A DNA stretch of 64,000 nt. It comes from a phage. The position numbers were made by a program, and so were the translations under genes. The DNA is taken from the sequence record PZ166176.1; one strand, given 5' to 3'. Below the pieces are notes generated by a model, which saw nothing but the letters and a program-made list of their open reading frames with translations, was not told where the DNA came from and did not search any database. Shown here piece by piece: positions 1-64,000 of the stretch. Numbering within the stretch: position 1 is the stretch's first letter; each line of letters opens with the position of its first letter.

Positions 1-110
1 ATTAACAAGGAAATAATAAACGATAAAAGATTTCCCGATTGTTACTGTCTTAGTAACCTCTACACGTTTAACACCTTGCATGTATTTTGCCTTACCGGAA
101 TAGAGTAAAA

Positions 111-392
111 TCATTTTGCATTCCTCTTGTTGTTGATAACATCCATAGCAGTATATGGTTTATTAGTGCCATGATACTCCAGAATCATTGGAGAGCCTTC
201 TTGCACTACTTCAAAGATACCATAAACAGAACTTTCAGCAAATACCATTTGCTTCGTGCCTTCATCGTTTACAACGAGAGAAAACTTCTTGCCTGTCCCG
301 TTGAGGATCTCGTATTTCTTGCCAGCAGTGAATAATCCAGAGTACCACTCATTATCTGTTGCTTTTACACACTTCAGAAAAGTCTTTATCAT
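111..392 (-). CDS. hypothetical protein (93 aa)
   Basis: ORF from the six-frame track; GAGGAG-like RBS upstream of the ATG on the minus strand; same orientation as neighbouring leftward genes. The antisense ORF 87-335 is discarded. Confidence 0.5.
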   Translation of the reverse strand: MIKTFLKCVKATDNEWYSGLFTAGKKYEILNGTGKKFSLVVNDEGTKQMVFAESSVYGIFEVVQEGSPMILEYHGTNKPYTAMDVINNKRNAK

Positions 393-742
393 TTCTTTTT
401 GCTCCTCTTTTTAGATTTCTCATACAAACCTAACACAGCCGCTTCTTTTGCACAAGTAGGAACTGAAGTCATTCCTCTTCTTTTTGCTTCTGGAAGATTG
501 AGTGTCCACCATCCGAACCAATAAATTTGGTCTGCCGTGAGTGGTTCAGCCATTGGATCTGCCTCCTGCTCCTCAAGACGTTGCAACGCTTCTTCAATCT
601 TCTCGATTGGTGTGTCAAAGACGAATGCCTCCGTATCAAATTTATCTTTCTTAGGAACTGATTTAGCTACTTTGAGAACCTCGTTTTTCGGTTTCTTAGT
701 AACGTTCTTTGGCTTTGATAACTTCTTCGGTGTTTTCGCCAC
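389..742 (-). CDS. hypothetical protein with lysine-rich N-terminus (117 aa)
   Basis: ORF with GTG start preceded by GGAGG; N-terminal KK/PKK-rich segment suggests nucleic-acid binding (inference only). Confidence 0.45.
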   Translation of the reverse strand: MAKTPKKLSKPKNVTKKPKNEVLKVAKSVPKKDKFDTEAFVFDTPIEKIEEALQRLEEQEADPMAEPLTADQIYWFGWWTLNLPEAKRRGMTSVPTCAKEAAVLGLYEKSKKRSKKK

Positions 743-935
743 TTACTACCTCCATACGATCTAAAAAGTCATTCACAAATCTCCAGTAACGTTGACCTGT
801 TCTAAGATCTTCATAGATAACCACAGGATCAAACACTTTAGATATTCCGGCAGGTTTTGGAAATTCCACTACCGTATATAAACCACCTTTTGCTACACAA
901 GAATAGGTTACGCCTGTAATTGGATAGTTGCTCAT
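696..935 (-). CDS. hypothetical protein (79 aa)
   Basis: ORF with GGAG upstream of ATG; 47-nt overlap with the downstream gene makes the exact ends uncertain. Confidence 0.4.
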   Translation of the reverse strand: MSNYPITGVTYSCVAKGGLYTVVEFPKPAGISKVFDPVVIYEDLRTGQRYWRFVNDFLDRMEVVSGENTEEVIKAKERY

Positions 936-1126
936 TTCTTTACGTACTCCATGATTGGGGTGTGGTCGCCAGTAAGCGTAACACGGCTGTAGGACACATC
1001 TTGTGTCTTCAGTGTATCAATCCACTCTAAGAAGTGTTCTTTCGCTTCTGTGTAGTTCTGTGTGCCTTTAACAACGTGTATACCATCTAGAGTTACACGG
1101 AATACCATTTGAATAACGTCTTTCAT
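932..1126 (-). CDS. hypothetical protein (64 aa)
   Basis: ORF with AAGGAGG RBS six nt upstream of ATG (minus strand). Confidence 0.5.
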   Translation of the reverse strand: MKDVIQMVFRVTLDGIHVVKGTQNYTEAKEHFLEWIDTLKTQDVSYSRVTLTGDHTPIMEYVKK

Positions 1127-1239
1127 TTCTTACCTCCTTTATTGTCAAAATAGCTTACCAGAATATCGTGAACCACACATAAGGCAAAAATCAGAACAAT
1201 TGTTGCCAGGACTGGATTCTCACTAATCAGTGCTATCAT
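1123..1239 (-). CDS. small hydrophobic membrane protein (about 38 aa)
   Basis: Internal Met of track ORF 1123-1320 preceded by GGAGGTGG; product MIALISENPVLATIVLIFALCVVHDILVSYF is a single predicted transmembrane helix. The longer N-terminus overlaps the upstream gene and is probably not translated. Confidence 0.3.
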   Translation of the reverse strand: MIALISENPVLATIVLIFALCVVHDILVSYFDNKGGKK

Positions 1240-1546
1240 CTTTAACCACCTCCAATTGTCTTTCGAGTTTGACCTTGTTTGAGAACTGATAATGACACAA
1301 CTTACATTGCATGTCAACAATCTGATAGTGATTTAACCCTACAATTTTAACTTCCTTTGCACCATCCCACTCCAAATACTCAAAGCCATCCAAATGATTA
1401 CTCTTGTCCAACAGGAATGCTATCTGCTGCCATTCAATCTGAATGTCATTTAAATGATATGCTGCACAGAAGATATCCTCATAGTAAAAGACGATCATTG
1501 TCATTGCTTCGTCCAGCACAACTACCTCTTGTCTTGTAAATCTCAT
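1223..1546 (-). CDS. hypothetical protein (107 aa), first gene of the leftward unit
   Basis: ORF with TAGGAGG RBS upstream of ATG; sits immediately left of the divergent control region. Confidence 0.55.
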   Translation of the reverse strand: MRFTRQEVVVLDEAMTMIVFYYEDIFCAAYHLNDIQIEWQQIAFLLDKSNHLDGFEYLEWDGAKEVKIVGLNHYQIVDMQCKLCHYQFSNKVKLERQLEVVKDDSTD

Positions 1547-1590
1547 TCTAGCCTCCTAAACGCGTCTCTGATGCACTTTTTATATATAAG

Positions 1591-1619
1591 ATGATAAATC
1601 ACCTTACCTAGTAAGTAAA
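1591..1619 (-). promoter_or_regulatory. sigma70-like promoter for the leftward genes (-35 TTTACT, 17-nt spacer, -10 TATCAT on the minus strand)
   Basis: Hexamers read directly on the reverse complement, correctly spaced and positioned upstream of the 1546 start. Confidence 0.4.
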
Positions 1620-1801
1620 CTTGCTCTACGAGCCTCTTATGAAGCTTATGTTATAGGCTATACTATTGCTACCTGTTTAAGCAAGGTTTTTGCACACAGA
1701 AAATAATTTTTAATAAAACTCTTGACTTTTGTGTTCGAAGTATGCTACCCTAGAAATCTATTAACGAGCGCAGCGAGTTAAGGTTTTAGGTTGTTGATGT
1801 A

Positions 1802-1833
1802 GTACTCTGTACTCAAGTACTGTACTCCGTACT
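1802..1833. repeat. array of five GTACT repeats within 32 bp
   Basis: GTACT at 1802, 1809, 1817, 1822 and 1829; further GTAC sites at 1888, 1907, 1911, 1989 and 1994 flank AT-rich tracts. Confidence 0.8.
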
Positions 1834-1835
1834 AG

Positions 1836-1882
1836 ATTAATAATTATTAAATATTAATAATAAATAATTATTAGATCTAACA
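1836..1882. repeat. AT-rich tract with internal palindromes (ttaataattattaa)
   Basis: Nearly pure A/T for about 45 bp between the GTAC clusters; a second AT-rich tract lies at 1921-1965 and a perfect 14-bp palindrome TGATCTATAGATCA at 1968-1981. Confidence 0.8.
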
Positions 1883-1966
1883 AACAGGTACAGTGTATCA
1901 GAACTGGTACGTACAGATCAACTTCTATCAATTAAAAATAAAATAATAAATTATTATAAATAATAC

Positions 1967-1995
1967 TTGATCTATAGATCAGTATGAAGTACAGT
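1967..1995 (+). promoter_or_regulatory. sigma70-like promoter for the rightward genes (-35 TTGATC, 17-nt spacer, -10 TACAGT), overlapping the palindrome TGATCTATAGATCA
   Basis: Hexamers and spacing read directly; AT-rich UP-like region upstream; the palindrome in the spacer looks like an operator. Confidence 0.4.
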
Positions 1996-2027
1996 ACGGA
2001 ACATCTTAACAAGAATGGAGGTGTGCA

Positions 2028-2213
2028 ATGATTAGCGAGAATCCGTGCAAATGGCATCATGTGCCTATTAAAGATTGTATGTCTTGTAATCCACGTTCTA
2101 TTTATAACATTGCATCTTATGATGATGACAATGTGTTAGACGATGATGAAGGCTGGGAGGATTTAGATTGGACTGGTTATGAAACCAAAAAGGATAAAAT
2201 TATTCCTAGTTGA
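2028..2213 (+). CDS. hypothetical acidic protein (61 aa)
   Basis: ORF with strong RBS (AATGGAGGTG) upstream of ATG; Asp/Glu-rich C-terminal half. Confidence 0.5.
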   Translation: MISENPCKWHHVPIKDCMSCNPRSIYNIASYDDDNVLDDDEGWEDLDWTGYETKKDKIIPS

Positions 2214-2286
2214 CTTAAGATATCCTTCGTGCTAAACTAGAAGTGAGGAGATGCCGATCACTCCCCATTTGGGGTTCGAAGGATAT

Positions 2287-2502
2287 ATGCAAAATAGCTT
2301 TTATTTTAGGTGCCGTGCTTGTAATAGGCATTTGACAAACCACTCCAGACGTGATAAAAATGGAGTCATCAAGGAATCAGACCTCTGTTCTATTTGCACA
2401 GGTTTGGCTTTTGATGATAGTCCCGAAAGGGTTTATCAGCATCAATGTATAACAGACGTTCTCGTGTCAAACTTGGTAGAGGACGAACAACTAACAGATT
2501 AG
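2287..2502 (+). CDS. hypothetical Cys-rich protein (possible zinc ribbon)
   Basis: Track ORF 2251-2502; start placed at the internal ATG after GAAGGA; CxxC...CxxC pattern (CRACNRH, CSIC). Confidence 0.4.
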   Translation: MQNSFYFRCRACNRHLTNHSRRDKNGVIKESDLCSICTGLAFDDSPERVYQHQCITDVLVSNLVEDEQLTD

Positions 2503-2510
2503 GAGGAACA

Positions 2511-2759
2511 ATGTCTCTATTAGAAAAACACGTGTTTGAAGATGGTAACGGCAATGCAGTTTTTCTTTTCCATCCAGAAAAATACACATCTGAAAACAAT
2601 GGTACAACTTCTATTGTAATCACTAAAGATGTTAAAGTTATTGATTTCTTGGCTCTGATGCGAGAGATGGATCTTGAAATTAATACTTTTAACGCAGAAG
2701 CTTTGGTTGTTGCTCTTCTGGAAAAGAAAGATAGTGAAGAAGTAGCAGAATATGCTTAA
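2511..2759 (+). CDS. hypothetical protein (82 aa)
   Basis: ATG at 2511 preceded by AGGAGG (2501-2506); the track ORF starting at 2445 is a longer in-frame artefact. Confidence 0.55.
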   Translation: MSLLEKHVFEDGNGNAVFLFHPEKYTSENNGTTSIVITKDVKVIDFLALMREMDLEINTFNAEALVVALLEKKDSEEVAEYA

Positions 2760-2766
2760 ATAACTA

Positions 2767-2796
2767 TTGACAAACGTATCCTTCATATGTTAGGAT
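2767..2796 (+). promoter_or_regulatory. promoter-like site (actattgacaa motif: -35 TTGACA, 18-nt spacer, -10 TAGGAT) with inverted repeat GTATCCT...AGGATAC
   Basis: Consensus -35 hexamer; weak -10; the 7-bp inverted-repeat arms at 2776-2782 and 2793-2799 overlap the -10 region. Confidence 0.4.
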
Positions 2797-3005
2797 ACGT
2801 TCATCAAGTGTGGTAACAGGGTCGTTGACTTTTGTTAAGAGGGGCTTGCACTGCGGTAGTGTTAGAGACTACTTCTTCAGAGGTTAGCTACCAAAGAGGA
2901 AAAGGAATAGTCTCGGCTCAAGAACTTTTACGCTGAAAGTTGGGCTTGGTCTTAGAGAATGTAGCGGTTCTCTACAATCGTCAGCGTCTCTGTTACCACA
3001 TTTAT

Positions 3006-3080
3006 GGCCCTGTAGCTCAATGGGAGAGCTGTCGGCTCATAACCGATAGGTAGCTGGATCGAAACCAGCCAGGGCCACCA
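3006..3080 (+). tRNA. tRNA with anticodon CAT (Met, or Ile2 if lysidine-modified), CCA encoded
   Basis: Cloverleaf folded by hand: acceptor GGCCCTG/CAGGGCC, D-stem GCTC/GAGC, anticodon loop CTCATAA, T-stem GCTGG/CCAGC, discriminator A, CCA. Confidence 0.8.
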
Positions 3081-3082
3081 AC

Positions 3083-3157
3083 GTCTTTATGGTGTAATGG
3101 ATAGCACAGGAGTCTTCTAAACTCTTAGTCAAGGTTCGATTCCTTGTAAAGACACCA
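3083..3157 (+). tRNA. tRNA-Arg (anticodon TCT), CCA encoded
   Basis: Acceptor GTCTTTA/TAAAGAC, anticodon stem GGAGT/ACTCT with loop CTTCTAA, T-stem CAAGG/CCTTG with loop TTCGATT, discriminator A, CCA. Confidence 0.8.
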
Positions 3158-3353
3158 GAACATTTTAACATGAATTAGCTCAAGTGATTTGAACCCACTA
3201 CTGATCATGGTGGCAGAGAATGAGGCAAGTATGTCAGACATTATAAACAAAGGCCACGGTTATATTAGAAGACATAAATGCTCGAAGAGCACCGTTCGTT
3301 GAGAACGGGGGTTGGTGGAGTCACCATTCATGGTAAAATGTTTTAAAAAACTA

Positions 3354-3383
3354 TTGACAACTAACATTATTTTATGTTAGATT
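3354..3383 (+). promoter_or_regulatory. promoter-like site (-35 TTGACA, 18-nt spacer, -10 TAGATT) with palindrome TAACAT...ATGTTA
   Basis: Same actattgacaa motif as at 2767 and 4103; lies just upstream of tRNA-Ser. Confidence 0.4.
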
Positions 3384-3391
3384 ATAAGTAT

Positions 3392-3482
3392 GGAAGGGCA
3401 AATCGACGTGGCGACGAAAACGGTCTTGAAAACCGCCGAGCTTGAAAGAGCCTTGGGAGTTCGACTCTCCCTCCTTCCGCCA
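3392..3482 (+). tRNA. tRNA-Ser (anticodon TGA), long variable arm, CCA encoded
   Basis: Acceptor GGAAGGG/TCCTTCC, anticodon loop CTTGAAA, long variable arm, T-stem GGGAG/CTCCC with loop TTCGACT, discriminator G, CCA; the D-arm is irregular. Confidence 0.7.
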
Positions 3483-3486
3483 GATT

Positions 3487-3572
3487 GGTAGATTGGTGAA
3501 ATGGTAGCCACGACAGTTTGCTAAACTGTAGTCGGAAACGGCGTGTAGGTTCGAGTCCTACATCTACCGCCA
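3487..3572 (+). tRNA. tRNA-Ser (anticodon GCT), long variable arm, CCA encoded
   Basis: Acceptor GGTAGAT/ATCTACC, D-stem GTGA/CCAC (read as in the analysis), anticodon stem ACAGT/ACTGT with loop TTGCTAA, T-stem GTAGG/CCTAC, discriminator G, CCA. Confidence 0.8.
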
Positions 3573-3578
3573 AATTAA

Positions 3579-3664
3579 GATGAGTTGGCTGAATGGTTTA
3601 AGCGGCGGACTGTTAATCCGTGTTCGAAAGAACGATATAGGTTCAAATCCTATACTCATCGCCA
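3579..3664 (+). tRNA. atypical tRNA: serine-like body (long variable arm, discriminator G) with anticodon GTT (Asn codons), CCA encoded
   Basis: Acceptor GATGAGT/ACTCATC (perfect), anticodon stem GCGGA/TCCGT with loop CTGTTAA, variable arm hairpin GTTC-GAAA-GAAC, T-stem ATAGG/CCTAT with loop TTCAAAT, discriminator G, CCA. Isotype cannot be settled by eye. Confidence 0.55.
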
Positions 3665-3671
3665 GAATTAT

Positions 3672-3750
3672 GGACTTGTAGAGTTAAGGTAAACCCCCAG
3701 TCGCCAAGAGGCTTCTGGAATTGCAGGTATCGAATCCTGCCGAGTCCCAG
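3672..3750 (+). pseudogene. degenerate tRNA-like element (no CCA, 8-nt T-loop, no clean anticodon arm)
   Basis: Acceptor GGACTTG/CGAGTCC and T-stem GCAGG/CCTGC are recognisable, but the D and anticodon arms do not fold canonically and CCA is absent. Confidence 0.3.
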
Positions 3751-3754
3751 CTTT

Positions 3755-3829
3755 GCTCCTATAGTATAATGGCTATTACAACGGTTTTGTAATCCGTGGA
3801 TCTCTGTTCGATTCAGAGTGGGAGCACCA
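3755..3829 (+). tRNA. tRNA-Thr (anticodon TGT), CCA encoded
   Basis: Acceptor GCTCCTA/TGGGAGC, anticodon loop TTTGTAA with a U-U loop-closing mismatch, T-stem CTCTG/CAGAG with loop TTCGATT, discriminator A, CCA. Confidence 0.75.
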
Positions 3830-4102
3830 ACACAACATTAAGAGCACTGTGATTGATCGTCGTATCCTGTGCACAAGGTCTGCTCGAAAGACAGTGTTCT
3901 TAGTATTGTGTTGATCACAAAAAGAGTTACCTGAAACTTGACCGGAGTAGGGTTGGATGGGGCAAAAGAAGAAGCGGCTCTCCCATCGACAGCAACGAAG
4001 AATAATATTTGACTTTGGTTTTGTATTATTTTAAGTTAGCTTACCGAACGTAGGGCTAGTCACCCAATGGGATACTCGTCACTGTCCCGCTCAATAAAAC
4101 TA

Positions 4103-4132
4103 TTGACAACCAATAGTAAAATGTAGTATAGT
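4103..4132 (+). promoter_or_regulatory. sigma70-like promoter (-35 TTGACA, 18-nt spacer, -10 TATAGT) with inverted repeat ACTATTG...CAATAGT
   Basis: Good match in both hexamers; lies upstream of tRNA-Gly and restarts transcription inside the tRNA region. Confidence 0.55.
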
Positions 4133-4143
4133 AAAGATGTAGG

Positions 4144-4217
4144 GCGTTCTTGGTGTAGCGGTAGCATTCCGTCCTTCCAAGTCGGCGGCACGAGTTCGAT
4201 CCTCGTAGAACGCTCCA
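4144..4217 (+). tRNA. tRNA-Gly (anticodon TCC), CCA encoded
   Basis: Acceptor GCGTTCT/AGAACGC (perfect), anticodon loop CTTCCAA, T-stem ACGAG/CTCGT with loop TTCGATC, discriminator T, CCA. Confidence 0.75.
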
Positions 4218-4315
4218 AATTATTTAATAAAGGGTTGCCAGAAAACTTTCTCTTTTACTCATGGTTTTCTCCTTCTCTCACACCTCTTCTGGTTGCCCTT
4301 CATTAAATGATTTAT

Positions 4316-4391
4316 TGGTTTGTAGTGTAGTCCGGTAGCACACGACACTTTGACTGTCGTAGGTTTGGTTCAAATCCAGACAGACCAGCCA
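4316..4391 (+). tRNA. tRNA-Gln (anticodon TTG), CCA encoded
   Basis: Acceptor TGGTTTG/CAGACCA, D-stem GTGT/ACAC region, anticodon stem CGACA/TGTCG with loop CTTTGAC, T-stem TTTGG/CCAGA with loop TTCAAAT, discriminator G, CCA. Confidence 0.75.
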
Positions 4392-4396
4392 TATAA

Positions 4397-4473
4397 CGGA
4401 ATTTAGCTCAGTTTGGTAGAGCATACGCTTTGGGAGCGTAGGGTCGCAGGTTCGAATCCTGCAATTCCGACCA
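4397..4473 (+). tRNA. tRNA-Pro (anticodon TGG), CCA encoded
   Basis: Acceptor CGGAATT/AATTCCG (perfect), anticodon stem TACGC/GCGTA with loop TTTGGGA, T-stem GCAGG/CCTGC with loop TTCGAAT, discriminator A, CCA. Confidence 0.85.
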
Positions 4474-4479
4474 ATCAAA

Positions 4480-4553
4480 TGTTTCGTAGTTCAATGGTAG
4501 AACCCACGACTGATAATCGTGAGACACAAGTTCGATTCTTGTCGAAACAACCA
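4480..4553 (+). tRNA. tRNA-Ile (anticodon GAT), CCA encoded
   Basis: Acceptor TGTTTCG/CGAAACA, D-stem GTTC/GAAC, anticodon stem CACGA/TCGTG with loop CTGATAA, T-stem ACAAG/CTTGT with loop TTCGATT, discriminator A, CCA. Confidence 0.85.
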
Positions 4554-4555
4554 GT

Positions 4556-4625
4556 TTCCCGTTAGACTTACAGGATAAGAGTTCCACAGCTTATTGTGAT
4601 GTTGGTTCGAATCCAGCACGGGATA
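4556..4625 (+). pseudogene. degenerate tRNA-like element (no CCA, irregular anticodon arm)
   Basis: T-arm GTTGG-TTCGAAT-CCAGC and an acceptor pairing with a 1:72 mismatch are present, but the anticodon region gives only a 4-bp stem with a 6-nt loop and ACA replaces CCA. Confidence 0.3.
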
Positions 4626-4631
4626 CATAAT

Positions 4632-4710
4632 AGCGGGATAGAGGAGTCTGGTCGTCCTCGCCAGTTTCATATGCTGGAGATCATCGGTTCAAATCCGATT
4701 CCCGCCTCCA
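4632..4710 (+). tRNA. tRNA with anticodon CAT and an A1:C72 mismatch (second Met/Ile2-type tRNA), CCA encoded
   Basis: Acceptor AGCGGGA/TCCCGCC, D-stem GAGG/CCTC with an 11-nt loop, anticodon stem CCAGT/GCTGG with loop TTCATAT, T-stem ATCGG/CCGAT with loop TTCAAAT, discriminator T, CCA. Confidence 0.65.
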
Positions 4711-4825
4711 AATATCGCTTGCCAGCGGTATCTTTGAAGACCTTGCCTGGTTCCTTCTAAGATGGAGGGGTGCGACTCCTTAACGCACAATTATAATAAA
4801 GCATTTCAAATTAACAGTATTTATT

Positions 4826-4848
4826 AGCCTCCTTATTGGAGGCTTTTT
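4826..4848 (+). terminator. rho-independent terminator after the tRNA cluster
   Basis: Hairpin AGCCTCC-TTATT-GGAGGCT followed by TTTT. Confidence 0.75.
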
Positions 4849-4867
4849 GCTATCTATTGAATAAAAC

Positions 4868-4896
4868 TTGACTTATTATTTTTTATATGTTAAGAT
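4868..4896 (+). promoter_or_regulatory. sigma70-like promoter (-35 TTGACT, 17-nt spacer, -10 TAAGAT)
   Basis: Hexamers read directly; followed by AGGAGG and the ATG at 4918. Confidence 0.5.
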
Positions 4897-4917
4897 AAAG
4901 TTTAGGAGGATTTTATT

Positions 4918-5214
4918 ATGCCTAAACTAAAACGTGGTCGTGGAAGACCAACAGCCGAAATGCAACAGATCTACGCAATGGATGCGGCGCAAGCAAGTGT
5001 AAAAGAATTATTTGCAGAGCATTATTTAGAAGCTATGCGATATATTGTTGAACTTGTTAATGATAAGGATGCAGCAAAACCTCTCCGCTTCCAAGCAGCT
5101 AAAGCTATTAAAGAGCAAGTAGAAGAATGGTTAGAAGAACATTATGAAGCTATGGAAGAAGAAACCCCTGCCGTGCAGAATACAGATGACGTTCCTAAAA
5201 AGATCGTAATCTAA
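4918..5214 (+). CDS. hypothetical protein with AT-hook-like KRGRGRP motif (98 aa); small terminase subunit possible
   Basis: Strong RBS; own promoter and two downstream terminators; N-terminal PKLKRGRGRPT motif suggests DNA binding; lies upstream of the large terminase. Confidence 0.5.
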   Translation: MPKLKRGRGRPTAEMQQIYAMDAAQASVKELFAEHYLEAMRYIVELVNDKDAAKPLRFQAAKAIKEQVEEWLEEHYEAMEEETPAVQNTDDVPKKIVI

Positions 5215-5229
5215 TCCCTCTCCTCTCTT

Positions 5230-5260
5230 GGGGCTTTGCCCCTCCTCCTTGTTATTTTTA
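5230..5260 (+). terminator. terminator hairpin GGGGC-TTT-GCCCC followed by a T-rich tract
   Basis: Read directly after the stop codon at 5214. Confidence 0.55.
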
Positions 5261-5263
5261 ACA

Positions 5264-5298
5264 CCCCTCTCCGAAAGGTTAGGGGCTTTTTTATTTTT
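5264..5298 (+). terminator. rho-independent terminator (stem CCCCT...AGGGG followed by CTTTTTTATTTTT)
   Basis: GC stem followed by a long T-run; second of two tandem terminators. Confidence 0.75.
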
Positions 5299-5303
5299 AA
5301 TGC

Positions 5304-5333
5304 TTGCAATTGTATATCATTTTGTGATAAGAT
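5304..5333 (+). promoter_or_regulatory. sigma70-like promoter (-35 TTGCAA, 18-nt spacer, -10 TAAGAT)
   Basis: Same -10 hexamer as the promoter at 4868; followed by GAGGAGGA and the ATG at 5355. Confidence 0.45.
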
Positions 5334-5354
5334 CAGATATGAGGAGGATAAAAT

Positions 5355-5525
5355 ATGCGCAATTTTGTAGTTAAAAATGATTTTAACCGTTCTTCTTATC
5401 ATAAAGATAAAAAGAATGATTACACACGGGTTTGGAACTTGGAGGAAGAACTTTATGATGACAGAGAAGACTTGGAAAGAGATCCTAGCGGAGGCTCAAC
5501 CAATGGAAGTGAAGAAGATAGTTAA
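5355..5525 (+). CDS. small acidic hypothetical protein (56 aa)
   Basis: ATG at 5355 six nt after GAGGAGGA; not in the track (below 60 aa). Track ORF 5377-5592 in another frame is the alternative. Confidence 0.3.
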   Translation: MRNFVVKNDFNRSSYHKDKKNDYTRVWNLEEELYDDREDLERDPSGGSTNGSEEDS

Positions 5526-5575
5526 CAACGCCCCTTCTCTTCCTAAAATAAAATTTTATGAGGAAGTAGAAGATA

Positions 5576-5968
5576 ATGAATCTAAAGACTAAAACTGTAT
5601 TAAGTTTTGTTTTAATTGTTGTTCTTATTCTTGCCGGAATGTTTGCTTATAACAAGATACGTGAGTCTGGCTACAAAGATGGTATTGCCTATCAAACGCA
5701 AGTATATCAAGCAGCCCAAGCAAAAGCAAAACAAGATTTCGATGTTCTTCAAAAAAGAGCGGATGAAGAAAGAGCATTATTAAATACTCAAATAAACAAC
5801 TTGTCTAAAAACAATGCACAATTAAAAGCAGATTTAGAGAAGAAGAAACAAACGATCAATGAGGATACAACGAATTATGCAAAAACTAATTCTGGCAGTA
5901 TGTCTTGCTTTGCCCCTAATGATGACGGGTTGTTCATCATCAACAAAAGTTTCCCCAGTTCTTATTGA
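5576..5968 (+). CDS. putative i-spanin (Rz-like): N-terminal transmembrane helix plus coiled coil
   Basis: GAGGAAG RBS; product begins with TM helix VLSFVLIVVLILAGMFAY followed by a Gln/Ala/Lys-rich coiled-coil region; overlaps a lipoprotein ORF in another frame. Confidence 0.45.
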   Translation: MNLKTKTVLSFVLIVVLILAGMFAYNKIRESGYKDGIAYQTQVYQAAQAKAKQDFDVLQKRADEERALLNTQINNLSKNNAQLKADLEKKKQTINEDTTNYAKTNSGSMSCFAPNDDGLFIINKSFPSSY

Positions 5969-6203
5969 TGAGTGTAAGGCTGTAGCCATAGAAAAGGTTA
6001 AAGGTCCAGATTCGGACTTGATGGATAAAGTATCGACACCTGTGCCATACACTAAAAATCAAATTGCAAAAGGGGTTAGTAGATCTGAAGTTGTTAACAA
6101 CCAAACTCAAAACAATGCTCTTTGGGAGCAAGATAGACGAAAGGTTCTAGGTTTACAAACATATATTAAAACACTGCAAGAAAAAGGTATTATTGCTGAA
6201 TAA
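5859..6203 (+). CDS. putative o-spanin (Rz1-like lipoprotein), overlapping the i-spanin gene
   Basis: Signal peptide ending in lipobox-like LMMTGC (Cys-first mature protein); probable start at the internal ATG at 5877; 110-bp out-of-frame overlap with 5576-5968. Confidence 0.35.
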   Translation: MRIQRIMQKLILAVCLALPLMMTGCSSSTKVSPVLIDECKAVAIEKVKGPDSDLMDKVSTPVPYTKNQIAKGVSRSEVVNNQTQNNALWEQDRRKVLGLQTYIKTLQEKGIIAE

Positions 6204-6212
6204 GGAGGGAAT

Positions 6213-8288
6213 GTGGCAAAGAAAAAGGCAGCAGGTAGTTTAGCTGGAGTAGATATTGAAGTAAAGGCTCAACCAGGTAAACAGACTCTTGCAATGGATT
6301 TAATGCCAGAAGTTATGATTTATGGTGGTGCCGCTGGATGTGTTTCTGCTGAAACAGAATATCTTACAAAAGATGGTTGGAGACAGATTAGTGAATATTC
6401 TGGAGAGGATATTTACCAATACAATCCTAAGAATAAGCGTTTAGAATTGGTAACACCTTATTTTGTAGAATACGATTTAAATGGAGATAACCTATACAGA
6501 ATAACAAATGGTGTAGGATTGTTCCAAGAACTTAGTATGGAACACCGTTTTGTATTCTATAAGAAAAAGAAATCAAAGAAACATTTCGAGATTCTTGTAG
6601 GAGATCTTATTGCATTACAGCAAATAGGAAAACCCCTGCAAGGTTATGTAGAAAATCCATTCGGTAAACGTGTTCCTTTTAACATACCTGGTAAAAAGAG
6701 CACTTACTTAAAAATACACGAGGTTATTTCAACAGATGATAAGAAATATTGTTTTGAGACTCCAAGCAGCTATATTGTCTTTAGACGTGGCGATCACTGC
6801 TTCGTTACTGGGAATAGCGGCAAGTCTCGTCTGCTATTGCTGAAAGCTTTAAAATACGCCTACAAAGACCCTTTGTTTGGTGGAATACTTTTCCGTAAGA
6901 ACACCACTGCTCACCGTAAACCAGGTGGTCTGTTTACAGAAGCAAAACGTTTGTATCTTCCTTTACAACCGCACGTAAAAGAAAGTACAATGGATATCAT
7001 TTTTGAAGCCACTGGTGGTGGAACCCTCAAATTTGACCATTTGGAAAATGATAACGTAACAGCAGAAACAAACCATCAGGGTACACAGTATTCAATGGTA
7101 GGTTTTGACGAGTTAACCCACTTCACACAATATGAAATGCTCTATCTTCTGGGACGTATGCGTTCAGAGTCAGAAACAAGTTTCATGTTGTGCACATGTA
7201 ACCCTGACGCAGATAGTTGGGTTTTGAATTGGGTGTTACCTTATCTTGATGAGGGTGGTTATCCTAGAGAAGATATGTGTGGTAAACAAAAATATTTCAT
7301 CATTGTTAACGATGAACCTGTTTTTGCTGACACACCTGAAGAACTGAAAGAAAAATATCCAGAAAACTGTTTCATGGAAAACCCTAATACAGGGGAGACA
7401 GTTGTTATTGAACCACAAACTTTCGTATTTATTGGTGGGACAATATTTGATAACCCAGAACTCATTAGGCTTAACCCTAATTACTTAGCACAGCTTAAAT
7501 CACAAACAGCGATTAAAAGAGCACAGCTTCTGGACGGTTGTTGGTTTGCACGTATTCAGAAAGAATCTTTCTTTCAACGTGAATGGTTACATAAAATATC
7601 TTATAAAGATGTTCCTAACAATCTTAAACTAATGCGAGCATGGGATAAAGCTGTTTCAGTTCCTACAGAAACTTACCGTTATCCAGACTATACAACATCT
7701 GTCAAAATGGGTAAAGACCAAGATGGTAATATCTACATCTTTGGCGACTATGATTATGATGCTGTGGATGAGAAAAGTAAAATTTTCGGAAGGTTTCGAA
7801 GACTACCTGGGGAAAGGGATAACCTGATTCTAAATCAATGTAAGATTGATGGACCAGAAGTTACAGTAGTGCTTCCTAAAGACCCATCTGGTGCTGGGAC
7901 AATAGAATACACAGAGTCTGCAAAGAAACTTATTCTAGAAGGTTTTGTTGTTAAACCAGATGCTATGCCAGGTAACAAGAAAAAGCTTCAGCGTTTTATG
8001 CCTTTTAGTAGTGCGTGTCAAAACGGTTTTGTTTATATTGTTGAAGATTCTTTCCCTAATGTGGAAACTTTAACCCACTTTTATAAAGAATTGGAATCTT
8101 TCAATGGTGAAAGATCTACAGCCACTATTAAAGATGACATTCCCGATGCTGCTGCCTCTTGTTTTAATACTCTGTCAAAAGAGAATACTTTCAAAGCAGT
8201 AGCTATCCCTACAACAACAAATGCTCCTACAGGATACAGTAGAATGAACAGCGGATTTCACCAACCGTATAGTGTCCGTAAAAGATAA
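6213..8288 (+). CDS. terL: terminase large subunit, interrupted by an intein in the Walker A P-loop
   Basis: Walker A (GGAAG...SGKS) is split by an inserted segment; Walker B-like MVGFDELTHF; size and position upstream of the portal gene. Confidence 0.85.
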   Translation: MAKKKAAGSLAGVDIEVKAQPGKQTLAMDLMPEVMIYGGAAGCVSAETEYLTKDGWRQISEYSGEDIYQYNPKNKRLELVTPYFVEYDLNGDNLYRITNGVGLFQELSMEHRFVFYKKKKSKKHFEILVGDLIALQQIGKPLQGYVENPFGKRVPFNIPGKKSTYLKIHEVISTDDKKYCFETPSSYIVFRRGDHCFVTGNSGKSRLLLLKALKYAYKDPLFGGILFRKNTTAHRKPGGLFTEAKRLYLPLQPHVKESTMDIIFEATGGGTLKFDHLENDNVTAETNHQGTQYSMVGFDELTHFTQYEMLYLLGRMRSESETSFMLCTCNPDADSWVLNWVLPYLDEGGYPREDMCGKQKYFIIVNDEPVFADTPEELKEKYPENCFMENPNTGETVVIEPQTFVFIGGTIFDNPELIRLNPNYLAQLKSQTAIKRAQLLDGCWFARIQKESFFQREWLHKISYKDVPNNLKLMRAWDKAVSVPTETYRYPDYTTSVKMGKDQDGNIYIFGDYDYDAVDEKSKIFGRFRRLPGERDNLILNQCKIDGPEVTVVLPKDPSGAGTIEYTESAKKLILEGFVVKPDAMPGNKKKLQRFMPFSSACQNGFVYIVEDSFPNVETLTHFYKELESFNGERSTATIKDDIPDAAASCFNTLSKENTFKAVAIPTTTNAPTGYSRMNSGFHQPYSVRKR
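6339..6815 (+). mobile_element. mini-intein (about 159 aa) in the terminase P-loop
   Basis: Begins CVSAETEYLTKDGW directly after GGAAG and ends ...DHCFVTGN before SGKS; excision would restore the P-loop GGAAGSGKS. Confidence 0.6.
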
Positions 8289-8291
8289 TTG

Positions 8292-8320
8292 TTGACAAAA
8301 GTCACTTTAAAGTGTATTAT
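8292..8320 (+). promoter_or_regulatory. sigma70-like promoter (-35 TTGACA, 17-nt spacer, -10 TATTAT) upstream of the portal gene
   Basis: Strong consensus match; the palindrome ACTTTAAAGT lies in the spacer. Confidence 0.6.
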
Positions 8321-8389
8321 AACTAGATAGGTGAGGTTGTATATAATACAGCCTTGCCTTAACGATTTTATACCTGACTGGAGGAACAA

Positions 8390-9955
8390 GTGTCAACAGG
8401 AAAAAGAACGTACACTAAAAAGTCAGAATACTGGGACAAAGGTGCTGCAAATAAAGCTGCTCTCTCTCCAACAAAAGAGGCAGAGAAAGAGAAAACGTTA
8501 CTCCTGTCACCTGAAATAGGAACGATCGGATTAAACTCAATCAAAGCATTTACGAATTTCATGCAACCTTATGAGACTCGTTTCCCAGAATGTATTCGCA
8601 CTTTTAAAGAGATGGGTGAAGACCCTGATGTAGCTACTGCTCTTGACGCTACATATATCTTTGTAGATAGAGCATTCTTTGATTTCAAGATAAAATACAA
8701 TGTAAACTCGGCAAAGTCAAGAAAAGCTGCTAAGTTTATTGATTACATGTTGCGCAATATGCAAGCCCCTCTACGTCAATATGTTAGATCACTTTTGACA
8801 TATAAGCAATATGGTTTTGCATTCGCAGAGAAAGTTTATGAGTTGGATGAAGATCCTAAAAGTCCTTACTTTGGGTATTGGCGATTAACCAAACTGGCTT
8901 TTAGACCACAAGACACTCTTCACATGGCTCAACCTTTTACATATTCGGCAGACGGACGTTCTATTCTATCTGTTAACCAGAATATCACCAATACGATGTT
9001 AGCTCCAGGTAATACAACTTTAGAAACGGGTATTAAAGAAATCCCTTTCAGTAAAGTTTTATTTGTTGGTAGCAACATTACAGAGAATAATCCACTAGGA
9101 GTTAGTCCGCTTTTAGCTGTATATCGTAGCTGGCGTGAAAAATCTCTTATTCAGGAATTTGAGGTTATTGGGGTATCTAAAGATTTAGGCGGTATGCCAG
9201 TTCTTAAGGTTCCAAGTGACATTCTAAACAGGGCATCTTTAGATCCTGCTGGGGATGAAGCACAATCTCTTCGAGTTCTCCAAGCCAACATCGCTAACCT
9301 ACACTCTGGTGAACAAGCCTACATGGTATTGCCTTCAGACGTTTATGAAGGCACAGTGATGCGTCAATACGATCTTGTATTCCAAGGTGTTGATGGCACG
9401 GGTAAACAGTTTGACACTCAAGCACTAATCAAACAACGCAAGCTAGATATTTATAACCGCTTTGGTGCGGGTGTGTTGATTATGGGTGATGGTGATGCAG
9501 GAAGTTTTGCGCTTTCTGACAACAAACAAACACTATTGTCTCATTTTATTGAGCGAGATGTAGATATTGTTGTAGAAGCTATAAACTCTCAACTGATCCC
9601 TCAAACACTACGACTAAACAATATCTTCCTTTCTGATGAAGATATGCCTAAGTTTGTCAGTGGTGAAATGGGTGATCCTGATATTGAAGTAAATGCTAAA
9701 GCTATTCAGCAGTTGGTAGCCTCTGGTGCAATACCTTTAACCCCAGAAGTTATTAACGAGTTCCTTGAAAAAATTGGTTTTGAATATCGCATCCCTGATG
9801 ATATTGTTGCCAATAAAGAGAAATTCTTTGAATTCATGGATAACTATATGCCTGACAAAACTTCACGATCAGGAGATGGTTTAGCTACAGCGGGAACTGG
9901 AACGTCTGATACTGTTTCTGCTCTAGATCCTTCAGCACAAAACCTGTCGAATTAA
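8390..9955 (+). CDS. portal protein (521 aa)
   Basis: GTG start after GGAGG; size and position directly after the large terminase; called by synteny. Confidence 0.7.
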   Translation: MSTGKRTYTKKSEYWDKGAANKAALSPTKEAEKEKTLLLSPEIGTIGLNSIKAFTNFMQPYETRFPECIRTFKEMGEDPDVATALDATYIFVDRAFFDFKIKYNVNSAKSRKAAKFIDYMLRNMQAPLRQYVRSLLTYKQYGFAFAEKVYELDEDPKSPYFGYWRLTKLAFRPQDTLHMAQPFTYSADGRSILSVNQNITNTMLAPGNTTLETGIKEIPFSKVLFVGSNITENNPLGVSPLLAVYRSWREKSLIQEFEVIGVSKDLGGMPVLKVPSDILNRASLDPAGDEAQSLRVLQANIANLHSGEQAYMVLPSDVYEGTVMRQYDLVFQGVDGTGKQFDTQALIKQRKLDIYNRFGAGVLIMGDGDAGSFALSDNKQTLLSHFIERDVDIVVEAINSQLIPQTLRLNNIFLSDEDMPKFVSGEMGDPDIEVNAKAIQQLVASGAIPLTPEVINEFLEKIGFEYRIPDDIVANKEKFFEFMDNYMPDKTSRSGDGLATAGTGTSDTVSALDPSAQNLSN

Positions 9956-9983
9956 AAATATTTAATATTTTTTAATTTTTCTA

Positions 9984-10011
9984 TTGACAAAACAACAAAT
10001 ATCCTGTAGAC
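9984..10011 (+). promoter_or_regulatory. promoter-like site (-35 TTGACA, 16-nt spacer, -10 TAGACT) with AT-rich upstream element
   Basis: ctattgacaa motif preceded by about 25 bp of A/T. Confidence 0.45.
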
Positions 10012-10048
10012 TAAGATTTATGGGATATCTGTTTTTAAGAGGTTTCAA

Positions 10049-10528
10049 ATGGAACTCAATAAAGATACACTGTGGGAACTCTTCAAAACCTTCGCTGGTT
10101 TTAAAGAGAATTCTGAATCCCAACAAGATTCTATACCATCTCAAAAACCTGAAACTCTAGTCAAACAAAATAAATTTGATGAAGAAAAGATGCAGGTTAT
10201 TGAGGTCTTGTATTGTCCACCTGAAGAAGACGATCTCCACGGAGAGCGCATGTCTGATTTGGAAATCAGGAAGATGGTTGACAACTTCAATGAGAATATT
10301 ACCAATATTAGCGGTAATCTTGGTCACATGAAGAACACCGATAAGTTTGCTCCAATTAAAGCTTGGGTAAATGAAGTCGATTGTTACATTGGTGACGAAC
10401 TCGTTGTGGAAGGAACTCCCCTCGTTAAAATCCAATTCAACGACCCTGAATTATATCAAGCTCGTAAAGACGGCGTTCTTAAAGGTTTGAGTATAGGCGC
10501 AATGGGCGTTAAAGTCAAGAAGGACTAA
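10049..10528 (+). CDS. head morphogenesis protein, function unknown (159 aa)
   Basis: ORF between the portal and scaffold-like genes. Confidence 0.4.
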   Translation: MELNKDTLWELFKTFAGFKENSESQQDSIPSQKPETLVKQNKFDEEKMQVIEVLYCPPEEDDLHGERMSDLEIRKMVDNFNENITNISGNLGHMKNTDKFAPIKAWVNEVDCYIGDELVVEGTPLVKIQFNDPELYQARKDGVLKGLSIGAMGVKVKKD

Positions 10529-10530
10529 TC

Positions 10531-11646
10531 GTGGCAAATACATATTTAACTAACGTAGACTTTTCTGGAAAAGCTACGGAAGAGTCACTAGGTGCTCATA
10601 TTGCTTACACTTTTGATTTTCAAGGTGGAGCGGCATCTGGTTATAATACCCCCCTTTTATTTAAGTCAGACGGATCTCCAGACATAACTTTTGAAAAGTT
10701 AGAAGCTCTCACTAAAATGGGAGAAGATGTTACAGAGTTACGTAAAAGCTATATTCAACAAGTGATGGATCGCATTTCTGAAAAAGTGCGTGAAAAATTT
10801 GAAGCTGGTTGGGATTGGGTTTACGTTATTGATGCTGACTTCGATGCGAACGTTGCAATTTTCTGTTCAGATAACGGTATGTTCTCTGTTGGCTTTAAAG
10901 TTGACGGACTGAATGTTGAAGTTGAAGAGGTTGCTAAACCTGTTGTTCGTGTTACTGATTATCAAGTTGTTGATGGTGATGTAATGATCTCCATTGATTT
11001 CTTTGAGGACGTTTTAGACGATGCTTTGAGTAATCTCGTTAAGAGTTCCTTGAAACAAAGTCAAGTTAAAGATTATTTAGTGAAAGCTCACGCTAAAGCT
11101 AATACAAACTCTGTGGATGCAGAGGCTAACCCCGCAGGTGATAAATCTGCAAACACAACTGGAATCAATAAAGGAGAAACCCCTTTGGAAAATATCAACA
11201 AAGAAGAATTCCTGAAATCTGCTGAATTCCAAGAACTGATGAAAGCACAGATCGCTGAAGCTGTAGAAAAAGCAGCCGCAGATGCACGTGCAGCCGCAGA
11301 ACTTGAAGCACAGGAAAAAATCGCTAAGGCAGAACAGGAAGCAGAAGAACTTCGTAAAGCTGAACAAGCTCGTATCGAAGAAGAATATACAACTGTTGTT
11401 AAATCCTATTCTTTCGTAGAAGAAGACAAAGTTGAAGCTCTCGTTAAATATCTGGTAGACAATAAAGATATCGCTGAAACTATCGTCAAAGCATTCGAAA
11501 AAGCACGTGCAGAAGTGGACGCAGTTAAGAAAGAATTTGGAACAGAACGTGGTGTTGACGTGATCAATACTCAACCTGTAGCTAAATCTTCTTCTGAACT
11601 GATTAGTCAGAAAGCTGCTGAACTTAAAAAAGCCCAGAAACAATAA
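10531..11646 (+). CDS. putative scaffolding / head core protein (371 aa)
   Basis: GTG start; C-terminal half is Ala/Glu/Lys-rich coiled coil (EAEELRKAEQARIEEE); lies just upstream of the decoration and capsid genes. Confidence 0.45.
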   Translation: MANTYLTNVDFSGKATEESLGAHIAYTFDFQGGAASGYNTPLLFKSDGSPDITFEKLEALTKMGEDVTELRKSYIQQVMDRISEKVREKFEAGWDWVYVIDADFDANVAIFCSDNGMFSVGFKVDGLNVEVEEVAKPVVRVTDYQVVDGDVMISIDFFEDVLDDALSNLVKSSLKQSQVKDYLVKAHAKANTNSVDAEANPAGDKSANTTGINKGETPLENINKEEFLKSAEFQELMKAQIAEAVEKAAADARAAAELEAQEKIAKAEQEAEELRKAEQARIEEEYTTVVKSYSFVEEDKVEALVKYLVDNKDIAETIVKAFEKARAEVDAVKKEFGTERGVDVINTQPVAKSSSELISQKAAELKKAQKQ

Positions 11647-11665
11647 TCTTAGGAGATTAAATTAA

Positions 11666-12064
11666 ATGGCTAAAGGAATTACTTTATCTAACTCTCGCCA
11701 GGAATTCGGACACCTGGTTCTGGGTGGAGTGTTTAGCTCTGACCTTGGACACTGTGTACGTGAAGTTAACCTGGTTAAAACAGCAACCATGAAAATTGGT
11801 TCTATCCTGAAAGCTGACAACACTGAAGCTGCTAAAGCTGAAGCTGCCGATGCTGCTAAAGTTCTGATTTGGACTGATGCTCTGTTCGGTATTGACGATG
11901 TAGCAGTAGGTGACACTTTCACCGCAGTTGTTGGCGTACGTGATCTTACTCTGAACCGCTTTGCAGTATACTACAAAGATGGCTCCCTGGTAGATGACGC
12001 TGGCGTAGCAGCACTGGAAACACATGATCTGAAACTGACCGAAAAAGTCGTTTTCACTTCTTAA
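11666..12064 (+). CDS. putative head decoration protein (132 aa)
   Basis: Small gene directly upstream of the major capsid gene; codon usage typical of highly expressed genes (CTG, CGT, GGT). Confidence 0.45.
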   Translation: MAKGITLSNSRQEFGHLVLGGVFSSDLGHCVREVNLVKTATMKIGSILKADNTEAAKAEAADAAKVLIWTDALFGIDDVAVGDTFTAVVGVRDLTLNRFAVYYKDGSLVDDAGVAALETHDLKLTEKVVFTS

Positions 12065-12085
12065 TTTTAATAGGAGATTAATATA

Positions 12086-13087
12086 ATGCCAGCAGTAATT
12101 TTAGATCAGGTTGTAGATTTCAGCCCTATGATCGAACTTCAGGATTCCCCTGATACACTGATTGCCAGCCTGAATCTGTTCAGTGTTGACTATCATTCAA
12201 CTACCGCTATTGAAATCGGTAAAGAAAAAGCTGAAGATGCTCTGATCTCCGCTCGTGAGCGTGGTGGTGAGCGTAACTTCCTGAGCATGAAAAATCCAGA
12301 ACTGAAAGCGTTCCGCATTCCGTTCTTCCCTCTGGATAAAAACATCAAAGCTCAAGATATCCAATCTTTCCGTAGCTTTGCAATGGCAGGAATCAATGAC
12401 TCTCTGCGCACAGACGCTGAAGTTGTTAACCGCTATATGTCCCAGATTCTACGTGACGTAGCAAAAACCAAAGAGAAAATCTTTGCAGAAGCAGTTATGG
12501 GTCGTGCCTATAACGGCGTAGGTGGTGCAGCTAACTCTGCATACAACTGGTATACCGAATGGGGTGCTACCCAGAAATCTGTTGCTGTAGACTTTGCTTC
12601 TACCACTATTTCTCCAGCAGCCACTATCGAGAAAGAAGCTCGTGCTTACATCATCGATACTAAACAAGATGGCTCTACCGCTACTCGTATCGTAGCTCTG
12701 TGTTCTCGTGAATTTTTCGCATCTCTGGTTAACTCTCCATTTGTTCGCCAGGCGTATCAGTATTTCCAGGGAACTCCTAACCTTCTGCGTGACCGCCTTA
12801 GCGGTAACATGGATGTTCAGGTGTTCGAATGGAACGGTGTAACTTACATTGAAGATATCCACGGTAACATCCCTGCTGGTGAAGCATATGTTCTGCCTAT
12901 GGGTATCGAAGGTATGTTCCAGGCGCACTACGCTCCTGCGGATACTCCAGAACTGGCTAACACCCAGGCTCGTGAACTGTATACCTTCATGATCAGCCAG
13001 CACCGCACTATTCAGCTTCAGTCTGAATTCTCGCTGCTCGCAGTTAACACCCGTCCAGAACTGGTAGTTAAACTGACTACGGCTTAA
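12086..13087 (+). CDS. major capsid protein (333 aa; lambda gpE-like family suggested)
   Basis: Size, position after the decoration gene, strong RBS (AGGAGATTAATATA ATG), high-expression codon usage, and a strong terminator downstream. Confidence 0.7.
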   Translation: MPAVILDQVVDFSPMIELQDSPDTLIASLNLFSVDYHSTTAIEIGKEKAEDALISARERGGERNFLSMKNPELKAFRIPFFPLDKNIKAQDIQSFRSFAMAGINDSLRTDAEVVNRYMSQILRDVAKTKEKIFAEAVMGRAYNGVGGAANSAYNWYTEWGATQKSVAVDFASTTISPAATIEKEARAYIIDTKQDGSTATRIVALCSREFFASLVNSPFVRQAYQYFQGTPNLLRDRLSGNMDVQVFEWNGVTYIEDIHGNIPAGEAYVLPMGIEGMFQAHYAPADTPELANTQARELYTFMISQHRTIQLQSEFSLLAVNTRPELVVKLTTA

Positions 13088-13108
13088 TAGAACTCTGTTA
13101 AGATTAGA

Positions 13109-13141
13109 GGCTCGTCCGTGATGGGCGAGCCTTTTCTGTTT
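13109..13141 (+). terminator. rho-independent terminator after the capsid gene
   Basis: Stem GGCTCGTCC / GGGCGAGCC with loop GTGAT followed by TTTTCTGTTT. Confidence 0.75.
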
Positions 13142-13171
13142 ACAATAAGAGTTTACAACGAGGAGATTGAT

Positions 13172-13516
13172 ATGTCAAACCCAGAATTGAAACGTTACTT
13201 TAGTTATCACGAAATGATTCGTGATTTCGAATCGCTTTCACCACTGATCGATGCTGATAAAACATTAGTATCTGCGCCACCAATGTCTTTCTATCTGAAA
13301 GATGGTCGTATTGCATTAGGTGGAAACTTCATCCACTTCCTCACACGTTTGAGAGAAGAAACAGGTATTCTTGTGCATCCTTTTGCAAGTGAAGAACACA
13401 TGGGTTACTATCTTGTAAGTTACGAAGACTATGCACCTGTAAAAATCAAAGAAGAAGTTTTAAAAGTAGAAGCGGTAGACACTCCAGCTAAAAAACGTTC
13501 CCTTCGTAAAAAATAA
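13172..13516 (+). CDS. hypothetical head-tail joining region protein (114 aa)
   Basis: ATG at 13172 preceded by GAGGAG; the track start at 13118 falls inside the terminator hairpin and is unlikely. Confidence 0.45.
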   Translation: MSNPELKRYFSYHEMIRDFESLSPLIDADKTLVSAPPMSFYLKDGRIALGGNFIHFLTRLREETGILVHPFASEEHMGYYLVSYEDYAPVKIKEEVLKVEAVDTPAKKRSLRKK

Positions 13517-13525
13517 GGTGGGCTT

Positions 13526-14074
13526 ATGCTGAATGCGGTAGAGTTGGCACCACTGATCCGAATTCTTGTTTATAACCCTTCTCAAGAAGTATTGCCAGAT
13601 GCAATGCTGATTCAGATCATCCAAACTTGGATTGATATTATAGGGAATGAAGATAAGGATAAGTGTGCAGTATTGTGGAACAGCTTGATTTCTGTTTTAG
13701 AGTATCTATGGAACAACGATGTTCTTAACAACAGTACTCAAACAGGAGGAGCTATGTCCCGCAGAGAAAAGATGGGTGAAGTCGAAGTTGAAGTTAAATT
13801 TAACAACGGTCAAGTAACTTATAAGTCTCCGTGGGAAGATATCTATCATAACTATTTAAACGGTCTTATGGTCATTCCTGGGTGCACGGCAGGACGAGGA
13901 GCAACCAGTAAAGTTCTTATTGGCGGTGTGGATGCTCGTGAGATTGATCGAGTAAACAGCGATCCTAACTCTGTGAATGGTCTTGGTAATGTTGCAAGTG
14001 TTGATCGTAATACACGTAACGTTAATTATTTGCGAAATTACGGACCTGTTTCTTTTTATCGTAGGGACAAATAA
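13526..14074 (+). CDS. hypothetical head-tail connector region protein (182 aa)
   Basis: AAGGTGG RBS; between the capsid and sheath genes. Confidence 0.45.
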   Translation: MLNAVELAPLIRILVYNPSQEVLPDAMLIQIIQTWIDIIGNEDKDKCAVLWNSLISVLEYLWNNDVLNNSTQTGGAMSRREKMGEVEVEVKFNNGQVTYKSPWEDIYHNYLNGLMVIPGCTAGRGATSKVLIGGVDAREIDRVNSDPNSVNGLGNVASVDRNTRNVNYLRNYGPVSFYRRDK

Positions 14075-14562
14075 TGGAAAGTGAGATCTTACCAGGTGAC
14101 GATACAGATTGGGAAACCATTATCAAAAAGATGATGGATCTTGAACAAGTTCAAATCGAAGCTGGTTTTTTAACAAACAAAAGGCATCCTGAATCAGATC
14201 TCACTATTCCTGCAATAGCAGCTATTCAACAATATGGTAATGAAACAAACAACATACCTGCTCGCCCTTTTATAACAGATGGTGCTGTTATCTCACAGAA
14301 CAATATCGCTAAAAAGATGAAGCAGGTGTTTGCAAATTACTTACTGAATAATGTCGGGTTAGCTGTTTTTGAGCCTATAGCGAGAGCCTCTAGAGAAGGA
14401 ATAGCTCAAGCGATTGCAATGCAACGTTATCGTCCTTTATCTCCTGTGACAATTAAGATACGACAAGATAAAGGCAACTATTCTAATCATATCTTAATAG
14501 ATACGGCACACATGATAAATGCAATCGAAACAAAAATCACAAAAAGCAAGTCTAAAAAATAA
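14074..14562 (+). CDS. hypothetical head completion / tail completion region protein (162 aa)
   Basis: Start overlaps the previous stop (ATAATGG). Confidence 0.45.
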   Translation: MESEILPGDDTDWETIIKKMMDLEQVQIEAGFLTNKRHPESDLTIPAIAAIQQYGNETNNIPARPFITDGAVISQNNIAKKMKQVFANYLLNNVGLAVFEPIARASREGIAQAIAMQRYRPLSPVTIKIRQDKGNYSNHILIDTAHMINAIETKITKSKSKK

Positions 14563-14563
14563 C

Positions 14564-14592
14564 TTGCATAAACTTTGTTTTTGATGTATACT
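14564..14592 (+). promoter_or_regulatory. sigma70-like promoter (-35 TTGCAT, 17-nt spacer, -10 TATACT)
   Basis: Good match in both hexamers; followed by AAGGAG and a GTG at 14608. Confidence 0.5.
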
Positions 14593-14607
14593 AAAAAGGA
14601 GATACAA

Positions 14608-15024
14608 GTGTTACTAGATCAATTTACTCTCCTTGATCTAACTGAATACCAAGGTCGTAGACGAGTCTACAAAGAGGCCGTTGGTTCAGTTATTGCTAAC
14701 TTAGAAAGTAGTGTAGAATATGAACAATTTACTATTGAAGCGGCAAGCTTACAACCGATATCTGGTAAAACACTGAATGCACTACCTGAAGGTTACAGAT
14801 CTAAGGCTCAATATAGTTTCTGGACTAAAACAGAAATGAAGGGGTTACAACAAGGAACAGAACAGTTATCAGATCAGATATTGATAGATGGTAAATGGTA
14901 TTCTGTTTATTCCCTTAAAGATTGGACCAGAACATCTTTCTTAGTCCATCATCACTGTGTTGCGATATTAGACGATCAAAACAACTCCTGGTCTTATGGA
15001 ACAGAAGGAGGAAACTTTGGCTAA
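14608..15024 (+). CDS. hypothetical protein (start uncertain; GTG at 14608 or ATG at 14584)
   Basis: Track ORF 14575-15024; the GTG at 14608 has AAGGAG seven nt upstream, whereas the ATG at 14584 lies inside the predicted promoter. Confidence 0.4.
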   Translation: MLLDQFTLLDLTEYQGRRRVYKEAVGSVIANLESSVEYEQFTIEAASLQPISGKTLNALPEGYRSKAQYSFWTKTEMKGLQQGTEQLSDQILIDGKWYSVYSLKDWTRTSFLVHHHCVAILDDQNNSWSYGTEGGNFG

Positions 15025-15655
15025 TATTTACCAACAAATAGAAGCATACGAAAATGCCATCTACTTAAATATAGGTGGCTTCCTTCAAGAATTAGTGGGG
15101 TTGCCAGTCTATGTTATGGATAAGCCATTCATTAAACCGGATACTCCTTACCTAGCACTACGTATTATCACTTCCAGCGATTCTGGAGGTTGGTCTTACC
15201 GAAGCTCTATTCAAAATGATATGTATTCCTACGAGATGGATAATACCTACGAGATTGAACTTGTAGCCTATCGTGGAAGACCTACCACTTTGATGAGCTA
15301 TGTTCTGGCTGCTCTCCGTGGTGCAGAGGAATTAAAATACAAACATCTCTATTCTAAAGGTCTTGGTTTTTTAGGAGCCTCCAATATAGCTCAAGCCAAT
15401 ACAATTGTAGACGGAGATAAGACTGAATTAAGAGCGCGTATGGTTATGACGTTCAACACTCGTATGAGTATTGAAGATATTGCTACTACACCAATAGAAG
15501 CAATCAACATGCACATCCGTTCATTCAGAGATAGTTACAATGATCCTATCCCTTTAGATTTAATTCTAAACAGGATTTATGCAATTACTTTGGTTCCAGG
15601 CGAATACTCGTCAGTCAATCAAAATGGATCATTATTTAACAACCCTACCGAATAA
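14996..15655 (+). CDS. hypothetical tail-associated protein (219 aa)
   Basis: ORF; GAAGGAGG RBS suggests the in-frame TTG at 15017 may be the true start. Confidence 0.45.
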   Translation: MEQKEETLANIYQQIEAYENAIYLNIGGFLQELVGLPVYVMDKPFIKPDTPYLALRIITSSDSGGWSYRSSIQNDMYSYEMDNTYEIELVAYRGRPTTLMSYVLAALRGAEELKYKHLYSKGLGFLGASNIAQANTIVDGDKTELRARMVMTFNTRMSIEDIATTPIEAINMHIRSFRDSYNDPIPLDLILNRIYAITLVPGEYSSVNQNGSLFNNPTE

Positions 15656-15689
15656 ACTCATTGGAATTAAGTTTCTAACAGGAGCATAA

Positions 15690-17063
15690 ATGGCAACTTT
15701 TCGTGAAAAGGTAGCAACCGTAACTTTACTGTATGGTGCTACATCAATTCGTGAAACCCAGTTCGATATTCCCCTGATCCTTACAGGTCAGAACGTAACT
15801 GGCGAAGCGATTCAATATTACTCTTCTTCCGATGCACTTTTGGAAGCAGGTTATGGATTAAATGATCCAGCGTATATTATGGCAGTCAAACTGTTTAACG
15901 GTTTGTTCCCACCAGATCAAGTTATGGTTGGTAAGCGTGAAGTTACAAACTTTACTCTAACTCCAATCGTAGAAGATAGTGCAACTTACACAATTACCAT
16001 CAAAAATGGTACCAAGAAAAAAGAATTTAAATTCATTGCTGATGACACTGCAACTGCACAAGAGATTGTAGTTGGTCTGACTGAAATGATCAATGCAGAT
16101 CTCGTTTATGGCCCACTGTTTACAGTAGCTAACAACGGCGCCGCAATGACTTTCACTCCAGTAGAAGGTAAGTTTGGTTCTATTGACAGCACAGGTTTCA
16201 CTCAAGAAACTGTCTATGCTAATGCTATTACGGAAGATATTGCTGCTCTGCATGATATTGATAGTAGCTGGTTCTGGACCCTTTCAGATTCCCATGAAAC
16301 AGAAGATGTTCTAGCTTTGGCTGCATGGGTAGAAGAGAATGATAAAGTTTACTTCTTCTCTAGCTCTGAACCTGGAATTAAAACGAAAGCAGAAGATAAC
16401 GTTCTGGAACGACTGAATGACCTCGGTTATAATAACACTTGCTTTGCTTTGTGGATGACCGATGCAGATTCTGTATTCCCAGAAGCAGCAGTTGTTGGTG
16501 CAATCTGTTCTCGTCAACCTGGTTTAACTACTCTTCACGGTAAAACACTGGTAGGCGTAGAGATCGAGAAACTGGATCAGACTTCGGAAAATAATATTGT
16601 TCAACAGAACGGTAACATCTATCGTAAAGAGCATGGAACTCTGTTCTATCGTGATGGATTGATGGTTAGCGGTTTCTTTGTTGATTATGTTGTTCATGCT
16701 TTGTGGTTTAAAGCTCGCACAGAAGAATCACTGTTTACACTGTTTAAACAACAGTCTATGCTGGGTGGCGGTGTTCGTGCTACTTCAAACGGTCTGGCTT
16801 TGATTCGACAAGCTGTTCTGGCTAACCCGATCCAAGTAGGTATCCTCAACGGTTCCATCGCTAATGAAGTTGTTACTTCTGAAGAGACTGGTTTGCGTGT
16901 CGATCTGAAACCTATTGTTTATATTCCTTCTCGTGCCGATATGACTGATGCGCAAATCAATGCTCGTCTGGTCGATGGGATGAAGATTGAATATGTTTAC
17001 GCTGGCTTCTTCCATTACGTTAAAGTTCAGGTCAACGTCCTGACTAACCGTACTGCAAACTAA
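15690..17063 (+). CDS. putative tail sheath protein (457 aa)
   Basis: Large gene followed by a 159-aa gene, two chaperone ORFs and the tape measure; high-expression codon usage; called by synteny only. Confidence 0.5.
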   Translation: MATFREKVATVTLLYGATSIRETQFDIPLILTGQNVTGEAIQYYSSSDALLEAGYGLNDPAYIMAVKLFNGLFPPDQVMVGKREVTNFTLTPIVEDSATYTITIKNGTKKKEFKFIADDTATAQEIVVGLTEMINADLVYGPLFTVANNGAAMTFTPVEGKFGSIDSTGFTQETVYANAITEDIAALHDIDSSWFWTLSDSHETEDVLALAAWVEENDKVYFFSSSEPGIKTKAEDNVLERLNDLGYNNTCFALWMTDADSVFPEAAVVGAICSRQPGLTTLHGKTLVGVEIEKLDQTSENNIVQQNGNIYRKEHGTLFYRDGLMVSGFFVDYVVHALWFKARTEESLFTLFKQQSMLGGGVRATSNGLALIRQAVLANPIQVGILNGSIANEVVTSEETGLRVDLKPIVYIPSRADMTDAQINARLVDGMKIEYVYAGFFHYVKVQVNVLTNRTAN

Positions 17064-17065
17064 TA

Positions 17066-17090
17066 CGGCGGGGGTTAAGCCCCCGTTATC
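17066..17090 (+). terminator. hairpin CGGGGG-TTAA-GCCCCCG after the sheath gene (weak T-run; attenuator-like)
   Basis: GC-rich stem-loop read directly; only a short U tract follows. Confidence 0.4.
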
Positions 17091-17109
17091 AAAATAAAGA
17101 GGATCTATA

Positions 17110-17589
17110 ATGGATAAAATGCTTACTGGCGTAATGGCCTACGACCCATCTCAAGTTATCCTTTCATTAGGTGGTTGGGAACCGTGGGGTTTTGCGGCTG
17201 ATACTAAAATCGTTATTGCTAAATCTAACGATATTATCAACCCTTATTCAGGGACTGATGGCGACGTTTCTCTAGCTTTGAGTCGTAACCGTTTGGGAAC
17301 ACTCACAATGTCTTTGCAACGCACATCTCCAGCTAACGAAGTACTTGCAACATATGCACAAACAATGTATTCTACTCGTCAAGTAGCGTTCAGTGTTTAC
17401 TTGGAAGACCCACGTGGCTATTACATTAGCACGATTGGATGGATTCAAAGTCAGCCTGAAGATACTATTGGTGAAATGATTACAGAGAACCAATGGGTTA
17501 TTGGTCTTAAAGATGCAAGCCTTCTGCGTAATGAAGTTGGTGTAGGTTTGAGCACCCTTAACTCAATCTCTGCTCTGACAATTCAATAA
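17110..17589 (+). CDS. putative tail tube protein (159 aa)
   Basis: Position after the sheath gene, size, strong terminator downstream; called by synteny. Confidence 0.5.
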   Translation: MDKMLTGVMAYDPSQVILSLGGWEPWGFAADTKIVIAKSNDIINPYSGTDGDVSLALSRNRLGTLTMSLQRTSPANEVLATYAQTMYSTRQVAFSVYLEDPRGYYISTIGWIQSQPEDTIGEMITENQWVIGLKDASLLRNEVGVGLSTLNSISALTIQ

Positions 17590-17594
17590 TAAAT

Positions 17595-17616
17595 AAAGGG
17601 CAGAAATGCCCTTTTT
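17595..17616 (+). terminator. rho-independent terminator after the tube gene
   Basis: Hairpin AAAGGGCA-GAAA-TGCCCTTT followed by TTTTT. Confidence 0.75.
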
Positions 17617-17634
17617 ATCATTAGAGAGGAAAAT

Positions 17635-18117
17635 ATGTCACAAGAACAAGATAACACAATTCAAAAATATGCTCGACCAGAAGAAGTAGTTGAGATTCCG
17701 TTAGATGGAAACAGATCTGTTACTTTCCGTATTATGAAGTGGAGTCCATCTAAAGTGTTTGACAGGATTCCAGAATTGGGTAGTGTTCTGGTTGTTCCTA
17801 TGACTATGTATAGCACAGCAACAATGTCCGCAGACGAAGACCTTGAGTCACGTATTGCTATGGCACTGATCCAACTTTTTTCAGGTTTGGAAGAAAAGAA
17901 TTTAACTGTCTTTTTGCGTAAAATTTTAGATGAGGTTTATACCCAAGACGGTTATAACGTTGCAGAAAATTTTGATGAATTATTTATGGCTCACCCAGAA
18001 CTAGTGTTAGATCTTACTGCTAAAGTTCTGGAGGTAAACTACGGCCCTTTTTTCAAACGAGGTTTCGGAAAACTGTTCACACAGCTTCAGGCGATGACGA
18101 GTTTAGCAGCAAATTAA
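17635..18117 (+). CDS. tail assembly chaperone (G-like, 160 aa)
   Basis: Located directly before the tape measure gene; contains a slippery heptamer near its 3' end and an overlapping -1 frame ORF. Confidence 0.5.
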   Translation: MSQEQDNTIQKYARPEEVVEIPLDGNRSVTFRIMKWSPSKVFDRIPELGSVLVVPMTMYSTATMSADEDLESRIAMALIQLFSGLEEKNLTVFLRKILDEVYTQDGYNVAENFDELFMAHPELVLDLTAKVLEVNYGPFFKRGFGKLFTQLQAMTSLAAN

Positions 18118-18383
18118 CACCTGCGATTGAACATGCTATCGACACAGCAACGAAAACCCTTACTTTGAAGTGGTATGAGGTTATTCTTTGCAAAGTCGTT
18201 AAAGATACCTCGGAAACACTGAAAACATTAGATAACTACGGTGTAGATTATCTTTTAAAACTATATGAGTATTTAACATACGAAGAGTATGTTGAAGCCA
18301 TGTATGTTAAAGACACTTCAATAAAGAGAAAACATCAAAACCAGACAAATAAAATGTCAGATTTGTTTAAGAAACTTGTTTAA
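18048..18383 (+). CDS. -1 frameshift extension of the tail assembly chaperone (GT-like fusion product)
   Basis: Heptamer T TTT TTC at 18048-18054 in the zero frame of 17635-18117; the -1 frame is open from 18024 to 18383 (track ORF 18165-18383 is in this frame). Confidence 0.45.
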   Translation, partial: FFQTRFRKTVHTASGDDEFSSKLTPAIEHAIDTATKTLTLKWYEVILCKVVKDTSETLKTLDNYGVDYLLKLYEYLTYEEYVEAMYVKDTSIKRKHQNQTNKMSDLFKKLV

Positions 18384-18403
18384 TCCAACACGAGGAACAT
18401 ACT

Positions 18404-20392
18404 TTGTTAGAAATTAACGCCTCCAAAATTAGTAACGTGGTTACGTTTAAGGTGGACAAGAACAGTCTCAAGGAAGCAAAAGATGCCGTGTTGAGTGTTC
18501 AGAAGTTTGCAAATAAAATGCAACCCACTATGAACATGACCAAGTTTAGACAACAAATGAAAGAGATTGAGCGTGAACTTAAGAAAGCTCAAACTCAAAG
18601 TCAAAAGCCTATGCGAGCACCTACTCCCGCTGGAGCGGGTGCTCCTGTAGGTGGTTCTGGTAGACCTAGAACTCCTAAAACGCCGCAAGGAAGAGAAGAA
18701 GAAAAAGCTCGTAAAGCTGCTGAACGCGAAGCTAAAGCAGCAGCACGTAGGGAAGACTTAGGTAATCTTCGTTTGCAGAACTTTAACTACCGAGCAAGAG
18801 CATTTAGTAAAGCAAGCCCTGGTGCTATGCAAGAAGCTAGAGACGTTATGGGTAAAGCCGTAGAGCAATACAAAAAGGGTGAAATAACTCTTCAACGTAT
18901 GAACCAAGCTCTTGCTCACCAGTTAGATGCTTTACGCAGATCTCATCGTGAAAAGAATGCTGAAATAGAAGACGAGGTTCGAGGTCGTCGCCGTATTCGT
19001 AGAGAGCTAGAAGCAGAAGCTAAAATGCGTATACGTATGCGAAATCGTGAACTTAGAGATATAGAACGCAACCGTAAGCGTGAATTAGCTCAACAGAAAC
19101 GTGATCGTGATCGTCGATATGGACAATTAAAAGAAGGTGCAGCAGGTCTTAATCCACGCATGATTGCATCCTCTTTGATTGGTGCTGGGCTGTTTGCAGG
19201 TGGTTCTGTAGTTGGTAACACGTTGATGAATACTAACGAAAGAATTAAACTTGTAAGCCGTGGTGCTGAAAACGTTCAGACAAACGCCAACGCTATTTTG
19301 GCAATGACAGCTTGGGGTGAACAGAACGGTGTAGACTCTGCAAATATTATTAAATCAATAGATAATATTAAAGACGTTCGTGAACGTCTTGGTAATACAG
19401 TTTTAGCTGCAAAGTGGAATGAGAAAGAAGGGAAGTGGAAAGGCGGTGATAATGGCATAACTGACATTATGAACTTGTTTGGATGGAATCCAGAACAGCT
19501 TAAACCTTTACAGAACGATCCTTTAGCTTTTATTCAGGCTACTGTTAATGAAGGTGAGCGTCGAGGTATGAACTCTGCTCAAATCGGGCGACTTCTTGAA
19601 AACCTTGGTGATGACCTTATGCACTACCAACGTATGTTTAGTAAAAACGGCGAAGGGTATAATGAAGTATTGAAGATGCTTCAAAGAACAGGTGCAACAT
19701 TAACTCAAGAACAAATAGATGCTTCTAAAGAGTTTACTCGTTTTGCTGCAACAGTTCAGCTTGTAGGTCAAGGTATGCAGAACCATTTCTTAGAAGGTTT
19801 TGTAAAAGCTTTACCTAAAGATGATTCTTGGTTGGATAACGTTAAAGTGCTAGATCAGTTCGCCAAAGATTTAGGTGAAGAACTCGGTAAGACAACAGTT
19901 CAATTAGGAGGTTTTGCTAAAGAATTGGGAGATGGTTTCGGATCTTTTACCAATTGGCTTAAAGAAACATTCCCAGATACATTCGGAGACAACACAGATC
20001 CTAATAAATCTATAGCACAAAAAGCATACGAGGCAACGCAAAGTGGAGACAGCAATCCTGTAGCAGATTGGTTGTACAATTTAACAGGTATTGATACACA
20101 AGATATTGGTCGTATGTGGAGAGGAGAACAAACAAGAACACGTGCTTTTGGATTTGGTAATCCTCTTGAAGATTTACGTGAATCAGCCTATACACCTAAC
20201 GTAAGTTTGGCTCGTAATCAACCTGTTGTTGAGAATACGGTAGCAATACCAAGTGATCTTATCAAAGTTACGATCAGCCCTTCTTCAGAGTTTGGAAATA
20301 TTCTTGATGCAAGAATTCAAAATAGCGGAAATAGCATTTTCCAACGTTTGTCTCTTTCAACTCTAAGTGGACAATCTAACACTGGTGGTTAA
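18404..20392 (+). CDS. tail tape measure protein (662 aa)
   Basis: TTG start after GAGGAACA; Arg/Lys/Glu-rich coiled-coil middle region; position after the chaperone pair. Confidence 0.65.
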   Translation: MLEINASKISNVVTFKVDKNSLKEAKDAVLSVQKFANKMQPTMNMTKFRQQMKEIERELKKAQTQSQKPMRAPTPAGAGAPVGGSGRPRTPKTPQGREEEKARKAAEREAKAAARREDLGNLRLQNFNYRARAFSKASPGAMQEARDVMGKAVEQYKKGEITLQRMNQALAHQLDALRRSHREKNAEIEDEVRGRRRIRRELEAEAKMRIRMRNRELRDIERNRKRELAQQKRDRDRRYGQLKEGAAGLNPRMIASSLIGAGLFAGGSVVGNTLMNTNERIKLVSRGAENVQTNANAILAMTAWGEQNGVDSANIIKSIDNIKDVRERLGNTVLAAKWNEKEGKWKGGDNGITDIMNLFGWNPEQLKPLQNDPLAFIQATVNEGERRGMNSAQIGRLLENLGDDLMHYQRMFSKNGEGYNEVLKMLQRTGATLTQEQIDASKEFTRFAATVQLVGQGMQNHFLEGFVKALPKDDSWLDNVKVLDQFAKDLGEELGKTTVQLGGFAKELGDGFGSFTNWLKETFPDTFGDNTDPNKSIAQKAYEATQSGDSNPVADWLYNLTGIDTQDIGRMWRGEQTRTRAFGFGNPLEDLRESAYTPNVSLARNQPVVENTVAIPSDLIKVTISPSSEFGNILDARIQNSGNSIFQRLSLSTLSGQSNTGG

Positions 20393-20399
20393 TAAAATA

Positions 20400-20422
20400 C
20401 CTCGCTTCGGCGGGGTTTTTTC
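20400..20422 (+). terminator. rho-independent terminator (CCTCGC-TTCG-GCGGGG plus TTTTTT)
   Basis: UUCG tetraloop hairpin followed by a T-run directly after the tape measure stop. Confidence 0.8.
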
Positions 20423-20429
20423 GTTTCCC

Positions 20430-20459
20430 TTGACACGAAGTTTCTATATGTGTTACAAT
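20430..20459 (+). promoter_or_regulatory. sigma70-like promoter (-35 TTGACA, 18-nt spacer, -10 TACAAT) for the baseplate genes
   Basis: Consensus hexamers immediately after the terminator. Confidence 0.55.
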
Positions 20460-20518
20460 AATCAATATGGGAAGATCTTGCATCTTCCTTTTGGCATTAT
20501 CATTACTACGAGGTTATC

Positions 20519-21220
20519 ATGGCAGCAATGACTCCACAACAGTCGGTGAGAGCCGTCTATAAGGCAGAACAGGAAATCAACTCTACCGAGAATAAAAATA
20601 CCTCGGCATCTACTGTAAAAGGTGATAATGGTTTCTGCATTTTAGCAAGTGTTTATAATAGTTCAAGTGATCAATACATTCAAAACTTTAAAGCAATTAC
20701 TTTCGATTCAGTCCCTGAAATAGGTGTAACTCGTGAGGCAGATGTTACAAGTTTTCCAGTAGAATCAGGATCAGATGTAAGTGACCACGTTCAAATAAAA
20801 AACAACAGATTTAAACTTTCAGGTATAATTACCGAAACACCAATTCGGCTTATGCGAGATCAATTATACAGTGCAGGTGTAAATGGAGCAAGGATTTCTC
20901 AAGCAATAGAATACCTAGATCAAATATTTGAGTCAAGACAACCAATAGTTCTTTTGACAGAACATAGAACTTTTGAAAATGTTATTCTCAAAGGTTATTC
21001 CTATGATTATAAATCTGAATTTGCTATGCAATTTGATTTAGAGTTTGAACAAATCCGTCTTGTTTCTAAGGCCACTACTAACGCTATTGCTGTAAAAACA
21101 GCACCAAATAAGTCAACTGGTGGTGATGTGAAAGGTCAAGTTGCTTCGAATGGTCCTAAGTCAGATATTACAGTAAGAACTGCTGAAGCTACTAATACCC
21201 CAACAAACAACGGAGGTTAA
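20519..21220 (+). CDS. tail / baseplate structural protein (233 aa)
   Basis: ORF in the post-tape-measure baseplate block. Confidence 0.45.
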   Translation: MAAMTPQQSVRAVYKAEQEINSTENKNTSASTVKGDNGFCILASVYNSSSDQYIQNFKAITFDSVPEIGVTREADVTSFPVESGSDVSDHVQIKNNRFKLSGIITETPIRLMRDQLYSAGVNGARISQAIEYLDQIFESRQPIVLLTEHRTFENVILKGYSYDYKSEFAMQFDLEFEQIRLVSKATTNAIAVKTAPNKSTGGDVKGQVASNGPKSDITVRTAEATNTPTNNGG

Positions 21221-21222
21221 TA

Positions 21223-21636
21223 GTGACAACTTATTCTAAAACAACAAGGTCTACAAGTAATACAGGCTACAGTGCAGTTTATCTGGAGGACCATTCTACT
21301 TATTTTGCATGGTATCTGAAAACTGAAGAGTACCCTGATCAAACATATACAGTTACATTGGATGGAGTTGATTATGACATTCGTTTAAGGTGGAACACTA
21401 GGGACGAGTCTTGGCAATGTCAGATGGGATTATCTGGAGATGATCCAAGTATAAGTTTCAAAGTTACAAATGGTTTAGATCTTCTTAAACCTTATAAATA
21501 TCTTGAAAGTGTTCCAGATGGTCAATTGTATATAGTAGATACAGTTAAGATTAATGGTCGTCCTGGGTATACAACTACAGGTCGAGATAAACGTTTTGTA
21601 TTGGTTTATATTGATAACAAACCTAATCAGGCGTAA
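21223..21636 (+). CDS. tail / baseplate structural protein (137 aa)
   Basis: ORF tightly packed with its neighbours. Confidence 0.45.
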   Translation: MTTYSKTTRSTSNTGYSAVYLEDHSTYFAWYLKTEEYPDQTYTVTLDGVDYDIRLRWNTRDESWQCQMGLSGDDPSISFKVTNGLDLLKPYKYLESVPDGQLYIVDTVKINGRPGYTTTGRDKRFVLVYIDNKPNQA

Positions 21637-21645
21637 GGAGATAAT

Positions 21646-22656
21646 ATGGCAGAAAGAGAGTATACAAAAGCTCCTGCCCCTAATTTAAACAGGGCATACA
21701 AATTATTAATTGGTTCTGCCACAAACACAATACAGAAGAGAACTAAGAACTCGGCATTTAAATCTACAGTAGATTTGGATACCAAGTTAGGGACAACAGA
21801 AAAATCCTCTTCTAATTTGTATTTGTTGCAAGACCATCAAATAACCTTCAGCATTAAGAAAGATAATAACAAAGATCCTAACCAAGCAGAGATTGTAGTT
21901 TATAACCTTTCGGATGATACTGTTAATTATATAAACCGTGGTATCCGAAATAACTTGGCTGTTGCTTTAGCGGTAGGATACGAAGGTGAAGAGTTGGTTA
22001 TGATCTTCAAAGGAACTATCCAATGGGTTAGTGATACTTTTGACTCGGTAGACAGGAAAACCACTTTACACTGTTTGGATGGCGGTATTAACATTGCAGA
22101 AGCAAGAACAAGCCGCAGTTATCCAAAAGGAACTAAAATCAAACGTGTTGTGACAGATTTGGTAAAGGATTTAGGAACTACAGAAGGTAATATACACGTA
22201 GATAATGATCAAACCTTATCTTCAGCAACAGCTATGTGTGGAAACACTTCACATTACCTAGAACATATTTGTAAAAGTATTGATCACAATGTGTCAATAC
22301 AAGATGGATCTGTTTATGTTACTCCTCGTTCACAAATGTCTAGTGCACGTAGCGCCTATATTAGCCCTGAAACTGGTCTGATAGGAAGTCCAGAACCATT
22401 CCACAACGATATAAAACCTACTAAAAAAGTTACCAAGTCCTCTAAGAAGGCAAAGAAACCTACAGATGGTGTTAAATTCAAATGCCAAATGAATGGTGCA
22501 ATATTACCAGAAAAAACAATCTGGTTAAAAAGCCGAGATTATGACGGTCCATTTAAAGTTGTTTCTGTTTCTCACAATGGTGATAAAGAGGGTAAAGAGT
22601 GGGTTACTGAAGTGGAGTGTGTATCCGTGTCTGAAATAATGACTAAGGAGAAATAA
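21646..22656 (+). CDS. putative baseplate hub protein (336 aa)
   Basis: Position after the tape measure; function not verifiable by motif. Confidence 0.4.
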   Translation: MAEREYTKAPAPNLNRAYKLLIGSATNTIQKRTKNSAFKSTVDLDTKLGTTEKSSSNLYLLQDHQITFSIKKDNNKDPNQAEIVVYNLSDDTVNYINRGIRNNLAVALAVGYEGEELVMIFKGTIQWVSDTFDSVDRKTTLHCLDGGINIAEARTSRSYPKGTKIKRVVTDLVKDLGTTEGNIHVDNDQTLSSATAMCGNTSHYLEHICKSIDHNVSIQDGSVYVTPRSQMSSARSAYISPETGLIGSPEPFHNDIKPTKKVTKSSKKAKKPTDGVKFKCQMNGAILPEKTIWLKSRDYDGPFKVVSVSHNGDKEGKEWVTEVECVSVSEIMTKEK

Positions 22657-23390
22657 TGGATGCATTGAATTTTGTCACAGCAATGCGTGGCTTAATGACA
22701 GAACAATTAGCAGAAGTCCATACAGCCTTGCCAGTCCGTGTGACTGGTGTTAATTATGGTGCTAAAACTGTCACTTTAGAATCTATTGTTAAAAACACAC
22801 GATCTAGTGAAGATGAAATAGATTATCCAACTTTCGAAGATGTTCCTTTCATGGTTAATGGTGGTGGGACAGGAAGAATCTCATTCCCTATTAAAGCTGG
22901 CGATTTAGGAACTGTTATATTTTCTGAAAGAGATCCTTCTAATGCACTGCAAACTAGTGGGGAAACCTCTTCATCATCCACTTTTATGCAGCCTTGTGGA
23001 TTATACCCTATTTGTTTTATTCCCAAAATAGCTACAGGAACAGATTCAACAGAAGCTGTAGATTCTGAAAAGGTAGTTATTTCTAATAACAAAAACACGT
23101 ACGCTTCTTTCGACCCTACAGGTAATATTTCAATATGGAATAGTCAAGGGATGAAAATAGATATTACTACCTCCGGTATTACTATTACAGATGGCACAGG
23201 AACTTTGGATCTAAAAGGTGGTAATTTAACTTTCAAAGGCGGCGTGGCAGATATCAATGGTCTTAAAATAGACCAGAACGGTTTGATGACAGATGGTAAT
23301 GGCATCGGATTCCATACTCACACGCACACGGTTCGTAACATTCAGAGCGGTAACTCAAGTGCCGAGTCCTTAAAACCAACAGGAGCCTAA
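22656..23390 (+). CDS. putative baseplate central spike protein (244 aa)
   Basis: Position immediately upstream of the baseplate wedge-like gene; start overlaps the previous stop. Confidence 0.35.
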   Translation: MDALNFVTAMRGLMTEQLAEVHTALPVRVTGVNYGAKTVTLESIVKNTRSSEDEIDYPTFEDVPFMVNGGGTGRISFPIKAGDLGTVIFSERDPSNALQTSGETSSSSTFMQPCGLYPICFIPKIATGTDSTEAVDSEKVVISNNKNTYASFDPTGNISIWNSQGMKIDITTSGITITDGTGTLDLKGGNLTFKGGVADINGLKIDQNGLMTDGNGIGFHTHTHTVRNIQSGNSSAESLKPTGA

Positions 23391-23391
23391 C

Positions 23392-24015
23392 ATGGGAATC
23401 CCTTTTGACTTAAAGCTTGGACCAAACAACGACCTCATCATGGACGATGGGGATTTGGTCCTCACCACAACCAGAACAGAAATTGCAGCACAAACTCTTG
23501 GGATAACTCTGAACACGTATCGTGGAGAGTGGTTTTTAAATACTAACTTCGGTGTTCCTTACTTACAAGAGATTATTGGTGTTGCTAGAAAGAAAGATAT
23601 TGTAGACAGAATATTTTTAGCGGAGATTGCCAAAAACGTTTACATAGATACAATAAACAGTTATAAATCTGCTTACGACATGGACCAACGTTATTACTCA
23701 ATGACAGTTATGGTGACAGTTGGAGCAGATACAGTAACATCCATATTCAATACTCAACCTTCTGAAGAGTTTATTTACCCTGAAGCTGGTGAAGACAATG
23801 CAGCGATCATTTGTGAAGCTTACAGTATTGTTGAGAATTCGAATAGACTTTATCGCTTTATCAACTTTGTTGGTTTGCCACGTGATACCTACTCTACTTG
23901 GTGGAATGAATGGTCTACAGAGTCAGCAGGGGAAAGAATCATGGTTAACGAAAAAGGTGATGCATTAGCTACAAACAATAATTTCGGTATAACAGCTATG
24001 ACAGGAGTAGAATAA
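23392..24015 (+). CDS. putative baseplate wedge protein (gp25 / GPW-like)
   Basis: N-terminal region MGIPFDLKLGPNNDLIMDDGDLVL resembles the gp25-like baseplate wedge family; position fits. Confidence 0.4.
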   Translation: MGIPFDLKLGPNNDLIMDDGDLVLTTTRTEIAAQTLGITLNTYRGEWFLNTNFGVPYLQEIIGVARKKDIVDRIFLAEIAKNVYIDTINSYKSAYDMDQRYYSMTVMVTVGADTVTSIFNTQPSEEFIYPEAGEDNAAIICEAYSIVENSNRLYRFINFVGLPRDTYSTWWNEWSTESAGERIMVNEKGDALATNNNFGITAMTGVE

Positions 24016-24488
24016 TGGCAGATTTAACTACGATCAAAGTTTCTGATCTTACACAAACAACCTCTGTATCTGATACAGATTTCTTTGTAACAGATCAGGC
24101 TGGAATAACAAAGAAGACTTCTTTGAAAGTGCTGTTGAGTGGTGCAGGGGTAACTAGAAACCGTTTAAATGCACGTGGAACAGTAACTAGCACCTTGGCA
24201 TTAGATATTAGTTCAGCAGAATATTTTTCGGCAACTTTATCTTCTGCAACATGCACAATTAGTTTTACTAATATTCCAGTAGCAACGAATGCAGTTTTAA
24301 ACTTTACTTTAGCTTTGCGTCAAGGAAGTGGCGCAAATAAAGTCGTATGGCCTTCTTCTGTAAAATGGAGTTTTGGTCGTTCCCCAGTTTTGAGTTATCG
24401 TCAAGGTGCAACAGACACTTTTGAGTTTATCAGTTATGATAATGGTGCAACTTGGACAGGTAGCTTAGTTTTAGCAGGAGTTATTTAA
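24015..24488 (+). CDS. baseplate-associated hypothetical protein (157 aa)
   Basis: ORF; ATGGCAG start overlaps the previous stop. Confidence 0.45.
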   Translation: MADLTTIKVSDLTQTTSVSDTDFFVTDQAGITKKTSLKVLLSGAGVTRNRLNARGTVTSTLALDISSAEYFSATLSSATCTISFTNIPVATNAVLNFTLALRQGSGANKVVWPSSVKWSFGRSPVLSYRQGATDTFEFISYDNGATWTGSLVLAGVI

Positions 24489-27364
24489 TGTCAAGAGTTA
24501 AGCACAATATTGACAACACGTTTCAGTTGATTGAAGGGTTGGTTCAGTTTTTGGAAAGAAATACTGGGCTTACCATAGATCCTACGGTTCAGCATTACAT
24601 TATCAACCCACAAAACGTATTGGCGAACAACAGACACTTTATTAACTGGACAGCGCAGGAAGGGCAACCAAACGGTGACGCTACTACCGAAGGTCAATCT
24701 GTGCTTATCACTGGTTTTGCTTATGCATATTTGGCTACAGGGGATAAAAAATATCTTGAATCTGCCGAGAAGTATTGGCAAGCCTATATAGATCACTTCT
24801 TCGGGGGCCAACCTATTCCTGATCCTCCGGCTAAGTATCGTCCCAACTGGATCATCAATGGTAAAGAACCACGTTTAGCACATTACCCTCTCACAGATGA
24901 TGGGTATCCTACGCACGGTGGGTTCAAAGGTAGCATGATGACTTGGATTAACGGAAGGACTGTTATTCCTAAAGGTGCACCGCATTGGGGGGAATACTTA
25001 GATAAAGCTTGGTTTGCTTTCAATGGCAATCTTGGTTGGAACTCCGTTAACGCAACAGTTTATGCAACTAATCCAGATGGTTCAACCAACTGGAAAGAAT
25101 ATGGAGATCAGTGGGACGTTGAATGGATTATAGATCGTCTAGGACGTAAAGTTGATTGGGATGGTAACATTTTATCTACAGATCACAGCTTCGCAGAATA
25201 TGGAACAGTGCAACTTAAAAATGCTTCTGTGAACGGTGATTATAAATTCAACTACGCTACATGCAACCCTGTAGAACACGGTGGATATCTGCTTAAGCGT
25301 AATGAGATGTGGCATAACCGTCCTGTAAACGTTCCGGTAGAGTTAGGTTATCAAGATAATGCTTCCGATGCTGAAACGTGGTGGTGTGATGCAAACTACT
25401 TGATGTATCAGATCACAGGAGAGAGAAAATACTGGCTTTGCTGGCAATCTTCTTTATTGTTGTGTCAAGACTACTCAAACATCGATATGTTTGATAAATT
25501 CTTCCGTAGATCTACGACAGCAATAATTCCTTTTACAGATGGTATCTCGTATGATTACTCATACCCATCTACAGCAATACCTAAATATTCTCGTGACGAA
25601 TTAGGATACACAGTAATTCGCCAAGATGTTTCAGCACAAACAACTCTAGAACAACAGGCAGTTTGGTTCAGAGTAGATCAGAATTCAAAACTGCGTATTG
25701 AGTTTCAAGGTGTAGATGATGCAGGGGAAGGTGTTCTTTTCCGTCCAGAGCTAGAATTAAGCAAAACTAAGAGTGAAACAGACACAGTGACATATCGTTG
25801 TGGCTTACCTCTTGGTGCAGCTAATATGACTAAGATGGATATACCTTTATCTAGTTTTATGCGCACCGAACCTCCTGGAGGTGGTGTATATATTATTGCT
25901 GAACCCAGAATTATTGTTGACTGGGGAAGCAATACTGTGATACAATATAAATATGCAACTGGTATTGCTGGGACAAATAGTGATCAGATAGTTTCTGCTA
26001 ATATGGATTCAGATGGTGGTTTTACTGTTGGGTTTTGGTTAACACCAACTAAAACAGCCAATTTAAAATCTATTACATATCGTTCATACGCAGATGATTT
26101 TAACATCACTATTACGGATTCCGCAGGTTGGAGATGGTGGGCCATGTTAGAAAAAACAAATTCTGCATGGGTTACTAAAGCTTTAAGTCCTGCTGATTTC
26201 AAATTAAGCACTTGGCAACCCAATCATAACGACACAGAGACAAAACCTTCGTCAATAAACCTGACTGCTGTTGATCAGATCAACATTGCATTGGATTCTG
26301 AACCTGCAAATGGCTTGACAGGGGCAATCGATTTTTATTGTGTTAACGATATCCCATCTTTGTATTCTTCAGCCGCTGGTGATGATTACACAATGTATTT
26401 CAGGGTTACAGTTTCATCTGAAAATCCTTATACAGCAAAACTTGGAGATTGTACAATACTGGACTATAAACTTGACAGTTTGAATTATACTCCAGGAATC
26501 ATTCCATTTTCCAATATTAGTGATCCTAACACAGCATTATATGACGGTTGGCGTGGTATTCCTTACCCAGGTTATCAATACCCATCCTTATATTGTTTTA
26601 AAGGGAGAGATATTGACTGGGTTCGTATGAACAACAGTATAGACTTTTTATATGATTCACAAATGTGGTTTTATAATAAGTTTGCCCCTGTAATGCCTGG
26701 GCCAATGGCACAAGCTTATGTTTGGGATCGTTGGGATGCTCATAAATATGGAAACAAAAATGAGTTCACAATGTATCATTGGAACGATAAAGCTTGGGAT
26801 GGTTATGAAGCACGAGCATTCTTCTGTGCGTGTCATACGGTATACGAACTAAAGCGACGAGGAGCCGAAGTTCCTGAAAAACTTTTAACAGTTTGTAAAA
26901 ACTGGATCAACTACCTGAAGTGGTTCCAAGATAACAACGAAGGAAGAACACCAACAATATTTTATCCCAACGGAGAAGTGGCTGCGCCTGTAGATGACTT
27001 TACAAGTCACATGTCTGCGCTCTTTATGGCGGGATGTGCTATAATGGGGATGGCTGGATATGATTCAGAAATTCCTAACATTAAAATAGTAGCAGACCGC
27101 TGTTTTGAACTTATTCAGGAAAACTATATTGTTCTTGGTCCTAATCACGTTATGAATGGTTGTTGGAGTGCTGCTCCTAGACCAGACAGTGATAACGGAG
27201 TCTTCTTTGGCTTCCACGCTGGAGAGTTGTTACGTGGTTTTGGGTTGTATGCTTTATACAAAAAACTTAATCCCCAAAATGCATTACCTGTTTTGGATTC
27301 GAGCAATATTCCTGCACTTACTGTTTTGACAATGGCAAACATTAGTGTGGACGTTACCGAGTAA
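24488..27364 (+). CDS. large tail / baseplate structural protein (958 aa)
   Basis: Long ORF within the baseplate block; no recognisable catalytic motif. Confidence 0.5.
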   Translation: MSRVKHNIDNTFQLIEGLVQFLERNTGLTIDPTVQHYIINPQNVLANNRHFINWTAQEGQPNGDATTEGQSVLITGFAYAYLATGDKKYLESAEKYWQAYIDHFFGGQPIPDPPAKYRPNWIINGKEPRLAHYPLTDDGYPTHGGFKGSMMTWINGRTVIPKGAPHWGEYLDKAWFAFNGNLGWNSVNATVYATNPDGSTNWKEYGDQWDVEWIIDRLGRKVDWDGNILSTDHSFAEYGTVQLKNASVNGDYKFNYATCNPVEHGGYLLKRNEMWHNRPVNVPVELGYQDNASDAETWWCDANYLMYQITGERKYWLCWQSSLLLCQDYSNIDMFDKFFRRSTTAIIPFTDGISYDYSYPSTAIPKYSRDELGYTVIRQDVSAQTTLEQQAVWFRVDQNSKLRIEFQGVDDAGEGVLFRPELELSKTKSETDTVTYRCGLPLGAANMTKMDIPLSSFMRTEPPGGGVYIIAEPRIIVDWGSNTVIQYKYATGIAGTNSDQIVSANMDSDGGFTVGFWLTPTKTANLKSITYRSYADDFNITITDSAGWRWWAMLEKTNSAWVTKALSPADFKLSTWQPNHNDTETKPSSINLTAVDQINIALDSEPANGLTGAIDFYCVNDIPSLYSSAAGDDYTMYFRVTVSSENPYTAKLGDCTILDYKLDSLNYTPGIIPFSNISDPNTALYDGWRGIPYPGYQYPSLYCFKGRDIDWVRMNNSIDFLYDSQMWFYNKFAPVMPGPMAQAYVWDRWDAHKYGNKNEFTMYHWNDKAWDGYEARAFFCACHTVYELKRRGAEVPEKLLTVCKNWINYLKWFQDNNEGRTPTIFYPNGEVAAPVDDFTSHMSALFMAGCAIMGMAGYDSEIPNIKIVADRCFELIQENYIVLGPNHVMNGCWSAAPRPDSDNGVFFGFHAGELLRGFGLYALYKKLNPQNALPVLDSSNIPALTVLTMANISVDVTE

Positions 27365-27372
27365 GGGGTAAA

Positions 27373-29526
27373 ATGAAACAAGCTATATTTACTGTCACGC
27401 GAGACAAGAGAGTAAATGCGAGTTCATTTAACTACACGACTGTTGACGGAACAGCAGTCGCTGGTAGAGATTATATTGCAAAATCGGGAACACTTGTGTT
27501 CCCTGATGATGCGGATTCTGCTACTATTGTGGTTGAAGTATTTGAACGACCAAAGAACTCAATAGATCTTAACTTCTCCCTCCAAGTTTCAGGGATTAGT
27601 CAAAATAACATGATGGTTGAAACGACCATTAATTGTATTATAACTACTATCCAAGAAAATACTACTCCAATAACTTGGACTACAAAAGACGTTAAAATGT
27701 TCTCTCCTATGTATTGGACAATAGATTCTCAAGCAACGGAAAGTTGTTCTATTGTATCTCATGGAGACTCTTTTACTGCAAGATTTGTAAACAGAACAAC
27801 AGCAGGTTTGGCAGGGGTTATCTGGAGCACAGTTGACAAATATGACCATAAAGGTGTTGGGTATTTGCCTCACACAGATTTAAGTTCAGAGAAACTTTGG
27901 TTTAAAATGGAAATTAGTCAAAACATGCCAGGTTTTAAAGAAGAACCTTTGGTGCCGACTTTGACTGTAACTCTCCTGGATAAAAGTGTTCATTATGTCA
28001 GTTTAGGATTCTACGCTTCAGATATTTCAGAAGATGGTAAAACAGCCACAATAAAGTTAGATTTTGGTAATATCTTTTCTGGCCCTAATAATGATATTCC
28101 TTTGGATATGAGTGCTGTAGATAATATTTTCTTCTCTTTGATTACAGCAAGGTATGAAGAAATAGAAGAGATTATACCTATTGCCAGTCAAGAGGCTTGG
28201 TTTACTTTCACTCTTCTTGAACCTACTTCTGGTTACAGTATGATGAAAGTCAGCAACCTTGTCCAGCCTGAACATGATATTCGCATGTGCACATCTTATG
28301 ATGATATGTATAACCTGACTCCAGAGAGAGTTATTTATAATACATATGCACTAGGTTATCGTGGAATGATTAACCATTACAACGGAATGTCTCACTATTA
28401 TGAGTTCTCATGGAACGGAACATCTTGGGCTTTAAATAGATCTGTTTTCCTGAATCCGGCTACAGAAGCTTGGCTTAACAGTTTCCATTCTATAGCTAAT
28501 GAAAATGGCTACACAATAATGAACTCTTTGAGTTTTGAGTTGATGAGCACAGTTTGTCCTGTTGAATGGGTCCAGCATGATTGGAACGATGCTCTTGCAG
28601 CAACAGGGTATAAGCCTCCTAGTTACGTGTTGTCTCCAACTATTGACGAAGGCATGGAATATTTGCAAAATGTTATTAACAAAATAGCATCTATTTCTCA
28701 AGCTAATAACATTCCAGTCGTAATTCAAATTGGTGAACCTTGGTGGTGGTATAATACAGCAAGTAAAATGCCTTGTATATATGATTACACTACCAAACTG
28801 GCATTCAATACAGAAACAGGCTTATTTGCACAAGACGCAGGAACAATAGATAATTATAAAACAGGAACACCATTTGACGAATACTATGCATTTTTGTCTC
28901 GTAAACTAGGGTTAAGAGTTACAAAGTTTGCAACAGACACCAGAGCAACTTATCCTGGAGCTAAAGTAACATTGCTTCCGTTCTTACCGTCAATTATTGG
29001 CAACGGTTTGATGGAGAAAGTTAACTTCCCGTCTGATTACTACATTCCTGAAGCTTTTGATTTTTACTGTTCAGAGTGTTACGACTGGCTTCTGGAAGGT
29101 AAAATGATGAAAGCATTCGATGCAATTACCATACCACATGAAAAATTAGGTTTTGAATATTCTGATATTCACTATCTTTCGGGTTTTGTTCCAGATGCTA
29201 CTCTTGCACCTTTGTATGGCTTCGATCCTGAATCAAACTACCGCACGTATCTTTGGAAAATGATTATAGGTAATATAGTGTTGAACGCCAATAAGTTCAA
29301 TGGGCTTACACAATATATATGGGCCTATCCTCAAATAATGCATGATTCCATCACGGTAGTTAATTCTCAATCCCAAGTTTTCTATATGGGTAATGTGCCT
29401 TTGAATTGTTATTTGCAAGATATCACTCTTAAACAAGCAAATGTTGAGATTGCTACCATAAGTGGAATTACATTAGCTACTAAATCTGGAGAAGATTTAG
29501 TAACAACACAAAAATTTTATATATAG
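27373..29526 (+). CDS. large tail-associated protein (717 aa)
   Basis: Long ORF following the 958-aa gene. Confidence 0.5.
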   Translation: MKQAIFTVTRDKRVNASSFNYTTVDGTAVAGRDYIAKSGTLVFPDDADSATIVVEVFERPKNSIDLNFSLQVSGISQNNMMVETTINCIITTIQENTTPITWTTKDVKMFSPMYWTIDSQATESCSIVSHGDSFTARFVNRTTAGLAGVIWSTVDKYDHKGVGYLPHTDLSSEKLWFKMEISQNMPGFKEEPLVPTLTVTLLDKSVHYVSLGFYASDISEDGKTATIKLDFGNIFSGPNNDIPLDMSAVDNIFFSLITARYEEIEEIIPIASQEAWFTFTLLEPTSGYSMMKVSNLVQPEHDIRMCTSYDDMYNLTPERVIYNTYALGYRGMINHYNGMSHYYEFSWNGTSWALNRSVFLNPATEAWLNSFHSIANENGYTIMNSLSFELMSTVCPVEWVQHDWNDALAATGYKPPSYVLSPTIDEGMEYLQNVINKIASISQANNIPVVIQIGEPWWWYNTASKMPCIYDYTTKLAFNTETGLFAQDAGTIDNYKTGTPFDEYYAFLSRKLGLRVTKFATDTRATYPGAKVTLLPFLPSIIGNGLMEKVNFPSDYYIPEAFDFYCSECYDWLLEGKMMKAFDAITIPHEKLGFEYSDIHYLSGFVPDATLAPLYGFDPESNYRTYLWKMIIGNIVLNANKFNGLTQYIWAYPQIMHDSITVVNSQSQVFYMGNVPLNCYLQDITLKQANVEIATISGITLATKSGEDLVTTQKFYI

Positions 29527-29534
29527 GAGTAAAA

Positions 29535-31481
29535 ATGTCAACTACAATTACTAATTTACCCGAAACATCAAAAGTTAATGGTTCTGATTACCTAGTTTTA
29601 GACCAATCTGATAAGACCGTTAAAAGCACAGTTTCTAACTTTCTTGCTGACACTGGGGTGGTTTTAGCCACCCAGTTGAAAGATACAAATGGAGCAGATT
29701 TAATACAATCCTCAAATGGTAATACTGTTCAGGAAGAGTTGAATAACAATCTTCTTAATGATCGTGAACAGTGGTGTCGTAGTCTTGCTGAGGCAGGGTT
29801 AACCCTTGTCAACGGTAGCTTTGAAGAAGGCGCTACATTAAATAATAAGACCGATGCTGTTTGGTATATTGCAGGCGGTCAGTGTTATTCATGGGATGGT
29901 GCACTACCTAAAGAAGTTCCAAATGGCTCAACTCCAGAAACATCTGGTGGTGTTGGTCTGGGTGCGTGGGTTAGTGTTGGTGATGCATCGTTGCGCACTG
30001 AACTTTCCTCTTTATCAGGGGCTAATCTTGTTGGGTATAGCGTTTCCATGAGATATAATGAAGAGACTGTTGGGTGGATGTTAGAAAATCTCACCGACAG
30101 AGCTTTATCATCAAGTGATTTCCCTGGAGACGATGCCGGAGAACAAATAAATAACGGTCTTGATTTTTTACGCTCCCAGAATGAGAAATATAGACAAGGG
30201 GGAACATTAAACCTACCCAGAGAAACACTGAATGTATCGACACCGATTACACTCGACAGAACTCCAAGCGGTGCGCCAGATGAAAATGATGAATATACAA
30301 TATCTGGCTCTGGAAAAGGAGGGACAGTACTGATAGCGGGTAATAGCTTCCCACCAGATAAAGCGGTTTTAACAACTAACTCTGCTAATGGTAATGCGGT
30401 TCAAGGTTTTAAATTAAAAGACTTTTCCATCAGGGGTGGCAAAAACGGACTTCGTATTGAAACCGCATCAAGAAGTATAATAGACAGCATCAAAGTTTCG
30501 GGATCAGGTTCGGACGGTATTTATGTAGGTAATAGCTGGGTCAATCTTTATAGTCAGGTGCTTGTAGATTCAAGCGGTGGTAATGGAATTACGTTCGATA
30601 ATAGTCTACAAAAAACAAGCACAACAGTACTTTCAGGATACCAGTTAAAAAACAAGGGGTCAGGTTGGGATTTTGGTTTTATGAACTATTCAGTGGCAAT
30701 TGCCACTGCTTCAGATCAGAACTCACAACATGGCTATAAAATATCAAGGTCGGAAGGATTTGTTCTTATATCTCCGGGAGCGGAAAGCAACGGGGGTGCT
30801 GGTATATTAGCTGAGGCATCAACATCTTTAGGGGAAAACAAGAGCGTCCTAATTCAAGGAGCTTTTTGCCACAATAATAATAAGATAGGTACTTACGCGA
30901 ATCTTTTATATGCGGTGAGTACTGCTAACACAATAAACCGTGTAAAAATAACAGATAGCACAGCACATTCCAGCCCTGTAGGTTCTCCAGATGTTGTTGC
31001 TGATGGGAACGAATGCGTTGTCACAATAGATAACTGCGTACTACCTAACGGCTGGGAATCCAGAAATGGTGGATATATTGACTGGGTTCATCATACCCTA
31101 TATGTACAGAAACCAGGAATCACAGGGGCAACAGCCATATGCAACTTAAGAGGAACTCAGGGGCACGGTAGAAATGAAGCTTCTGCTTCTGATAGTTTTG
31201 CTGGGGAAGTAACCATAGTAGCAAGTCCATTAGCGCCTTCAACAGCGACAAGACGACTTGCTATCTATAAACTTTTTATTTGCGTAGCAGCGGATACCGG
31301 CGTTCAATGCGAAGTGATAAAACAATTGGGTTACGTATCTGGAAATGTTCCAGGTTCGCCAAGTTTCACATGGAGCATCGGTTCATCTCATGAATTGATA
31401 GCAACCCCAATAGGGTCTACAGCCGGAACGTTCTATTTTGAAATCACAACGGATTCGCAAGTTGTAGCCCTCAAAAGATAA
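29535..31481 (+). CDS. putative tail spike / fibre protein (648 aa)
   Basis: Long ORF; Gly/Ser/Asn/Thr-rich middle region consistent with a beta-helix receptor-binding protein (inference). Confidence 0.45.
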   Translation: MSTTITNLPETSKVNGSDYLVLDQSDKTVKSTVSNFLADTGVVLATQLKDTNGADLIQSSNGNTVQEELNNNLLNDREQWCRSLAEAGLTLVNGSFEEGATLNNKTDAVWYIAGGQCYSWDGALPKEVPNGSTPETSGGVGLGAWVSVGDASLRTELSSLSGANLVGYSVSMRYNEETVGWMLENLTDRALSSSDFPGDDAGEQINNGLDFLRSQNEKYRQGGTLNLPRETLNVSTPITLDRTPSGAPDENDEYTISGSGKGGTVLIAGNSFPPDKAVLTTNSANGNAVQGFKLKDFSIRGGKNGLRIETASRSIIDSIKVSGSGSDGIYVGNSWVNLYSQVLVDSSGGNGITFDNSLQKTSTTVLSGYQLKNKGSGWDFGFMNYSVAIATASDQNSQHGYKISRSEGFVLISPGAESNGGAGILAEASTSLGENKSVLIQGAFCHNNNKIGTYANLLYAVSTANTINRVKITDSTAHSSPVGSPDVVADGNECVVTIDNCVLPNGWESRNGGYIDWVHHTLYVQKPGITGATAICNLRGTQGHGRNEASASDSFAGEVTIVASPLAPSTATRRLAIYKLFICVAADTGVQCEVIKQLGYVSGNVPGSPSFTWSIGSSHELIATPIGSTAGTFYFEITTDSQVVALKR

Positions 31482-31487
31482 AAACAA

Positions 31488-31510
31488 CCCCGCTTCGGCG
31501 GGGGGTTCTT
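31488..31510 (+). terminator. terminator-like hairpin CCCCGC-TTCG-GCGGGG (same module as at 20400)
   Basis: Identical stem-loop motif to the tape-measure terminator; downstream T tract is weak. Confidence 0.5.
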
Positions 31511-31530
31511 AGAAAAACAAAGAGGTACTT

Positions 31531-31842
31531 ATGAACGAGATGTTCTCACAAGGTGGTAAAGGTTCAACTGGAATCTTAACCAATAAACAAGCAGTAGCCC
31601 GTCACTTTGGAGTTAAACAATCTGAGGTTGTTTACTTCTCAGTTGGTGCACTGCTTGATGGGTACAAAGTTATCTATGATAAGGAGACGCAAAGGGCGTA
31701 TTCCCTACCTGCTGATATTGCCCCAGGTACTATTGCCATTAGTCTTAGTGCTGCCGGAGTATTAGTTCACTCTGCGGGTAATGTGGACCTTGGGGAATTA
31801 GCTGTATCTCGTGATTTAAAAAGTAATGAGAACGCACTATGA
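31531..31842 (+). CDS. hypothetical protein (103 aa)
   Basis: ORF with RBS AGAGG; sits between fibre-like genes. Confidence 0.45.
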   Translation: MNEMFSQGGKGSTGILTNKQAVARHFGVKQSEVVYFSVGALLDGYKVIYDKETQRAYSLPADIAPGTIAISLSAAGVLVHSAGNVDLGELAVSRDLKSNENAL

Positions 31843-32081
31843 GAAAATTTTTAATAGGTATGTTCTGTACATATCCTGATAATAAAGTCAGTTCTACGAA
31901 AGTCTGGAACGCTGTAGGCATGTCGGTTATGACAGGCATGTTTATCTTTTTAGGAATAGAAAAAGAAATTCCTGAATGGATGGGTTGGGCTTTTGTTTTC
32001 ATGATAACTCCTTCTCGCCTCATGAAAAATCTTATTGATTTACGCTGGGGCAGATCACAATCTACCAAAGAGGATGACTAA
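31839..32081 (+). CDS. small membrane protein with two predicted TM helices (holin-like topology)
   Basis: 80 aa; hydrophobic segments VWNAVGMSVMTGMFIFLGI and WMGWAFVFMITP followed by a charged C-terminus. Confidence 0.35.
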   Translation: MRKFLIGMFCTYPDNKVSSTKVWNAVGMSVMTGMFIFLGIEKEIPEWMGWAFVFMITPSRLMKNLIDLRWGRSQSTKEDD

Positions 32082-33568
32082 TGGACGAATATGGTTTGAC
32101 AGATGCGGGATTTGTAATCCCGACTTTTGACGATGTTTTAAACAACTACATGACAGCAGTAAAAAACACATTTGGTGCAGATGCAGCCACTTCGGAAGAT
32201 ACTGTGATCGGACAACTGTTTAGAATAATTGCATACACAGATTACACATTGTGGGAAGGTATGCAAGGTGTTTACAATACTCAAACACTGGATGGTGCAG
32301 AAGGTATTTATCTTGATGAAATCTTTTCTAAACGCGGTTTCTATCGAGCAGGGGCAGCAGCAAGTACAGGTTATGCATATGTTAAGAGTAATAACAAAGC
32401 AGCTTGGACTTATGAGCTAGGCACGGATATTTACTTCAACTCTGATAGTGATATGAACTACTATGTTAGCACACCAACTATGTTGAATGCTAAGATTGCA
32501 GCTTATCAAATCTCTCGTGCTAATGCAACTGCTACAGGTGTTCCAAATATTACTTTTTATGCACAAAGTGCGGTGGATGGAGGACTAAACAGTAAAACAC
32601 TTGCACCTGGTTCTTCTACATTTATAACCGATCTTGAAACTTTTATCAAGGCGAATTTAACAGAAGCTGATCGTAGTCTTGTATTTTCTGATTCAGGTAA
32701 CTTATCAATTGGTTTTACTTCTTTAACCAGCGATACTCCAGTGGGACTAGTAACTCCTATCAAATTTTATGCCAGTGTTCCAGTTGGAACCAAATGGAGT
32801 GAAATTCCAGTAGTTGCAGCAGAGAAAGGATACAATCCTGTTGGTGTGGAGTCTATTACAGGGATATCTTCTACCTTTACAGGTTATCTTGACAGTGGTA
32901 ACTTTTATTCATTTTCTCCTGGTCGGGATGTTGAGACAGATGCAGAATTCCGCTCTCGTTTCAATGACAACGTTGATGAAGCTAACGCAGGGACACGAGC
33001 AGCTATTGTGAAAGCTCTGTTACTTACAGATGGTGTTACTAAGGTGAAGATTTATGATAACCCTACGTTACATGATCAAGAACACGCTCCAGCTATGACT
33101 TTCCAGACTATAGTTTATGGTGGCAGTGCAGAAGAAATTGCAAATGTTATCTATAAAACCAAACCAATCAACACTTTGACACACGGAACAACTAACATAA
33201 CAGTTACAACAGAAGATGGAGGACAAGAAATTATTCGCTTCTCTCCTGGTGCTTCTGCTATGTATTCCGTAAAACTTGTTTATCAAACTGTCAACGGAAC
33301 AACTTTAAGTGGAACAGAAAAACAAAACATCGTAGAAGCTTTACAAAACCTGCAAGCTTACTTTGAGTTAGGTTCTTCAGTAACGAACGATCAAATCAAA
33401 GGTGTTATTTATGCAGCACTTGCTTTTGGACGCTTGACTTCTCTTCGTGTTTATGTTAAACTTAATACTGAGGATGACAGTAAATATACAGAGAATAATA
33501 TAGTTCCTGCTTATAATGTTGTCCCTTCTTTTGACCTTGATAACATTTCTTACGAGTATGGAGTGTAA
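32081..33568 (+). CDS. putative baseplate J-like protein (495 aa)
   Basis: Size and position (followed by a roughly 200-aa gene and a fibre gene, as in P2-type baseplate modules). Confidence 0.4.
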   Translation: MDEYGLTDAGFVIPTFDDVLNNYMTAVKNTFGADAATSEDTVIGQLFRIIAYTDYTLWEGMQGVYNTQTLDGAEGIYLDEIFSKRGFYRAGAAASTGYAYVKSNNKAAWTYELGTDIYFNSDSDMNYYVSTPTMLNAKIAAYQISRANATATGVPNITFYAQSAVDGGLNSKTLAPGSSTFITDLETFIKANLTEADRSLVFSDSGNLSIGFTSLTSDTPVGLVTPIKFYASVPVGTKWSEIPVVAAEKGYNPVGVESITGISSTFTGYLDSGNFYSFSPGRDVETDAEFRSRFNDNVDEANAGTRAAIVKALLLTDGVTKVKIYDNPTLHDQEHAPAMTFQTIVYGGSAEEIANVIYKTKPINTLTHGTTNITVTTEDGGQEIIRFSPGASAMYSVKLVYQTVNGTTLSGTEKQNIVEALQNLQAYFELGSSVTNDQIKGVIYAALAFGRLTSLRVYVKLNTEDDSKYTENNIVPAYNVVPSFDLDNISYEYGV

Positions 33569-33570
33569 AA

Positions 33571-34200
33571 ATGGCAGTGAGTGTTGACCATGTAACAACT
33601 TGGGCCAGTATCAATGAAGATGTTAAAAACCTTCTGATTGAAGATTTTAAATCTTCTCCTAACATTGTCAAGCTCCTCTACATCGTATCCAGTGAAAAGC
33701 AAAAGATAGATCAGGCAATGATCTATCTTGCTAAACACCGCTTGATCTCTACAGCCACAGGCAAATACCTAGATATTCTAGGGGAAGAAATGGGGATCGA
33801 ACGTAATGGCTCTGATGATGAAGAGTATAGAACAATATTAAAAATCAGGGCTTACCGCGTAGCCTCATCGGGGACTCGTGGTGACATAATTGATATCTTC
33901 GCCCGTTTCACAGGAACAGAGCGTGAAACGCTTAATACTTACGTAGGTTTGAATAAAACCTTTGATGTGTTTTTCTACAACCTGTGTCTTCAATCTGATC
34001 AAGCTTTAGAGCAGTTGCTAAGTGTTTTCCCTATTATTAGTAGCTACCGTCTTGGAGCAAAAGCAGGATCAGCTTTTGGTTTTAGTTCTTATTATGCTAC
34101 CAAACCGCCTCATGGTATTGGTGGTTTAGGTTCCCTGTACATGGAATCTACTGGGGATGAAACAGGACGCATGTGTACGCTTCTCAAGCAAATAGATTAA
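33571..34200 (+). CDS. putative baseplate protein (gpI-like position, 209 aa)
   Basis: Synteny: between the J-like and fibre genes. Confidence 0.35.
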   Translation: MAVSVDHVTTWASINEDVKNLLIEDFKSSPNIVKLLYIVSSEKQKIDQAMIYLAKHRLISTATGKYLDILGEEMGIERNGSDDEEYRTILKIRAYRVASSGTRGDIIDIFARFTGTERETLNTYVGLNKTFDVFFYNLCLQSDQALEQLLSVFPIISSYRLGAKAGSAFGFSSYYATKPPHGIGGLGSLYMESTGDETGRMCTLLKQID

Positions 34201-34209
34201 GGAGTTTAA

Positions 34210-35271
34210 ATGGCGAAGCCAATATATTATCCTGACTGGGCTACACAAACTGTAACGCTCCCAGGAACTTTAAACACAAACAAAATTAGACCTAAAGAAA
34301 CCATCCGCACAGTTGGTATGGATTATGGTCAAATCATGACTTGCGAAGAAATGAACTGGATTCTTAATAATATCGGTTTATGGATTCGCTATTTGGTGGA
34401 TGACTTTCTTCCAACTTTGCCTGATACTTACTTGCCTTTAGTGGGAACTAAGATTACAATGGCTGGTGACGCTACTGGTGAGGCTACTTGGAATGGTAAC
34501 AAAGAAGTTACTTTATCTATCCAGGTTCAAGATAACAGTCATAATCACTTGTCGGCAAACATTACAGATGCCACTAGTTCAACAGTAACACCAAACGTGC
34601 TGGTAAAACGTGATGCGGGTGGTGCTATTTATGGTGGCGATGTTTATGTTAACGGTACTTCCACAACAGATCCTGCAACACTGTTCTTCAAAAACTTTGC
34701 AGGACAAACAAATGGTGAGATTTCTGCCGAGTATCAAAGCGGAGGTCAGCTTTATATTTATCGTAGAAATCCTAGCACAGGTAGTGTATCGGCAGGTGTT
34801 CGTTTATATGATGCAGGTTATGTTCTAATAGATAATCCAAGATCAAACAGTGGACAAGATACTTCTAACGGAAATGCTTTAGTTCGTTTAGATTATCTGA
34901 ACTCTCGTTTGACTTCCCTTCAGAACACATTGCAGACGAATATTAACACTGTTCAAAATAACTTGAATAATGTTAACAGCAACCTTTCTTCCCGTATAAA
35001 CAATGTAGAAAGTAATCATCAAAGTCAGATTACAAATAACTACAATTATGCTAACGGAACCTTTGTAAGAGATATTCGTTATACTAGCCAAGGTGTGTAT
35101 TATCCACCAGGGAACGAGGTTTCTTGGACTTATATCTGTTCTTCTGGTTATGTTCTTTCTGGTATTATCGTACAGGAAACAGGACGTAGTTCTGCGGATA
35201 ACATCGGTGGGGTTTATTTCAAACGCCTCCAGCGCAACGTTAACGGAAACTGGTACGATATCGGAGGCTAG
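34210..35271 (+). CDS. tail fibre protein (353 aa)
   Basis: Asn/Ser/Thr/Gln-rich repetitive C-terminal region; followed by a chaperone-sized gene. Confidence 0.5.
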   Translation: MAKPIYYPDWATQTVTLPGTLNTNKIRPKETIRTVGMDYGQIMTCEEMNWILNNIGLWIRYLVDDFLPTLPDTYLPLVGTKITMAGDATGEATWNGNKEVTLSIQVQDNSHNHLSANITDATSSTVTPNVLVKRDAGGAIYGGDVYVNGTSTTDPATLFFKNFAGQTNGEISAEYQSGGQLYIYRRNPSTGSVSAGVRLYDAGYVLIDNPRSNSGQDTSNGNALVRLDYLNSRLTSLQNTLQTNINTVQNNLNNVNSNLSSRINNVESNHQSQITNNYNYANGTFVRDIRYTSQGVYYPPGNEVSWTYICSSGYVLSGIIVQETGRSSADNIGGVYFKRLQRNVNGNWYDIGG

Positions 35272-35272
35272 A

Positions 35273-35818
35273 ATGAGATTTACAAATTTTAAAAGATATA
35301 TTCCCGAAGATCCCGAACTAAAAGAATTGGTAGAAGTAGAGAACATTCTTTTTCTTCGTTGCGATCAAGGTTACGATTGGTATGATTTACGTAGCACAGA
35401 ATTCAATAACGATAAAATGAAAGTCGTTTTTGACGATCAAAATCGTATTGTGTTTTGGAATACTGATCCTACACTACTTTGCCCTGAAGATCTTTCTATA
35501 GCACAAGTAGACTTTAATATAGATACTTTTGAGGATATTAGGAACAAGGTTCTGGATTTAGAAACCTTAACTCTTAAGGATAAAGAGTATTCCCGTGAAG
35601 AGTTGATGACACAAGCTAGTGCAAAAATTCGCTCTTTACAAGAAACAGCGGTAGCACTTATAACACCTTTACAGTATGCTAAAGATTTAGAAATGGCTAC
35701 TGAAGACGAATTAGCTTATCTTAAAAATCTTCAAGTTTATGTAGTTAAACTAAATCGTGTTCCGCTTCAAAAAGACTATCCTTACGCTATAGATTGGCCT
35801 ACATTACCGACAGAATAA
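35273..35818 (+). CDS. putative tail fibre assembly protein (181 aa)
   Basis: ATG at 35273 preceded by GGAGG and directly after the fibre stop; the track ORF starting at 35093 overlaps the fibre gene and is unlikely. Confidence 0.4.
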   Translation: MRFTNFKRYIPEDPELKELVEVENILFLRCDQGYDWYDLRSTEFNNDKMKVVFDDQNRIVFWNTDPTLLCPEDLSIAQVDFNIDTFEDIRNKVLDLETLTLKDKEYSREELMTQASAKIRSLQETAVALITPLQYAKDLEMATEDELAYLKNLQVYVVKLNRVPLQKDYPYAIDWPTLPTE

Positions 35819-35827
35819 GGGATCACT

Positions 35828-36163
35828 ATGGAATTTCAAGAAGCATGGGGACTTGCAAAGGATGCAATAATCCCTTTAATCGGAGTCATCTGGTTCTTTT
35901 TCAAACAAAAAATGGATAAATTCGGCTCTGATCTTGAGGAAATGGAGGAGAAAAGTCGAGAGCTAGAGAAGAAGTTGGTCTTTGTTGAATCAACTTATGC
36001 AACTAAAGCCGAACTTACCCAGATGCTAAATCAAATTAACTCTACATTAATGGCAAATAATAACACCCTTGAGCAAAAAATTGAAAAGATTATGGACCTC
36101 AAGAATGCGACTATCCAAATGATGCTAGATGACATAGTTAAACGTACACAGAATAAGGGGTAA
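35828..36163 (+). CDS. small protein with N-terminal TM helix and coiled coil (111 aa)
   Basis: Hydrophobic AIIPLIGVIWFFF followed by a heptad-like EEMEEKSRELEKKL region. Confidence 0.45.
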   Translation: MEFQEAWGLAKDAIIPLIGVIWFFFKQKMDKFGSDLEEMEEKSRELEKKLVFVESTYATKAELTQMLNQINSTLMANNNTLEQKIEKIMDLKNATIQMMLDDIVKRTQNKG

Positions 36164-36166
36164 TTA

Positions 36167-39100
36167 ATGGCAACATTCCCAACATATCCAGCAACGTCTC
36201 TCGAACAGGGCGTAGACCTGGTTATTTTCTCATCTAACCAACTCCATGATGTTATTAATGGAAGTGCTACAGAGAGTATTGAAACAGAATCAGGGTTGAT
36301 ACCAACCCTGAGAAAAGCCCTTGTTGACAACTTTTTCTTTAAAAGCCCATTGGATTGGGCGCAAGGCACAAACGAAACAGTTTTTAACCAACTTCGTTAT
36401 TTCCAGAATGGAGTATTGAGCGGTTATTACTATGCCCCTAACGCTACATTGGTTAACCCAATCCCTATGCAAGGGACTCCAGTAGGAGATAACAACTGGG
36501 TATTGTGGGGACTGAAGACAGAACAATTGGCAACAGAAGTCACCCCTTGGGTATATTCTGGTGCAACTGGTTATGAAACAGTAATTAGTCCTCCTTACAT
36601 CTTTGATAGTGCTATTGTTACGATCAATGGTGTTATTCAGGTTCTGGGGGAAGCTTTCCGTATAGAAGACAGTAAGATCATCTTATCTGAACCTTTGGGA
36701 CACGATCCTGCAACAGGACTGCCAAACAAGCTTTTTGCTTATATTGGTAAAATCGTAGCTTCAGCAGATACAGATCCTAATCTAGAGAACCGTCTTGTTA
36801 GTTTAGAAACAAAAACGGAAGAACTAACAGAAAGCATGGATAAAGTCCCTCTGCAAGCTATTGCTCGTAAGTATGGTTTGTTAGATGATGAGGTGGCTTA
36901 CGCAACAGCAGGTCAATCGTTAACAGGGATTAAAGCTCTGTATGATCCGGTAGCACAGTCTTCCTACACATTACCTCCTAACATCACAGGAACTTTAACA
37001 TCCTTATCTGTTTCTGGAGTAATGACTTATTCTGGAGGATCTGTAGACCTTTCTGCACTGGCTGTTGAGCGTGGACAGTTTGTTCATTTGCCTACAAGCT
37101 TTGGTAATAACGTAACTCTGACAGCTAAAAATCAGACGATTGGACGTGGTGCTGGTCGTTATCGTTGGGCTGGAAGTTTACCAAAAAGTATTTTGGCCTC
37201 TGATACATTGGAGACAAGCGGAGGATTAGGTCCAAATGCATGGGTTCTGACTAATACAGAAGGACTGTTAACCCCTCGTGGTGGAACATACAACGATCTA
37301 TTCGATGTTGTCTACTTGTCAGAATTTGCTAACAATACAACTACCTATACCACACCAGAAGCAGCTTTCCAGGCGGCACTGTTAGCAGCAAAAGCTTCGA
37401 AAAGCAAGATTCTCGATGCTTACGGTTGCGACATGACTTTCACGACAAGCTCTTTTGATATTCAAGATATCACTTTGCGTGGTGGTGTGTTCCGTGGTCA
37501 ACGCGACTATCGTGTGCAGAATGCTACAGTAGAAGGCACAACTTTCCGTAACTCTCGTGTTATGTATTGGGGTGGTGCTGTGCGCATGTTCGATTGTTTG
37601 TGGGACGGTGCTCCTCGCGCAGGTCAAGTTGGTAGCTTGGTATTCCAAGGCAACCCAATATCAGGTACTTTTGAAATTGATAATTGTACTTTTAAAAACG
37701 GGTTATATGGCATTCTTCAACAAGGAACAGGGGAACCAGTAACACGCGGTGTCTTCCGTAACCTTACCTTCATGGACATGCAAGGTGATGCAATAGAACT
37801 GAACGTCATCAATAAACATTATGACGATGGTTGTGTGATTGAGAATATTTACCTGTCTAATATCGATGGGACTAACGCTCCTATTCCTCTGTCCAACTGG
37901 GGTATCGGTATCGGTGTAGCTGGTAAAGGACCATATGGTTACGGAATCCCTGATGATCAATATTGTAAGAACATTACAATTCGTAACGTTTTTGCAAAAC
38001 GTTGTCGTCAGATTGTCCACGTAGAAGTTGGTCGTAATATCTCTATCGAAAACATTCATGGCGATCCAGATCAAACCGTATCTGTTGGGACAGGTTTGGC
38101 AACTGGCGCAGTTGTAATGTATGGAAGTAAAGACTTTACGATTGATGGTGTTTATGGAGAGCCTAAAACAGACGGTAGCACACTTGCAAGTAATATCCGT
38201 ATGATTTACTTGGAGTGGGGAACTAACGCAGTTCTGGATGAAGAGGGTAATCCGGTAGTTCCGGCACAGGGCAGACCTTCAAACCCATGCTTTAACTATT
38301 CTGTTCGTAACATTCACACCAAAACTGGGCGTGTTTTTGCGGGAGTTTCCGCTGGGCCAGGTTATGAAAACAGAGTTAGCTTTGAAAATATTCGTTGCGC
38401 TGCCTTGCAGTTGTTCGGTATAGCTTCTTGGCTTTCAATGTCTAACATCACCTGTAATATCTTCGATTGTGTTGGTCAACCTGAATCTGGTCCAGGGACA
38501 TTTTATGATGGATTCTTCCGTAGAGAAAAATCTGTTCTTGAAATGGTTAACGTAAACTGTTACCCAGATGGCAAGACGATGGTTACTGGTCGTCCACAGT
38601 GGAGCCGTTGCCGTTACTCGGATATTCATCGTGTCAACTGTAATGTTGAAGCTAATATGTATACCAATATCGCAGGTGGTATTGGAGCTATTGTAGGGAC
38701 AACGGGCAAAGTTTATTACTTAGAGCCTAATCCTAGTCGAAACATTGATGGAATGCATTTCCCAACAGGGAAAGAGTTTGACAAAGGGGATATGATAGTC
38801 AAGGCGGATAATACGTTCTTCCTTGTAACAACAAGTGGGGCATATATTCCAGATATCCCAGCTTTCGGTATTCGAGCTACACAGGCAGGAGATACCTTCC
38901 TGACACAGAACTTGACTCCTAACGGGACAGCAACAAATGCTTCTTGGTTGTATCATTACCCTCTGTCAGCAGGGACACGTATCCGTATTCCTGGCGCTGG
39001 TGTAGGTGGAGCAGATTTGGACACAGTTATTACTCGTGCACCTTATCAAGATAATGATACGTGGACTAACCCAGTTAAAATAGACATTGCAGATCCAATT

Positions 39101-39220
39101 GTAACGCCTACAAGTGCTGGAGTTAGAATTAAAACCATACCTAATGATTCCAGTAATGTTTCTGTAGGTAATACTGCGGTTATTCGCCCAACGCCAGTAG
39201 TAGATGTGCCAACAACCTAA
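36167..39220 (+). CDS. large tail spike / fibre protein (1017 aa)
   Basis: Long ORF; Gly/Asn/Thr-rich repetitive middle region consistent with a beta-helix fold (inference). Confidence 0.5.
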   Translation: MATFPTYPATSLEQGVDLVIFSSNQLHDVINGSATESIETESGLIPTLRKALVDNFFFKSPLDWAQGTNETVFNQLRYFQNGVLSGYYYAPNATLVNPIPMQGTPVGDNNWVLWGLKTEQLATEVTPWVYSGATGYETVISPPYIFDSAIVTINGVIQVLGEAFRIEDSKIILSEPLGHDPATGLPNKLFAYIGKIVASADTDPNLENRLVSLETKTEELTESMDKVPLQAIARKYGLLDDEVAYATAGQSLTGIKALYDPVAQSSYTLPPNITGTLTSLSVSGVMTYSGGSVDLSALAVERGQFVHLPTSFGNNVTLTAKNQTIGRGAGRYRWAGSLPKSILASDTLETSGGLGPNAWVLTNTEGLLTPRGGTYNDLFDVVYLSEFANNTTTYTTPEAAFQAALLAAKASKSKILDAYGCDMTFTTSSFDIQDITLRGGVFRGQRDYRVQNATVEGTTFRNSRVMYWGGAVRMFDCLWDGAPRAGQVGSLVFQGNPISGTFEIDNCTFKNGLYGILQQGTGEPVTRGVFRNLTFMDMQGDAIELNVINKHYDDGCVIENIYLSNIDGTNAPIPLSNWGIGIGVAGKGPYGYGIPDDQYCKNITIRNVFAKRCRQIVHVEVGRNISIENIHGDPDQTVSVGTGLATGAVVMYGSKDFTIDGVYGEPKTDGSTLASNIRMIYLEWGTNAVLDEEGNPVVPAQGRPSNPCFNYSVRNIHTKTGRVFAGVSAGPGYENRVSFENIRCAALQLFGIASWLSMSNITCNIFDCVGQPESGPGTFYDGFFRREKSVLEMVNVNCYPDGKTMVTGRPQWSRCRYSDIHRVNCNVEANMYTNIAGGIGAIVGTTGKVYYLEPNPSRNIDGMHFPTGKEFDKGDMIVKADNTFFLVTTSGAYIPDIPAFGIRATQAGDTFLTQNLTPNGTATNASWLYHYPLSAGTRIRIPGAGVGGADLDTVITRAPYQDNDTWTNPVKIDIADPIVTPTSAGVRIKTIPNDSSNVSVGNTAVIRPTPVVDVPTT

Positions 39221-39281
39221 TGGAATAGAGGGGGATTCCCCCTCTTCTTCCAATAGAATGGTCTAATGATAGGAGAGATAA

Positions 39282-41306
39282 ATGAATTTAACAAGACCTA
39301 ATAGTGCGATAGCCGATCTGGTAGAAGCTACTTATCGAAAACGTCGCAGCTTTGAGGCAGGTTTTACATTACGTAATTCCCGTGAAGTTTTGCTGTTAGC
39401 AGCAGAAGGGAATTATTACCAATGGAAAGGAACTTTTCCTAAAGTTGTTCCAGCAAACTCTACGCCAGCCACCACAGGTGGTATTTCTTCCCTTGCATGG
39501 CAAAGTGTTGGGACCGCTGATGATATAGCAATTATCAATGCCAAGTTTACGGCAATGCAGCAACAGATTGATGATCTGTCGGAAACAATACCTGAAGCTG
39601 GTAAATCGGCTTATCAGATCGCACTTGATAATGGTTTTGTTGGAACAGAAGCACAATGGCTTGCTTCTTTGAAAGGGGATACTGGTGCTCAACTTAATAT
39701 TAAAGGATCATTAGCAAACACTAGTGAACTACCATCCACAGGTAACGTTGCAGGGGATGGTTATATCGTAGGTGATGTAATCTACGCTTGGGATGGTTCT
39801 GTTTGGAAACTTATTTCTTCTCTTGGGCCAGAAGGTAAATCAGCTTACGAGGTATGGTTGGCAGATGGTAATACAGGATCTGTTTATGATTTTCTTACCT
39901 CTATAAAAGGTGATAAAGGTGATGTTGGTCCTACAGGGCCACAGGGAGCACCTGGTGTTAACGCCAACGGTTTTGATTATCGTGGGGATTTGCCTTCTAC
40001 AAGTAACTTACCACAACCAAACTCTGAAAACGTAAGTCAAGCTTATTCTATCAATGGTAATCTTTATGTCTCTAATGGGACAGCTTGGGTCAACATGGGT
40101 AATATTGTTGGTCCTCAAGGTCCACAAGGTGAGGCAGGTAAAGACGGTCTTGATGGAACAGATGGAGATGAAGGGAAGTCTGCATATCAAAGTTGGCTGG
40201 ATGCTGGTAATGAAGGGACAGAAGTAGATTTTATTGCCTCACTTAAAGGTCCAAAAGGAGACAAAGGTGATCAAGGAGAGCGAGGTCCACAAGGTGAACT
40301 AGGTCCACAAGGACCAGTGGGTGCAACAGGATCAGGCTTAGATATTATCGGGGTTCTGAACAGTGAAGCTGAACTTCCTCCTACCGGAGAAGTAGGTGAT
40401 GCATATAAAATTAATAATGATTTATATGTTTGGGTTCAAGATGCTACGGAATGGATGAATGTTGGCAGTCTTGGAGGAACATCAATTACAGCTAAAGGTC
40501 ATGTTCCGAACAGTGAAGCTCTCCCTGTTTATAATAACTATGGCGATGCCTACTTAACTGAAGACACTAGTAATCTTTACATCTATACCTACGATCAAGA
40601 CACCAATTCCGCATCTTTTGTTGACATGGGAAGTATTAAAGGCGACAAAGGTGAAAAAGGGGATAAAGGAGATAAGGGTGATCCTGGAACAAACGGAACC
40701 AACGGTACTGATGGGACCAACGGTAAGGACGGCGCACAGTGGTTTGTAGCAACAACTAATCCAGTCGCAGGAGACGGTGTTATCAATGATTACGCCTTCA
40801 ATACTACCACTGGAGCAGTGTTCAAGAAAACAGATTCTTCTACTTGGACACTTATAGGAACTCTTCCTAGTATACCAGAAGCACCTCAAGACGGCTTGAC
40901 GTATGGTCGTTCTGATGGGAACTGGATTGAAATATCAGGATCAGATCCTACGGAAGCTATAACACCAACTAGAGTTACAGCAGGTTTCATGGAACTTGAA
41001 ACAACTACTGCCAACTCTGGAGCATCTTGGACCCCTTCTGGAACTTCCAATATGTATGTTGTTACAGTAACTGACGCTCTGACAGTTGGAGCATGGCCTG
41101 GTGTCACTGGCTCTACAAAGCCTAAAGCGTTTTCAGCAATGATTTATTTGATTCAAGATACAACGGGACACACGGTTACACTAGATGCGTCTTATGGAGC
41201 ACTGAATGATACAGAAATAGCAACTACTGCTAACGCAGTAACAATTTTGCAATTAACGTATCCTGGTGTGGGTAATGTCGTGGACATGGTTGTTGTAACA
41301 CGATAA
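39282..41306 (+). CDS. collagen-like tail fibre protein (674 aa)
   Basis: Several Gly-X-Y runs (GDKGDVGPTGPQGAPG, GPQGPQGEAGKDGLDGTDGDEG, GDKGEKGDKGDKGDPGTNGTNGTDGTNGKDG) and a threefold repeat GKSAYxxWLxxGNxGxxxDFxxSLKGxKGD. Confidence 0.6.
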   Translation: MNLTRPNSAIADLVEATYRKRRSFEAGFTLRNSREVLLLAAEGNYYQWKGTFPKVVPANSTPATTGGISSLAWQSVGTADDIAIINAKFTAMQQQIDDLSETIPEAGKSAYQIALDNGFVGTEAQWLASLKGDTGAQLNIKGSLANTSELPSTGNVAGDGYIVGDVIYAWDGSVWKLISSLGPEGKSAYEVWLADGNTGSVYDFLTSIKGDKGDVGPTGPQGAPGVNANGFDYRGDLPSTSNLPQPNSENVSQAYSINGNLYVSNGTAWVNMGNIVGPQGPQGEAGKDGLDGTDGDEGKSAYQSWLDAGNEGTEVDFIASLKGPKGDKGDQGERGPQGELGPQGPVGATGSGLDIIGVLNSEAELPPTGEVGDAYKINNDLYVWVQDATEWMNVGSLGGTSITAKGHVPNSEALPVYNNYGDAYLTEDTSNLYIYTYDQDTNSASFVDMGSIKGDKGEKGDKGDKGDPGTNGTNGTDGTNGKDGAQWFVATTNPVAGDGVINDYAFNTTTGAVFKKTDSSTWTLIGTLPSIPEAPQDGLTYGRSDGNWIEISGSDPTEAITPTRVTAGFMELETTTANSGASWTPSGTSNMYVVTVTDALTVGAWPGVTGSTKPKAFSAMIYLIQDTTGHTVTLDASYGALNDTEIATTANAVTILQLTYPGVGNVVDMVVVTR

Positions 41307-41311
41307 CAGAA

Positions 41312-41337
41312 GCCCCGAAAGGGGCTTTCTTTTTATG
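41312..41337 (+). terminator. rho-independent terminator (AGCCCC-GAAA-GGGGCT plus TTCTTTTTAT)
   Basis: GNRA-type tetraloop hairpin followed by a T-run. Confidence 0.8.
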
Positions 41338-41347
41338 GAGGGTTTAA

Positions 41348-44020
41348 ATGTTTCCAATTCCAATATTTACTATTATGACCAGCACTGGTGTCGTTCCTCT
41401 GCCAGCAGGTATTGTTAAAAAAGTAATTACTTTAGATTACCCAGATAATGCTGGTAATTCTAACAGCAGTTTAGCAATTTTGCTTAATGATGGTAGATTG
41501 TTTACTCAAGGCGCAAACCTCTTTGGTGAGATTGCAGATGGAACTCGTAGTGCACGATTCAATAATTTCCACTTAGCTTCTACTGTAGTAGCGGATGTGT
41601 TTACCGCAGATCGTTGTTTTGTTATTAAAACTAACAGTGGGGGATGGCAATATTCAGGATTGACAGCAGGGTTAGTAGGATCTATAGCAGCAGGTGGTAC
41701 GGATGCATGTGTAACTACTTGGACCAGCTTTCCATCTGTAATAACAGGGACTATCTCTTTAGCCAATCTTAAAGAGGTTAAGGGAGGATATAACAACACT
41801 CTCTGGTTAATGAATAGTGGTGTTCTTTATGGATCGGGTCAAAACACAGTAGGTAGTTTAGGTGCAAGCACTACTAACGAAGTTTCTACTCCTCGTCAGA
41901 TAACAAGTTCAGCAGTTGCTTTTGATGCAGGTTACAACCAATGCTCTTATGTCAACAATGTGGGAACCTTGCGTGTTTGTGGAGCTAGTAAAGGTTTAGC
42001 AGGTAATAATAACACAACAACAGCTTTTGTCAATGCCAAGATATCCGCTACTGAAACAGTGTATGTCAAAGATTACATCAATACAGTTTCCCAGACAATA
42101 GTTGTAGGAGATACCTCCGGTGGCACGGGTACAGTAAACTACTTATATGTCAGGTCTAATACAGAAACAACCTACACTAAACTGGATACCTTTGCAGCAG
42201 GTTTCTCAACATGGAAATTTCCACCAAGCCGCCACTCTTTTTTCGTTGGGATCAACAATTCCTTGTGGGCTATTGGTAAGAACTACACTGCAAACTTAGG
42301 TTTGGGGTATGATTCTGCGAGCGGAGATCCACTCCAAGTGGGAAAACCAGTTAAACCTGAAGGAGTGGGTTCTTGGGATATAAACAAGCTCACAAGCGTT
42401 CATACGCTGAATATGGATATTACTAACCAATTAGGTTATCAAGGAACCTTTTTCGTTTATAACGGGGATATGTATTATTCCGGTATTTGGAAAGATGGGA
42501 AAGCCTCGTATCTGTTCAACAGTGGTCTAAATTATAATAAATTCACACCGATAGCAAGCTCTGTGATTACGGGTGATATTCTGGCAACTGGTTTAACTAC
42601 AGATTCTTTAGGAATTTGTATTGTAGGTGGAACTAAACAGTTGACACATTCTGTTAGCCCAGAAGGAGGTAAACTTTTCAATATTAAATACACTTCTTCT
42701 GCCCCTGCAAACATGACAATATCATCCACTGGTTTAATGACTTTCCATGCAGAAGGTGGTTTTGATGCAGGTATGACAGCCTTAAACGCTGAAGGAACAA
42801 CTTTATCAGATACCTCTGGAGGATATGCTTCAACATTGAGTGTTTACACCCCTAGCTTATCTGCGATGGATGTAGGAACAACACAAACAATGGTAGCAGA
42901 AATAACGCCAACAGGAGCAGCAAGCTTACCTGGTATGGTTGTTGAGTATACAACTACAGATCCTAATGTTGCTACAGTAGATCCTACAACTGGTGTAATA
43001 ACTGGTGTTGGTGATGGTGGTTGTAGAATTGGTTGCACAGCTACGTATCAAGGTGTTGTTACCGCTTCTGATAGTTCTTATTTAACGGTGAACGCTGTTG
43101 CGGGAAAGGAGTTAGCTCCATCTCCGAGTAGTAGTTTAACGGTTCTAAACGGATATTTCAACCACTCGGCAGATGGGGCAATTACGTTCCCAATTTTATC
43201 GGGTACTGTCACACCAGCTAACTTTGTAGTTAAGGTGGATGACGTTGTAATACCTTCAAATAAAGTAATATTTAGAAATAAAGCTTTCTCTACAGTGGAT
43301 AGTTATCCAGCAGGAGAATATAGACTGGCTATTGAATTTGCAAGTGCTTCAGTAGTGAATAGTGTTGATGTGTCTATGGAAGCAAATCCAGATCTTTTAG
43401 AATTATGGGGCGGCAACAGAATTGGTTATTCTACAAGCCCAGCCTCACAATTCTTAAAAGGTTGTGCTAACTTAAGACGAATAACTTCTGATTGTTTTAG
43501 TAACACATCTTACACCGGAACATCTATAAGTGGTATCTTCTCTGGCTGTACAAGTTTGACAGCTATCCCTGAAGGATTATTCAGTGATGCTTTATTTCCT
43601 TCAATGACAACAATGTCAAGCACGTTTGAAGGTTGTACATCTTTAACATCTATTCCTTCAGATTTATTTAAGAATCTATCAAAAGTTACAAGATATTCTT
43701 ACACCTTTAAAGATTGCACCTCTCTTGCAGAAGTTCCAGCAGGAATGTTTGATAATATTCCAACGAAAGTGACCTCTTTAACAGCTACATTCCAAGGTTG
43801 TTTAGCACTTACAGATTTTAATAAAATCTTTAATGACAACCCAGGGTTAACGGTTTGTGGTCAACGTGGAGCATTATCTTCTTTCTTTAGTGGATGCACA
43901 AATCTTACAGGAACAGGAGTAACATTAACAAGCACATTAGGTGGAGCAGCTAATAGTTACCTATTCAGGTATTGCACAAAACTTTCTGATTATAACAATA
44001 TTCCTTCGGGTTATAAATAA
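41348..44020 (+). CDS. tail fibre / adhesin with Ig-like domain and C-terminal leucine-rich repeats (890 aa)
   Basis: Ig-like segment (TTTDPNVATVDPTTGVITGVGDGG) and repeated CTSLTxIPxxLF units resembling BspA-type leucine-rich repeats. Confidence 0.5.
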   Translation: MFPIPIFTIMTSTGVVPLPAGIVKKVITLDYPDNAGNSNSSLAILLNDGRLFTQGANLFGEIADGTRSARFNNFHLASTVVADVFTADRCFVIKTNSGGWQYSGLTAGLVGSIAAGGTDACVTTWTSFPSVITGTISLANLKEVKGGYNNTLWLMNSGVLYGSGQNTVGSLGASTTNEVSTPRQITSSAVAFDAGYNQCSYVNNVGTLRVCGASKGLAGNNNTTTAFVNAKISATETVYVKDYINTVSQTIVVGDTSGGTGTVNYLYVRSNTETTYTKLDTFAAGFSTWKFPPSRHSFFVGINNSLWAIGKNYTANLGLGYDSASGDPLQVGKPVKPEGVGSWDINKLTSVHTLNMDITNQLGYQGTFFVYNGDMYYSGIWKDGKASYLFNSGLNYNKFTPIASSVITGDILATGLTTDSLGICIVGGTKQLTHSVSPEGGKLFNIKYTSSAPANMTISSTGLMTFHAEGGFDAGMTALNAEGTTLSDTSGGYASTLSVYTPSLSAMDVGTTQTMVAEITPTGAASLPGMVVEYTTTDPNVATVDPTTGVITGVGDGGCRIGCTATYQGVVTASDSSYLTVNAVAGKELAPSPSSSLTVLNGYFNHSADGAITFPILSGTVTPANFVVKVDDVVIPSNKVIFRNKAFSTVDSYPAGEYRLAIEFASASVVNSVDVSMEANPDLLELWGGNRIGYSTSPASQFLKGCANLRRITSDCFSNTSYTGTSISGIFSGCTSLTAIPEGLFSDALFPSMTTMSSTFEGCTSLTSIPSDLFKNLSKVTRYSYTFKDCTSLAEVPAGMFDNIPTKVTSLTATFQGCLALTDFNKIFNDNPGLTVCGQRGALSSFFSGCTNLTGTGVTLTSTLGGAANSYLFRYCTKLSDYNNIPSGYK

Positions 44021-44022
44021 GA

Positions 44023-44052
44023 AAAGGAGCCAAATGGCTCCTTTCTTTTATT
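44023..44052. terminator. bidirectional rho-independent terminator between the convergent plus and minus modules
   Basis: Hairpin AAAAGGAGCC-AAAT-GGCTCCTTT with A-run upstream and T-run downstream, so a U tract follows the stem on either strand. Confidence 0.8.
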
Positions 44053-44542
44053 CAGCGTTCAACCCTTCCCCATGTTCTTGATGCCAAGCTTCATGGTGCA
44101 GAGGACACAGCCATAGAACATCTAACGGTTTATCATAATCACAATGATGAGCATGAACATCAACAGACCCACACACTTGGCAAGGTTGTTTTACTAACTT
44201 TCCATCTCGGAGTGCGTTACCTACAGCTATATGAGCAGAACGTTTTTTCGGATTCTTTTCGATGTAACGTTTCTTAGCTTCATTAGCCTTATCTTTACCT
44301 TTCCCTTTTGCGTAAGCCTCTTTCAAAGCTTTGCGCTCTGGGGTCTGATCTCTGCTTTTATCATACTCTTTGTAATATTCAGATTTATCTTTACGATTCT
44401 GTTTAACATCTTTCTTATTACATTCCTTGCATTTATTGACGTGACCGTCAGCCATAGCTTTATGTTTGTAAAATTCAGTGAGGGGCTTTAACACCCCACA
44501 CTTGAAACAAACCTTAGAAGCAATGCAGGAAGTTTCGACCAT
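44048..44542 (-). CDS. HNH homing endonuclease (free-standing)
   Basis: C-terminal HNH signature (VHAHHCDYDKPLDVLWLCPLHHEAWH) and upstream Cys cluster (CFKCG...CKEC); start placed at the Met of MVETSC; the longer track ORF to 44740 is out of context. Confidence 0.6.
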   Translation of the reverse strand: MVETSCIASKVCFKCGVLKPLTEFYKHKAMADGHVNKCKECNKKDVKQNRKDKSEYYKEYDKSRDQTPERKALKEAYAKGKGKDKANEAKKRYIEKNPKKRSAHIAVGNALRDGKLVKQPCQVCGSVDVHAHHCDYDKPLDVLWLCPLHHEAWHQEHGEGLNAE

Positions 44543-45446
44543 ATTGCAGTCCAATAGGGGCAAATGGAATATCATCATCGAAGTCCATTGGAGGTTCTTC
44601 TTGATTACTTGGAGTTGGTTCTGGTTGTGGTTCAGGCTTCTTAACTTCTTTCTTCTCTTCTTTCTTAGGTTGTTCTGCGGAACCACGGATGGCAGCAGCA
44701 ACTTTATCAGACAGAGCCAGAACTTTACGAGCAGAGTCAATCAGATCTTCTACAGATACAGTCTTAATGGTATGGTCTTTACAAGCATTGAGGATAGCGT
44801 GACCAACAGATGCCCCAAGATCATAATCATTAATATCAACGCCACGAGATTCAGCAATTTCCGATTTCAGTGTGACAGTTGCAGATTGAACAACCCCAGC
44901 GATATCGAAAGCATCGCCTTTAACACCATTACGAATCAGTTCCAGTGCACCATTTACTGCGTGACCAGTTTCCAGACCTACAGTATCACGTTTTTTATAG
45001 GATTGCTTAGGAGCAGCATCGTTGGAACCTTTATTGCCAGAAGATTTGTTAGACTTCTGAACACCATCGGTAGACAATACTGTAATACGAGATTTTTTAG
45101 TATTGTAGTAAGTTTTACCGCCTTTATTATCAACGCGATCAATATCAATACTTACTTCTACACCTTTTTCAATAGTGATCCAATTATCACCTTCTTTGAC
45201 TTGCAGGTTTTCATAACCTTCTTTCAGTTCAATGTCACCAAGAGAAATCCAAACACCTTTCTCATCTGGTTTAGCACCTTTCTCTTTCAGAACAAGAGAA
45301 GCTCGGTGAGTTGAAACAATCGTTTTTCCTTCCCAATGAAAAGTTTTAGGTTCAGCGAATTTATCCAGTTTAACGTAGTCTACGATACCAGTTGCATAAG
45401 TTACGGTTTTGCCTTTACGATCAGTTTCAGTATTAATTACGGACAT
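44514..45446 (-). CDS. ssb: single-stranded DNA-binding protein with internal DFDDDIPF acidic tip and a 15-aa C-terminal extension
   Basis: Sequence PPMDFDDDIPF matches the conserved SSB C-terminal tip, preceded by a Gly/Ser/Asn/Lys-rich linker; the ORF continues APIGLQYGRNFLHCF past the usual end. Confidence 0.6.
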   Translation of the reverse strand: MSVINTETDRKGKTVTYATGIVDYVKLDKFAEPKTFHWEGKTIVSTHRASLVLKEKGAKPDEKGVWISLGDIELKEGYENLQVKEGDNWITIEKGVEVSIDIDRVDNKGGKTYYNTKKSRITVLSTDGVQKSNKSSGNKGSNDAAPKQSYKKRDTVGLETGHAVNGALELIRNGVKGDAFDIAGVVQSATVTLKSEIAESRGVDINDYDLGASVGHAILNACKDHTIKTVSVEDLIDSARKVLALSDKVAAAIRGSAEQPKKEEKKEVKKPEPQPEPTPSNQEEPPMDFDDDIPFAPIGLQYGRNFLHCF

Positions 45447-45462
45447 TATTATCTCCTCTACA

Positions 45463-45855
45463 TTACATTAATTTTGCACAGAAAGAGCGGAGTCTTTCCA
45501 TATCATCTTGCTCTAACAGGTATTTACCTTTACCTATTCCAACTCCAATTTCACCATTAGGGAAATGAACTATTTGCACTGGAAAACCTCCGAGTTTAAT
45601 TGTGGCAGCTTTGCCTTCTTCGTCTATAACGTTTCGGATTGTATCTTGCAGTGAAATGAATTCTTTGTTTGTAACAGTGGTTTCAATTATTTCAGATGTT
45701 TCAACACGAGCAGTTAGCTTCTTGTTTCCACCTTGAATAACCAAAATTTGAAAATAAAAAGAGTTGTCAAGACCTATAACATTTTTCTCAACTAGTGTCA
45801 AACTGGTATAGTTTCCATAAACAGTTTCAACAGCTATCTTAGAACGTTCAGTCAT
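45463..45855 (-). CDS. hypothetical protein (130 aa)
   Basis: ORF in the replication module. Confidence 0.5.
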   Translation of the reverse strand: MTERSKIAVETVYGNYTSLTLVEKNVIGLDNSFYFQILVIQGGNKKLTARVETSEIIETTVTNKEFISLQDTIRNVIDEEGKAATIKLGGFPVQIVHFPNGEIGVGIGKGKYLLEQDDMERLRSFCAKLM

Positions 45856-45900
45856 TGAATGCTATCCTATCATAAAATGTTTAATATTGTCAAGCTTTAA

Positions 45901-46494
45901 TTACCAAGGAATATCATCTTCTTCCAATCTGGCATCTACTTTAGGTGGACGTGGAACCTTAACCTCTTTCACAAAACGAAGATATGGGAAACGTGTAGCA
46001 ATTTTAATAACATGTTTGGCATCTTCTCTAACATCTTTGTGCAAGAAGCAGATCCCTGTTTCCAAGGTTGTTTCAAAATCTTTAGAATAATAACAGTCCT
46101 TCCCATCAAATGCAGCCTGGCAGATGGACAGATCGAACTCATTTAGAAAGGTTGTCATTACGCTTGGTTCCATAATCATAAGGTTGCAAAGCTGACCATC
46201 ACGTTCAAACTCAAAAACGTGTTTAAGACCAGTAACACCTTCATAATTGTCAGAAGCCTCTTTGTTTCCTAGTTTACGAATATTGGTTCCCATTAAAGCA
46301 GATGCAATTAATCCTTGTATTTGTTCTTCAGTCTGATGTGCAGGAAGGGATGTATAGAAATCCAGATCACGTCCAGCAATATCAAGAATACGCCAATCAC
46401 GAACAGCACCGCCAGCCAAGACAGAATTAGGATCAGCGATCTTTAATACGGTAAGAATCTCTTTGGCAATATTGATTTGTTTTGATTTAGTCAT
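45901..46494 (-). CDS. nucleotidyltransferase with CCA-adding-enzyme-like head motif and SSB-tail-like C-terminus
   Basis: LAGGAVRDWRILDIAGRDLDF matches the GGAVRD...DxD signature of tRNA nucleotidyltransferase / poly(A) polymerase head domains; C-terminus EEDDIPW resembles the SSB tip. Confidence 0.5.
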   Translation of the reverse strand: MTKSKQINIAKEILTVLKIADPNSVLAGGAVRDWRILDIAGRDLDFYTSLPAHQTEEQIQGLIASALMGTNIRKLGNKEASDNYEGVTGLKHVFEFERDGQLCNLMIMEPSVMTTFLNEFDLSICQAAFDGKDCYYSKDFETTLETGICFLHKDVREDAKHVIKIATRFPYLRFVKEVKVPRPPKVDARLEEDDIPW

Positions 46495-46705
46495 TGATAC
46501 GCTCCACAGTTACTTTTACAACATCGTCCATATTAATCTCATCCCCCAAGACCTCAATAACACCTTCCTCATAAAGTCGAGCACATTCTTCCCACACTTC
46601 AGCTTCCGTCATTCCACCTGCAATCTTATTTGCAAGACCTTTAATAACATCTTCATTTTGTTCATCAACAAGAATTGAAACATTAAAGCTCACTAATTTA
46701 CGCAT
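46487..46705 (-). CDS. hypothetical protein (72 aa)
   Basis: ORF; acidic. Confidence 0.45.
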   Translation of the reverse strand: MRKLVSFNVSILVDEQNEDVIKGLANKIAGGMTEAEVWEECARLYEEGVIEVLGDEINMDDVVKVTVERIND

Positions 46706-46882
46706 TGTTTTCTCCTTATACTTCTAAACGGAAAGTTTCTTTAGATACAAAATCGTATCCACCTTTTTCAAGCCAGTTATTGTAAACCTCATCGGCTTGA
46801 GACTCTATCATAAAATACCGAGTGGTAACTTCGTCTCCGACAATACGCACAATTTTATAGCAAATCATGATACCATTTCCCA

Positions 46883-47074
46883 TTAATCTTCCTCCAGATC
46901 AATTTCATTGTAACAATGTATGCAGAAACCATCATTGTGCATATGTTGTTCATAAGACATATCTTTACCACAAGACCAACAACGGATATCCCCATCGTCC
47001 CATTCACGTTCTTCTTCACCTTCAAATTCATCTGGTAGGTAAGGCATACCAAGACAATCTAAATCGTAATGCAT
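46883..47074 (-). CDS. small zinc-ribbon-like protein (63 aa)
   Basis: CxxC...CxxC pattern (CWSCGKD...CIHC); GGAGGAG RBS upstream. Confidence 0.5.
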   Translation of the reverse strand: MHYDLDCLGMPYLPDEFEGEEEREWDDGDIRCWSCGKDMSYEQHMHNDGFCIHCYNEIDLEED

Positions 47075-47086
47075 ATCTCCTCCTAT

Positions 47087-47106
47087 AAAGGGGCAGAAGC
47101 CCCTTA
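47087..47106 (-). terminator. hairpin AGGGGC-(4-nt loop)-GCCCCT between the polymerase and downstream genes (weak terminator or stability element)
   Basis: Stem-loop read directly; on the minus strand it is followed by TTTAT and then the RBS of the next gene. Confidence 0.4.
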
Positions 47107-47122
47107 TAAAACAATGAGTTAA

Positions 47123-50100
47123 CTAGTGACAGGACGCCCAGGAATTACCCACATCATACCCAGCAGTAAGCTGAACATTAAGATTGTAAAATTCTCCAGC
47201 CTTAGTAACAGCTAAAGCAGCAAGTTCACCTGCCCGACTATAAGCTGTAAACCATCCACCTTTGGGAGATTCATGAATGTTAGCCCAAATTTGCCCTGTC
47301 TCTTTTTCCTTATTATGCTTCCATTCTTCGACTTTAGCAAGGCATTCTTTATCAATTTTCTTTTGTTCTTCAGGATCGTCTACTTTCTTCCAACCTAATG
47401 ATTCAGGTGAAAACCATTTAAATTCTACAAGGTTACGAGAAACTTCAAGCTGGGCTTCATCGTGATATGCAATCATTTGTTGCACGAAATCTTTATTCTT
47501 CCAGTCATCTTTAAAGAAGTCAACACTTAGCCCTTCTTCTTCGATCATGTCATCATAAATAACCATTGCACGTTTAGCACAGATAACCCCACCGCTTTGG
47601 AACAGAGAGTTAAGAATCGCGTGAGCAGAACGAGTAGGAACCTTACGACCGTCAATACCCAAAACATATTGTTTACCAGTCTTAACCCAGAAATCGTTTA
47701 AACGTTCTTTAAGACGCGCCAATGGGAATGCAGCTTCCCAGAAAGCATCGAACACCAATTGCCCTGTAAACTTGTCGCTACCAATTGTTTTAGCAACCTT
47801 GTCGGCTTGTGCACCATAGGTAATACCATACTTAACAGATTTAGCAGGACTACGTTCAAATTTACGTCCAATAGTTTCAGTGATACGTTTTGCCATCATT
47901 GTGTGAACATCATTAGGTTTCTCTAACAACAGAGCGTTACAATATTCGTGTGGCTCCGGCTCGTACCGCCAACAGTTTCCTGTGATGGTAATGCAGTCTT
48001 TCTGACGCATGACCCACGTACCAAGTTCTGTTTGTGGACACCAAACATCCTCTACACCCCACTCTTCAATAGTCAAACTTTGAACAGGAATGTGAGAGCG
48101 GTTAGTCAATGTTGCCACTTTTACTTTCTGCTCTTTTGTATTGAAAGCTACAGAGATATTGCCTCCATGCACCAGGTACGAGGCAGTTAAAGCTGCTTCA
48201 AAAAGTTCACCTGGGTTCTGCGCCCAACGCCAAACAGGTTTTTGTTTATGTTCGTGCCAGTAACCATCTGCAATCAAGAAACCTTCCAAGAAAGCTACAC
48301 GCTCGGCATGAGACATATTAACTACACGTTCTACCCACGGAACATCCCATTTACCTTGTTGAACAGAAGTTAAACTATTTACCTGATCTTGTTCCATGTT
48401 AAATGGAGCATTACAAATAATGTTATCTCCTGTGCAAAGCTCGGCAGTTGTTCTGACTTTAGGCACATAAGTATTCCCTTTACTACGGGTATTAACATAC
48501 CAACGGTGATCTGCTGTTGCACGGTAAGTGTGTGATTTCCCTTTAATCTCAAACGTCTTACTATTTTTATAGAAGACCTTACCTTTTACTTTAGTCCATT
48601 CTTTCAGACCTGTTTCAGCATTGTACCCTAAAATCTCATCCCCTTCCTTCAGGTCGTGATATCCTACCCAACCTTTACGAGTCAAAGCTTGAGCATCCAT
48701 CGGCACACAGTAATGCGATTCAATTTTTGCTTCCAAAGAGTCGAAGTCGTAGCCAATCTGGAAGTATTTAGGAACTTCTACACCAAACAAGTTACGCATC
48801 TCCCATCCAAACAAAGATGTGACACGAGGAATATTAGCTACAGATCTATGCTTCATACGAGAGGTTGCAGCATCACATGTAGCGGCTGGGGTAGGAATAC
48901 GCCCATCCGCCCTTACTGCGGCTAAGAAACCTTTATCGTATTCTTGATCTTCTTCATCTTCTTCCCAATCGGCACCGCCACCTAAAATAGAGTTCCTACG
49001 ATGCTTATACGTTAAGTATTCTACAATCTGTGTAGCATAAGGAAACTTCTCACCCAAAGCTTGCAGGTTAGGACAAATTTCTTTTTCCTGACCTTTGGTA
49101 AAACACGGGTTAGTCAATACTTTAAGACCGCGACCTTTACCTTTTGCTATACGCTCTTGAATCTTCCTTTCCAGGGTTTCCGGTGTGCACTCCAGATGAT
49201 CACAACGATCCTGACAAAAATTAGAAGATAGGGTTTGCTCAACGTAAGCTCGAATACCTTTCTGAAGTTCTTCCTCGCTCTTTTTAATTTTGGTGCCAGA
49301 TTTAAGCGTCAAGTCTTTATCTTTATATTCAGACGGTACCCAACCTAATCCTACGAGCCAGTTTTTAATATGGGTTGTATCGTTCAATGTTGCAGGGATG
49401 TTAGGATCACATAGAGGCTCATCTGCTGCAACTGGTAGTTTCCACTCTTTCCCCAACATAACTAACCACCAATCGCCATCCCTCTCTTCCAAATGACCAT
49501 CATGTTTCTTAGCAAAATTGATCATATGGTTAGTTGGCTCTAAGTTCTTTTTAATTTGCAACTTAGGTGGAATAAAAGCCTTAAGATAACCTTTTGTTGC
49601 TGGTTTAGGTGGCAAAATAGGCTCAACGAGTAAACGAAGACGCTCCATTTCTGCATCCAAAAAAGCAAGGTTCTCTTCTGCTTGCTTCATGTTAAAAGCA
49701 AACCCACGGTGTTCCTGGCGTGTAATAATGTCTGCTACACGTTGTTCAAGTTCAAACGGACCTTCCCATTTATCATAATCACCCCATTCTTCCATAAGGT
49801 AATTATATACGCTCGTATTGGCTTTGTTGTCATAGATACAGTAATAAAGCATGTCCGCAGCAAAAGTCTTAAATCGATCCTCTTCTGGAATCTCTTTACG
49901 GAAATCTATTTTTACATCACCACCTGCCTTTCGAGAAAGTGCTGCCAAACTATGTCCTGATTTGCCCTCAATCTTTCGATCTGGGTTTAACACTTTACTC
50001 AAAATCAAGGAGTCAATAAGTTTTACCTTATTTTTGCCCCACGTGTTATATTTAACACTGTAATCTAAGCCATAAAACAGTTTTGTAGCCAACCAGTCGT

Positions 50101-50455
50101 AGTTGATACCGTTGTGAGCCACAGCCATTTCAACCAGATATTCAGGCTTATCTTTAAAATAACCTTCATGATTAATAAAGTCTGGGAAATCTTTTAGTTG
50201 AAAATGTGTGTAATCTTGCGCCACATACTCTTTAAGAACATATGTGTATTTGCCATCTGACTCTTCATAAGGACGCCCATCAAAGATGTATTTAGGACCA
50301 TCGTGGAAAGCTACTATTTCTCCTGTTTCATGGTTCTCTAAGACAATACAGTGCATTTGAAATGTGTCTTTGAGACGATAAGGACTAGCTAAATAATCAA
50401 TAGTGTCATTATTCAACAATCCGTTTGCTTCAATATCCCATGTAAACTTACTCAC
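47123..50455 (-). CDS. family A DNA polymerase with 3'-5' exonuclease domain, interrupted by an intein
   Basis: Exo motif DIEANGL; motif A region GYDFDSLEAKIESHY; motif B ERSPAKSVKYGITYG; motif C HDEAQLEV; a 245-aa insertion separates motifs A and B. Confidence 0.85.
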   Translation of the reverse strand: MSKFTWDIEANGLLNNDTIDYLASPYRLKDTFQMHCIVLENHETGEIVAFHDGPKYIFDGRPYEESDGKYTYVLKEYVAQDYTHFQLKDFPDFINHEGYFKDKPEYLVEMAVAHNGINYDWLATKLFYGLDYSVKYNTWGKNKVKLIDSLILSKVLNPDRKIEGKSGHSLAALSRKAGGDVKIDFRKEIPEEDRFKTFAADMLYYCIYDNKANTSVYNYLMEEWGDYDKWEGPFELEQRVADIITRQEHRGFAFNMKQAEENLAFLDAEMERLRLLVEPILPPKPATKGYLKAFIPPKLQIKKNLEPTNHMINFAKKHDGHLEERDGDWWLVMLGKEWKLPVAADEPLCDPNIPATLNDTTHIKNWLVGLGWVPSEYKDKDLTLKSGTKIKKSEEELQKGIRAYVEQTLSSNFCQDRCDHLECTPETLERKIQERIAKGKGRGLKVLTNPCFTKGQEKEICPNLQALGEKFPYATQIVEYLTYKHRRNSILGGGADWEEDEEDQEYDKGFLAAVRADGRIPTPAATCDAATSRMKHRSVANIPRVTSLFGWEMRNLFGVEVPKYFQIGYDFDSLEAKIESHYCVPMDAQALTRKGWVGYHDLKEGDEILGYNAETGLKEWTKVKGKVFYKNSKTFEIKGKSHTYRATADHRWYVNTRSKGNTYVPKVRTTAELCTGDNIICNAPFNMEQDQVNSLTSVQQGKWDVPWVERVVNMSHAERVAFLEGFLIADGYWHEHKQKPVWRWAQNPGELFEAALTASYLVHGGNISVAFNTKEQKVKVATLTNRSHIPVQSLTIEEWGVEDVWCPQTELGTWVMRQKDCITITGNCWRYEPEPHEYCNALLLEKPNDVHTMMAKRITETIGRKFERSPAKSVKYGITYGAQADKVAKTIGSDKFTGQLVFDAFWEAAFPLARLKERLNDFWVKTGKQYVLGIDGRKVPTRSAHAILNSLFQSGGVICAKRAMVIYDDMIEEEGLSVDFFKDDWKNKDFVQQMIAYHDEAQLEVSRNLVEFKWFSPESLGWKKVDDPEEQKKIDKECLAKVEEWKHNKEKETGQIWANIHESPKGGWFTAYSRAGELAALAVTKAGEFYNLNVQLTAGYDVGNSWASCH
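47975..48709 (-). mobile_element. intein (about 245 aa) with LAGLIDADG-like motif, inserted after polymerase motif A
   Basis: Starts CVPMDAQALTRKGW, contains ERVAFLEGFLIADGYW, ends ...DCITITGN followed by Cys; the termini resemble those of the terminase intein. Confidence 0.6.
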
Positions 50456-51249
50456 TATTCCTCCTTTCTAATGTTCTCCAGAACCCACTGAAGTTCTTTT
50501 AAACTTAAACTTCTTACTCCCGCAGTTTTACTAGCTTCAGCTTTAAGTAACGGGTAAGCCTCAATGATACGCGTTTTAAGATCAGAAGTCAAGGCTTTTA
50601 AAAAATAGGTAGATGCTTCAGATAAAGAATCTTCTTCTGATAACACTTTACCTGCACTTGCTCCCGCTCTCCTAACAGCTATATCGTAGTCTTTACTGTT
50701 ACCTAATACGAACAGTCGATTCTCTCCTAAAACAACGGGAGAACGCTTCTCGTTGCGTTTAATCCATACTTGGAATACACAAGGAACATCCCAAGGTTCT
50801 CCATGAAGAATAAAAGATCCTTTTGGACATTCTTCTTCGTAAAGAAGATGCATATGGGGATTTAGTTTGTGTGCAAAAAAGATTTTTTGAAATGTGCGAG
50901 GCAAGATAAAACAAATACCACCTTCGTTATCCAGCATTTCAGCACAATGGTTAAAGAATTTAATGGCAAGACTAGCATTTTTTCCAAATGGAGGATTACC
51001 GACAAAAGCAGTTACACTACCAACAGACTCAACAGATTGAGCTAAAAAATCTGCCTCAATACAATCTTCAAACTTAGGGTCAATATCAAAAGAAGTTATG
51101 TTTTTAAAACAAGAAGAGAAAGCTCCTTCTCCCGCAGATGGTTCTACGTAGTTAGCTTCCTCTCCAAAAATTTCTTTGATCTTATCACATAAGAACCCCG
51201 CATAAGCGGGGTTAGTGTAATATTGATCAAGTGTGTTCAACTTGCTCAA
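50455..51249 (-). CDS. DNA methyltransferase (amino-methyltransferase, NPPF motif), no cognate nuclease seen
   Basis: SAM-binding motif EPSAGEGAF and catalytic motif VGNPPFG; upstream DQYYTNP motif. Confidence 0.6.
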   Translation of the reverse strand: MSKLNTLDQYYTNPAYAGFLCDKIKEIFGEEANYVEPSAGEGAFSSCFKNITSFDIDPKFEDCIEADFLAQSVESVGSVTAFVGNPPFGKNASLAIKFFNHCAEMLDNEGGICFILPRTFQKIFFAHKLNPHMHLLYEEECPKGSFILHGEPWDVPCVFQVWIKRNEKRSPVVLGENRLFVLGNSKDYDIAVRRAGASAGKVLSEEDSLSEASTYFLKALTSDLKTRIIEAYPLLKAEASKTAGVRSLSLKELQWVLENIRKEE

Positions 51250-51258
51250 TAGTCCTCC

Positions 51259-51690
51259 TTAGTTGTTAGCGAACTCAATAGTGAGGTCAACTTTACCATC
51301 ATCAGAAATAACCATGTTTTTAGTATTTTTAAAGATGATATCTACTTTACCTTCACTTACACGACAAAATGCAACACCATCTGCAACTTTATCGATATAA
51401 TATTTGTAAGAAAGAATACCCACTTTACTACGACCAGCACCTTTTGTGAAAGAAGGGCTTACATCGAAACGGAAACCTTTAGAAGAAACAACACGGTAAG
51501 AACGTCCAGTTGGGATATGTTCAATAACAGAAACATTGTTCTCAACAACTTTTACAGCAAACTCTTCAGGATGATCCTCAACAATCATATGTGGGATGGC
51601 AAATGCCAACGCTTGTTTGTGTTTAATAACACCAGCACCCAGAGCACCAGCAGCTTTAACTTTTGCATTCAGATCGATTGTCATACGCAT
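51259..51690 (-). CDS. hypothetical protein (143 aa)
   Basis: ORF with RBS; between the primase-helicase and methyltransferase genes. Confidence 0.5.
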   Translation of the reverse strand: MRMTIDLNAKVKAAGALGAGVIKHKQALAFAIPHMIVEDHPEEFAVKVVENNVSVIEHIPTGRSYRVVSSKGFRFDVSPSFTKGAGRSKVGILSYKYYIDKVADGVAFCRVSEGKVDIIFKNTKNMVISDDGKVDLTIEFANN

Positions 51691-51760
51691 TTTTACTTCT
51701 CCTCTTGTTTGGTTGATGAGACAAGTATAAGTCCCTTCCGCAAAGTTGTCAACAGGTATT

Positions 51761-51784
51761 TTTAATAAAAGGGCCGAAGCCCTT
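51761..51784 (-). terminator. rho-independent terminator at the 3' end of the primase-helicase gene (minus strand)
   Basis: Hairpin AAGGGC-TTCG-GCCCTT followed by TTTATTAAAAAT on the minus strand; overlaps the stop codon. Confidence 0.6.
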
Positions 51785-53561
51785 AATAGTTGCTATCCGT
51801 AGGCAAATTAGCAGGATTGTTGAAATACTGCTCTTTGTCATGCAGAGTTGCAGTTCTAATGTCATAGTAAAACTGCCCTGCCGGACCAGTTTCCGAGAAC
51901 TCACGGTTTTTTAGGATAAAGCAATGAGTCGTATTGCGTTCTACAGGGTCTTCAGCGGCTTTATCTCGTTCCAAAGCCAAGGTAATACCAGCACCTTTAG
52001 CCAAGAAACTACTACCCATTGCATCGTCCTCTGTTAAGTGTTCATTGCCACCATTAGCCGATTTCTTAACGTGTGAGATGACGATAATAGTTATAGCATA
52101 CTCTTTCATGATGCGCTTCAACCATGTTGCTAACTCTTCCTGGGCTTGAACATCCATACCAGAAAGCAAATCAGAATAAGGGTCGATAACAAGAATTGTT
52201 ACTCCAAAATAGATGATCATCTCCAAAACTTTTTCTTTGATAGACTCCACATCTGCTCCACGATCATCACACACATAAAAACGTGGTGATCCATCTTCTC
52301 TTTCGTAAAAATCTAGGATTTTTTCTTTATTCTCTTCCAAGATTTGAAATTTCTCTTCCGGTGTTTTCCTGTGCAGAGGAATATGCAGGAACGAGGACAA
52401 CAGGTTACGAGAGTATTTCTTATAAGTTGCTTCCAAGGACAGAATGCCGAGGGTATGTTCTGGGTGCGCAACAATAATATGTTTTGTGATCTCGTTCACC
52501 ATCAAAGTTTTACCGATACTGGTCTTTGCTAGGATGACTGTAATCTCTTCCTCTACTAAACCACCACCCAGCATATTTGCAGCAACACGCATAAAAGGGG
52601 GCAAGGTAATCATCTTGGATTCCAAGCATTCTAATGCAGCTTCATACAAGACATTAGAAGCATAAACACCTGCTGGGGTGTATAGACGAGCACTCCAAAA
52701 AGCCTTTACGAAATCCTTTGCACGACCTTCTTCCAGATACTGATTGGCATCCTTAAGATCCATCTGCATACGGTAGACTTTGTTACGAGGTAGCACCTTA
52801 ACAATATTTTCAAATGCCTCATTACCTGCTTTGTCATTATCCATGCAAACAATAATCTTCTTAAATTTTTCAAAGAAAGGATATTGTGCCTGAACTTGTT
52901 TATACATACTGGTTTCACCAGTTGTGCCACTAACTACTGCTGGAAGTTCATATTTGTTGTCCAAGTTTTCAGACAGCATTTGATAAGCTGCCAGAGCATC
53001 GTGTTCACCACCTGTAATTACCACAGTATGAGAACGGTCTGCAAAACGAATTTGTCCAAAAAGATCTACATCTTTACCTACTTGACCAATAGGTTTACTG
53101 AAATCTTTAGGATGAATACGACGCTTAAAACCAACCAATTCTTTACCGATGGTAGTTGGATATAAACAACTTTCTACTACCATCTGATCCCCTTCCTGAC
53201 GGTATTCATAACGAACACCATAGAAAGATGAAACTTTTTCTTTAATGCCTCGATAACCACGTGGGTTGGCTGATGTTTCTTGAACAATTTTACGATGAAT
53301 CTGTTTATTAAATTCCGAACCCACAATCTCCTCCTCTTCTTCTAAAACTTCACCATTTTCTCGTAACCATTCTACGCTAGGAATAGTGTATTCACACGCA
53401 AAGCACTTAGCACCTTTATGCTCTCCATTAGAATCTAATCCATAAACCATCAGGTTATTACGAGAGCGATCCTTGCCATTTTTCATGCAGCGCGGACAAC
53501 CTGTATGCCCTTCCTTGCTAAGATCAACATCAAATCCATATTTAGTTATAATGTGCGACAC
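51783..53561 (-). CDS. bifunctional DNA primase-helicase (T7 gp4-like)
   Basis: N-terminal zinc finger (CPRC...CFAC), Toprim region (VVITGGEHD, IIVCMDNDKAG), helicase Walker A (AKTSIGKT) and Walker B (LVIDPYSDL). Confidence 0.8.
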   Translation of the reverse strand: MSHIITKYGFDVDLSKEGHTGCPRCMKNGKDRSRNNLMVYGLDSNGEHKGAKCFACEYTIPSVEWLRENGEVLEEEEEIVGSEFNKQIHRKIVQETSANPRGYRGIKEKVSSFYGVRYEYRQEGDQMVVESCLYPTTIGKELVGFKRRIHPKDFSKPIGQVGKDVDLFGQIRFADRSHTVVITGGEHDALAAYQMLSENLDNKYELPAVVSGTTGETSMYKQVQAQYPFFEKFKKIIVCMDNDKAGNEAFENIVKVLPRNKVYRMQMDLKDANQYLEEGRAKDFVKAFWSARLYTPAGVYASNVLYEAALECLESKMITLPPFMRVAANMLGGGLVEEEITVILAKTSIGKTLMVNEITKHIIVAHPEHTLGILSLEATYKKYSRNLLSSFLHIPLHRKTPEEKFQILEENKEKILDFYEREDGSPRFYVCDDRGADVESIKEKVLEMIIYFGVTILVIDPYSDLLSGMDVQAQEELATWLKRIMKEYAITIIVISHVKKSANGGNEHLTEDDAMGSSFLAKGAGITLALERDKAAEDPVERNTTHCFILKNREFSETGPAGQFYYDIRTATLHDKEQYFNNPANLPTDSNY

Positions 53562-53573
53562 TTTGTTCTCCTG

Positions 53574-53852
53574 TTAAAATGGTTCGTTAGTCTCCATCAT
53601 ATATTCTGCTTCTAGTTCTTCCATATGCTTTCTAAATTGGAAAGCAATTTCTGCTACAGTTACATTTAAATCTTTTTCAAAAACTTCTGTAGAGCCTTCA
53701 TAAAAACGAATACCGTCAATTAAAAGCCCTCCGTGGTAATCCCAATCACTTTCACGAGAAAGCGGGTTAGGCTCTTCATAATAGTAATCCACCTCCACAA
53801 CTAAGGCTTTCCCGTTACGAGTGGTGTATTCAAAATCAAAAGTGTTAATCAT
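53574..53852 (-). CDS. hypothetical protein (92 aa)
   Basis: ORF; acidic. Confidence 0.45.
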   Translation of the reverse strand: MINTFDFEYTTRNGKALVVEVDYYYEEPNPLSRESDWDYHGGLLIDGIRFYEGSTEVFEKDLNVTVAEIAFQFRKHMEELEAEYMMETNEPF

Positions 53853-54796
53853 TATAGCTCCTCAAATAAAAGTCTACGACGCTCATTCAACACATCAATG
53901 TGATAATGAGTCCTGACATACTTAGCTAATGCTAATCCTTTCTCCATGCAAACATCGGGAGCACTTAATAAGTATTCCGTAATATCTTTCCACTCGGAAG
54001 GTGTTTCAGCAAAGAATAACAAATCTTTAAACTCTTGTGTATGATAATTCTCACGAGGAGAACAGATCAAAGGTAAACCCTTAGCACCTGCCTCAAGAAT
54101 TTTAAGATTGCTTTTTGCATTATTAAACACGTTATCAATCAATGGCGCAAGACTGATTTGATGACCATCGTAAGATTCCATGTAGTTGGCATATGGTCTT
54201 ACACCTTCATAAACACAAGTTGGTGCTACATTTTCTCTGATTACAGACCATTCACGACTACTTAAAACTTCAGAATCCCTACGAAAACCACATATTGTAA
54301 GATCTTTACCAAAATCGGGCAAGATAGCCAAATCTTGTTTATGTGTTTCACTTCCAGCCCAGACTAATGGAGTTTTGGAGTAGCGATCACGGGTCAACAC
54401 AAATTGACCTTCATCATAAGGAAGTCCATTAGGGATTATGTGCACATTATCATTGTATTGTGAAAGTTCAACTTGCAAGGCAGGTGTCGTAGTTGTAACA
54501 AGATCACTGTGCTCTAAAAACCATTTTAAATGTTCACGAATACCTGATTCAAAAATACCTTCTAACATGTGTCCTTTTGGAATAACTAAAGAGTCATCCA
54601 AATCCATAACCATTTTAAAGCCTAGGTTTTTAAGGGCTAAAAAGCCCTCTTTACCTTTTGTTGGCACTCCGTTAAAAACGAAAACGTTGTATTTAGGTTG
54701 TGAAGAGAACTGCCTTGAGTAAGGCAGCACTACCCTATGGAAATCGCAGACACTATAATTGATTCCGTTACGATTGTCAAGAATTATTTGTCCCAT
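53852..54796 (-). CDS. glycosyltransferase-like protein (paralog 1)
   Basis: Paralogous to 54804-55751 (shared blocks VWAG, KSNLKILEAGAKGxPxxCS, VRTHY); the blocks resemble nucleotide-sugar-binding GT-B enzymes (inference). Confidence 0.4.
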   Translation of the reverse strand: MGQIILDNRNGINYSVCDFHRVVLPYSRQFSSQPKYNVFVFNGVPTKGKEGFLALKNLGFKMVMDLDDSLVIPKGHMLEGIFESGIREHLKWFLEHSDLVTTTTPALQVELSQYNDNVHIIPNGLPYDEGQFVLTRDRYSKTPLVWAGSETHKQDLAILPDFGKDLTICGFRRDSEVLSSREWSVIRENVAPTCVYEGVRPYANYMESYDGHQISLAPLIDNVFNNAKSNLKILEAGAKGLPLICSPRENYHTQEFKDLLFFAETPSEWKDITEYLLSAPDVCMEKGLALAKYVRTHYHIDVLNERRRLLFEEL

Positions 54797-54803
54797 ACTT
54801 CAC

Positions 54804-55751
54804 CTACAAACTTTCAATAACCTGGCGTCGCAACTCATTTGCATCTGCCAGATTATAATGTGTTCGAACATGTTCAGCCAAGAACAAGCCACGATCTTCC
54901 CGATAGTTTGGATTGCGAAGAAGCTTAACAATTTCGTAATGCCATTCTGCTTTGTTCTCTGCGTAAGCAACAGCACGAGCATCTACAGGGTTAAAATAAG
55001 GTAATACCTTAGAACAAACAATCGGAATACCCTTTGCTCCAGCTTCTAGGATTTTGAGATTACTTTTACAATTATTAAAATCATTATCTACCAAAGGAGC
55101 TATAGCAATAGCATGACTTTCGTAAACACTCATGTAATTATCTAAATCTTTTACAGCAGCTTTATATTTAGCATTTGGTAAATTTCTGCGAATCTTAATC
55201 CACTCTTGTCCCGTGATGCTCTGCGATGCTTCATATCCCGCAATAGTAAGAAGTTCATCATCGAAAGTATTAGAGACTAGTCGTAAATCGGGTTCGTGAC
55301 TAGCACCGCCAGCCCATACAACAGGGGTACCGGATGAACGATCATTTGACAAAGTGAATTGTCCACTATCAAAAGGAAGTGCATTTCGGATCACAACAAC
55401 ATTCCTATTTAAGTGACGGATCTTATATGCCAAGTATTCCGTAGTCACAATAACCACATCAGCAAGCTTAACCATAGCCACAATAGCATGAGTGTTTGAC
55501 TCGTATAAACTTGCTAAATAATGCTCTGGATTAAGTTGGTAAAAATCATCTAAATCTACAACAACCTTAACACCTTGACGTTTCAAAGATAAAACGTATT
55601 CTGCACCTTTAGAGTGGATACGGTTAAACACAACAATATCTTTCTTAGGTTGAAAATTATTGTTGTTAAATGGCATAACAATACGATGATAGTCACAACC
55701 GCTATGAGGTTTTGCATCAATTTTTAGTTTAGACCATTTTTTATTTGACAT
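54804..55751 (-). CDS. glycosyltransferase-like protein (paralog 2)
   Basis: Tandem paralog of 53852-54796 with the same conserved blocks. Confidence 0.4.
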   Translation of the reverse strand: MSNKKWSKLKIDAKPHSGCDYHRIVMPFNNNNFQPKKDIVVFNRIHSKGAEYVLSLKRQGVKVVVDLDDFYQLNPEHYLASLYESNTHAIVAMVKLADVVIVTTEYLAYKIRHLNRNVVVIRNALPFDSGQFTLSNDRSSGTPVVWAGGASHEPDLRLVSNTFDDELLTIAGYEASQSITGQEWIKIRRNLPNAKYKAAVKDLDNYMSVYESHAIAIAPLVDNDFNNCKSNLKILEAGAKGIPIVCSKVLPYFNPVDARAVAYAENKAEWHYEIVKLLRNPNYREDRGLFLAEHVRTHYNLADANELRRQVIESL

Positions 55752-56424
55752 GTGCTAGTGCCTCCTCATAGGAAATTCGGATTTTCCCATTTTTAATATC
55801 CTCTAAAGATGCTTTATATTCTTCCCAGTTAATCCCGATAGCAGCTTCTTTCTCTTCTTTTGTCAGATTAGCAAAAGGCATAGGGTTGTTTCCAAAAACA
55901 TCGTCTGGGTGGATATAAGCCATGATACGAAGTGGACAAGGTGTTGCCTGAATACCATGATTCAAACCAGCAGCTTTCAAACGGTGTCCCCATTCGGCAT
56001 CTTCAAAACCATAACCGTGAGTGTAAGGGCGGAAATAACCCATCTTCTCAACAACGGCACGAGAATACATTGCAAATTGACACATTGCAAGTTCCCAGAG
56101 AATAACTTCTCCTTTGCTTCCAACAACTTTATCTTTGAAGTACTCCGGCATACCAAAGAAATCCCATCCTCCAGAAACAGCTTGATCTACAAAGTATGTT
56201 TCCCATCCTTCCATGACTGGGTAGCAATCGTCGTCAAAAATAAACCAATAATCATAACCTTCTTCATAAAACTGGTGCATAAGTTCATTCCTGGCATAAG
56301 CTACACCTTTACGGTCTGGATCGTTGAATACTCGAAAATCTGCACGTGGATCTGTTACAAGGTAGTCTTTAAGTGGGCGGACACCTACAGTGATAACACC
56401 CACTCCGATTTTAATATTTTCCAT
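55741..56424 (-). CDS. putative GT-A-type glycosyltransferase (DxD motif)
   Basis: Motifs GVAYARNELM and WFIFDDDCYP are typical of family-2-like GT-A folds. Confidence 0.4.
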   Translation of the reverse strand: MENIKIGVGVITVGVRPLKDYLVTDPRADFRVFNDPDRKGVAYARNELMHQFYEEGYDYWFIFDDDCYPVMEGWETYFVDQAVSGGWDFFGMPEYFKDKVVGSKGEVILWELAMCQFAMYSRAVVEKMGYFRPYTHGYGFEDAEWGHRLKAAGLNHGIQATPCPLRIMAYIHPDDVFGNNPMPFANLTKEEKEAAIGINWEEYKASLEDIKNGKIRISYEEALAHVK

Positions 56425-56432
56425 TTTCTCTC

Positions 56433-56996
56433 CTAAATAGTTTTACTGTGATCGTGACAGTGTAATAAATGATGTATAGACCGTTGAGGATTTGTTTGAC
56501 CTAATCTGTAAATGTGAAACAGATACATTCCCCGCATCAATCCTAACCTCTTTCCTTTTTCATGTAAAGTGCGAGAGAAAATTAAGTCGAATTGGATAGA
56601 TTTTTCTTCGAAATGAATTTCATTCCACAATGATTTTCTAAAAAGCAAAAAGAAACCTGCCAAAGGTGTTCCGAAAGGAACTTCTTCAACACTCACTTTA
56701 TGATATTCTCTTGCAATCTTAGCATATTCTATATGGTTTAGAATATCTGGATCATCGTTAATTTGGTTAGAGAAAAGCTGATAACCACTGCCTAACCTGT
56801 TACAAGTTGCACCTATTACATCAAAAGGCGGGTTTGACATAACAAGCTCTTCAAGCATAGATGGTTGATCAGGTAGGAGGAACATTGTATCGGTATCTCT
56901 TAAACACACCCAACTATCATCTGGAAGAACGGCAATGGCTTCATTGATAGCCTTGCCGATATTTCCTGTCAGATAGGGAGTAATATAATAAATCAT
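56433..56996 (-). CDS. putative glycosyltransferase-like protein (weak)
   Basis: Acidic DTD motif (CLRDTDTMF) in an N-terminal Rossmann-like region; clustered with three other GT-like genes. Confidence 0.3.
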   Translation of the reverse strand: MIYYITPYLTGNIGKAINEAIAVLPDDSWVCLRDTDTMFLLPDQPSMLEELVMSNPPFDVIGATCNRLGSGYQLFSNQINDDPDILNHIEYAKIAREYHKVSVEEVPFGTPLAGFFLLFRKSLWNEIHFEEKSIQFDLIFSRTLHEKGKRLGLMRGMYLFHIYRLGQTNPQRSIHHLLHCHDHSKTI

Positions 56997-57012
56997 TCTC
57001 CCCTCCGTTATA

Positions 57013-57204
57013 TTAACTGTCGGCTACAATCCCGCGTTTAATCATTTCCTGTTGGATTTGGATGACACGATCTCGTGCTTCCATGTATTCTTTAAAAGAT
57101 TCTTGAAGATGGTCACGAGCTACGTCTCGTAGCTTAATCAGCTTGTCGTTTGTCACTTCTTGAAGAGAGATTTCGCCAGTTTCATTGGTCCCAAGCGTTT
57201 TCAT
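57013..57204 (-). CDS. hypothetical protein (63 aa)
   Basis: ORF. Confidence 0.4.
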   Translation of the reverse strand: MKTLGTNETGEISLQEVTNDKLIKLRDVARDHLQESFKEYMEARDRVIQIQQEMIKRGIVADS

Positions 57205-57412
57205 TTACAACCTCCTTAATAGCTACTGCACAGTTCTTACAAATACATTGACCTTTGTTCTTAGAAATTTCAATGTAAGGTTCATTTTCGTTTTCTCCGC
57301 GTCGTGAGTCGTATATTACTGTATTGAAGCAGACAACGCAAATGTTTTTAATAACGACATATTTTTGCACTTTCTGTTTAGTGCGAAAATTGACTTCAAT
57401 GACTTCTCCCAT
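57182..57412 (-). CDS. small Cys-rich protein (zinc-binding?)
   Basis: Track ORF 57182-57460; start placed at the internal Met; CVVC...CICKNC pattern. Confidence 0.4.
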   Translation of the reverse strand: MGEVIEVNFRTKQKVQKYVVIKNICVVCFNTVIYDSRRGENENEPYIEISKNKGQCICKNCAVAIKEVVNENAWDQ

Positions 57413-57696
57413 CAGTGAATCTCCCCTAAAATATTGTTTTGAGACATTACTGCGGAGCATTCTACAGCATCATGAGTCCTTGCAAAACGCTCCCACAACA
57501 CAGCATCTACTTTAAGAACCATACAAGGATAAATACTGTCGTTGATCATGTCAATGCTATATTTATCTACATCCTTTTCATCTTCCATAAACAAAGTAGC
57601 GTATGCTTCTAAATGCTTACGGGTGTAGTATACATCCTCTTCAGTAAGACCGACAACCAGGTAACTTGCTACAACAACAGTATTATCTTCTTGCAT
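57412..57696 (-). CDS. hypothetical protein (94 aa)
   Basis: Track ORF 57412-57759; start placed at the internal Met (MQEDNTVVV) to avoid overlap with the upstream gene. Confidence 0.4.
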   Translation of the reverse strand: MQEDNTVVVASYLVVGLTEEDVYYTRKHLEAYATLFMEDEKDVDKYSIDMINDSIYPCMVLKVDAVLWERFARTHDAVECSAVMSQNNILGEIH

Positions 57697-57697
57697 T

Positions 57698-58219
57698 TTA
57701 ACTCCCCTTTGGTAGATAGAAACCATGCACTTTATCTCGATAAACAAGACGCATATCACGTTCCCAGTGTGTCCTTATATTCCGTTTCTTGAAGTATAGA
57801 GCACCTTTAGTAACATCTAAAACAGACCGCAATTCAGGAAAATGTTTCTCTAAATAAAGTAAACGCTCCGCTATTGCTTTTGCTTCCTGCCACTTATCTT
57901 TCTCTGTTACGTTAAAAGTTTTCGCATATGAGAATTGTCCTTTCTGGAACAAGACTCCTCTGACTGTGTTAGGGAAGTAGGTATCATTTCTTCTGTTGAT
58001 TACCACGTTCCCAACGGCATTCATTCCTTTTTTACCCAGACCGCGACCTTCTGCGTAAATTGCACAAGCTAATAGAATTTTATCATTATATTGCTTTGTA
58101 CATTTGTGAACTACTTTAGCGGTTTTTACGTTTGCAGCTTCGGCTTTCGCCACAACAGGTGTAAATGTAAAAGCAGTTAAGGATAGTAACGCAACTGTTA
58201 CAAAGTTTTTTATCAGCAA
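57698..58219 (-). CDS. secreted cell-wall hydrolase (SleB-like), candidate endolysin
   Basis: N-terminal signal-peptide-like segment (VTVALLSLTAFTFTPVVAKA) and motifs LACAIYAEGRG...GMNAVGNVVINR...VLFQKGQFS. Confidence 0.55.
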   Translation of the reverse strand: MLIKNFVTVALLSLTAFTFTPVVAKAEAANVKTAKVVHKCTKQYNDKILLACAIYAEGRGLGKKGMNAVGNVVINRRNDTYFPNTVRGVLFQKGQFSYAKTFNVTEKDKWQEAKAIAERLLYLEKHFPELRSVLDVTKGALYFKKRNIRTHWERDMRLVYRDKVHGFYLPKGS

Positions 58220-58318
58220 ATTTTGCCTCCTTTTTAAGTTAACGAATTTCTAGTATAGCACGATAGAGGCTTTATTGCAAGAGGGGTATTTCTCCCCCTC
58301 AAAATCATTTGTTAATTA

Positions 58319-58921
58319 TTATGGACATTCATACCATTCTTTTTTACCACCGAAGGCCATCACCACATCACAAATATCCAGACCAGCTTTACCTACACCA
58401 TATGCTTTCAGCTTCCATTCCCCATCTTCACGGACCAAGGAAGCCACGTGGCAGATTGTGTTGCCAGCTACTTCAGGAGCCAGGAAGTCAAAATCCAGAA
58501 TTTCCACATTGCGCTCGGAGTCGAAGATTTTAAGCATACCTTCAGAAGCATGACCAAAACGTTTCAGACCTGTATCATCATCAATGGTCAGAACAAAGGC
58601 AATCTCTTGTGCATCAGGAGAGATTTTAGCTAGAGTAATATCAATCTGCTCCATGCTGCCAGTTCCATCACGAACATCGTCACCAGCGAAGGTAGAACGT
58701 TCAGGATCAAACTTGTTAGCATAGCAAACCAGATGACGTGCAGACAGCATTTCAGGATTGCCAGCGGCATTGTGACGACAAACCAGTGCACTTACATCCA
58801 GATCCAGTTTAGAATCAGATTTCCAAGAGAATTCAAGGCGCAGTTCTTTCAGAGCCGGAGCAACTTTCTTCAGGGAAATTTTTTCGCTAGAGCCTTTTTT
58901 CAGGGAAATTTTATCAGTCAT
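58319..58921 (-). CDS. TerD-domain protein
   Basis: N-terminal KISLKKG repeats, DLDVSAL and later acidic segments characteristic of TerD-family proteins; 200 aa. Confidence 0.6.
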   Translation of the reverse strand: MTDKISLKKGSSEKISLKKVAPALKELRLEFSWKSDSKLDLDVSALVCRHNAAGNPEMLSARHLVCYANKFDPERSTFAGDDVRDGTGSMEQIDITLAKISPDAQEIAFVLTIDDDTGLKRFGHASEGMLKIFDSERNVEILDFDFLAPEVAGNTICHVASLVREDGEWKLKAYGVGKAGLDICDVVMAFGGKKEWYECP

Positions 58922-58936
58922 CTTTTGTCTCCTCTA

Positions 58937-59206
58937 TTATTTAAGTGTAATACCAGTTACAGTCAATTCTACTTCCAAAAGCTTAGATGTGTTTTGGATT
59001 GATACTAATTGTGCATGATGGTTTAGTTCTACAGCAGAACAATCATTTTCCCCATCATCTACTTTTAAATAAACAATGATTTCACTAAGGTCTAAACCAT
59101 TTTCGTCAAATGCATTTTCATAGACGAAAGTATCTCCTACATCCAAATCTTTAATGGTAAGGCATCGTTTATTTACTTTTTGCTCATCAATTTCGAAGTT
59201 TAACAC
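58937..59206 (-). CDS. small protein, paralog of 60228-60572
   Basis: Shares DLDVGxTF...NGLD...LEVELTVTGITLK blocks with the 114-aa protein on the other side of the vWA gene. Confidence 0.45.
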   Translation of the reverse strand: MLNFEIDEQKVNKRCLTIKDLDVGDTFVYENAFDENGLDLSEIIVYLKVDDGENDCSAVELNHHAQLVSIQNTSKLLEVELTVTGITLK

Positions 59207-59435
59207 TTCTTCCTCCTAATGTTATCTCCGGTTTGTATATACGAAGAATTATAGCATTTTCATTTTCTTTGTCAACCCATTCTTCATAATCGGGCCATAC
59301 ATGAATCTCTACTCTACTTACAATATCTTCCATTCGCACAGTCCCAATGAAATACTCTTTGAGACTGCGCATAATGAAAGCTTCTCTCTCGCGCCAATAA
59401 TTTTCTATGACTTGAGAGGCAAGCTCGTCGATCAT
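59187..59435 (-). CDS. hypothetical protein (82 aa)
   Basis: ORF between the TerD and vWA genes. Confidence 0.4.
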   Translation of the reverse strand: MIDELASQVIENYWREREAFIMRSLKEYFIGTVRMEDIVSRVEIHVWPDYEEWVDKENENAIILRIYKPEITLGGRSVKLRN

Positions 59436-60226
59436 TTTTTAGCACCTACTTTAACAACCCACTCTCCGAACTCTTCAGATAAGAGTTTGTCATAAAGCTC
59501 TGAATCTGTCAAGTCTAAATCTTTAATGCCAATAAAACCAACATTATCATAAGCATTTGCCAGTTCTTTCAGGAAGCCGAACTTCTCATTACCAACGCCA
59601 ACCATGAACCAATAAATAGGTTTATTCTTATTCTCTTCGATAAGACGACGAACAGCACTAGGATCACCATTCTCACCATCCGTCTGGAAGAATACAACAC
59701 CAGGGGTAACGTCAGCACCTGGTTCAGATACAGCTACAACTTTTTCACGCTCTACAGACACTGTTTCAGTTTTACCAAGCAGACGATTAAAGAAGCCTTT
59801 CTTTGGAGCCTCCTCTTGTACCACTTGTTTAGTGGTAATATATTTAGTAACAGTGCCAAAATACTCATCGTAGATATCCGCCATTACAGGGGCGTAATTT
59901 GTTCCACCTCCGATACGAACATTACGCATACATTTGCCAACATAGTCATCGTAAACATCTGCTGTTGCTGGAGTAAGCTCTTGGGAACTCGTATTGAAGG
60001 CCCACATATCAATTTGTTGATTATCGTCGAACAGCATACCAAAAGGAAGCAGTTTACCTACAAAATCACTCACTACCCCACTAGAATATAGACCATGCAT
60101 ACTACCAGAAATATCTAGAGCACATGCTACACGAAGAACAATCTTACCTTCATTCAGGTTCTTATTCTTTTTCAGAGAGAAAGCAAGGTTTTCTTGACGT
60201 TTTTTCAGGCTGATTTTCTCGGACAT
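59432..60226 (-). CDS. von Willebrand factor A domain protein (TerY-like)
   Basis: MIDAS motif ALDISGSM with downstream acidic residues; N-terminal KISLKK segment shared with the TerD gene. Confidence 0.55.
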   Translation of the reverse strand: MSEKISLKKRQENLAFSLKKNKNLNEGKIVLRVACALDISGSMHGLYSSGVVSDFVGKLLPFGMLFDDNQQIDMWAFNTSSQELTPATADVYDDYVGKCMRNVRIGGGTNYAPVMADIYDEYFGTVTKYITTKQVVQEEAPKKGFFNRLLGKTETVSVEREKVVAVSEPGADVTPGVVFFQTDGENGDPSAVRRLIEENKNKPIYWFMVGVGNEKFGFLKELANAYDNVGFIGIKDLDLTDSELYDKLLSEEFGEWVVKVGAKK

Positions 60227-60227
60227 A

Positions 60228-60572
60228 TTATTTCTCCTTCTTAAGTGTAATATTGGTAACTTCTAAATCTACTTCCACCATATTTGTATCTGGTGGGATG
60301 CAATGAGTATAGCCTCGTTGTGCTAGTGATCCATTAATACAAATCGCACTGTTTGTGGAATTTTTAATGAACACCAAGTTACGGTAGGTATCCAACCCTG
60401 CGTCTTCATAGGCATCATAATACATGAATGTGGCCCCTACGTCAAGATCTTCGAAAGCAATAGGTAAATCCTGACTTTTTTCTTCTTGAATATTGAATCT
60501 AAACACGCATACCTCCTCTACCAATTTTGAAGCCCAAATCGTAAGCTTCCTTAGTGATCTTTTGTAACTCAC
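60228..60572 (-). CDS. small protein, paralog of 58937-59206
   Basis: Shared blocks DLDVGATF, GLD, VEVDLEVTNITLKK. Confidence 0.45.
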   Translation of the reverse strand: MSYKRSLRKLTIWASKLVEEVCVFRFNIQEEKSQDLPIAFEDLDVGATFMYYDAYEDAGLDTYRNLVFIKNSTNSAICINGSLAQRGYTHCIPPDTNMVEVDLEVTNITLKKEK

Positions 60573-61062
60573 TTATAGGAAGTGTTACAAGAGGATCATC
60601 TTCTTCAATTTCCATCTTGTCATCTTCTGTTTCAATGAGAGTATTATGCACTTTGTGATAAGGGTTGTCAACACGTTTAAACTTATTCTTTTCTGTGCTG
60701 AAAAAACAATCTGGATCTTCTTCACCATCACCCCAACCTTGGTTAGGATCTCCGTCAGATTGTTCTGTAGGGATTTCACCTGTAAAGTACTCTTCCAGCA
60801 CCATAGCAATACCGTCCCTTGGATTTGAGGAATGCATTAAATCACAAACCTTACCCCAATCCATAGCCCATTCGAACCGTTCACGAACGCCATTTTCATC
60901 CTCCTTTCCAGAGAAAACACAACCATAACTATCATAGTTGCCATACATCTCTTCAATAACAACACCGTCCTTCAAAAGAAAGAGGTAGCAAGGTGATCCG
61001 TCGAAAGAAGTAGAAAGGGCAGCTTTGCCCGATTCTTTGCACAAAAAGCTAAAACAACCCAT
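60499..61062 (-). CDS. hypothetical acidic protein (187 aa)
   Basis: ORF; 3' end overlaps the downstream paralog gene by 74 nt. Confidence 0.4.
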   Translation of the reverse strand: MGCFSFLCKESGKAALSTSFDGSPCYLFLLKDGVVIEEMYGNYDSYGCVFSGKEDENGVRERFEWAMDWGKVCDLMHSSNPRDGIAMVLEEYFTGEIPTEQSDGDPNQGWGDGEEDPDCFFSTEKNKFKRVDNPYHKVHNTLIETEDDKMEIEEDDPLVTLPISELQKITKEAYDLGFKIGRGGMRV

Positions 61063-61265
61063 TACAAACCCTCCTTCAGATTATCAAGAGCTACAGTGGT
61101 TTCACAAGAGTCTCCATAAGTTTTATGATGTTCCAGAAAAGCTTCGGGTCCACCCCAGTCATTATCTTGTGTATTCCAGCCATCAATAAAAGCATCTTCA
61201 ATGATTGTGATCAGTTCTTGTCGGGTTAACTGGATAATATTAGGATCGTTATCGTAGTTAAACAT
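61062..61265 (-). CDS. hypothetical protein (67 aa)
   Basis: ORF with RBS. Confidence 0.4.
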   Translation of the reverse strand: MFNYDNDPNIIQLTRQELITIIEDAFIDGWNTQDNDWGGPEAFLEHHKTYGDSCETTVALDNLKEGL

Positions 61266-61430
61266 CTTCTTCCTCCTCTAAAATATGGAACCCGTAATTA
61301 CAATAATCCTGAAAGGTTTCGTGCGCAAGATCTTCTATATCCTCTTGAGACATATCATCTTCAATTTCGATATCCACAACCTCATTGCATCCACACCAAG
61401 CAGTTTCAATATTCACTCGTAATGTTTTCA

Positions 61431-61628
61431 TTACTCCTCCTCCTCATTGAAGTCAATATCTGCAAGGAGTTCGAATTTACGGAAGTTACGACAACCTTCA
61501 TAAATATAACAATCACGACAAACTGCTAGAACACTTGCGGGATATATACCTCCCATCGGTGCGAATCGTTTTTCGTCATCATAACGGACACCAATGTCTT
61601 CATCAATTATATAGATACGGATTCTCAT
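61431..61628 (-). CDS. hypothetical protein (65 aa)
   Basis: ORF; contains Cys residues; overlaps the upstream stop by 4 nt. Confidence 0.4.
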   Translation of the reverse strand: MRIRIYIIDEDIGVRYDDEKRFAPMGGIYPASVLAVCRDCYIYEGCRNFRKFELLADIDFNEEEE

Positions 61629-62737
61629 TTACCAAGCCCTCGTTTCACAGCAGCTACCATCCCGTCTTCCAGAGATTGAACTTCATTAATATAATCAACA
61701 CGAGCAGCACGGGCTTCCGTATTGATGCGGTTAGTTTCTTCCAACATCTTAACCAAGTTTTCCTGATCGTGACGCAGAGTTTCAATATCCAACACTTGAC
61801 GGTTAGCCAGTGCTGCTGCTTCGATCTGATTCTGTGTGGCAAGATCGCTACCCAGTTTAATTGCCAGGTTAAATTCATCAAGAACGTTATTCTGCGTCTC
61901 TGCTGCTTTCATTTGACGTAAGCTCTCGATATACATTGAGAAGTTAGCAGAGTAAGCAGGAATAACATTATTTACTATGTTACGCGCAGATCGCATTAAG
62001 CTTGCAGAAACTTTTTGCATACCTTGTACACGCGGTCCCATTTGGACACACAGTAGGCGCAATGCTTTTAAATCTGCAATACGAATCTCCAGAAGATCCA
62101 AAGTATCTCGGATCACTTGTCGCTGTTCTACTGCATCTTCTGGAAGAGCAGCCAAAGCTTGTTCTTCTTTTTCATAGGTTGCTGTTAGAAGCTGCATATC
62201 TCGGTTCAAACTTGCAGCATATTGTCCAATAGCTTGATGCAGCTTTTCAAGATATACCAAGGAATCTTCTTCTTTGCGAATATCCATTTGAAGGTTCTTT
62301 ACCAACTCTTCAATACGGTTATTAACATTATCAAACTCCCCGAACAGGTCTTCTTTCATACCCATAACTTTTTTAATGAGTTTAGTAATACCCTTGCTTT
62401 GTTTAATAGAGTTTGGATCAAGTTGTTTTGCCTGTTTAATCAAAGCTGTGAGTCGTTCACTCATCTGATCGCCTTGATTACTACGTTGATGTTTTAACAC
62501 CTCGGCATTCAAGGAACGCAAGGTTGTTCCTGCCTCTGCCCCAATCTCTTCAATCTCTTGTCGGGTCATAGAAGGCAAAACTGGAACTTCTTGCGGTGCC
62601 GCTGGTGCATAAACAGGACTGGCATCTAACACGCTTGGAGCGAATACAGATTTACTTGCATCTGTTGTTGCAGCGAATACACTCATTTCAGACTTCTTCT
62701 GACCACCAGTAGCTGCTTTTAAAAATGGACTTGTCAT
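61625..62737 (-). CDS. coiled-coil protein, possibly TelA-family (toxic anion resistance-like)
   Basis: 370-aa, largely helical, Gln/Leu/Glu-rich; size and architecture fit TelA-like proteins but no diagnostic motif could be verified by eye. Confidence 0.3.
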   Translation of the reverse strand: MTSPFLKAATGGQKKSEMSVFAATTDASKSVFAPSVLDASPVYAPAAPQEVPVLPSMTRQEIEEIGAEAGTTLRSLNAEVLKHQRSNQGDQMSERLTALIKQAKQLDPNSIKQSKGITKLIKKVMGMKEDLFGEFDNVNNRIEELVKNLQMDIRKEEDSLVYLEKLHQAIGQYAASLNRDMQLLTATYEKEEQALAALPEDAVEQRQVIRDTLDLLEIRIADLKALRLLCVQMGPRVQGMQKVSASLMRSARNIVNNVIPAYSANFSMYIESLRQMKAAETQNNVLDEFNLAIKLGSDLATQNQIEAAALANRQVLDIETLRHDQENLVKMLEETNRINTEARAARVDYINEVQSLEDGMVAAVKRGLGK

Positions 62738-63324
62738 TCTTCATTCTCCTCTTCTGCATCTCTTATATATGGTGAAACACCGTACTCTTTAGCTACTTTA
62801 ACCCAATCATCCCATTTATACAACCATAATTTTCCTTCAGTTCCTTCTTTATCTGATTTCAACCACATGTTAGGTTGCTTGCCTGGGTACATGCGATTAG
62901 GTTTACGATTATAACCTCTAACACATCTTGTCGCAAACCTATCTACCAGAACAAGAACATATTTATATTCGTGGTTCAACGGCTCTTTGGAAGTGGCTTT
63001 AGGATTAGCCCCTAACTCTGCTGCCAGTTTTTGCCAATGAGCACCGTGTCTACTAAACTTACCCATACAACCATCAATAGCATGAGCAATTTCGTGCTTC
63101 ATTGTATCCACGATCATATCTCTTGTGGAGTTCTTATGCAAGTGCCAATTTACAACAACAATTTTATCTCGGTAGTTGCACCAACCGAAAGAGTTATTCA
63201 CTTTGTTTCTAACACAAGCTTTATATCCTGCTTCACGTAACATGTTGTAGTAAACAGGAAAATCTTCTTTTATTTCCTGCATCACTTCCCACCACAAGAG
63301 TTGCAAGTCTCTCTCGGTATGCAT
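62734..63324 (-). CDS. SprT-like zinc metallopeptidase
   Basis: HExxH motif (MKHEIAHAI) followed by HGAHW, as in SprT-family proteases. Confidence 0.5.
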   Translation of the reverse strand: MHTERDLQLLWWEVMQEIKEDFPVYYNMLREAGYKACVRNKVNNSFGWCNYRDKIVVVNWHLHKNSTRDMIVDTMKHEIAHAIDGCMGKFSRHGAHWQKLAAELGANPKATSKEPLNHEYKYVLVLVDRFATRCVRGYNRKPNRMYPGKQPNMWLKSDKEGTEGKLWLYKWDDWVKVAKEYGVSPYIRDAEEENEE

Positions 63325-63327
63325 AAC

Positions 63328-63921
63328 TTACACCTTAAAAGCGAAATGCGTGGTCGTGGCTTCAAAATCAGGGCCAGATAAACTTGCACTGAAATCTGAA
63401 ATATTTGTAATTAAAAAGCTTTTATGCATACCTAACACAGCCACGCTTTCAATATCTTCTACTAACATTTCAATCATGTTAGAAACATGGCTGAACGTAT
63501 AGTTTTGTTTTTTGATGGTGTAGAAAGAAAGACTCCCACCTGCTGTATAAGATACCTCTTCAAAATCTTTAATCGTATATTGTGTGCCATCAGTAAAGAA
63601 AATGGTAGCTTTATTAGTAGCACGTTTCTTGTTTTTTGGTCCTTTTTTACGTTTACTGCGAGTAGGCAAACCGTTTGGAAATACTGTAGCTACAAATTCT
63701 TCAGGAGAAACCTCCTTACCGAAATCATAACCGTAAGAAACAGCGTCTATAAACTCGTCGTCTTCATTTTTAAAATAATGAAAATAGGGCCAATTTGAGA
63801 GATTATCGAGCATCTTATGCTCATCCACAGCAGAGAACGTATCCCTCAAAGCACGTGTGATTTGCAAAGCATTAGGCAAACTTTTAACACCTGTAATGGA
63901 AGTACGAATAGAAATTGTCAT
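63328..63921 (-). CDS. hypothetical protein (197 aa)
   Basis: ORF; basic patch KRKKGPKNKKR. Confidence 0.45.
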   Translation of the reverse strand: MTISIRTSITGVKSLPNALQITRALRDTFSAVDEHKMLDNLSNWPYFHYFKNEDDEFIDAVSYGYDFGKEVSPEEFVATVFPNGLPTRSKRKKGPKNKKRATNKATIFFTDGTQYTIKDFEEVSYTAGGSLSFYTIKKQNYTFSHVSNMIEMLVEDIESVAVLGMHKSFLITNISDFSASLSGPDFEATTTHFAFKV

Positions 63922-64000
63922 TGTTTTTCTCCTTATTAACGTCGCTTGCTACGAGATGAACTCTTTTTACTTAAAGGGCTATTGTAAGATTTACGAGTTG

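Follow-up and report, generated by a model that had tools for sequence, protein, structure and literature searches.

A Phapecoctavirus-like coliphage with a probable mobile intein, bearing a single LAGLIDADG half-domain, in its family A DNA polymerase

Introduction

The inteins of mycobacteriophages cluster in active-site motifs of enzymes that handle DNA, among them the P-loop of the terminase; Gly, Lys, or Ser often takes the place of their penultimate His, and their LAGLIDADG domains show homing activity (Kelley et al. 2016, PMC5050341). For coliphages, a 2024 paper stated that there were no reports of inteins (PMC11162368). Class 3 inteins are defined by Trp at B:12, Cys at F:4, and Thr at G:5, the Trp being located two residues after the His of block B, and 3 of 37 inteins with this Trp-Cys-Thr triplet start with Ser or Cys (PMC2807308).

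I-CreI, I-MsoI, and I-CeuI are homodimeric LAGLIDADG endonucleases with a single motif, which are free-standing, intron-encoded, and directed to pseudo-palindromic targets. The LAGLIDADG endonucleases borne by inteins, such as PI-SceI, PI-PfuI, PI-PkoII, and the TliVMA intein, contain two motifs and act as monomers. One LAGLIDADG half-domain alone cannot form an active site.

Here, we analyzed an insertion in the family A DNA polymerase gene of a phage genome sequence (record PZ166176.1; the whole stretch of 64,000 nucleotides is referred to as the window). It had been predicted from the sequence to be an intein related to one in the terminase of the same phage. The inteins of this phage resemble those of mycobacteriophages in their active-site placement, the replacement of the penultimate residue, and, for the polymerase intein, the LAGLIDADG domain, but they reside in a Gram-negative coliphage and at other insertion sites, namely polymerase motif A and, in the terminase, GAAG/SGKS (a slash marks a junction throughout) rather than the position after the P-loop Lys (PMC5050341).

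Results

The gene for the family A DNA polymerase precursor was located on the minus strand at 47123..50455 in the list of open reading frames. It has a GTG start, encodes 1110 aa including the intein, and ends with a stop codon at 47123..47125. Pfam DNA_pol_A matched the product with 43.8 bits, above the cut-off, and the gene was 98% identical to Phapecoctavirus genes labelled 'DNA polymerase I'; the source phage is a Phapecoctavirus-like coliphage. The 245-aa insert predicted after motif A, ending with DCITITGN and followed by Cys, was mapped exactly and in frame to residues 583-827 (nt 48709..47975, minus strand). Its first residues are CVPMDAQALTRKGW (CVPMD…), and it is preceded by DFDSLEAKIESHY and followed by CWRYEP. 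The insert begins 12 residues past the motif A aspartate and divides the palm region, separating motif A from motif B: the N-extein (aa 1-582; 48710..50455, minus strand) carries motif A, GYDFDSLEAKIESHY, at its end, and the C-extein (aa 828-1110; 47126..47974, minus strand) carries motif B, PAKSVKYGITYGA. The strand (minus) had been left unstated in the original prediction; the plus-strand translation of 47975..48709 is full of stops. A group I intron and a free-standing homing endonuclease gene were ruled out, as the ORF is continuous and in frame.

We compared the gene with the alleles of related phages, as had been proposed, and found precise in-frame presence or absence of the insert among near-identical phages. 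The allele of phage tuntematon lacks exactly 735 bp in frame, its flanks are 98.3% identical, and its protein junction reads …ESHY/CWRYEP…. The empty target site is …AATCACACTAC/TGTTGGCGGTACGAG…, and the tuntematon allele across the insertion point is …GAATCACACTAC/TGTTGGCGGTACGAG…. [quoted passage not shown] Because the polymorphism is so precise and the family to which the insert belongs comprises 9656 representative proteins (E≤1e-3), the insert is far beyond chance. Phages phi92, ESCO5, EF1-1, and ZCKP1, which carry the intein, have been isolated in culture and are viable, and their 1110-codon ORF is intact.

The Hint fold, for which a structure prediction had been suggested, was present with high confidence in an AlphaFold model built from a 38-sequence alignment; the single-sequence model was unusable (pLDDT 34). 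Profile searches gave a divided answer. Curated intein and LAGLIDADG profiles stayed below threshold (Pfam Intein_splicing, 16.6 bits against a cut-off of 35.8; Pfam LAGLIDADG_3, a weak match at E=0.15), and scans of the insert with NCBIfam and PHROGs yielded no match. In contrast, a profile built from the family matched solved inteins by sequence: NrdJ-1 (1.7e-4), Spl DnaX (1.9e-4), and AceL NrdHF (7.8e-4). Because of these matches at approximately 2e-4, we read the miss of the curated profiles as a gap in library sensitivity. A phmmer search of PDB sequences with an artificial mini-version of the intein reached only E ~0.1, with the Mtu RecA intein and out of register, and gave no guide for placing Cys224 on class 3 structures.

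Taken at face value, the failure of the curated profiles, together with the label of DNA polymerase I given to the whole ORF in most public records, would suit a lineage-specific, non-splicing subdomain that is kept in the mature polymerase. This explanation is effectively refuted by the exact absence of the insert from 98%-identical alleles, the 188 uninterrupted sites, the Hint fold of the model, and the interruption of the palm region. Moreover, the same domain was found in unrelated proteins, always delimited as Cys…Thr-Gly-Asn with Ser, Thr, or Cys as the next residue. We are highly confident that the insert is a functional, mobile intein, which would splice to leave an 865-aa polymerase and home into empty alleles. 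Splicing itself is suggested by the viability of the intein-carrying phages and by the intact catalytic residues.

Relatives of the intein were abundant. Thousands of metagenomic members sit in other host proteins and have invariant Cys1, TxxH, block F Cys, and Thr-Gly-Asn. Their sites lie in unrelated host proteins or at other polymerase sites (FDVYP/SAYANGW, AKTFIYA/TLYGAG, and AKAH/TFAPLYG), and the same polymerase site is occupied in distant polymerases (QGHY/TWRYDN). The median length in the family is 245 aa, and mini-version relatives without the middle domain also exist. Among 253 relatives, Cys1 and the terminal Asn were conserved in 100%, the Cys at F:4 in 99% (251/253), the Thr at G:5 in 99%, and the Gly at G:6 in 99.6%; the +1 residue was always Ser, Thr, or Cys. 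In 88 non-redundant relatives, the conservation of Thr65, His68, and Trp70 was 100%, 100%, and 98%, respectively.

The intein of the window possesses the N-terminal nucleophile Cys1, Thr65-x-x-His68, Asn245, and Cys+1. Block B (TADHRW; 48500..48517, minus strand) contains Thr65 (B:7), His68 (B:10), and Trp70 (B:12); block F (VWC; 48038..48046, minus strand) contains Cys224 at F:4, 21 residues before Asn245; and block G ends with Thr243-Gly244-Asn245 (G:5-G:7; 47975..47983, minus strand). The +1 nucleophile and the terminal Asn ruled out a bacterial intein-like domain. The penultimate residue is Gly instead of His, which is a known variant in phage inteins (PMC5050341).

Trp70, Cys224, and Thr243 are in register with the triplet of published class 3 inteins (PMC2807308, PMC5222942, PMC7664689), and their conservation in the family is 98%, 99-100%, and 99-100%, respectively. 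The same triplet occurs in the class 3 inteins of mycobacteriophage Bethlehem DnaB, Mycobacterium DnaB-1, and AceL NrdHF, and in mycobacteriophage Catera gp206, an example of Trp-Cys-Thr inteins beginning with Ser or Cys. However, class 3 was originally characterized by the absence of an N-terminal nucleophile, whereas Cys1 (253/253 relatives) and a class 1-type TxxH in block B are invariant here. Further differences from class 3 inteins are the penultimate Gly in place of His, Cys at +1 where Ser or Thr is usual, and a polymerase rather than a helicase as the host protein. As judged from its residues, the intein combines the class 3 triplet with Cys1, an unusual catalytic signature. Tori and Perler (2011) reportedly found that the class 3 route is also followed by Trp-Cys-Thr inteins with Ser1 or Cys1, which relaxed the requirement for a missing nucleophile. 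The first attack may be made by Cys1 (class 1 route) or by Cys224 (class 3 route, with a branched thioester at block F). We lean slightly toward a Cys224-dependent route; a purely class 3 route is uncertain, because the 100% conservation of Cys1 and the class 1-type TxxH argue for the use of Cys1.

The terminase ORF (6213..8288, plus strand) contains CVSAETEYLTKDGW…CFVTGN/SGKS. It carries a mini-intein of 159 aa (6339..6815, plus strand) in the Walker A motif of the terminase large subunit (GAAG/C…TGN/SGKS), and excision restores Walker A as GAAG/SGKS. Of 73 related terminase genes, 71 contain this intein, which is fixed throughout the genus and also in relatives with only 77-81% identity. The original prediction held that the polymerase intein closely resembles the terminase intein and that inteins had spread within the genome. 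The pairwise alignment it proposed gave 18% identity (BLASTP E=0.06), and the family HMM matched the terminase intein in block A only, with 13.7 bits. The likeness is confined to short terminal motifs, and what the two have in common is only the broad-clade signature of Cys1, a Cys 21 residues before the terminal Asn, and Thr-Gly-Asn. The polymerase intein is nearer to inteins in unrelated metagenomic proteins, with 28-51% identity. The terminase intein is only a distant relative, and for this reason spread within the genome is unsupported. It is very improbable that the two are recent copies, from terminase to polymerase or the reverse, despite the shared CV…LT(K/R).GW start, the equally spaced Cys, and the common Thr-Gly-Asn end, and despite phmmer matches of the terminase intein to members of the polymerase-intein family at E 1e-5 to 1e-11 (256-protein set). 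Besides the low identity and the match restricted to block A, the polymerase intein lies much nearer to inteins of other phages and metagenomes, and it is patchy in the genus where the terminase intein is fixed.

We then examined the divergence of the intein and its flanks. Between genera (window and phi92), the dS of the intein was 0.44 as compared with 1.36 for the C-extein, and that of the N-extein was saturated; within the genus (window and ESCO5), it was 0.02 as compared with 0.16-0.18 for the flanks. The nucleotide identity of the intein was 92%, against 72% and 80% in the flanks. Each of the two genera has alleles with and without the intein whose exteins are 98-99% identical. Because the synonymous divergence of the intein is far below that of its flanks, these sequences indicate that it has moved horizontally in recent times. 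In 34 phage records, among them those of phi92, ESCO5, and ZCKP1, the intein protein was 97.6-100% identical; Klebsiella phage KP13-16 carries it at 90.6% identity.

The middle of the intein consists of an inserted endonuclease-type domain (~aa 100-205; 48095..48412, minus strand), which is one LAGLIDADG half-domain with the order alpha-beta-beta-alpha-beta-beta and the LAGLIDADG alpha/beta core fold. The LAGLIDADG-type motif anticipated from the sequence is present in ERVAFLEGFLIADGYW (intein residues 136-151) as FLEGFLIADG (aa 140-149; 48263..48292, minus strand), and is the single such motif in the intein chain. The conserved acidic residue that ends the LAGLIDADG helix is Asp148, which is presumed to bind metal. 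Gln164 (48218..48220, minus strand), at the end of beta-strand 2, is by its position in the fold probably the counterpart of the active-site Gln47 of I-CreI. Asp148, Gly149, and Gln164 were conserved in 90%, 98%, and 99% of the 88 non-redundant relatives, respectively. The dN/dS of the domain was 0.046, indicating purifying selection, which could reflect the needs of precursor folding and splicing in an essential enzyme instead of nuclease activity.

PI-SceI, PI-PfuI, PI-PkoII, and the TliVMA intein are likewise LAGLIDADG endonucleases borne by inteins, but their solved chains have 366-537 residues as compared with one ~100-residue half-domain and 245 aa in total here. The homologous intein in nepoznato contains two LAGLIDADG motifs. 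I-CreI, I-MsoI, and I-CeuI share the single motif, whereas the present domain forms part of an intein and has a target without symmetry: in a palindrome scan of the empty target site, no more than 5 of 11 positions were mirrored, where the background was 2.8 ± 1.4. This asymmetry does not favour a simple homodimer, and a dimeric nuclease is neither supported nor excluded by it.

The short insert had been suspected of carrying a degenerate endonuclease. We consider this doubtful, as one half-domain is the standard of the family, the three residues above are 90-99% conserved, the dN/dS is 0.046, and the intein has moved recently. On these sequences, the domain does not look obviously degenerate, and we infer that it probably has endonuclease activity. 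We tentatively raise the possibility that the large, profile-poor phage and metagenome clade with invariant Cys1, Trp-Cys-Thr, and a Gly-Asn end uses its half-domain as an active dimeric homing endonuclease, in which the dimer would be formed by inteins or by precursors. If true, this would be the first single-motif endonuclease borne by an intein, and a natural system in which coexisting class 1 and class 3 nucleophiles can be dissected. No report of a single-motif intein endonuclease was found in the literature searched.

The intein might instead splice truly and retain an inactive endonuclease remnant, which we regard as conceivable but doubtful. Such an element would persist, as an essential gene tolerates only its exact removal, and would move between phages only by ordinary homologous recombination or with the aid of another nuclease, such as a free-standing HNH endonuclease. 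Recombination is frequent in phage co-infection, and HNH endonuclease genes adjoin polA in EF1-1, SD2, and alia. The single half-domain as compared with the two motifs in nepoznato, the target site without palindromic symmetry, and the LAGLIDADG_3 match at E=0.15 are also consistent with a remnant. On the other hand, dS is lower in the intein than in its flanks by a factor of at least 3 between genera and of 8 within the genus, as active invasion predicts. The single-domain layout is the norm in relatives that are at most 60% identical, with Asp148, Gly149, and Gln164 conserved as described above, and the low dN/dS also speaks against inactivity. The mini-intein relatives, moreover, show that an unneeded domain can be lost by deletion.

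Discussion

Here, we propose a model for the polymerase intein by summarizing the above results. The gene would be translated as a single 1110-aa precursor, in which the Hint domain (residues 1-99 and 206-245) would fold, cut both junctions, and join …ESHY to CWRYEP…. The catalytic set would consist of Cys1, Thr65-x-x-His68, Trp70, Cys224 (F:4), Thr243, Gly244, Asn245, and Cys+1. Whether Cys1 or Cys224 made the first attack, the end product would be the same, namely an 865-aa polymerase identical to that of the intein-less alleles. At the DNA level, the intein would home into empty polymerase alleles during co-infection, most likely driven by a dimer of the single LAGLIDADG domain that it carries.

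The element is of an ordinary kind and comes from a large, poorly catalogued family of phage inteins, which the curated profile libraries miss as a whole despite its thousands of members. The '1110-aa DNA polymerase I' listed in approximately 35 public genomes of coliphages, among which are the model phage phi92 and candidates for therapy, would be an 865-aa polymerase plus an intein. Being culturable in E. coli, these phages are a convenient system in which to determine the nucleophile that initiates splicing, given the invariant Cys1, the block F Cys, and the rest of the triplet, and to test whether a one-motif LAGLIDADG domain can drive homing. The natural intein-plus and intein-minus pairs of the two genera, with 98-99% identical exteins, are ready material for co-infection homing experiments. 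With its small size of 245 aa, the element might also serve as a splicing or endonuclease scaffold.

Literature searches found no published description of an intein in Phapecoctavirus or phi92. Nearly all public records other than that of phage SD2 label the whole ORF as 'DNA polymerase I' or 'hypothetical protein'; the SD2 record (GenBank PQ821640) already bears the label 'intein-containing DNA polymerase precursor'.

Identification of an intein in polymerase motif A

The window comes from a Phapecoctavirus-like Escherichia myophage, and its polymerase gene (47123..50455, minus strand; 1110 aa encoded) showed 97–99% identity to those of EF1-1, anhysbys, ESCO5, and ZCKP1. ORF translation confirmed the coordinates and peptides originally predicted for the insert and added the strand, previously unstated: nt 48709..47975 on the minus strand, exactly polymerase residues 583–827. 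The insert begins with CVPMDAQALTRKGW, ends with DCITITGN, and lies between GYDFDSLEAKIESHY and CWRYEP. DFDSLEAKIESHY is polymerase motif A, which reads DYSQIELRIMAH in the E. coli Pol I enzyme and DASGLELRCLAHF in that of T7; PAKSVKYGITYGA, downstream of the insert, is motif B. In a metagenomic relative with a same-site intein, the polymerase reads WDASGLESRIEAHY/C (slashes mark intein junctions).

The tuntematon polymerase gene was 98.3% identical to that of the window, yet 735 bp shorter; the missing segment matched the proposed intein to within 5 nt of ambiguous sequence (ACTGT), and the encoded protein runs …ESHYCWRYEP…. Searching with a 400-nt probe that spans the junction of the intein-less allele showed the site to be uninterrupted in 188 records of phages (Phapecoctavirus, Justusliebigvirus, many Pseudomonas phages, and others), and the insert was found at ≥90% protein identity in 35 records. 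The near-identical tuntematon gene and these 188 records ruled out the reading of the insert as a conserved polymerase subdomain. Two mechanical ORFs of 80 and 89 aa overlap the intein on the opposite strand (47948..48190 and 48656..48925, plus strand); their surroundings are low-complexity and stop-rich, and nothing suggests that they are genes.

Scans of the insert with curated profiles gave 16.6 bits for Pfam Intein_splicing (cut-off 35.8) and E=0.15 for LAGLIDADG_3, and no match in NCBIfam or PHROGs. A family profile built from homologues matched 9656 representative proteins at E≤1e-3 (675 at E≤1e-30), and the size of this family missed by curated profiles is of specialist interest. The profile also matched three solved inteins, NrdJ-1, Spl DnaX, and AceL NrdHF, with E-values of about 2e-4 to 8e-4. 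Among 253 retrieved relatives, the median element length was 245 aa, the first residue was always Cys, the Thr-Gly-Asn end occurred in 99–100%, and the following residue was always Ser (72%), Thr (17%), or Cys (11%). An AlphaFold model based on a 38-sequence alignment (pLDDT 91.2, pTM 0.87) showed the Hint fold. The intein-less alleles, the splice-site residues of the family, and this model bear out the original prediction of an intein with a LAGLIDADG-type domain; as an intein, the element is very probably functional.

Homologues also interrupt other hosts, namely a small protein at FDVYP/SAYANGW and, in motif B, other family A polymerases; some are short versions without the middle domain. 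The small protein, the commonest host, is lysine-rich, with the motif PTNP.LW..AK..A..KFDVYP/SAYANGWA.K.YK..GG.W (metagenomic P0002–P0006, P0157–P0255). Roughly 150 of the 253 relatives reside in it (the site tally gives about 140); it weakly resembles DUF5872 (E=0.0015) and often lies within larger multidomain proteins. The site occupied in the window also holds one-motif inteins of this family in three distant metagenomic family A polymerases (P0050, P0055, and P0064; motif A GDASALEGRVQGHY or WDASGLESRIEAHY), there with Thr at +1; inteins thus recur at this position in diverse phages.

Phage inteins are well known from the active-site motifs of polymerases, terminases, and helicases (PMC5050341), and LAGLIDADG-carrying inteins are likewise well known. 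A literature search found no paper describing this polymerase intein, and according to a 2024 paper there had been no report of an intein in any coliphage (PMC11162368). GenBank PQ821640 already labels it 'intein-containing DNA polymerase precursor'; the ORF is called DNA polymerase I in almost all other records.

Catalytic residues

Block B of the intein is T65-A-D-H68-R-W70, Cys224 within V-W-C occupies position 4 of block F (F:4), exactly 21 residues before Asn245, and T243-G244-N245 is followed by Cys+1. The penultimate Gly is a known variant among phage inteins (PMC5050341). Its Trp at B:12, together with Cys at F:4 and Thr at G:5, makes up the triplet by which class 3 inteins are defined; there the block F Cys, rather than residue 1, attacks the N-terminal junction (PMC2807308, PMC4031507). 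The class 3 inteins Msm DnaB-1 and Mle DnaB have the same Cys-to-Asn spacing of 21 (PMC5222942). Among 88 non-redundant relatives (no pair >60% identical), Cys1, Thr65, His68, Cys224, Thr243, and Asn245 were 100% conserved and Trp70 98%. Mixed inteins combining the triplet with Ser1 or Cys1 reportedly use the class 3 route, according to Tori and Perler in 2011; three are listed in PMC2807308. Since Cys1 is invariant, the family probably cannot dispense with it, and either Cys1 or Cys224 may act first. This invariable pairing of Cys1 with the triplet is of interest to specialists.

A one-motif LAGLIDADG domain

The modelled middle domain (AlphaFold) comprised three short helices, helix 134–148 (ERVAFLEGFLIADGY), strands 149–154 and 157–164, helix 168–180, and strands 185–189 and 197–201; as modelled, it is one LAGLIDADG alpha-beta-beta-alpha-beta-beta unit. 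In the homologous 324-aa nepoznato intein there are two motifs, GRFLGWLLSDGYY followed by LEAFLEAFWMADGH; the intein of the window aligned to the second, without the ~79 residues holding the first. Since 214 of 253 relatives were 230–300 aa long, the one-motif form is the family norm, not a local decay product. Together with the 90–99% conservation of Asp148 (90%), Gly149 (98%), Gln164 (99%), and Lys120 (90%) in the 88-relative set, this speaks against the suggested degenerate endonuclease. Gln164, at the end of strand 2, would presumably correspond by position to the I-CreI active-site Gln47. An active site cannot be built from one half-domain, and the endonuclease would have to dimerise to be active; no palindromic symmetry was found in the empty target site, and this asymmetry counts weakly against a simple homodimer. 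On balance, we lean slightly towards an active endonuclease domain. A literature search found no precedent for a one-motif LAGLIDADG domain in an intein; such a domain under selection would interest specialists.

The nepoznato element (MN850571; L003:3001-3972 in its polymerase locus) is a second, different allele in the same gene, 32% identical to that of the window, and also occurs in ukendt, nieznany, AV126, phiWec187, and the 'Campylobacter' phages A150, A145, C3, and A110a. It is inserted in motif B (KSVKYG/C…TLTGN/C-TYGAQ), with Cys replacing Ile at +1; in these genomes the unoccupied motif A site has Thr, not Cys (HY-T-WRYDN).

Mobility of the polymerase intein

Between the window and phi92 or SD2 (Justusliebigvirus), nucleotide identity was 92% for the intein, 72% for the N-extein, and 80% for the C-extein. 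The dS values against phi92 were 0.44, saturated, and 1.36, respectively, and against ESCO5, of the same genus, 0.02, 0.16, and 0.18. Intein-plus and intein-minus alleles coexisted in both genera with exteins 98–99% identical (window or EF1-1 versus tuntematon; phi92 or SD2 versus alia). The lower dS and the coexisting alleles indicate that the common ancestor of the intein is much younger than that of the host genes, as expected of an element still invading empty sites. Its dN/dS was 0.024 overall and 0.046 in the middle domain. Alternatively, the intein may have spread by recombination without its own nuclease, or helped by neighbouring HNH endonucleases. A free-standing HNH endonuclease gene lies directly downstream of polA in EF1-1 (L002:3860-4331), SD2 (L004:4115-4711), and alia (L006:3678-4274), and is absent there in the window, tuntematon, and ESCO5; this further mobile element near the polymerase could aid marker exchange.

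Relationship to the terminase intein

A 159-aa mini-intein (6339..6815, plus strand) splits the Walker A motif, GAAG/SGKS, of the large terminase subunit (gene 6213..8288, plus strand). It has Cys1, Cys at F:4 (21 residues before the terminal Asn), and Thr-Gly-Asn, then Ser. Cys1, the spacing of 21, and Thr-Gly-Asn are common to both inteins, whereas B:12 is Phe in the terminase intein and Trp in the polymerase intein. The close kinship originally proposed did not hold: identity was 18%, BLASTP gave E=0.06, and the family HMM matched the terminase intein in block A only (13.7 bits). The terminase intein matched some wider-family members at E of 1e-5 to 1e-11 (256-protein set), placing both inteins in one broad clade. 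Of 73 related terminase genes, 71 contained it, among them relatives just 77–81% identical, whereas the polymerase intein was patchy. Independent acquisition from a common phage-intein pool fits better than the predicted spread within the genome. Within Phapecoctavirus the mini-intein is essentially fixed in the terminase genes, and the PHROG 979 profile includes it. In nepoznato (MN850571), an HNH homing endonuclease gene additionally splits the terminase gene into two annotated parts, and the terminase match consists of two pieces spanning 3045 nt.

What the first reader, a model, noticed from the sequence alone, without database searches (positions are those of the whole stretch)
50455..51249. 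Orphan DNA amino-methyltransferase adjacent to the polymerase
The motifs EPSAGEGAF and NPPF identify an N6-adenine or N4-cytosine DNA methyltransferase with no partner endonuclease nearby, consistent with protective self-methylation against host restriction. Together with the glycosyltransferase cluster it points to layered DNA protection.
Basis: partly seen in the sequence, partly recalled or inferred. Interest (0 to 1): 0.35.

Follow-up and report, generated by a model that had tools for sequence, protein, structure and literature searches.

The report
Phage GTAC methylase with restriction-like partner
The gene is a real DNA adenine methyltransferase of a phAPEC8-like E. coli phage, but it is probably not an orphan: it most likely marks the sequence GTAC and sits beside a small, very diverged relative of the restriction enzyme that partners this methylase family elsewhere.

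Summary
The ORF at 50455..51249 (minus strand, 264 aa) is real and carries the motifs at the stated places. It has a TTG start with an AGGAGG ribosome-binding site, and its stop overlaps the DNA polymerase start. The window is a Phapecoctavirus, where this gene is already annotated "putative DNA N6-adenine methyltransferase". Fold, motif order and PADLOC type II methyltransferase models (E=3.6e-36) support a gamma-class m6A DNA methyltransferase.

Three things are new:
- **Target is probably GTAC.** Some family members sit next to R.PabI-type (GTAC) restriction genes. GTAC is the one tetranucleotide depleted in 68 virus contigs that carry the family (median observed/expected 0.48, against 0.84 in 64 random viral contigs; p=2e-13). 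In this window it is 65 observed against 200 expected.
- **The gene is probably not an orphan.** The adjacent 143-aa ORF (51259..51690) is a remote homologue (hhalign 95%, E=2e-8) of the small restriction enzyme that partners this family. The two genes are adjacent in about nine phage lineages.
- **Relatives with the 143-aa gene but no methylase have no GTAC at all** (0 observed, 89 expected, in 20 kb).

Whether the partner cuts DNA is unresolved, because the expected catalytic residues are not conserved. Nothing links the glycosyltransferases to DNA protection.

The parts
50455..51249 (-). 264-aa gamma-class SAM-dependent N6-adenine DNA methyltransferase. N-terminal motif LDQYYTNP, motif I EPSAGEGAF (residues 36-44), FDIDP, catalytic motif IV NPPF (85-88), and a conserved C-terminal target-recognition region (VPCVFQVW, RRAGASAGK, TAGVRSLS). 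Inferred target GTAC.
   Evidence: ORF and motifs. Family invariants. AlphaFold2 model pLDDT 94. Foldseek matches to m6A DNA MTases. PADLOC MTase_II PDLC03255 E=3.6e-36. GTAC inference.
51259..51690 (-). 143-aa ORF (phrog_9938, 'unknown function'). It is a remote homologue of the small type II restriction-enzyme family that partners this methyltransferase family, and the candidate R-like half of the module. Its stop TAA lies 9 nt before the methyltransferase TTG start.
   Evidence: hhalign of A4 against A5: probability 95.3%, E=2.4e-8, 104 columns. Adjacent to the MTase homologue in rV5 (order reversed), L093, L096/097, L305, L306, L309/310, L313 and L314. PHROG match. No Pfam or PADLOC hit. 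The restriction family's D86, [DE]98-x-K100 are not conserved.
51724..51752 (-). Sigma-70-like promoter TTGACA-17 nt-TATACT (11 of 12 matches), just upstream of the 143-aa ORF.
   Evidence: Consensus scan and sequence read. This is a consensus match only; the region held 5 promoter-like sites against 4.5 expected by chance.
51769..51784 (-). GC-rich hairpin AAGGGC-TTCG-GCCCTT followed by a T/A run. It overlaps the last two bases of the primase/helicase stop codon (51783-51785) and is terminator-like, setting the module apart from the upstream gene.
   Evidence: Read directly. The terminator scan did not call it.
47123..50455 (-). Family A DNA polymerase (1110 aa, with a 245-aa intein-like insertion). 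Its GTG start overlaps the methyltransferase stop, so it is the downstream gene of the same transcription unit. Context, not part of the module proper.
1801..1999 (.). Cluster of 10 of the window's 65 GTAC sites, in a divergent intergenic region. It holds 5 copies of GTACT, then a 40-bp A+T palindromic tract, then GGTACAG, GGTACGTACAG and AAGTACAGTACGG. It is a candidate origin or regulatory region and a possible concentrated substrate of the methyltransferase. The link to the methyltransferase is speculative.
   Evidence: (p about 6e-10). Conserved at 95-99% identity in 65 Phapecoctavirus records. An analogous GTACT/GATC/A+T/iteron region lies next to rV5's annotated replication-initiator gene.

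Best explanation
The ORF encodes a gamma-class, SAM-dependent N6-adenine DNA methyltransferase. Its family most likely recognises GTAC and makes GTm6AC, as M.PabI, M.HpyAXII and M.CviQI do.

In this phage it is not a free-standing orphan. It is the M half of a compact two-gene module whose other half is the upstream 143-aa gene, a very diverged relative of the small type II restriction enzyme that partners this family in other viruses and bacteria.

The module sits between the primase/helicase and the DNA polymerase, behind its own sigma-70-like promoter. It would therefore be made with the replication proteins and would methylate GTAC sites on replicating phage DNA.

That mark would protect phage DNA from GTAC-directed attack. 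The attacker would be the module's own partner (if it still cuts or otherwise harms unmethylated GTAC DNA, such as host or competitor DNA) and any GTAC-specific host restriction system. Genome-wide loss of GTAC is the second, complementary protection.

*Shown:* the gene, its motifs, fold class, family membership, gene linkage and GTAC statistics. *Inferred:* GTAC specificity and any activity of the 143-aa protein.
For: **DNA m6A methyltransferase.**
- Motifs and invariant residues.
- Confident model, pLDDT 94.
- Top fold matches are M.BseCI, CamA, HsdM and M.TaqI.
- PADLOC MTase_II matches at E=3.6e-36 over near full length.
- All family members hit the same four MTase_II models.

**The family belongs to restriction-modification systems.**
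- In 16 of 79 bacterial loci a conserved ~215-aa gene starts 4-8 nt inside the MTase stop (REase_II PDLC03460, E=5e-10).
- Other loci carry REase_II PDLC03550 (2.5e-14) or Pfam RE_R_Pab1 (8.3e-16, above the curated cut-off).
- 37 of 80 viral loci have one of these partners adjacent.

**GTAC.**
- All characterised PabI-family enzymes act on GTAC, with GTm6AC methyltransferases (PMC10273834, PMC2588503).
- The C-terminal domain is conserved whichever partner type is present.
- GTAC observed/expected has median 0.48 in 68 carrier contigs against 0.84 in 64 random viral contigs. Mann-Whitney p=2.4e-13, GC-matched p=1.2e-11.
- GTAC is the top discriminator among all 136 tetramer classes.
- Depletion is graded: 0.30 and 0.39 with a restriction partner adjacent, 0.54 without, 0.84 in controls.
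- In the window, 65 observed against 199.6 expected, the most depleted palindromic tetramer.

**Partner.**
- hhalign probability 95.3%, E=2.4e-8.
- The pair is adjacent in about nine lineages, with the order swapped in rV5.
- Relatives that have the 143-aa gene but no methyltransferase have no GTAC: 0 observed against 89.4, 80.1, 55.4, 42.9, 27.9 and 16.4 expected.
- phi92 has neither gene and has 439 GTAC sites, not depleted.
Against: - No experiment or methylome for this protein or its close relatives was found in the searchable literature.
- GTAC specificity rests on indirect evidence. Homology to M.PabI or M.HpyAXII themselves could not be tested, because no sequence was at hand.
- Bacterial loci with the PDLC03460-type partner show only mild GTAC depletion (0.89).
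- The 143-aa family has no invariant acidic residue. Its invariant residues are P33, S80, K83, G84 and R87.
- The restriction family's D86, [DE]98-x-K100 and E67 align with V55, K/R66, V68 and P33. A classical PD-(D/E)XK nuclease activity is therefore doubtful.
- The model of the 143-aa protein is poor (pLDDT 58) and gives no significant fold match.
- Only two lineages have the 143-aa gene without the methyltransferase, and only 5-20 kb of each was seen. A methyltransferase elsewhere in those genomes is not excluded.
Confidence: 0.5

Rival explanations
1. Functionally orphan anti-restriction methyltransferase. The enzyme methylates GTAC only to shield phage DNA from GTAC-specific host restriction systems. 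The 143-aa neighbour is then an inactivated relic of the ancestral restriction gene, either with an unrelated present role or acting as a dominant-negative or site-shielding anti-restriction factor. GTAC loss reflects the same host pressure.
For: - The catalytic D...(D/E)xK of the related restriction family is not conserved in the 143-aa family.
- No homologue of the other two partner families is in the window.
- Carriers with no recognisable partner are still GTAC-depleted (0.54 against 0.84).
- Orphan phage methyltransferases derived from restriction-modification systems are common (established knowledge; Murphy et al. 2013, as cited in PMC12210895).
Against: - A dead relic would not stay a 120-150-aa ORF at 24-59% identity, glued to the methyltransferase in about nine lineages and through one order inversion.
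- If the 143-aa protein were protective or inert, relatives that keep it but lack the methyltransferase would not need to remove every GTAC (0 observed, 89 expected).
Confidence: 0.3
2. Domesticated restriction-modification pair working as an epigenetic switch. The methyltransferase marks the few retained GTAC sites, above all the 10-site cluster at 1801-1999 in a candidate origin or divergent-promoter region. The nuclease-dead 143-aa protein reads their methylation state to time replication, transcription or packaging. This would be analogous to Dam with SeqA/MutH at GATC clusters, or to Dam at the P1 pac site.
For: - Ten GTAC sites lie within 200 bp of a genome that otherwise avoids GTAC (p about 6e-10), flanking A+T tracts and GATC sites.
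- In rV5, four GTAC sites within 60 bp lie beside GATC sites, an A+T tract and four iterons, next to the annotated replication-initiator gene.
- The restriction-like partner lacks the classical catalytic residues.
Against: - The rV5 cluster is not significant genome-wide (5 sites in 250 bp).
- No such cluster was seen in other carrier loci.
- A reader protein does not explain the total absence of GTAC in relatives without the methyltransferase.
- The cluster may simply be iterons that happen to contain GTACT.
Confidence: 0.1
3. Not a DNA enzyme: an RNA N6-adenosine methyltransferase of the METTL5/Ta1320 type that modifies host or phage RNA.
For: - The best sequence-profile matches among solved structures are Ta1320 (E=2.7e-5) and METTL5 (E=5e-4), ahead of M.TaqI (E=0.5).
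- JGI names some homologues 'predicted RNA methylase'.
- TrmN and KsgA also appear among the fold matches.
Against: - Matches to type II DNA methyltransferase models are about 30 orders of magnitude stronger and cover the C-terminal domain.
- Dozens of homologues overlap restriction-enzyme genes.
- The family tracks depletion of a DNA tetranucleotide.
- The METTL5 match covers only the shared catalytic core, residues 4-127.
Confidence: 0.03

Closest known systems
PabI-family GTAC restriction-modification systems (M.PabI/R.PabI, M.HpyAXII/R.HpyAXII, R.CcoLI)
   Same: - Gamma-type N6-adenine methyltransferases with a C-terminal recognition domain, tightly linked to a restriction gene (PMC4615327).
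- Two bacterial members of the present family sit directly upstream of an R.PabI homologue (Pfam RE_R_Pab1, 58.6 bits against a cut-off of 25).
- GTAC avoidance co-exists with the methyltransferase in Helicobacter and Campylobacter (PMC10273834), as it does here.
- The catalytic Asn is at nearly the same position (N87 in M.HpyAXII, N85 here).
   Different: - M.HpyAXII is 331 aa against 264 aa here.
- Direct sequence homology to M.PabI or M.HpyAXII was not tested.
- The partner in this phage is not a PabI-type glycosylase but a 143-aa relative of a different small restriction family.
- The host here is a virulent phage, not a cellular chromosome.
M.TaqI, M.BseCI and CamA (solved gamma-class m6A DNA methyltransferases)
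   Same: - Same motif order and motif wording: TP-containing N-terminal helix, EPxxGxGxF, (D/E)IDP, NPP(Y/F).
- Top Foldseek matches at E=5e-8 to 5e-7.
   Different: - TM-score is only 0.45-0.57 on the query.
- The Pfam Eco57I model scores below threshold (15.6 against 25.3 bits).
- The C-terminal recognition domain is much smaller and has no sequence match to theirs.
Chlorovirus restriction-modification pairs such as M.CviQI/R.CviQI (GTAC)
   Same: - A lytic virus carrying a site-specific methyltransferase and nuclease pair. M.CviQI methylates GTAC at adenine (PMC2588503).
- Many giant-virus metagenome contigs carry 31-41% identical homologues of this methyltransferase, several with an adjacent restriction-type gene.
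- From my own knowledge: chlorovirus restriction enzymes help degrade host DNA.
   Different: - Membership of M.CviQI in this family was not tested.
- In the phage, the nuclease status of the partner is doubtful.
Orphan phage methyltransferases (T-even or T1 Dam, Drexlerviridae Dam/Dcm)
   Same: Phage-encoded, made during replication, and thought to shield DNA from restriction.
   Different: - Those belong to other classes (alpha or beta; D12 or N6_N4 families), target GATC and similar sites, and have no restriction-like neighbour.
- Here a restriction-enzyme homologue is genetically linked.
- BASEL found no simple link between methyltransferase genes and restriction resistance in Drexlerviridae (PMC8594841).
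Dam-MutH-SeqA of E. coli (a restriction-modification-derived epigenetic system)
   Same: Resemblance only: a methyltransferase plus a restriction-enzyme-fold protein that reads the same tetranucleotide, with site clusters at an origin.
   Different: No homology.

Membership tests
Gamma-class N6-adenine DNA methyltransferase | Linear motif order: SAM-binding motif I (FxGxG-like) before catalytic motif IV (NPPY/F), with the recognition domain C-terminal | tested here: met
   EPSAGEGAF at residues 36-44, NPPF at 85-88, and a conserved C-terminal domain at 140-260.
Gamma-class N6-adenine DNA methyltransferase | Rossmann-like methyltransferase fold closest to solved m6A DNA methyltransferases | tested here: met
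   Model pLDDT 94. Foldseek top matches are M.BseCI, CamA, HsdM and M.TaqI at E=5e-8 to 5e-7, but TM-score is only 0.45-0.57, and RNA methyltransferases (TrmN, KsgA) follow closely.
Gamma-class N6-adenine DNA methyltransferase | Reaches the curated score of a Pfam or NCBIfam DNA-methyltransferase model | tested here: not met
   Pfam Eco57I scores 15.6 bits against a cut-off of 25.3. NCBIfam gives no hit. Some homologues carry a precomputed PF26055, which is absent from the local Pfam copy.
Gamma-class N6-adenine DNA methyltransferase | Transfers methyl to adenine N6 in DNA | not testable with these tools
   Needs a methylome or an enzyme assay.
Type II restriction-modification methyltransferase (REBASE-derived PADLOC MTase_II models) | Significant near full-length match to a type II MTase model | tested here: met
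   PDLC03255 at E=3.6e-36, residues 21-254 against profile positions 15-250 of 269. Also PDLC03256, 03274 and 03280. The same four models match all tested relatives.
Type II restriction-modification methyltransferase (REBASE-derived PADLOC MTase_II models) | Family members genetically coupled to restriction-enzyme genes | tested here: met
   16 of 79 bacterial loci carry a PDLC03460-type gene, 3 carry a PDLC03550-type gene and 2 carry an R.PabI-type gene. Among viral loci, 17 and 20 carry the first two types.
GTAC-specific (GTm6AC) methyltransferases: M.PabI, M.HpyAXII, M.CviQI | Recognition sequence GTAC | tested here: inconclusive
   Indirect only. R.PabI-type partners, unique and graded GTAC depletion in carriers, and a conserved recognition domain. 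No methylation data.
GTAC-specific (GTm6AC) methyltransferases: M.PabI, M.HpyAXII, M.CviQI | Sequence homology to a characterised GTAC methyltransferase | not tested
Orphan (solitary) methyltransferase | No cognate restriction-type gene linked to it | tested here: not met
   The adjacent 143-aa ORF is homologous to the PDLC03550-type restriction family (hhalign 95.3%, E=2.4e-8) and is co-inherited with the methyltransferase.
PD-(D/E)XK type II restriction endonuclease (for the 143-aa partner) | Homology to a restriction-enzyme family | tested here: met
   hhalign of A4 against A5: 95.3%, E=2.4e-8, with the shared motif Y-x13-PSxxxGxGR. The comparison with the PDLC03460-type family is not significant (probability 1.1%).
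PD-(D/E)XK type II restriction endonuclease (for the 143-aa partner) | Conserved catalytic acidic residues and lysine, D...(D/E)xK | tested here: not met
   The restriction family's D86, [DE]98 and K100 align with V55, K/R66 and V68. No invariant D or E occurs in 21 family members; E38 and D/E50 are only 71-76% conserved.
PD-(D/E)XK type II restriction endonuclease (for the 143-aa partner) | Sequence-specific DNA cleavage blocked by the cognate methylation | not testable with these tools
   The only indirect pointer is 0 GTAC in relatives that lack the methyltransferase.
METTL5/Ta1320-type rRNA m6A methyltransferase | Specific sequence relationship beyond the shared catalytic core | tested here: inconclusive
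   Profile matches at E=2.7e-5 and 5e-4 cover only residues 4-127. They are far weaker than the DNA methyltransferase models.

The most novel reading that the evidence does not exclude
A virulent coliphage carries, inside its replication operon, a miniature GTAC-directed nuclease-and-methylase module. The 143-aa protein would be a new, very small and non-canonical restriction-type enzyme (or base-excision enzyme) that attacks unmethylated GTAC DNA of the host or of competing phages. The phage's own genome escapes through GTm6AC methylation. In sister lineages that lost the methylase, it escapes by removing every GTAC site. The retained GTAC cluster at 1801-1999 would then be a methylation-dependent control point.
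Probability: 0.3. Interest if true: 0.7.

Novelty: new variant of a known kind. Interest (0 to 1): 0.45.

Why it matters
As originally written, an orphan methyltransferase in a phage, the finding is routine and already annotated.

What the sequence comparisons add is a concrete prediction that one afternoon at the bench could test: virion DNA should resist RsaI. They also add a previously unannotated gene family (phrog_9938, 'unknown function') that is genetically tied to the methyltransferase and descends from a restriction enzyme.

If the small protein is active, phAPEC8- and rV5-like phages carry their own restriction-type weapon, with two alternative self-protection strategies: methylation, or total loss of the site. 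These phages are widely isolated and proposed for therapy.

That would bear on host-DNA degradation, exclusion of competing phages, the reading of phage host range, and the engineering of these phages, because cloned or synthetic DNA containing GTAC could be attacked.

If the protein is inactive, the module is a clean example of a restriction-modification pair being taken apart and reused by a virus.

Tried and rejected
- **Pfam and NCBIfam on the methyltransferase.** No hit above threshold. The PF26055 label seen on some homologues could not be resolved: it is absent from the local Pfam copy and from the literature.
- **RNA methyltransferase reading** (METTL5/Ta1320). Considered and rejected on gene context and the strength of the PADLOC matches.
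- **The ~215-aa PDLC03460-type partner.** No Pfam or PDB relatives, no copy in the window, and no significant similarity to the 143-aa ORF.
- **Structure route for the 143-aa ORF.** The alignment was shallow, the model poor (pLDDT 58) and the fold search uninformative. Sequence-profile searches against PDB were empty.
- **GTAC depletion in bacterial loci with the PDLC03460-type partner.** Only 0.89, not informative.
- **Idea that intein DNA explains the GTAC sites in the polymerase gene as a recent arrival.** Dropped, because phi92 has the same insertion.
- **GTAC clusters as a general feature of carriers.** Not found: none in 68 carrier loci or in phi92, and rV5's is weak.
- **Literature searches** for methylation or restriction-digest data on rV5, phAPEC8, Vequintavirus or Phapecoctavirus. 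Nothing found.
- **The search for related loci with the full 21-member alignment.** Failed because the alignment was too divergent. A 9-member subset worked.
- **Metagenome scan.** It added no further lineage with the 143-aa gene but no methyltransferase.
Full report
**1. The observation**

- It starts at a TTG four bases after an AGGAGG ribosome-binding site.
- That start lies nine bases after the TAA stop of the preceding ORF.
- Its TAG stop overlaps the GTG start of the 1110-aa DNA polymerase as TAGTG (read directly).
- EPSAGEGAF begins at residue 36 and NPPF at residue 85. Both fall on invariant columns of an 83-sequence alignment of homologues (E36, G40, G42, N85, P86, P87).

The window is a Phapecoctavirus (phAPEC8-like, Stephanstirmvirinae).
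- The protein is 97-99.6% identical in 65 phage records and about 54% identical in rV5-like Vequintavirus.
- GenBank already calls it 'putative DNA N6-adenine methyltransferase' in many of these records.
- The gene and its adjacency to the polymerase are therefore confirmed, and the basic annotation is not new.

**2. What kind of enzyme**

Curated models are silent: Pfam Eco57I scores 15.6 bits against a cut-off of 25.3, NCBIfam gives nothing, and the PHROG family is 'unknown function'.

An AlphaFold2 model built on the family alignment is confident (pLDDT 94, pTM 0.89).
- Its best PDB matches are gamma-class N6-adenine DNA methyltransferases: M.BseCI, CamA, a type I HsdM, and M.TaqI, at E=5e-8 to 5e-7.
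- TM-scores are only 0.45-0.57, and a few RNA methyltransferases follow close behind.

A sequence profile against PDB instead ranks Ta1320 and the rRNA methyltransferase METTL5 first (E=2.7e-5 and 5e-4), so I took the DNA-or-RNA question seriously. Two results settle it for DNA:
- The protein matches REBASE-derived PADLOC type II methyltransferase models at E=3.6e-36 over almost its whole length, including the C-terminal domain.
- Its relatives are physically coupled to restriction-enzyme genes (section 3).

**3. The family lives in restriction-modification systems**

A scan of one genome per prokaryotic species found 351 relatives. I clustered the neighbours of 79 loci.
- In 16 loci a conserved ~215-aa gene begins 4-8 nt inside the methyltransferase stop codon. 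It has invariant H-G-x-x-F-E ... D ... S-[IV]-K and matches PADLOC REase_II PDLC03460 (E=5e-10).
- Three loci have a ~160-aa neighbour matching REase_II PDLC03550 (E=2.5e-14).
- Two loci have a neighbour matching Pfam RE_R_Pab1 above its curated threshold (E=8.3e-16).

In IMG/VR there are 451 viral relatives, many on giant-virus metagenome contigs. Of the 80 loci kept, 17 carry the first partner type and 20 the second, always adjacent.

All tested family members hit the same four methyltransferase models. They also share the C-terminal motifs VPCxFQxW, RR(V/A)GxxAG and T(A/V)GxRS(L/I)(S/A)K, whichever partner they have.

**4. The likely target is GTAC**

Every characterised PabI-family restriction enzyme (R.PabI, R.HpyAXII, R.CcoLI) acts on GTAC. 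Their methyltransferases make GTm6AC and are gamma-type with a C-terminal recognition domain (PMC4615327, PMC10273834, PMC2588503). That gave a hypothesis, which I tested on composition.

*In the window:*
- GTAC is the most under-represented of the 16 palindromic tetramers: 65 observed against 199.6 expected from trinucleotides, a ratio of 0.33.

*Across 68 viral contigs of at least 8 kb that carry a homologue:*
- The median GTAC ratio is 0.48.
- GTAC is the single most depleted palindrome in 22 contigs and among the top three in 45.

*In 64 random viral contigs, fetched with an arbitrary 15-mer and none carrying a homologue:*
- The median is 0.84.
- GTAC is never the most depleted palindrome, and its ratio never falls below 0.5.

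*Statistics and grading:*
- Mann-Whitney p=2.4e-13; GC-matched p=1.2e-11.
- Among all 136 tetramer classes, GTAC is by far the best discriminator (p=6e-13). The next classes have p≥3e-7 and differ only slightly in median ratio.
- The median ratio is 0.30 with an adjacent PDLC03550-type gene, 0.39 with a PDLC03460-type gene, 0.54 with no recognised partner and 0.84 in controls.

This is what one expects if the family's site is GTAC. It remains an inference; no methylation data exist.

**5. The gene is probably not an orphan**

The 143-aa ORF directly upstream (51259..51690) has no Pfam or PADLOC hit and belongs to phrog_9938, 'unknown function'.

*Linkage to the methyltransferase:*

| Locus or lineage | Position of the 143-aa homologue relative to the MTase homologue |
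|---|---|
| rV5 (gp097) | Downstream and overlapping |
| IMG/VR L093, L096/097, L305, L306, L309/310 | Immediately upstream |
| Metagenome L313, L314, L315 | Immediately upstream |

- That makes about nine lineages, at 24-59% protein identity and with one inversion of gene order. This is the signature of a functional pair.
- The family is rare: 21 cluster representatives among 1.8 billion proteins.

*Homology to a restriction-enzyme family:*
- Profile-profile comparison links it to the PDLC03550-type restriction family with 95.3% probability (E=2.4e-8, 104 columns).
- The two share Y-x13-P-S-x3-G-x-G-R.
- Comparison with the other partner family is not significant.

*Comparative pattern:*

| Lineage | 143-aa gene | Methyltransferase | GTAC, observed / expected |
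|---|---|---|---|
| phi92 | absent | absent | 439 sites in 148.6 kb, not depleted |
| This window | present | present | 65 / 199.6 |
| rV5 | present | present | ratios 0.42-0.70 |
| L299-L303 (primase/helicase 66% identical) | present | none found | 0 / 89.4, 80.1, 55.4, 42.9, 27.9 |
| L298 (primase/helicase 77% identical) | present | none found | 0 / 16.4 |

- In phi92 an unrelated gene (gp160) fills the same slot between primase/helicase and polymerase.
- A genome that must contain no GTAC unless it also encodes the GTAC methyltransferase is most simply explained by the 143-aa protein being harmful to unmethylated GTAC DNA.

*The counter-evidence is real:*
- The restriction family's invariant D86, [DE]98-x-K100 and E67 align with V55, K/R66, V68 and P33.
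- The 143-aa family has no invariant acidic residue. Its invariant residues are P33, S80, K83, G84 and R87.
- Its structure model is poor and matches nothing significant.
- I therefore cannot say whether it cuts, excises, merely binds, or does something else.

**6. Anatomy and mechanism**

- A GC hairpin plus T run follows the primase/helicase stop.
- A near-consensus TTGACA-17-TATACT lies 34 nt upstream of the 143-aa ORF.
- The 143-aa ORF, the methyltransferase and the polymerase then follow with 9-nt and -1-nt junctions.

The module would thus be expressed with the replication proteins. The mechanism I think most likely is this. The methyltransferase converts GTAC to GTm6AC on replicating phage DNA, so that packaged genomes are immune to GTAC-directed attack. 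That attack could come from the module's own partner, acting on host or competitor DNA, and from host GTAC systems.

Protection is narrow, not general. The BASEL study describes Vequintavirinae and relatives, the group of rV5-like phages that carry the 54% identical copy, as 'exceptionally susceptible' to EcoKI, EcoCFT_I, EcoRI, EcoRV, EcoP1_I and EcoCFT_II (PMC8594841). None of those systems reads GTAC.

**7. The 'layered protection' claim**

- The two adjacent glycosyltransferase-like ORFs give only weak GT-B Pfam hits.
- They belong to a four-gene cluster that phi92 also has, without this methyltransferase.
- BASEL notes that a putative glycosylation machinery in phi92-like phages does not confer restriction resistance.
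- Nothing here links them to DNA.

The layer that is visible in the sequence is site avoidance.
- Besides GTAC, seven palindromic hexamers with 4.5-12.4 expected copies are absent from the 64 kb: CAGCTG, CCATGG, CTGCAG, GCATGC, GGATCC, TCCGGA and TGGCCA.
- phi92 avoids twenty hexamers, including GGTACC, AGTACT and CGTACG (0-1 copies against 9-23 expected).
- Those three are not specially avoided in this window (3, 9 and 2 copies). That fits GTAC-core sites being covered by methylation here. The contrast is not specific, however: AAGCTT behaves the same way.

**8. A side observation that may connect**

- Ten of the 65 GTAC sites lie at 1802-1994, inside the 480-bp divergent intergenic region 1547-2027.
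- The layout is five GTACT copies, a 40-bp A+T palindrome, then GGTACAG, GGTACGTACAG and AAGTACAGTACGG, with four GATC sites (p about 6e-10).
- rV5 has a smaller version next to its annotated replication-initiator gene: GGTACT, TGTACTTTAGTACCATAAGTACTAGATCT, an A+T tract and four 18-bp iterons. It is not significant genome-wide.
- This may be an origin whose GTAC sites are a concentrated substrate for the module. That is speculation.

**9. Comparison and novelty**

The methyltransferase works like, and on present evidence belongs with, gamma-class type II m6A enzymes of GTAC systems. Its identity as a phage methyltransferase is already annotated.

The following were not found in the searchable literature:
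- the GTAC assignment;
- the restriction-derived partner gene;
- the either-methylate-or-purge pattern among relatives.

REBASE could not be consulted and may already predict the specificity. I rate this a new variant of a known kind, of moderate interest. It is ordinary if the partner is a relic, and considerably more interesting if it is an active, non-canonical GTAC-directed enzyme carried by a virulent phage.

Noticed in passing
window 1801-1999 (intergenic region 1547-2027): Ten GTAC sites lie within 200 bp of a genome that otherwise avoids GTAC. The layout is 5 copies of GTACT, a 40-bp pure A+T palindromic tract, GGTACAG, GGTACGTACAG and AAGTACAGTACGG, plus four GATC sites, between divergently transcribed gene blocks. 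This is a candidate origin or regulatory region. The region is 95-99% conserved in 65 Phapecoctavirus records, and anhysbys annotates a repeat_region there.
   Followed up: partly
window 47975-48709 (residues 583/584-827 of the DNA polymerase ORF 47123-50455, minus strand): The polymerase has a 245-aa insertion relative to the 860-aa PolA of a related phage (L299). The insertion begins with Cys and ends ...TGN|C, which is intein-like. Pfam reports only DNA_pol_A. The phi92 polymerase has the same insertion. Three of the five GTAC sites in the polymerase gene lie inside it.
   Followed up: partly
whole window: Strong restriction-site avoidance. CAGCTG, CCATGG, CTGCAG, GCATGC, GGATCC, TCCGGA and TGGCCA are absent (4.5-12.4 copies expected each), and CGATCG occurs once. 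phi92 avoids a larger, partly different set of 20 hexamers, including AAGCTT (0 against 46 expected), which this window does not avoid (41 against 50).
   Followed up: partly
L299:10475-10813 (also L300-L303): In the relatives that lack the methyltransferase and have no GTAC, an unrelated 112-aa ORF with no PHROG hit occupies the slot between the 143-aa gene homologue and the polymerase. Whether it replaces the methyltransferase functionally, for example as an inhibitor of the 143-aa protein, is unknown.
   Followed up: no
window 10049-10525 (+): A second gene that relatives annotate as 'DNA methyltransferase'. It is 82% identical to phi92 gp121 (159 aa), which lies between the portal and scaffold genes in phi92. 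Given its size and position, the annotation looks doubtful. phi92 and rV5 each list several further methyltransferases.
   Followed up: no
window 53852-55751 (-) and beyond: The glycosyltransferase-like ORFs (314 and 315 aa) score at or below the Pfam thresholds for GT-B families. They belong to a four-gene cluster shared with phi92 (gp163-166). Their substrate is unknown, and no link to DNA was found.
   Followed up: partly
L006:7001-8404 (Poseidonibacter ostreae) and 15 other bacterial loci: A methyltransferase homologue plus an overlapping ~215-aa gene with invariant HGxxFE...D...S-[IV]-K (PADLOC REase_II PDLC03460; phrog_6892 'unknown function'). This is an apparently uncharacterised type II restriction enzyme family with no Pfam or PDB relatives.
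   Followed up: partly
IMG/VR loci L107, L110, L113, L120, L121, L124, L127, L130, L144, L150 and others: Many 31-41% identical homologues of the methyltransferase lie on giant-virus (GVMAG) contigs, several with an adjacent restriction-type gene and GTAC ratios down to 0.06-0.18.
   Followed up: partly
phage records MG065647, MG065655, MG065666, MG065672, MG065682: Records labelled 'Campylobacter phage' of about 135-141 kb carry the rV5-type copy of this gene at the same identity as the E. coli rV5-like phages. The host label may not reflect what these genomes are.
   Followed up: no
L295:15020-15260 (rV5 record about 65020-65260): Four near-identical 18-bp iterons (TGTCCGTATCACGGACAG), an A+T tract, and GTACT and GATC sites lie beside the gene annotated 'replication initiation protein' (gp075). 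This is a textbook origin layout that is not annotated as such.
   Followed up: no

Follow-up and report, generated by a model that had tools for sequence, protein, structure and literature searches.

The four glycosyltransferase (GT) genes carried by a phAPEC8-like Phapecoctavirus form a mobile, horizontally acquired, phage-borne cassette, a point that is new in this analysis. The rhamnose-type sugar chain that they would build is more likely to be placed on the proteins of the phage particle than on DNA. The best reading of the cassette, for which we see somewhat short of an even chance, is O-glycosylation of proteins, most likely those of the virion, with a glycan containing a 6-deoxyhexose. 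It is possible, and we propose it tentatively, that a mobile O-glycosylation system covers Phapecoctavirus and Justusliebigvirus virions in a rhamnose-type glycan, and that the same GT-B family glycosylates an invasin-type adhesin in Burkholderiaceae. If so, it would be the first case known to us of virion glycosylation in a phage of Gram-negative bacteria.

The window, that is, the whole stretch of DNA analysed, comprises 64,000 nucleotides (record PZ166176.1); phAPEC8 is its near-identical relative, and ABPW7 is 99.9% identical to it over a queried stretch of 3.8 kb. The GT cluster itself is not new, because RefSeq and the 2012 phi92 annotation already name glycosyltransferases here; as a sequence feature it is annotated and consists of ordinary enzyme folds. 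A sequence-only reading of the window had described four GT-like genes, two of them GT-B-like paralogs, one a DxD-bearing GT-A and the fourth a weaker candidate, all co-oriented with polymerase, methyltransferase and primase/helicase genes. This description is accurate throughout, and the fourth gene is a glycosyltransferase as well (Table 1). Each ORF matches a PHROG family annotated 'glycosyltransferase' (E = 5e-145, 5.5e-149, 9e-79 and 2.7e-112 for ORFs 1-4) and hence none is a chance ORF. The four ORFs lie end to end or overlap, with 11 nt common to ORF3 and ORF2. A scan of 10.5 kb for minus-strand terminator-like sites found none within the cluster and just one elsewhere, at 52681 within the primase gene, and the cluster is probably co-transcribed with the replication genes. 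No transmembrane-like segment was found in the four proteins (maximum 19-residue Kyte-Doolittle hydropathy 0.76-1.65), and all four are predicted to be soluble glycosyltransferases with intact catalytic motifs.

Table 1. The glycosyltransferase cassette, its boundary markers and the sugar-donor genes of phAPEC8
Feature	Position	Strand	Details
ORF4: compact GT-A glycosyltransferase	56433..56996	-	187 aa; opens the cassette on the coding strand
ORF3: GT2-like GT-A glycosyltransferase, DxD motif	55741..56424	-	227 aa
ORF2: GT-B-like glycosyltransferase	54804..55751	-	315 aa; phrog_7162
ORF1: GT-B-like glycosyltransferase, diverged tandem duplicate of ORF2	53852..54796	-	314 aa
Small backbone ORF upstream of the GT block	57013..57204	-	phrog_5932; boundary marker outside the cassette
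Small backbone ORF downstream of the GT block	53574..53852	-	phrog_4240; boundary marker outside the cassette
rmlA (phAPEC8)	outside window		464.5 bits, cutoff 360.65
rmlB (phAPEC8)	outside window		431.2 bits, cutoff 365.1
rmlC (phAPEC8)	outside window		225 bits, cutoff 155.75
rmlD (phAPEC8)	outside window		237.1 bits, cutoff 224.05

The tandem paralogy of the two GT-B genes was read correctly from the sequence: ORF1 and ORF2 are 41% identical across 303 aa (E = 3e-77) and have in common an invariant KSNLKxLEAGAKG block. In the family alignment the invariant residues of ORF2 are C19/H22/R23 and K229-S-N-L-K-x-L-E-A-G238, and ORF1 retains every invariant position. With Pfam models, ORF1 reaches PF13524 marginally (25.2 bits, cutoff 25) and ORF2 stays just under threshold for Glyco_trans_1_2 (20.8 vs 25 bits) and Glyco_trans_1_4 (22.8 vs 27 bits); precomputed PF13524/PF13692 matches are present on many homologs of the family, and the orthologs are labelled 'predicted GT-B fold' and 'TreT fold' in the phi92 record. 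A profile search of PDB sequences with the family returned nothing meaningful. ORF2 is the copy closer to the single-copy homologs of other phages, since prophage single-copy proteins are 42-47% identical to it and 35-40% identical to ORF1. Each copy is 72-76% identical to its own phi92 ortholog and ~38% identical to the other paralog, which indicates that the duplication is older than the split between Phapecoctavirus and Justusliebigvirus.

The predicted structures of ORF3 and ORF4 each form a single Rossmann-like α/β/α domain that superposes on solved GT-A enzymes, and both proteins carry after a β-strand the conserved DxD motif that binds metal and nucleotide-sugar. In ORF3 this is F63-D64-D65-D66, invariant in 17 sequences, while D34 and D36 of ORF4 are kept in at least 90% of 25 sequences. 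As ORF3 scores 14.4 bits against PF00535 (gathering threshold 23.3) and ORF4 has no Pfam match at all, the two are best regarded as divergent GT-A lineages recognised by fold and PHROG; no relationship between them is detectable by sequence. Their top structural neighbours include GTs of polysaccharide synthesis, namely GlfT2, chondroitin polymerase, TarP/TarS and the rhamnosyltransferase RmlT. The structural matches are generic for GT-A enzymes, with polysaccharide GTs as numerous as protein GTs, and this counts against virion glycosylation. Outside its own lineage, ORF3 has as phage relatives only ~356 mycobacteriophage GTs, and by blastp it is 23% identical to the N-terminal GT-A domain of Che8 gp108 (E = 5.5e-4).

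The placement of the cluster inside the replication module, as first described, holds on one side: the downstream neighbours are replication genes, but those upstream are an endolysin (PF07486), TerD and vWA-TerF-like genes. The upstream boundary ORF is homologous to positions 5048-5170 (gp005) of PVP-SE1 and the downstream one to positions 5533-5784 (gp007). Only a single 330-bp gene parts the two homologs there, and the 3.15-kb GT block is therefore an insertion relative to the PVP-SE1 backbone. Because the block was inserted into a conserved replication backbone, its location implies no role in replication. The endolysin lies just upstream of the GT block, as it does in temperate-phage contexts. 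The GTs are 66-76% conserved between the two genera, a level like that of primase/helicase (70%) and endolysin (76%), and thus behave like a core function. The cluster runs in the direction of the replication genes and opposite to that of the structural module, which counts against virion proteins as the acceptor.

Gene neighbourhoods in other phages provide the main evidence for function. An Enterobacter prophage (L006) has ORF4-like, ORF3-like and GT-B-like genes in the order seen in the window, with an NDP-sugar enzyme gene between the first two, and a P. alliivorans prophage (L012) keeps this GT order but lacks the sugar enzyme; ORF3-like/GT-B pairs are present in many further phages. Among the closer viral loci, an ORF3 partner accompanies the GT-B gene in 27 of 32 and an ORF4 partner in 22 of 32. 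In these unrelated temperate phages the cassette is a late-region element, found within or next to the head-morphogenesis genes: it follows the Q antiterminator and lysis genes just before terminase in L005, L006, L014 and L015, and stands immediately 3' of the major capsid gene in L012. A late-operon position of this kind would confine expression of the cassette to the time just before lysis. We counted 148 flanking genes across 17 dereplicated loci; the most frequent families were portal, TerL, prohead protease, capsid, head completion and tail tube, with no nucleotide-modification family among the listed top 25 of 79. More distant homologs are placed similarly: Streptomyces phage Zuko has a GT and a dehydratase immediately ahead of its terminase, portal and capsid genes, the GT of Cellulophaga phage phi12:1 is flanked by minor capsid and protease/capsid genes, and that of podovirus ctQWt234 comes right after the capsid gene. 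One distant GT-B relative (L094) has a borderline Tet_JBP dioxygenase two genes away, which counts against the virion proposal.

The cassette GT family is essentially phage-borne, occurring in at least 581 viral contigs and at only 20 loci in ~185,000 bacterial species genomes. The non-phage exceptions are a conserved triad of invasin, ~560-aa protein and GT-B in three Burkholderiaceae species, where the GT-B gene adjoins that of the invasin/intimin-type adhesin. Taken as a whole, the neighbourhoods favour glycosylation of proteins, and of the virion in particular, an option absent from the sequence-only reading. Head-adjacent placement is circumstantial for function, as the lysis/terminase junction and the post-capsid region are also common moron insertion sites. 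A search for a candidate acceptor common to the window and the cassette-bearing prophages found none, which counts against the virion reading.

The sugar donor points to a 6-deoxyhexose. RmlA, RmlB, RmlC and RmlD of phAPEC8 all exceed their NCBIfam equivalog cutoffs and make up a full dTDP-L-rhamnose pathway, while the window's own subgroup has only RmlC and RmlD, as is the case in ABPW7 and ESCO37. Searches with the rml block and with the GT block matched 71 phage records each, and the enzyme often attached to the cassette elsewhere is a divergent NDP-hexose 4,6-dehydratase. We propose that the cassette, with its two GT-A enzymes and duplicated GT-B enzyme, would modify proteins in the cytoplasm, most probably structural proteins of the phage itself, using donor supplied by the phage's rml genes. 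In the window's subgroup, RmlC and RmlD would convert host dTDP-4-keto-6-deoxyglucose, made by the enterobacterial-common-antigen (ECA) enzymes RffH/RffG, into dTDP-L-rhamnose. The product would be a short O-linked glycan containing a 6-deoxyhexose; the GT-B enzyme might, for example, initiate it and the GT-A enzymes extend it. If true, a virion glycan would explain why virulent coliphages have retained a rhamnose pathway, a puzzle raised in print in 2020 and 2021.

The main rival, close to the second option of the sequence-only reading (host surface polysaccharide), is modification of the host envelope, in which the GTs would use dTDP-rhamnose to assemble or alter an undecaprenyl-linked glycan (LPS core, O-unit or ECA) during infection; we consider it unlikely. 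Such a step could mask receptors, and so guard against superinfection or the loss of progeny to debris, or it could sequester the lipid carrier. An rml pathway with three or four GTs is the typical O-unit assembly line, and the polysaccharide GTs among the structural neighbours fit this proposal. Surface glycans (ECA and outer-core glucose) serve these phages as receptors, and the phage RmlC/D step would probably share dTDP-4-keto-6-deoxyglucose with the ECA pathway. However, the cassette includes no flippase, polymerase, ligase or any other membrane protein, and the GTs are without transmembrane segments. Its late-operon place in temperate phages differs from that of O-antigen conversion genes, which typically lie at the attachment site, the family is nearly absent from bacterial chromosomes, and the non-phage cases flank an adhesin gene rather than a polysaccharide locus.

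It is improbable, in our estimate, that a host cytoplasmic protein or small molecule is glycosylated as a takeover or anti-defence step, of which EarP-like rhamnosylation of a translation factor or the sugar-capping of a signalling nucleotide would be examples. The predicted solubility of the enzymes and their probable early or middle co-transcription with replication genes would suit such a role, and EarP, a GT-B enzyme for which dTDP-rhamnose-dependent protein rhamnosylation is established, gives a precedent. Nevertheless, three or four different GTs suggest that several sugars are joined in a chain and not that just one is transferred, the late, head-adjacent position in temperate phages misfits early takeover, and a sequence-level match to EarP or any solved GT is absent.

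The sequence-only reading had suggested glycosylation of hypermodified DNA bases, with rhamnose or another sugar placed on a modified phage base to evade restriction or CRISPR. The idea was already in print as speculation (Olsen et al. 2020), and it draws on the proximity of primase/helicase, methyltransferase and polymerase genes, on the position of the rml genes amid nucleotide-metabolism genes and on the Tet_JBP neighbour described above. It also draws on weak TAGT matches in 16 of 17 ORF3-family members (best E = 1.1e-4) and a weak match (E = 7.5e-6) of that family to the phrog for beta-glucosyl-HMC alpha-glucosyltransferase. We now give it little probability. The TAGT and phrog_842 matches are sub-threshold and limited to ~37 residues around the DxD, ORF3 scoring 19.3 bits against TAGT (PF20691; gathering 27.5) over model positions 53-90 of 205 only, and a TAGT protein ranks just 46th in the viral fold search (TM 0.41). 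The comparison with T4 alpha/beta-glucosyltransferases proposed at the outset was negative by phmmer, by profile search against the PDB and by hhalign (probability 1.0% for b-gt and 1.4% for a-gt), and tblastn of T4 a-gt, b-gt and gp42 against the window and the whole phAPEC8 genome gave nothing below E = 1. The remark that no hydroxymethylase is visible in the window was correct and extends to the entire phAPEC8 genome, from which a ThyA-type hydroxymethylase is absent; the annotated 'thymidylate synthase' is only weakly ThyX-like (31 bits, cutoff 87.9) and also occurs in rV5 and PVP-SE1, both without the GTs. No TET/JBP gene was found in the phAPEC8 annotation or among the immediate neighbours scanned.

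Published behaviour of related phage DNA argues in the same direction. HincII cut all five Phapecoctavirus isolates of one collection and none of three T-even-type phages (PMC10269720), and the phi92-like Bas60-62, which have an orthologous cluster, are 'exceptionally susceptible' to restriction-modification systems (PMC8594841). Bas61/62 are also sensitive to defences thought to sense unmodified DNA. Moreover, small temperate phages carry the same cassette by their head genes, without base-modifying genes nearby. Because the position of the cluster reflects an insertion site, the popular view that GT clusters close to replication genes serve 'DNA glycosylation' probably does not hold for the Phapecoctavirus cluster. 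A sparse or sequence-specific DNA sugar that spares common restriction enzymes is a more exotic variant and very improbable.

Several known systems resemble the cassette in part. The T4 alpha/beta-glucosyltransferases are likewise phage-encoded GT-B-type enzymes among replication genes, but there is no sequence or profile homology, and here a dCMP hydroxymethylase is missing and the DNA of the group is restriction-sensitive. TAGT has in common with ORF3 a GT-A fold with a DxD motif, yet the match covers a small part of the model below gathering and no TET/JBP is annotated here. Similarity to the capsid and fibril glycosylation enzymes of giant viruses (PBCV-1 A64R; Mimivirus R655/R699, with virus-encoded rhamnose synthesis) is at the level of fold only; these are viruses of eukaryotes that use UDP-rhamnose, with no gene-order or sequence relationship. 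O-antigen conversion by GtrA/GtrB/GtrC is also phage-encoded glycosylation of a sugar structure relevant to adsorption, but Gtr proteins are integral to the membrane, encoded by the attachment site and expressed in the lysogen, whereas the present enzymes are predicted to be soluble, are associated with late operons and occur in a virulent phage; no Gtr-related match was found among the four proteins in Pfam or PHROG.

In known adhesin glycosylation systems (HMW1C, Aah/TibC), the gene for a soluble, cytoplasmic GT stands directly beside that for the surface adhesin which the GT modifies. The Burkholderiaceae GT-B and invasin-type genes resemble these in gene arrangement, and the adhesin would be the presumed acceptor. 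The function that we propose for the cassette is the one reported for mycobacteriophages, glycosylation of the virion, in Che8 (gp108-110) and Corndog (gp38) (Freeman et al. 2023, as relayed in PMC12363180 and PMC11256854). According to these accounts, gp108 lies in a gene cluster of a phage with a glycosylated capsid, and gp110 is the enzyme named as essential, with Corndog gp38 likewise shown to be required. Similarity is confined to one of the four proteins and is weak, and the link is to gp108 rather than gp110, which counts against the virion reading; no significant blastp match to gp109 or gp110 was found for any of the four. The present cassette further differs in its distinct GT-B family, its Gram-negative hosts and the attached 6-deoxyhexose supply pathway, and virion glycosylation, demonstrated for the Che8 type, is here a prediction. 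Phapecoctavirus and phi92-like phages have been isolated repeatedly for E. coli phage therapy and biocontrol, and a virion glycan, if present, would bear on the clearance and stability of the particles and on their recognition by antibodies, as has been shown with glycosylated mycobacteriophages. In the present cassette and in the mycobacteriophage systems alike, several soluble phage GTs are clustered in a tailed phage without DNA-modification partners, and ORF3 is distantly related to the N-terminal GT-A domain of gp108.

The four glycosyltransferase (GT) genes are closely packed on the minus strand, exactly where the sequence-only reading had placed them, and no minus-strand terminator-like site was found within the block by a site scan. 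On the coding strand, the order runs from ORF4 through ORF3 and ORF2 to ORF1; beyond ORF1 lie a small ORF and the primase/helicase, and then an ORF of 143 aa, a methyltransferase and the DNA polymerase. ORF1-4 are real genes, since each of them has a PHROG family match whose annotation is glycosyltransferase (E = 9e-79 to 5.5e-149). Over the 3.8-kb GT region, identity is 99.9% with 'Acinetobacter phage' ABPW7 and 98-99% with some 64 further Phapecoctavirus genomes, among them phAPEC8, where the counterparts gp071-074 are annotated in RefSeq as glycosyltransferases. In the original record of phi92, a Justusliebigvirus relative, the orthologs carry predicted GT-B, TreT-like, polypeptide-GalNAc-transferase-like and generic GT folds. 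The PHROG matches and these annotations agree with the enzyme class assigned in the sequence-only reading, and because the cluster is in public records already, the observation is correct but not new. Among the records matching window positions 53500-57300, several near-identical genomes of this coliphage genus are labelled with improbable hosts (Acinetobacter phage ABPW7, Campylobacter phages B15/A150, Pseudomonas phage PsgM04F, Klebsiella phage ZCKP1), and two 'bacterial' MAG contigs (L100, L110) are this phage itself.

Coordinates of the GT genes and of other features discussed in the text
Feature	Record	Position	Strand	Description
ORF1	window	53852-54796	minus	314 aa, GT-B-like
ORF2	window	54804-55751	minus	315 aa, GT-B-like
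ORF3	window	55741-56424	minus	227 aa, glycosyltransferase
ORF4	window	56433-56996	minus	187 aa, glycosyltransferase
DNA polymerase gene	window	47123-50455	minus	1110 aa (865 aa in phAPEC8)
Polymerase insertion	window	47975-48709	minus	245 aa, in frame
TerD-domain and vWA-TerF-like genes	window	58319-60226 and beyond	minus	directly upstream of endolysin/GT block
rml locus (L002)	NC_020079	37131-40409		outside window
rml locus (L016)	OP562383	32152-33554		outside window
'Putative thymidylate synthase'	NC_020079	45712-46710		332 aa
L094, distant 'solo' GT-B subfamily	IMGVR_UViG_3300043466_000290	8441-9232		borderline Tet_JBP dioxygenase two genes upstream of the GT-B, 34.8 bits vs threshold 34.9

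ORF1 and ORF2 are tandem paralogs (41% identity, E = 3e-77), as had been claimed for them, with Pfam GT-B-clan matches at threshold or slightly under. Both contain the C19/H22/R23 and KSNLKxLEAG blocks that are invariant in a 42-sequence family alignment. No sequence relationship was found between ORF3 and ORF4, and none of the four proteins has a TM-like segment or an NCBIfam match. Searches of all PDB chains with each protein and with a GT-B family profile returned nothing meaningful, the sole matches being designed repeat proteins and a thermosome fragment.

In PVP-SE1, which lacks the GTs, homologs of the two small ORFs flanking the block lie only a single 330-bp gene apart, and the primase/helicase and polymerase come next in unchanged order, which makes the 3.15-kb GT block an insertion into a conserved backbone. 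The four GT proteins, at 66-76% identity between Phapecoctavirus and phi92, are as conserved as the primase/helicase (70%) and the endolysin (76%), and the GT-B duplication is older than the genus split. The endolysin is among the upstream neighbours of the block, which echoes the arrangement of lysis genes followed by the cassette in temperate phages. The TerD-domain and vWA-TerF-like genes belong to a tellurite-resistance-like stress set annotated also in phAPEC8 and phi92. The polymerase gene has a feature of its own, a precise insertion whose flanks are 100% identical to phAPEC8. Its first residue is Cys and its last is Asn, a further Cys comes directly after it, and it includes the LAGLIDADG-like block LEGFLIADG; in sequence it thus bears the hallmarks of an intein. 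The alignment with the phi92 polymerase extends across all 1110 aa (83% identity), so that enzyme has the insertion too.

The GT-B family was found in at least 581 viral contigs, as against 20 loci in about 185,000 bacterial species genomes. Homologs carrying bacterial names (Pseudomonas, Enterobacter, Serratia) were considered as chromosomal polysaccharide loci, a lead that was dropped because the loci inspected, in Pseudomonas silvicola, P. alliivorans and Enterobacter huaxiensis, are prophages. In the E. huaxiensis prophage (L006), a Q antiterminator and lysis genes are followed by an ORF4 homolog (44%), an NDP-sugar enzyme, an ORF3 homolog (38%), a GT-B gene (46%), HNH, TerS, TerL and capsid. 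The P. alliivorans prophage has an ORF4-like/ORF3-like/GT-B-like triple between the major capsid gene, which it follows directly, and the tail genes, and an ORF3-like/GT-B pair precedes the terminase in P. silvicola and two metagenomic phages. Among 79 viral loci, the closer relatives have an ORF3 partner in 27 of 32 cases and an ORF4 partner in 22 of 32. When the 148 genes flanking 17 dereplicated loci were classified by Pfam, the top families were portal, TerL, prohead protease, capsid, head completion and tail tube, and more distant homologs in Streptomyces phage Zuko, Cellulophaga phi12:1 and podovirus ctQWt234 follow the same neighbourhood trend. The GT cassette is mobile. When all window ORFs were compared with the cassette-bearing prophage loci for a conserved acceptor, the GTs alone were held in common, apart from a tail-fibre collagen-like repeat.

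As to the donor, RmlA, RmlB, RmlC and RmlD of phAPEC8 all exceed the NCBIfam equivalog cutoffs, their genes lying some 70 kb away from the GT genes. Each of the two blocks, rml and GT, matched 71 phage records, counts made separately that do not establish the same 71. The full rmlB-rmlA-rmlC-rmlD set is present in 46 of 71 records and the rest, including ESCO37 and the closest relative of the window, ABPW7, retain rmlC and rmlD only, so that the genus is polymorphic for dTDP-rhamnose genes. Phages of the latter kind would depend on host RffH/RffG or RmlA/RmlB for dTDP-4-keto-6-deoxyglucose, a pattern that fits dTDP-L-rhamnose, the end product, as what the phage needs. In the E. huaxiensis prophage, in Zuko and at another cassette locus (L025), the attached sugar enzyme is a divergent NDP-hexose 4,6-dehydratase, and therefore a 6-deoxyhexose is again indicated.

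The best-supported reading, which we put forward tentatively and with a circumstantial case for the acceptor, is that the block is a protein O-glycosylation cassette, whose GTs would modify virion proteins from a 6-deoxyhexose donor. Outside phages, the GT-B family occurs in Burkholderia dolosa (L104) and two Trinickia species (L106, L108), in a conserved triad with an invasin/intimin-type inverse autotransporter and an uncharacterised protein of about 560 aa. The triad spans approximately 3.6-9.9 kb of each locus, ORF3 and ORF4 partners are absent from all three loci, and the arrangement suggests adhesin glycosylation. The main rival to virion-protein glycosylation, remodelling of a host envelope glycan by the GTs, appears rather unlikely.

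Glycosylation of hypermodified DNA bases, the function favoured in the sequence-only reading, is more doubtful still. Kinship with the T4 alpha- and beta-glucosyltransferases, a comparison proposed at that stage, was not borne out: neither enzyme was matched among PDB sequences by the single GT sequences or the GT-B family profile, and direct hhalign gave probabilities of 1.0% and 1.4%. A TET-associated glycosyltransferase (TAGT) identity for ORF3 was rejected, the match being sub-threshold (19.3 bits vs 27.5) and confined to about 37 residues around the DxD, with a TAGT protein only at rank 46 in a viral fold search. The window had been said to hold no base-hydroxymethylase; tblastn with T4 dCMP hydroxymethylase likewise gave no match with E under 1, whether in the window or in the whole phAPEC8 genome. 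The annotated 'thymidylate synthase' of phAPEC8 was rejected as a hydroxymethylase, as it is weakly ThyX-like (31 bits vs an equivalog cutoff of 87.9), matches no ThyA model and occurs also in rV5 and PVP-SE1, both of which lack the GTs; its low score and missing ThyA match make the annotated activity questionable. In one phage collection, HincII cut every phage except the three T-even-type isolates; the five Phapecoctavirus isolates were without exception digested and could be typed by RFLP (PMC10269720). The phi92-like BASEL phages Bas60-62, which have the orthologous four-gene cluster, are described as 'exceptionally susceptible' to RM systems 'despite a putative dTDP glycosylation machinery' (PMC8594841), and Bas61 and Bas62 are sensitive also to defence systems that, in the authors' view, recognise unmodified DNA. 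Rhamnosylation of hydroxymethylated nucleotides was proposed by Olsen et al. 2020; we found no experimental support for it in the literature, nor any report of rhamnosylated phage DNA or of an experiment with these GTs.

In favour of a DNA substrate is the borderline Tet_JBP gene near one distant GT-B relative (L094), and the wider family may therefore include DNA-directed members. That relative belongs to a 'solo' GT-B subfamily of environmental phages (L049-L095; 30-35% identity) with a different module, comprising an unknown gene of about 171 aa, the GT-B, a gene of about 160 aa, in all probability the hexapeptide acyltransferase that five of the neighbours show, and an unknown gene of about 195 aa; on these grounds the subfamily was left out of the evidence for cassette function. 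ThyX lies near another solo locus. Transfer to a host protein or small molecule is about as improbable as DNA glycosylation.

The GT cluster is an ordinary sequence feature, but it bears on a question already raised in the literature on widely used therapeutic coliphages. With virion-protein O-glycosylation as the preferred reading, the cassette is not a member of the Che8/Corndog or giant-virus capsid glycosylation families, the one link being a weak match from ORF3 only to the N-terminal domain of Che8 gp108. Its proposed mode of action is like that of the giant-virus capsid glycosylation machineries and of the mycobacteriophage Che8/Corndog systems.
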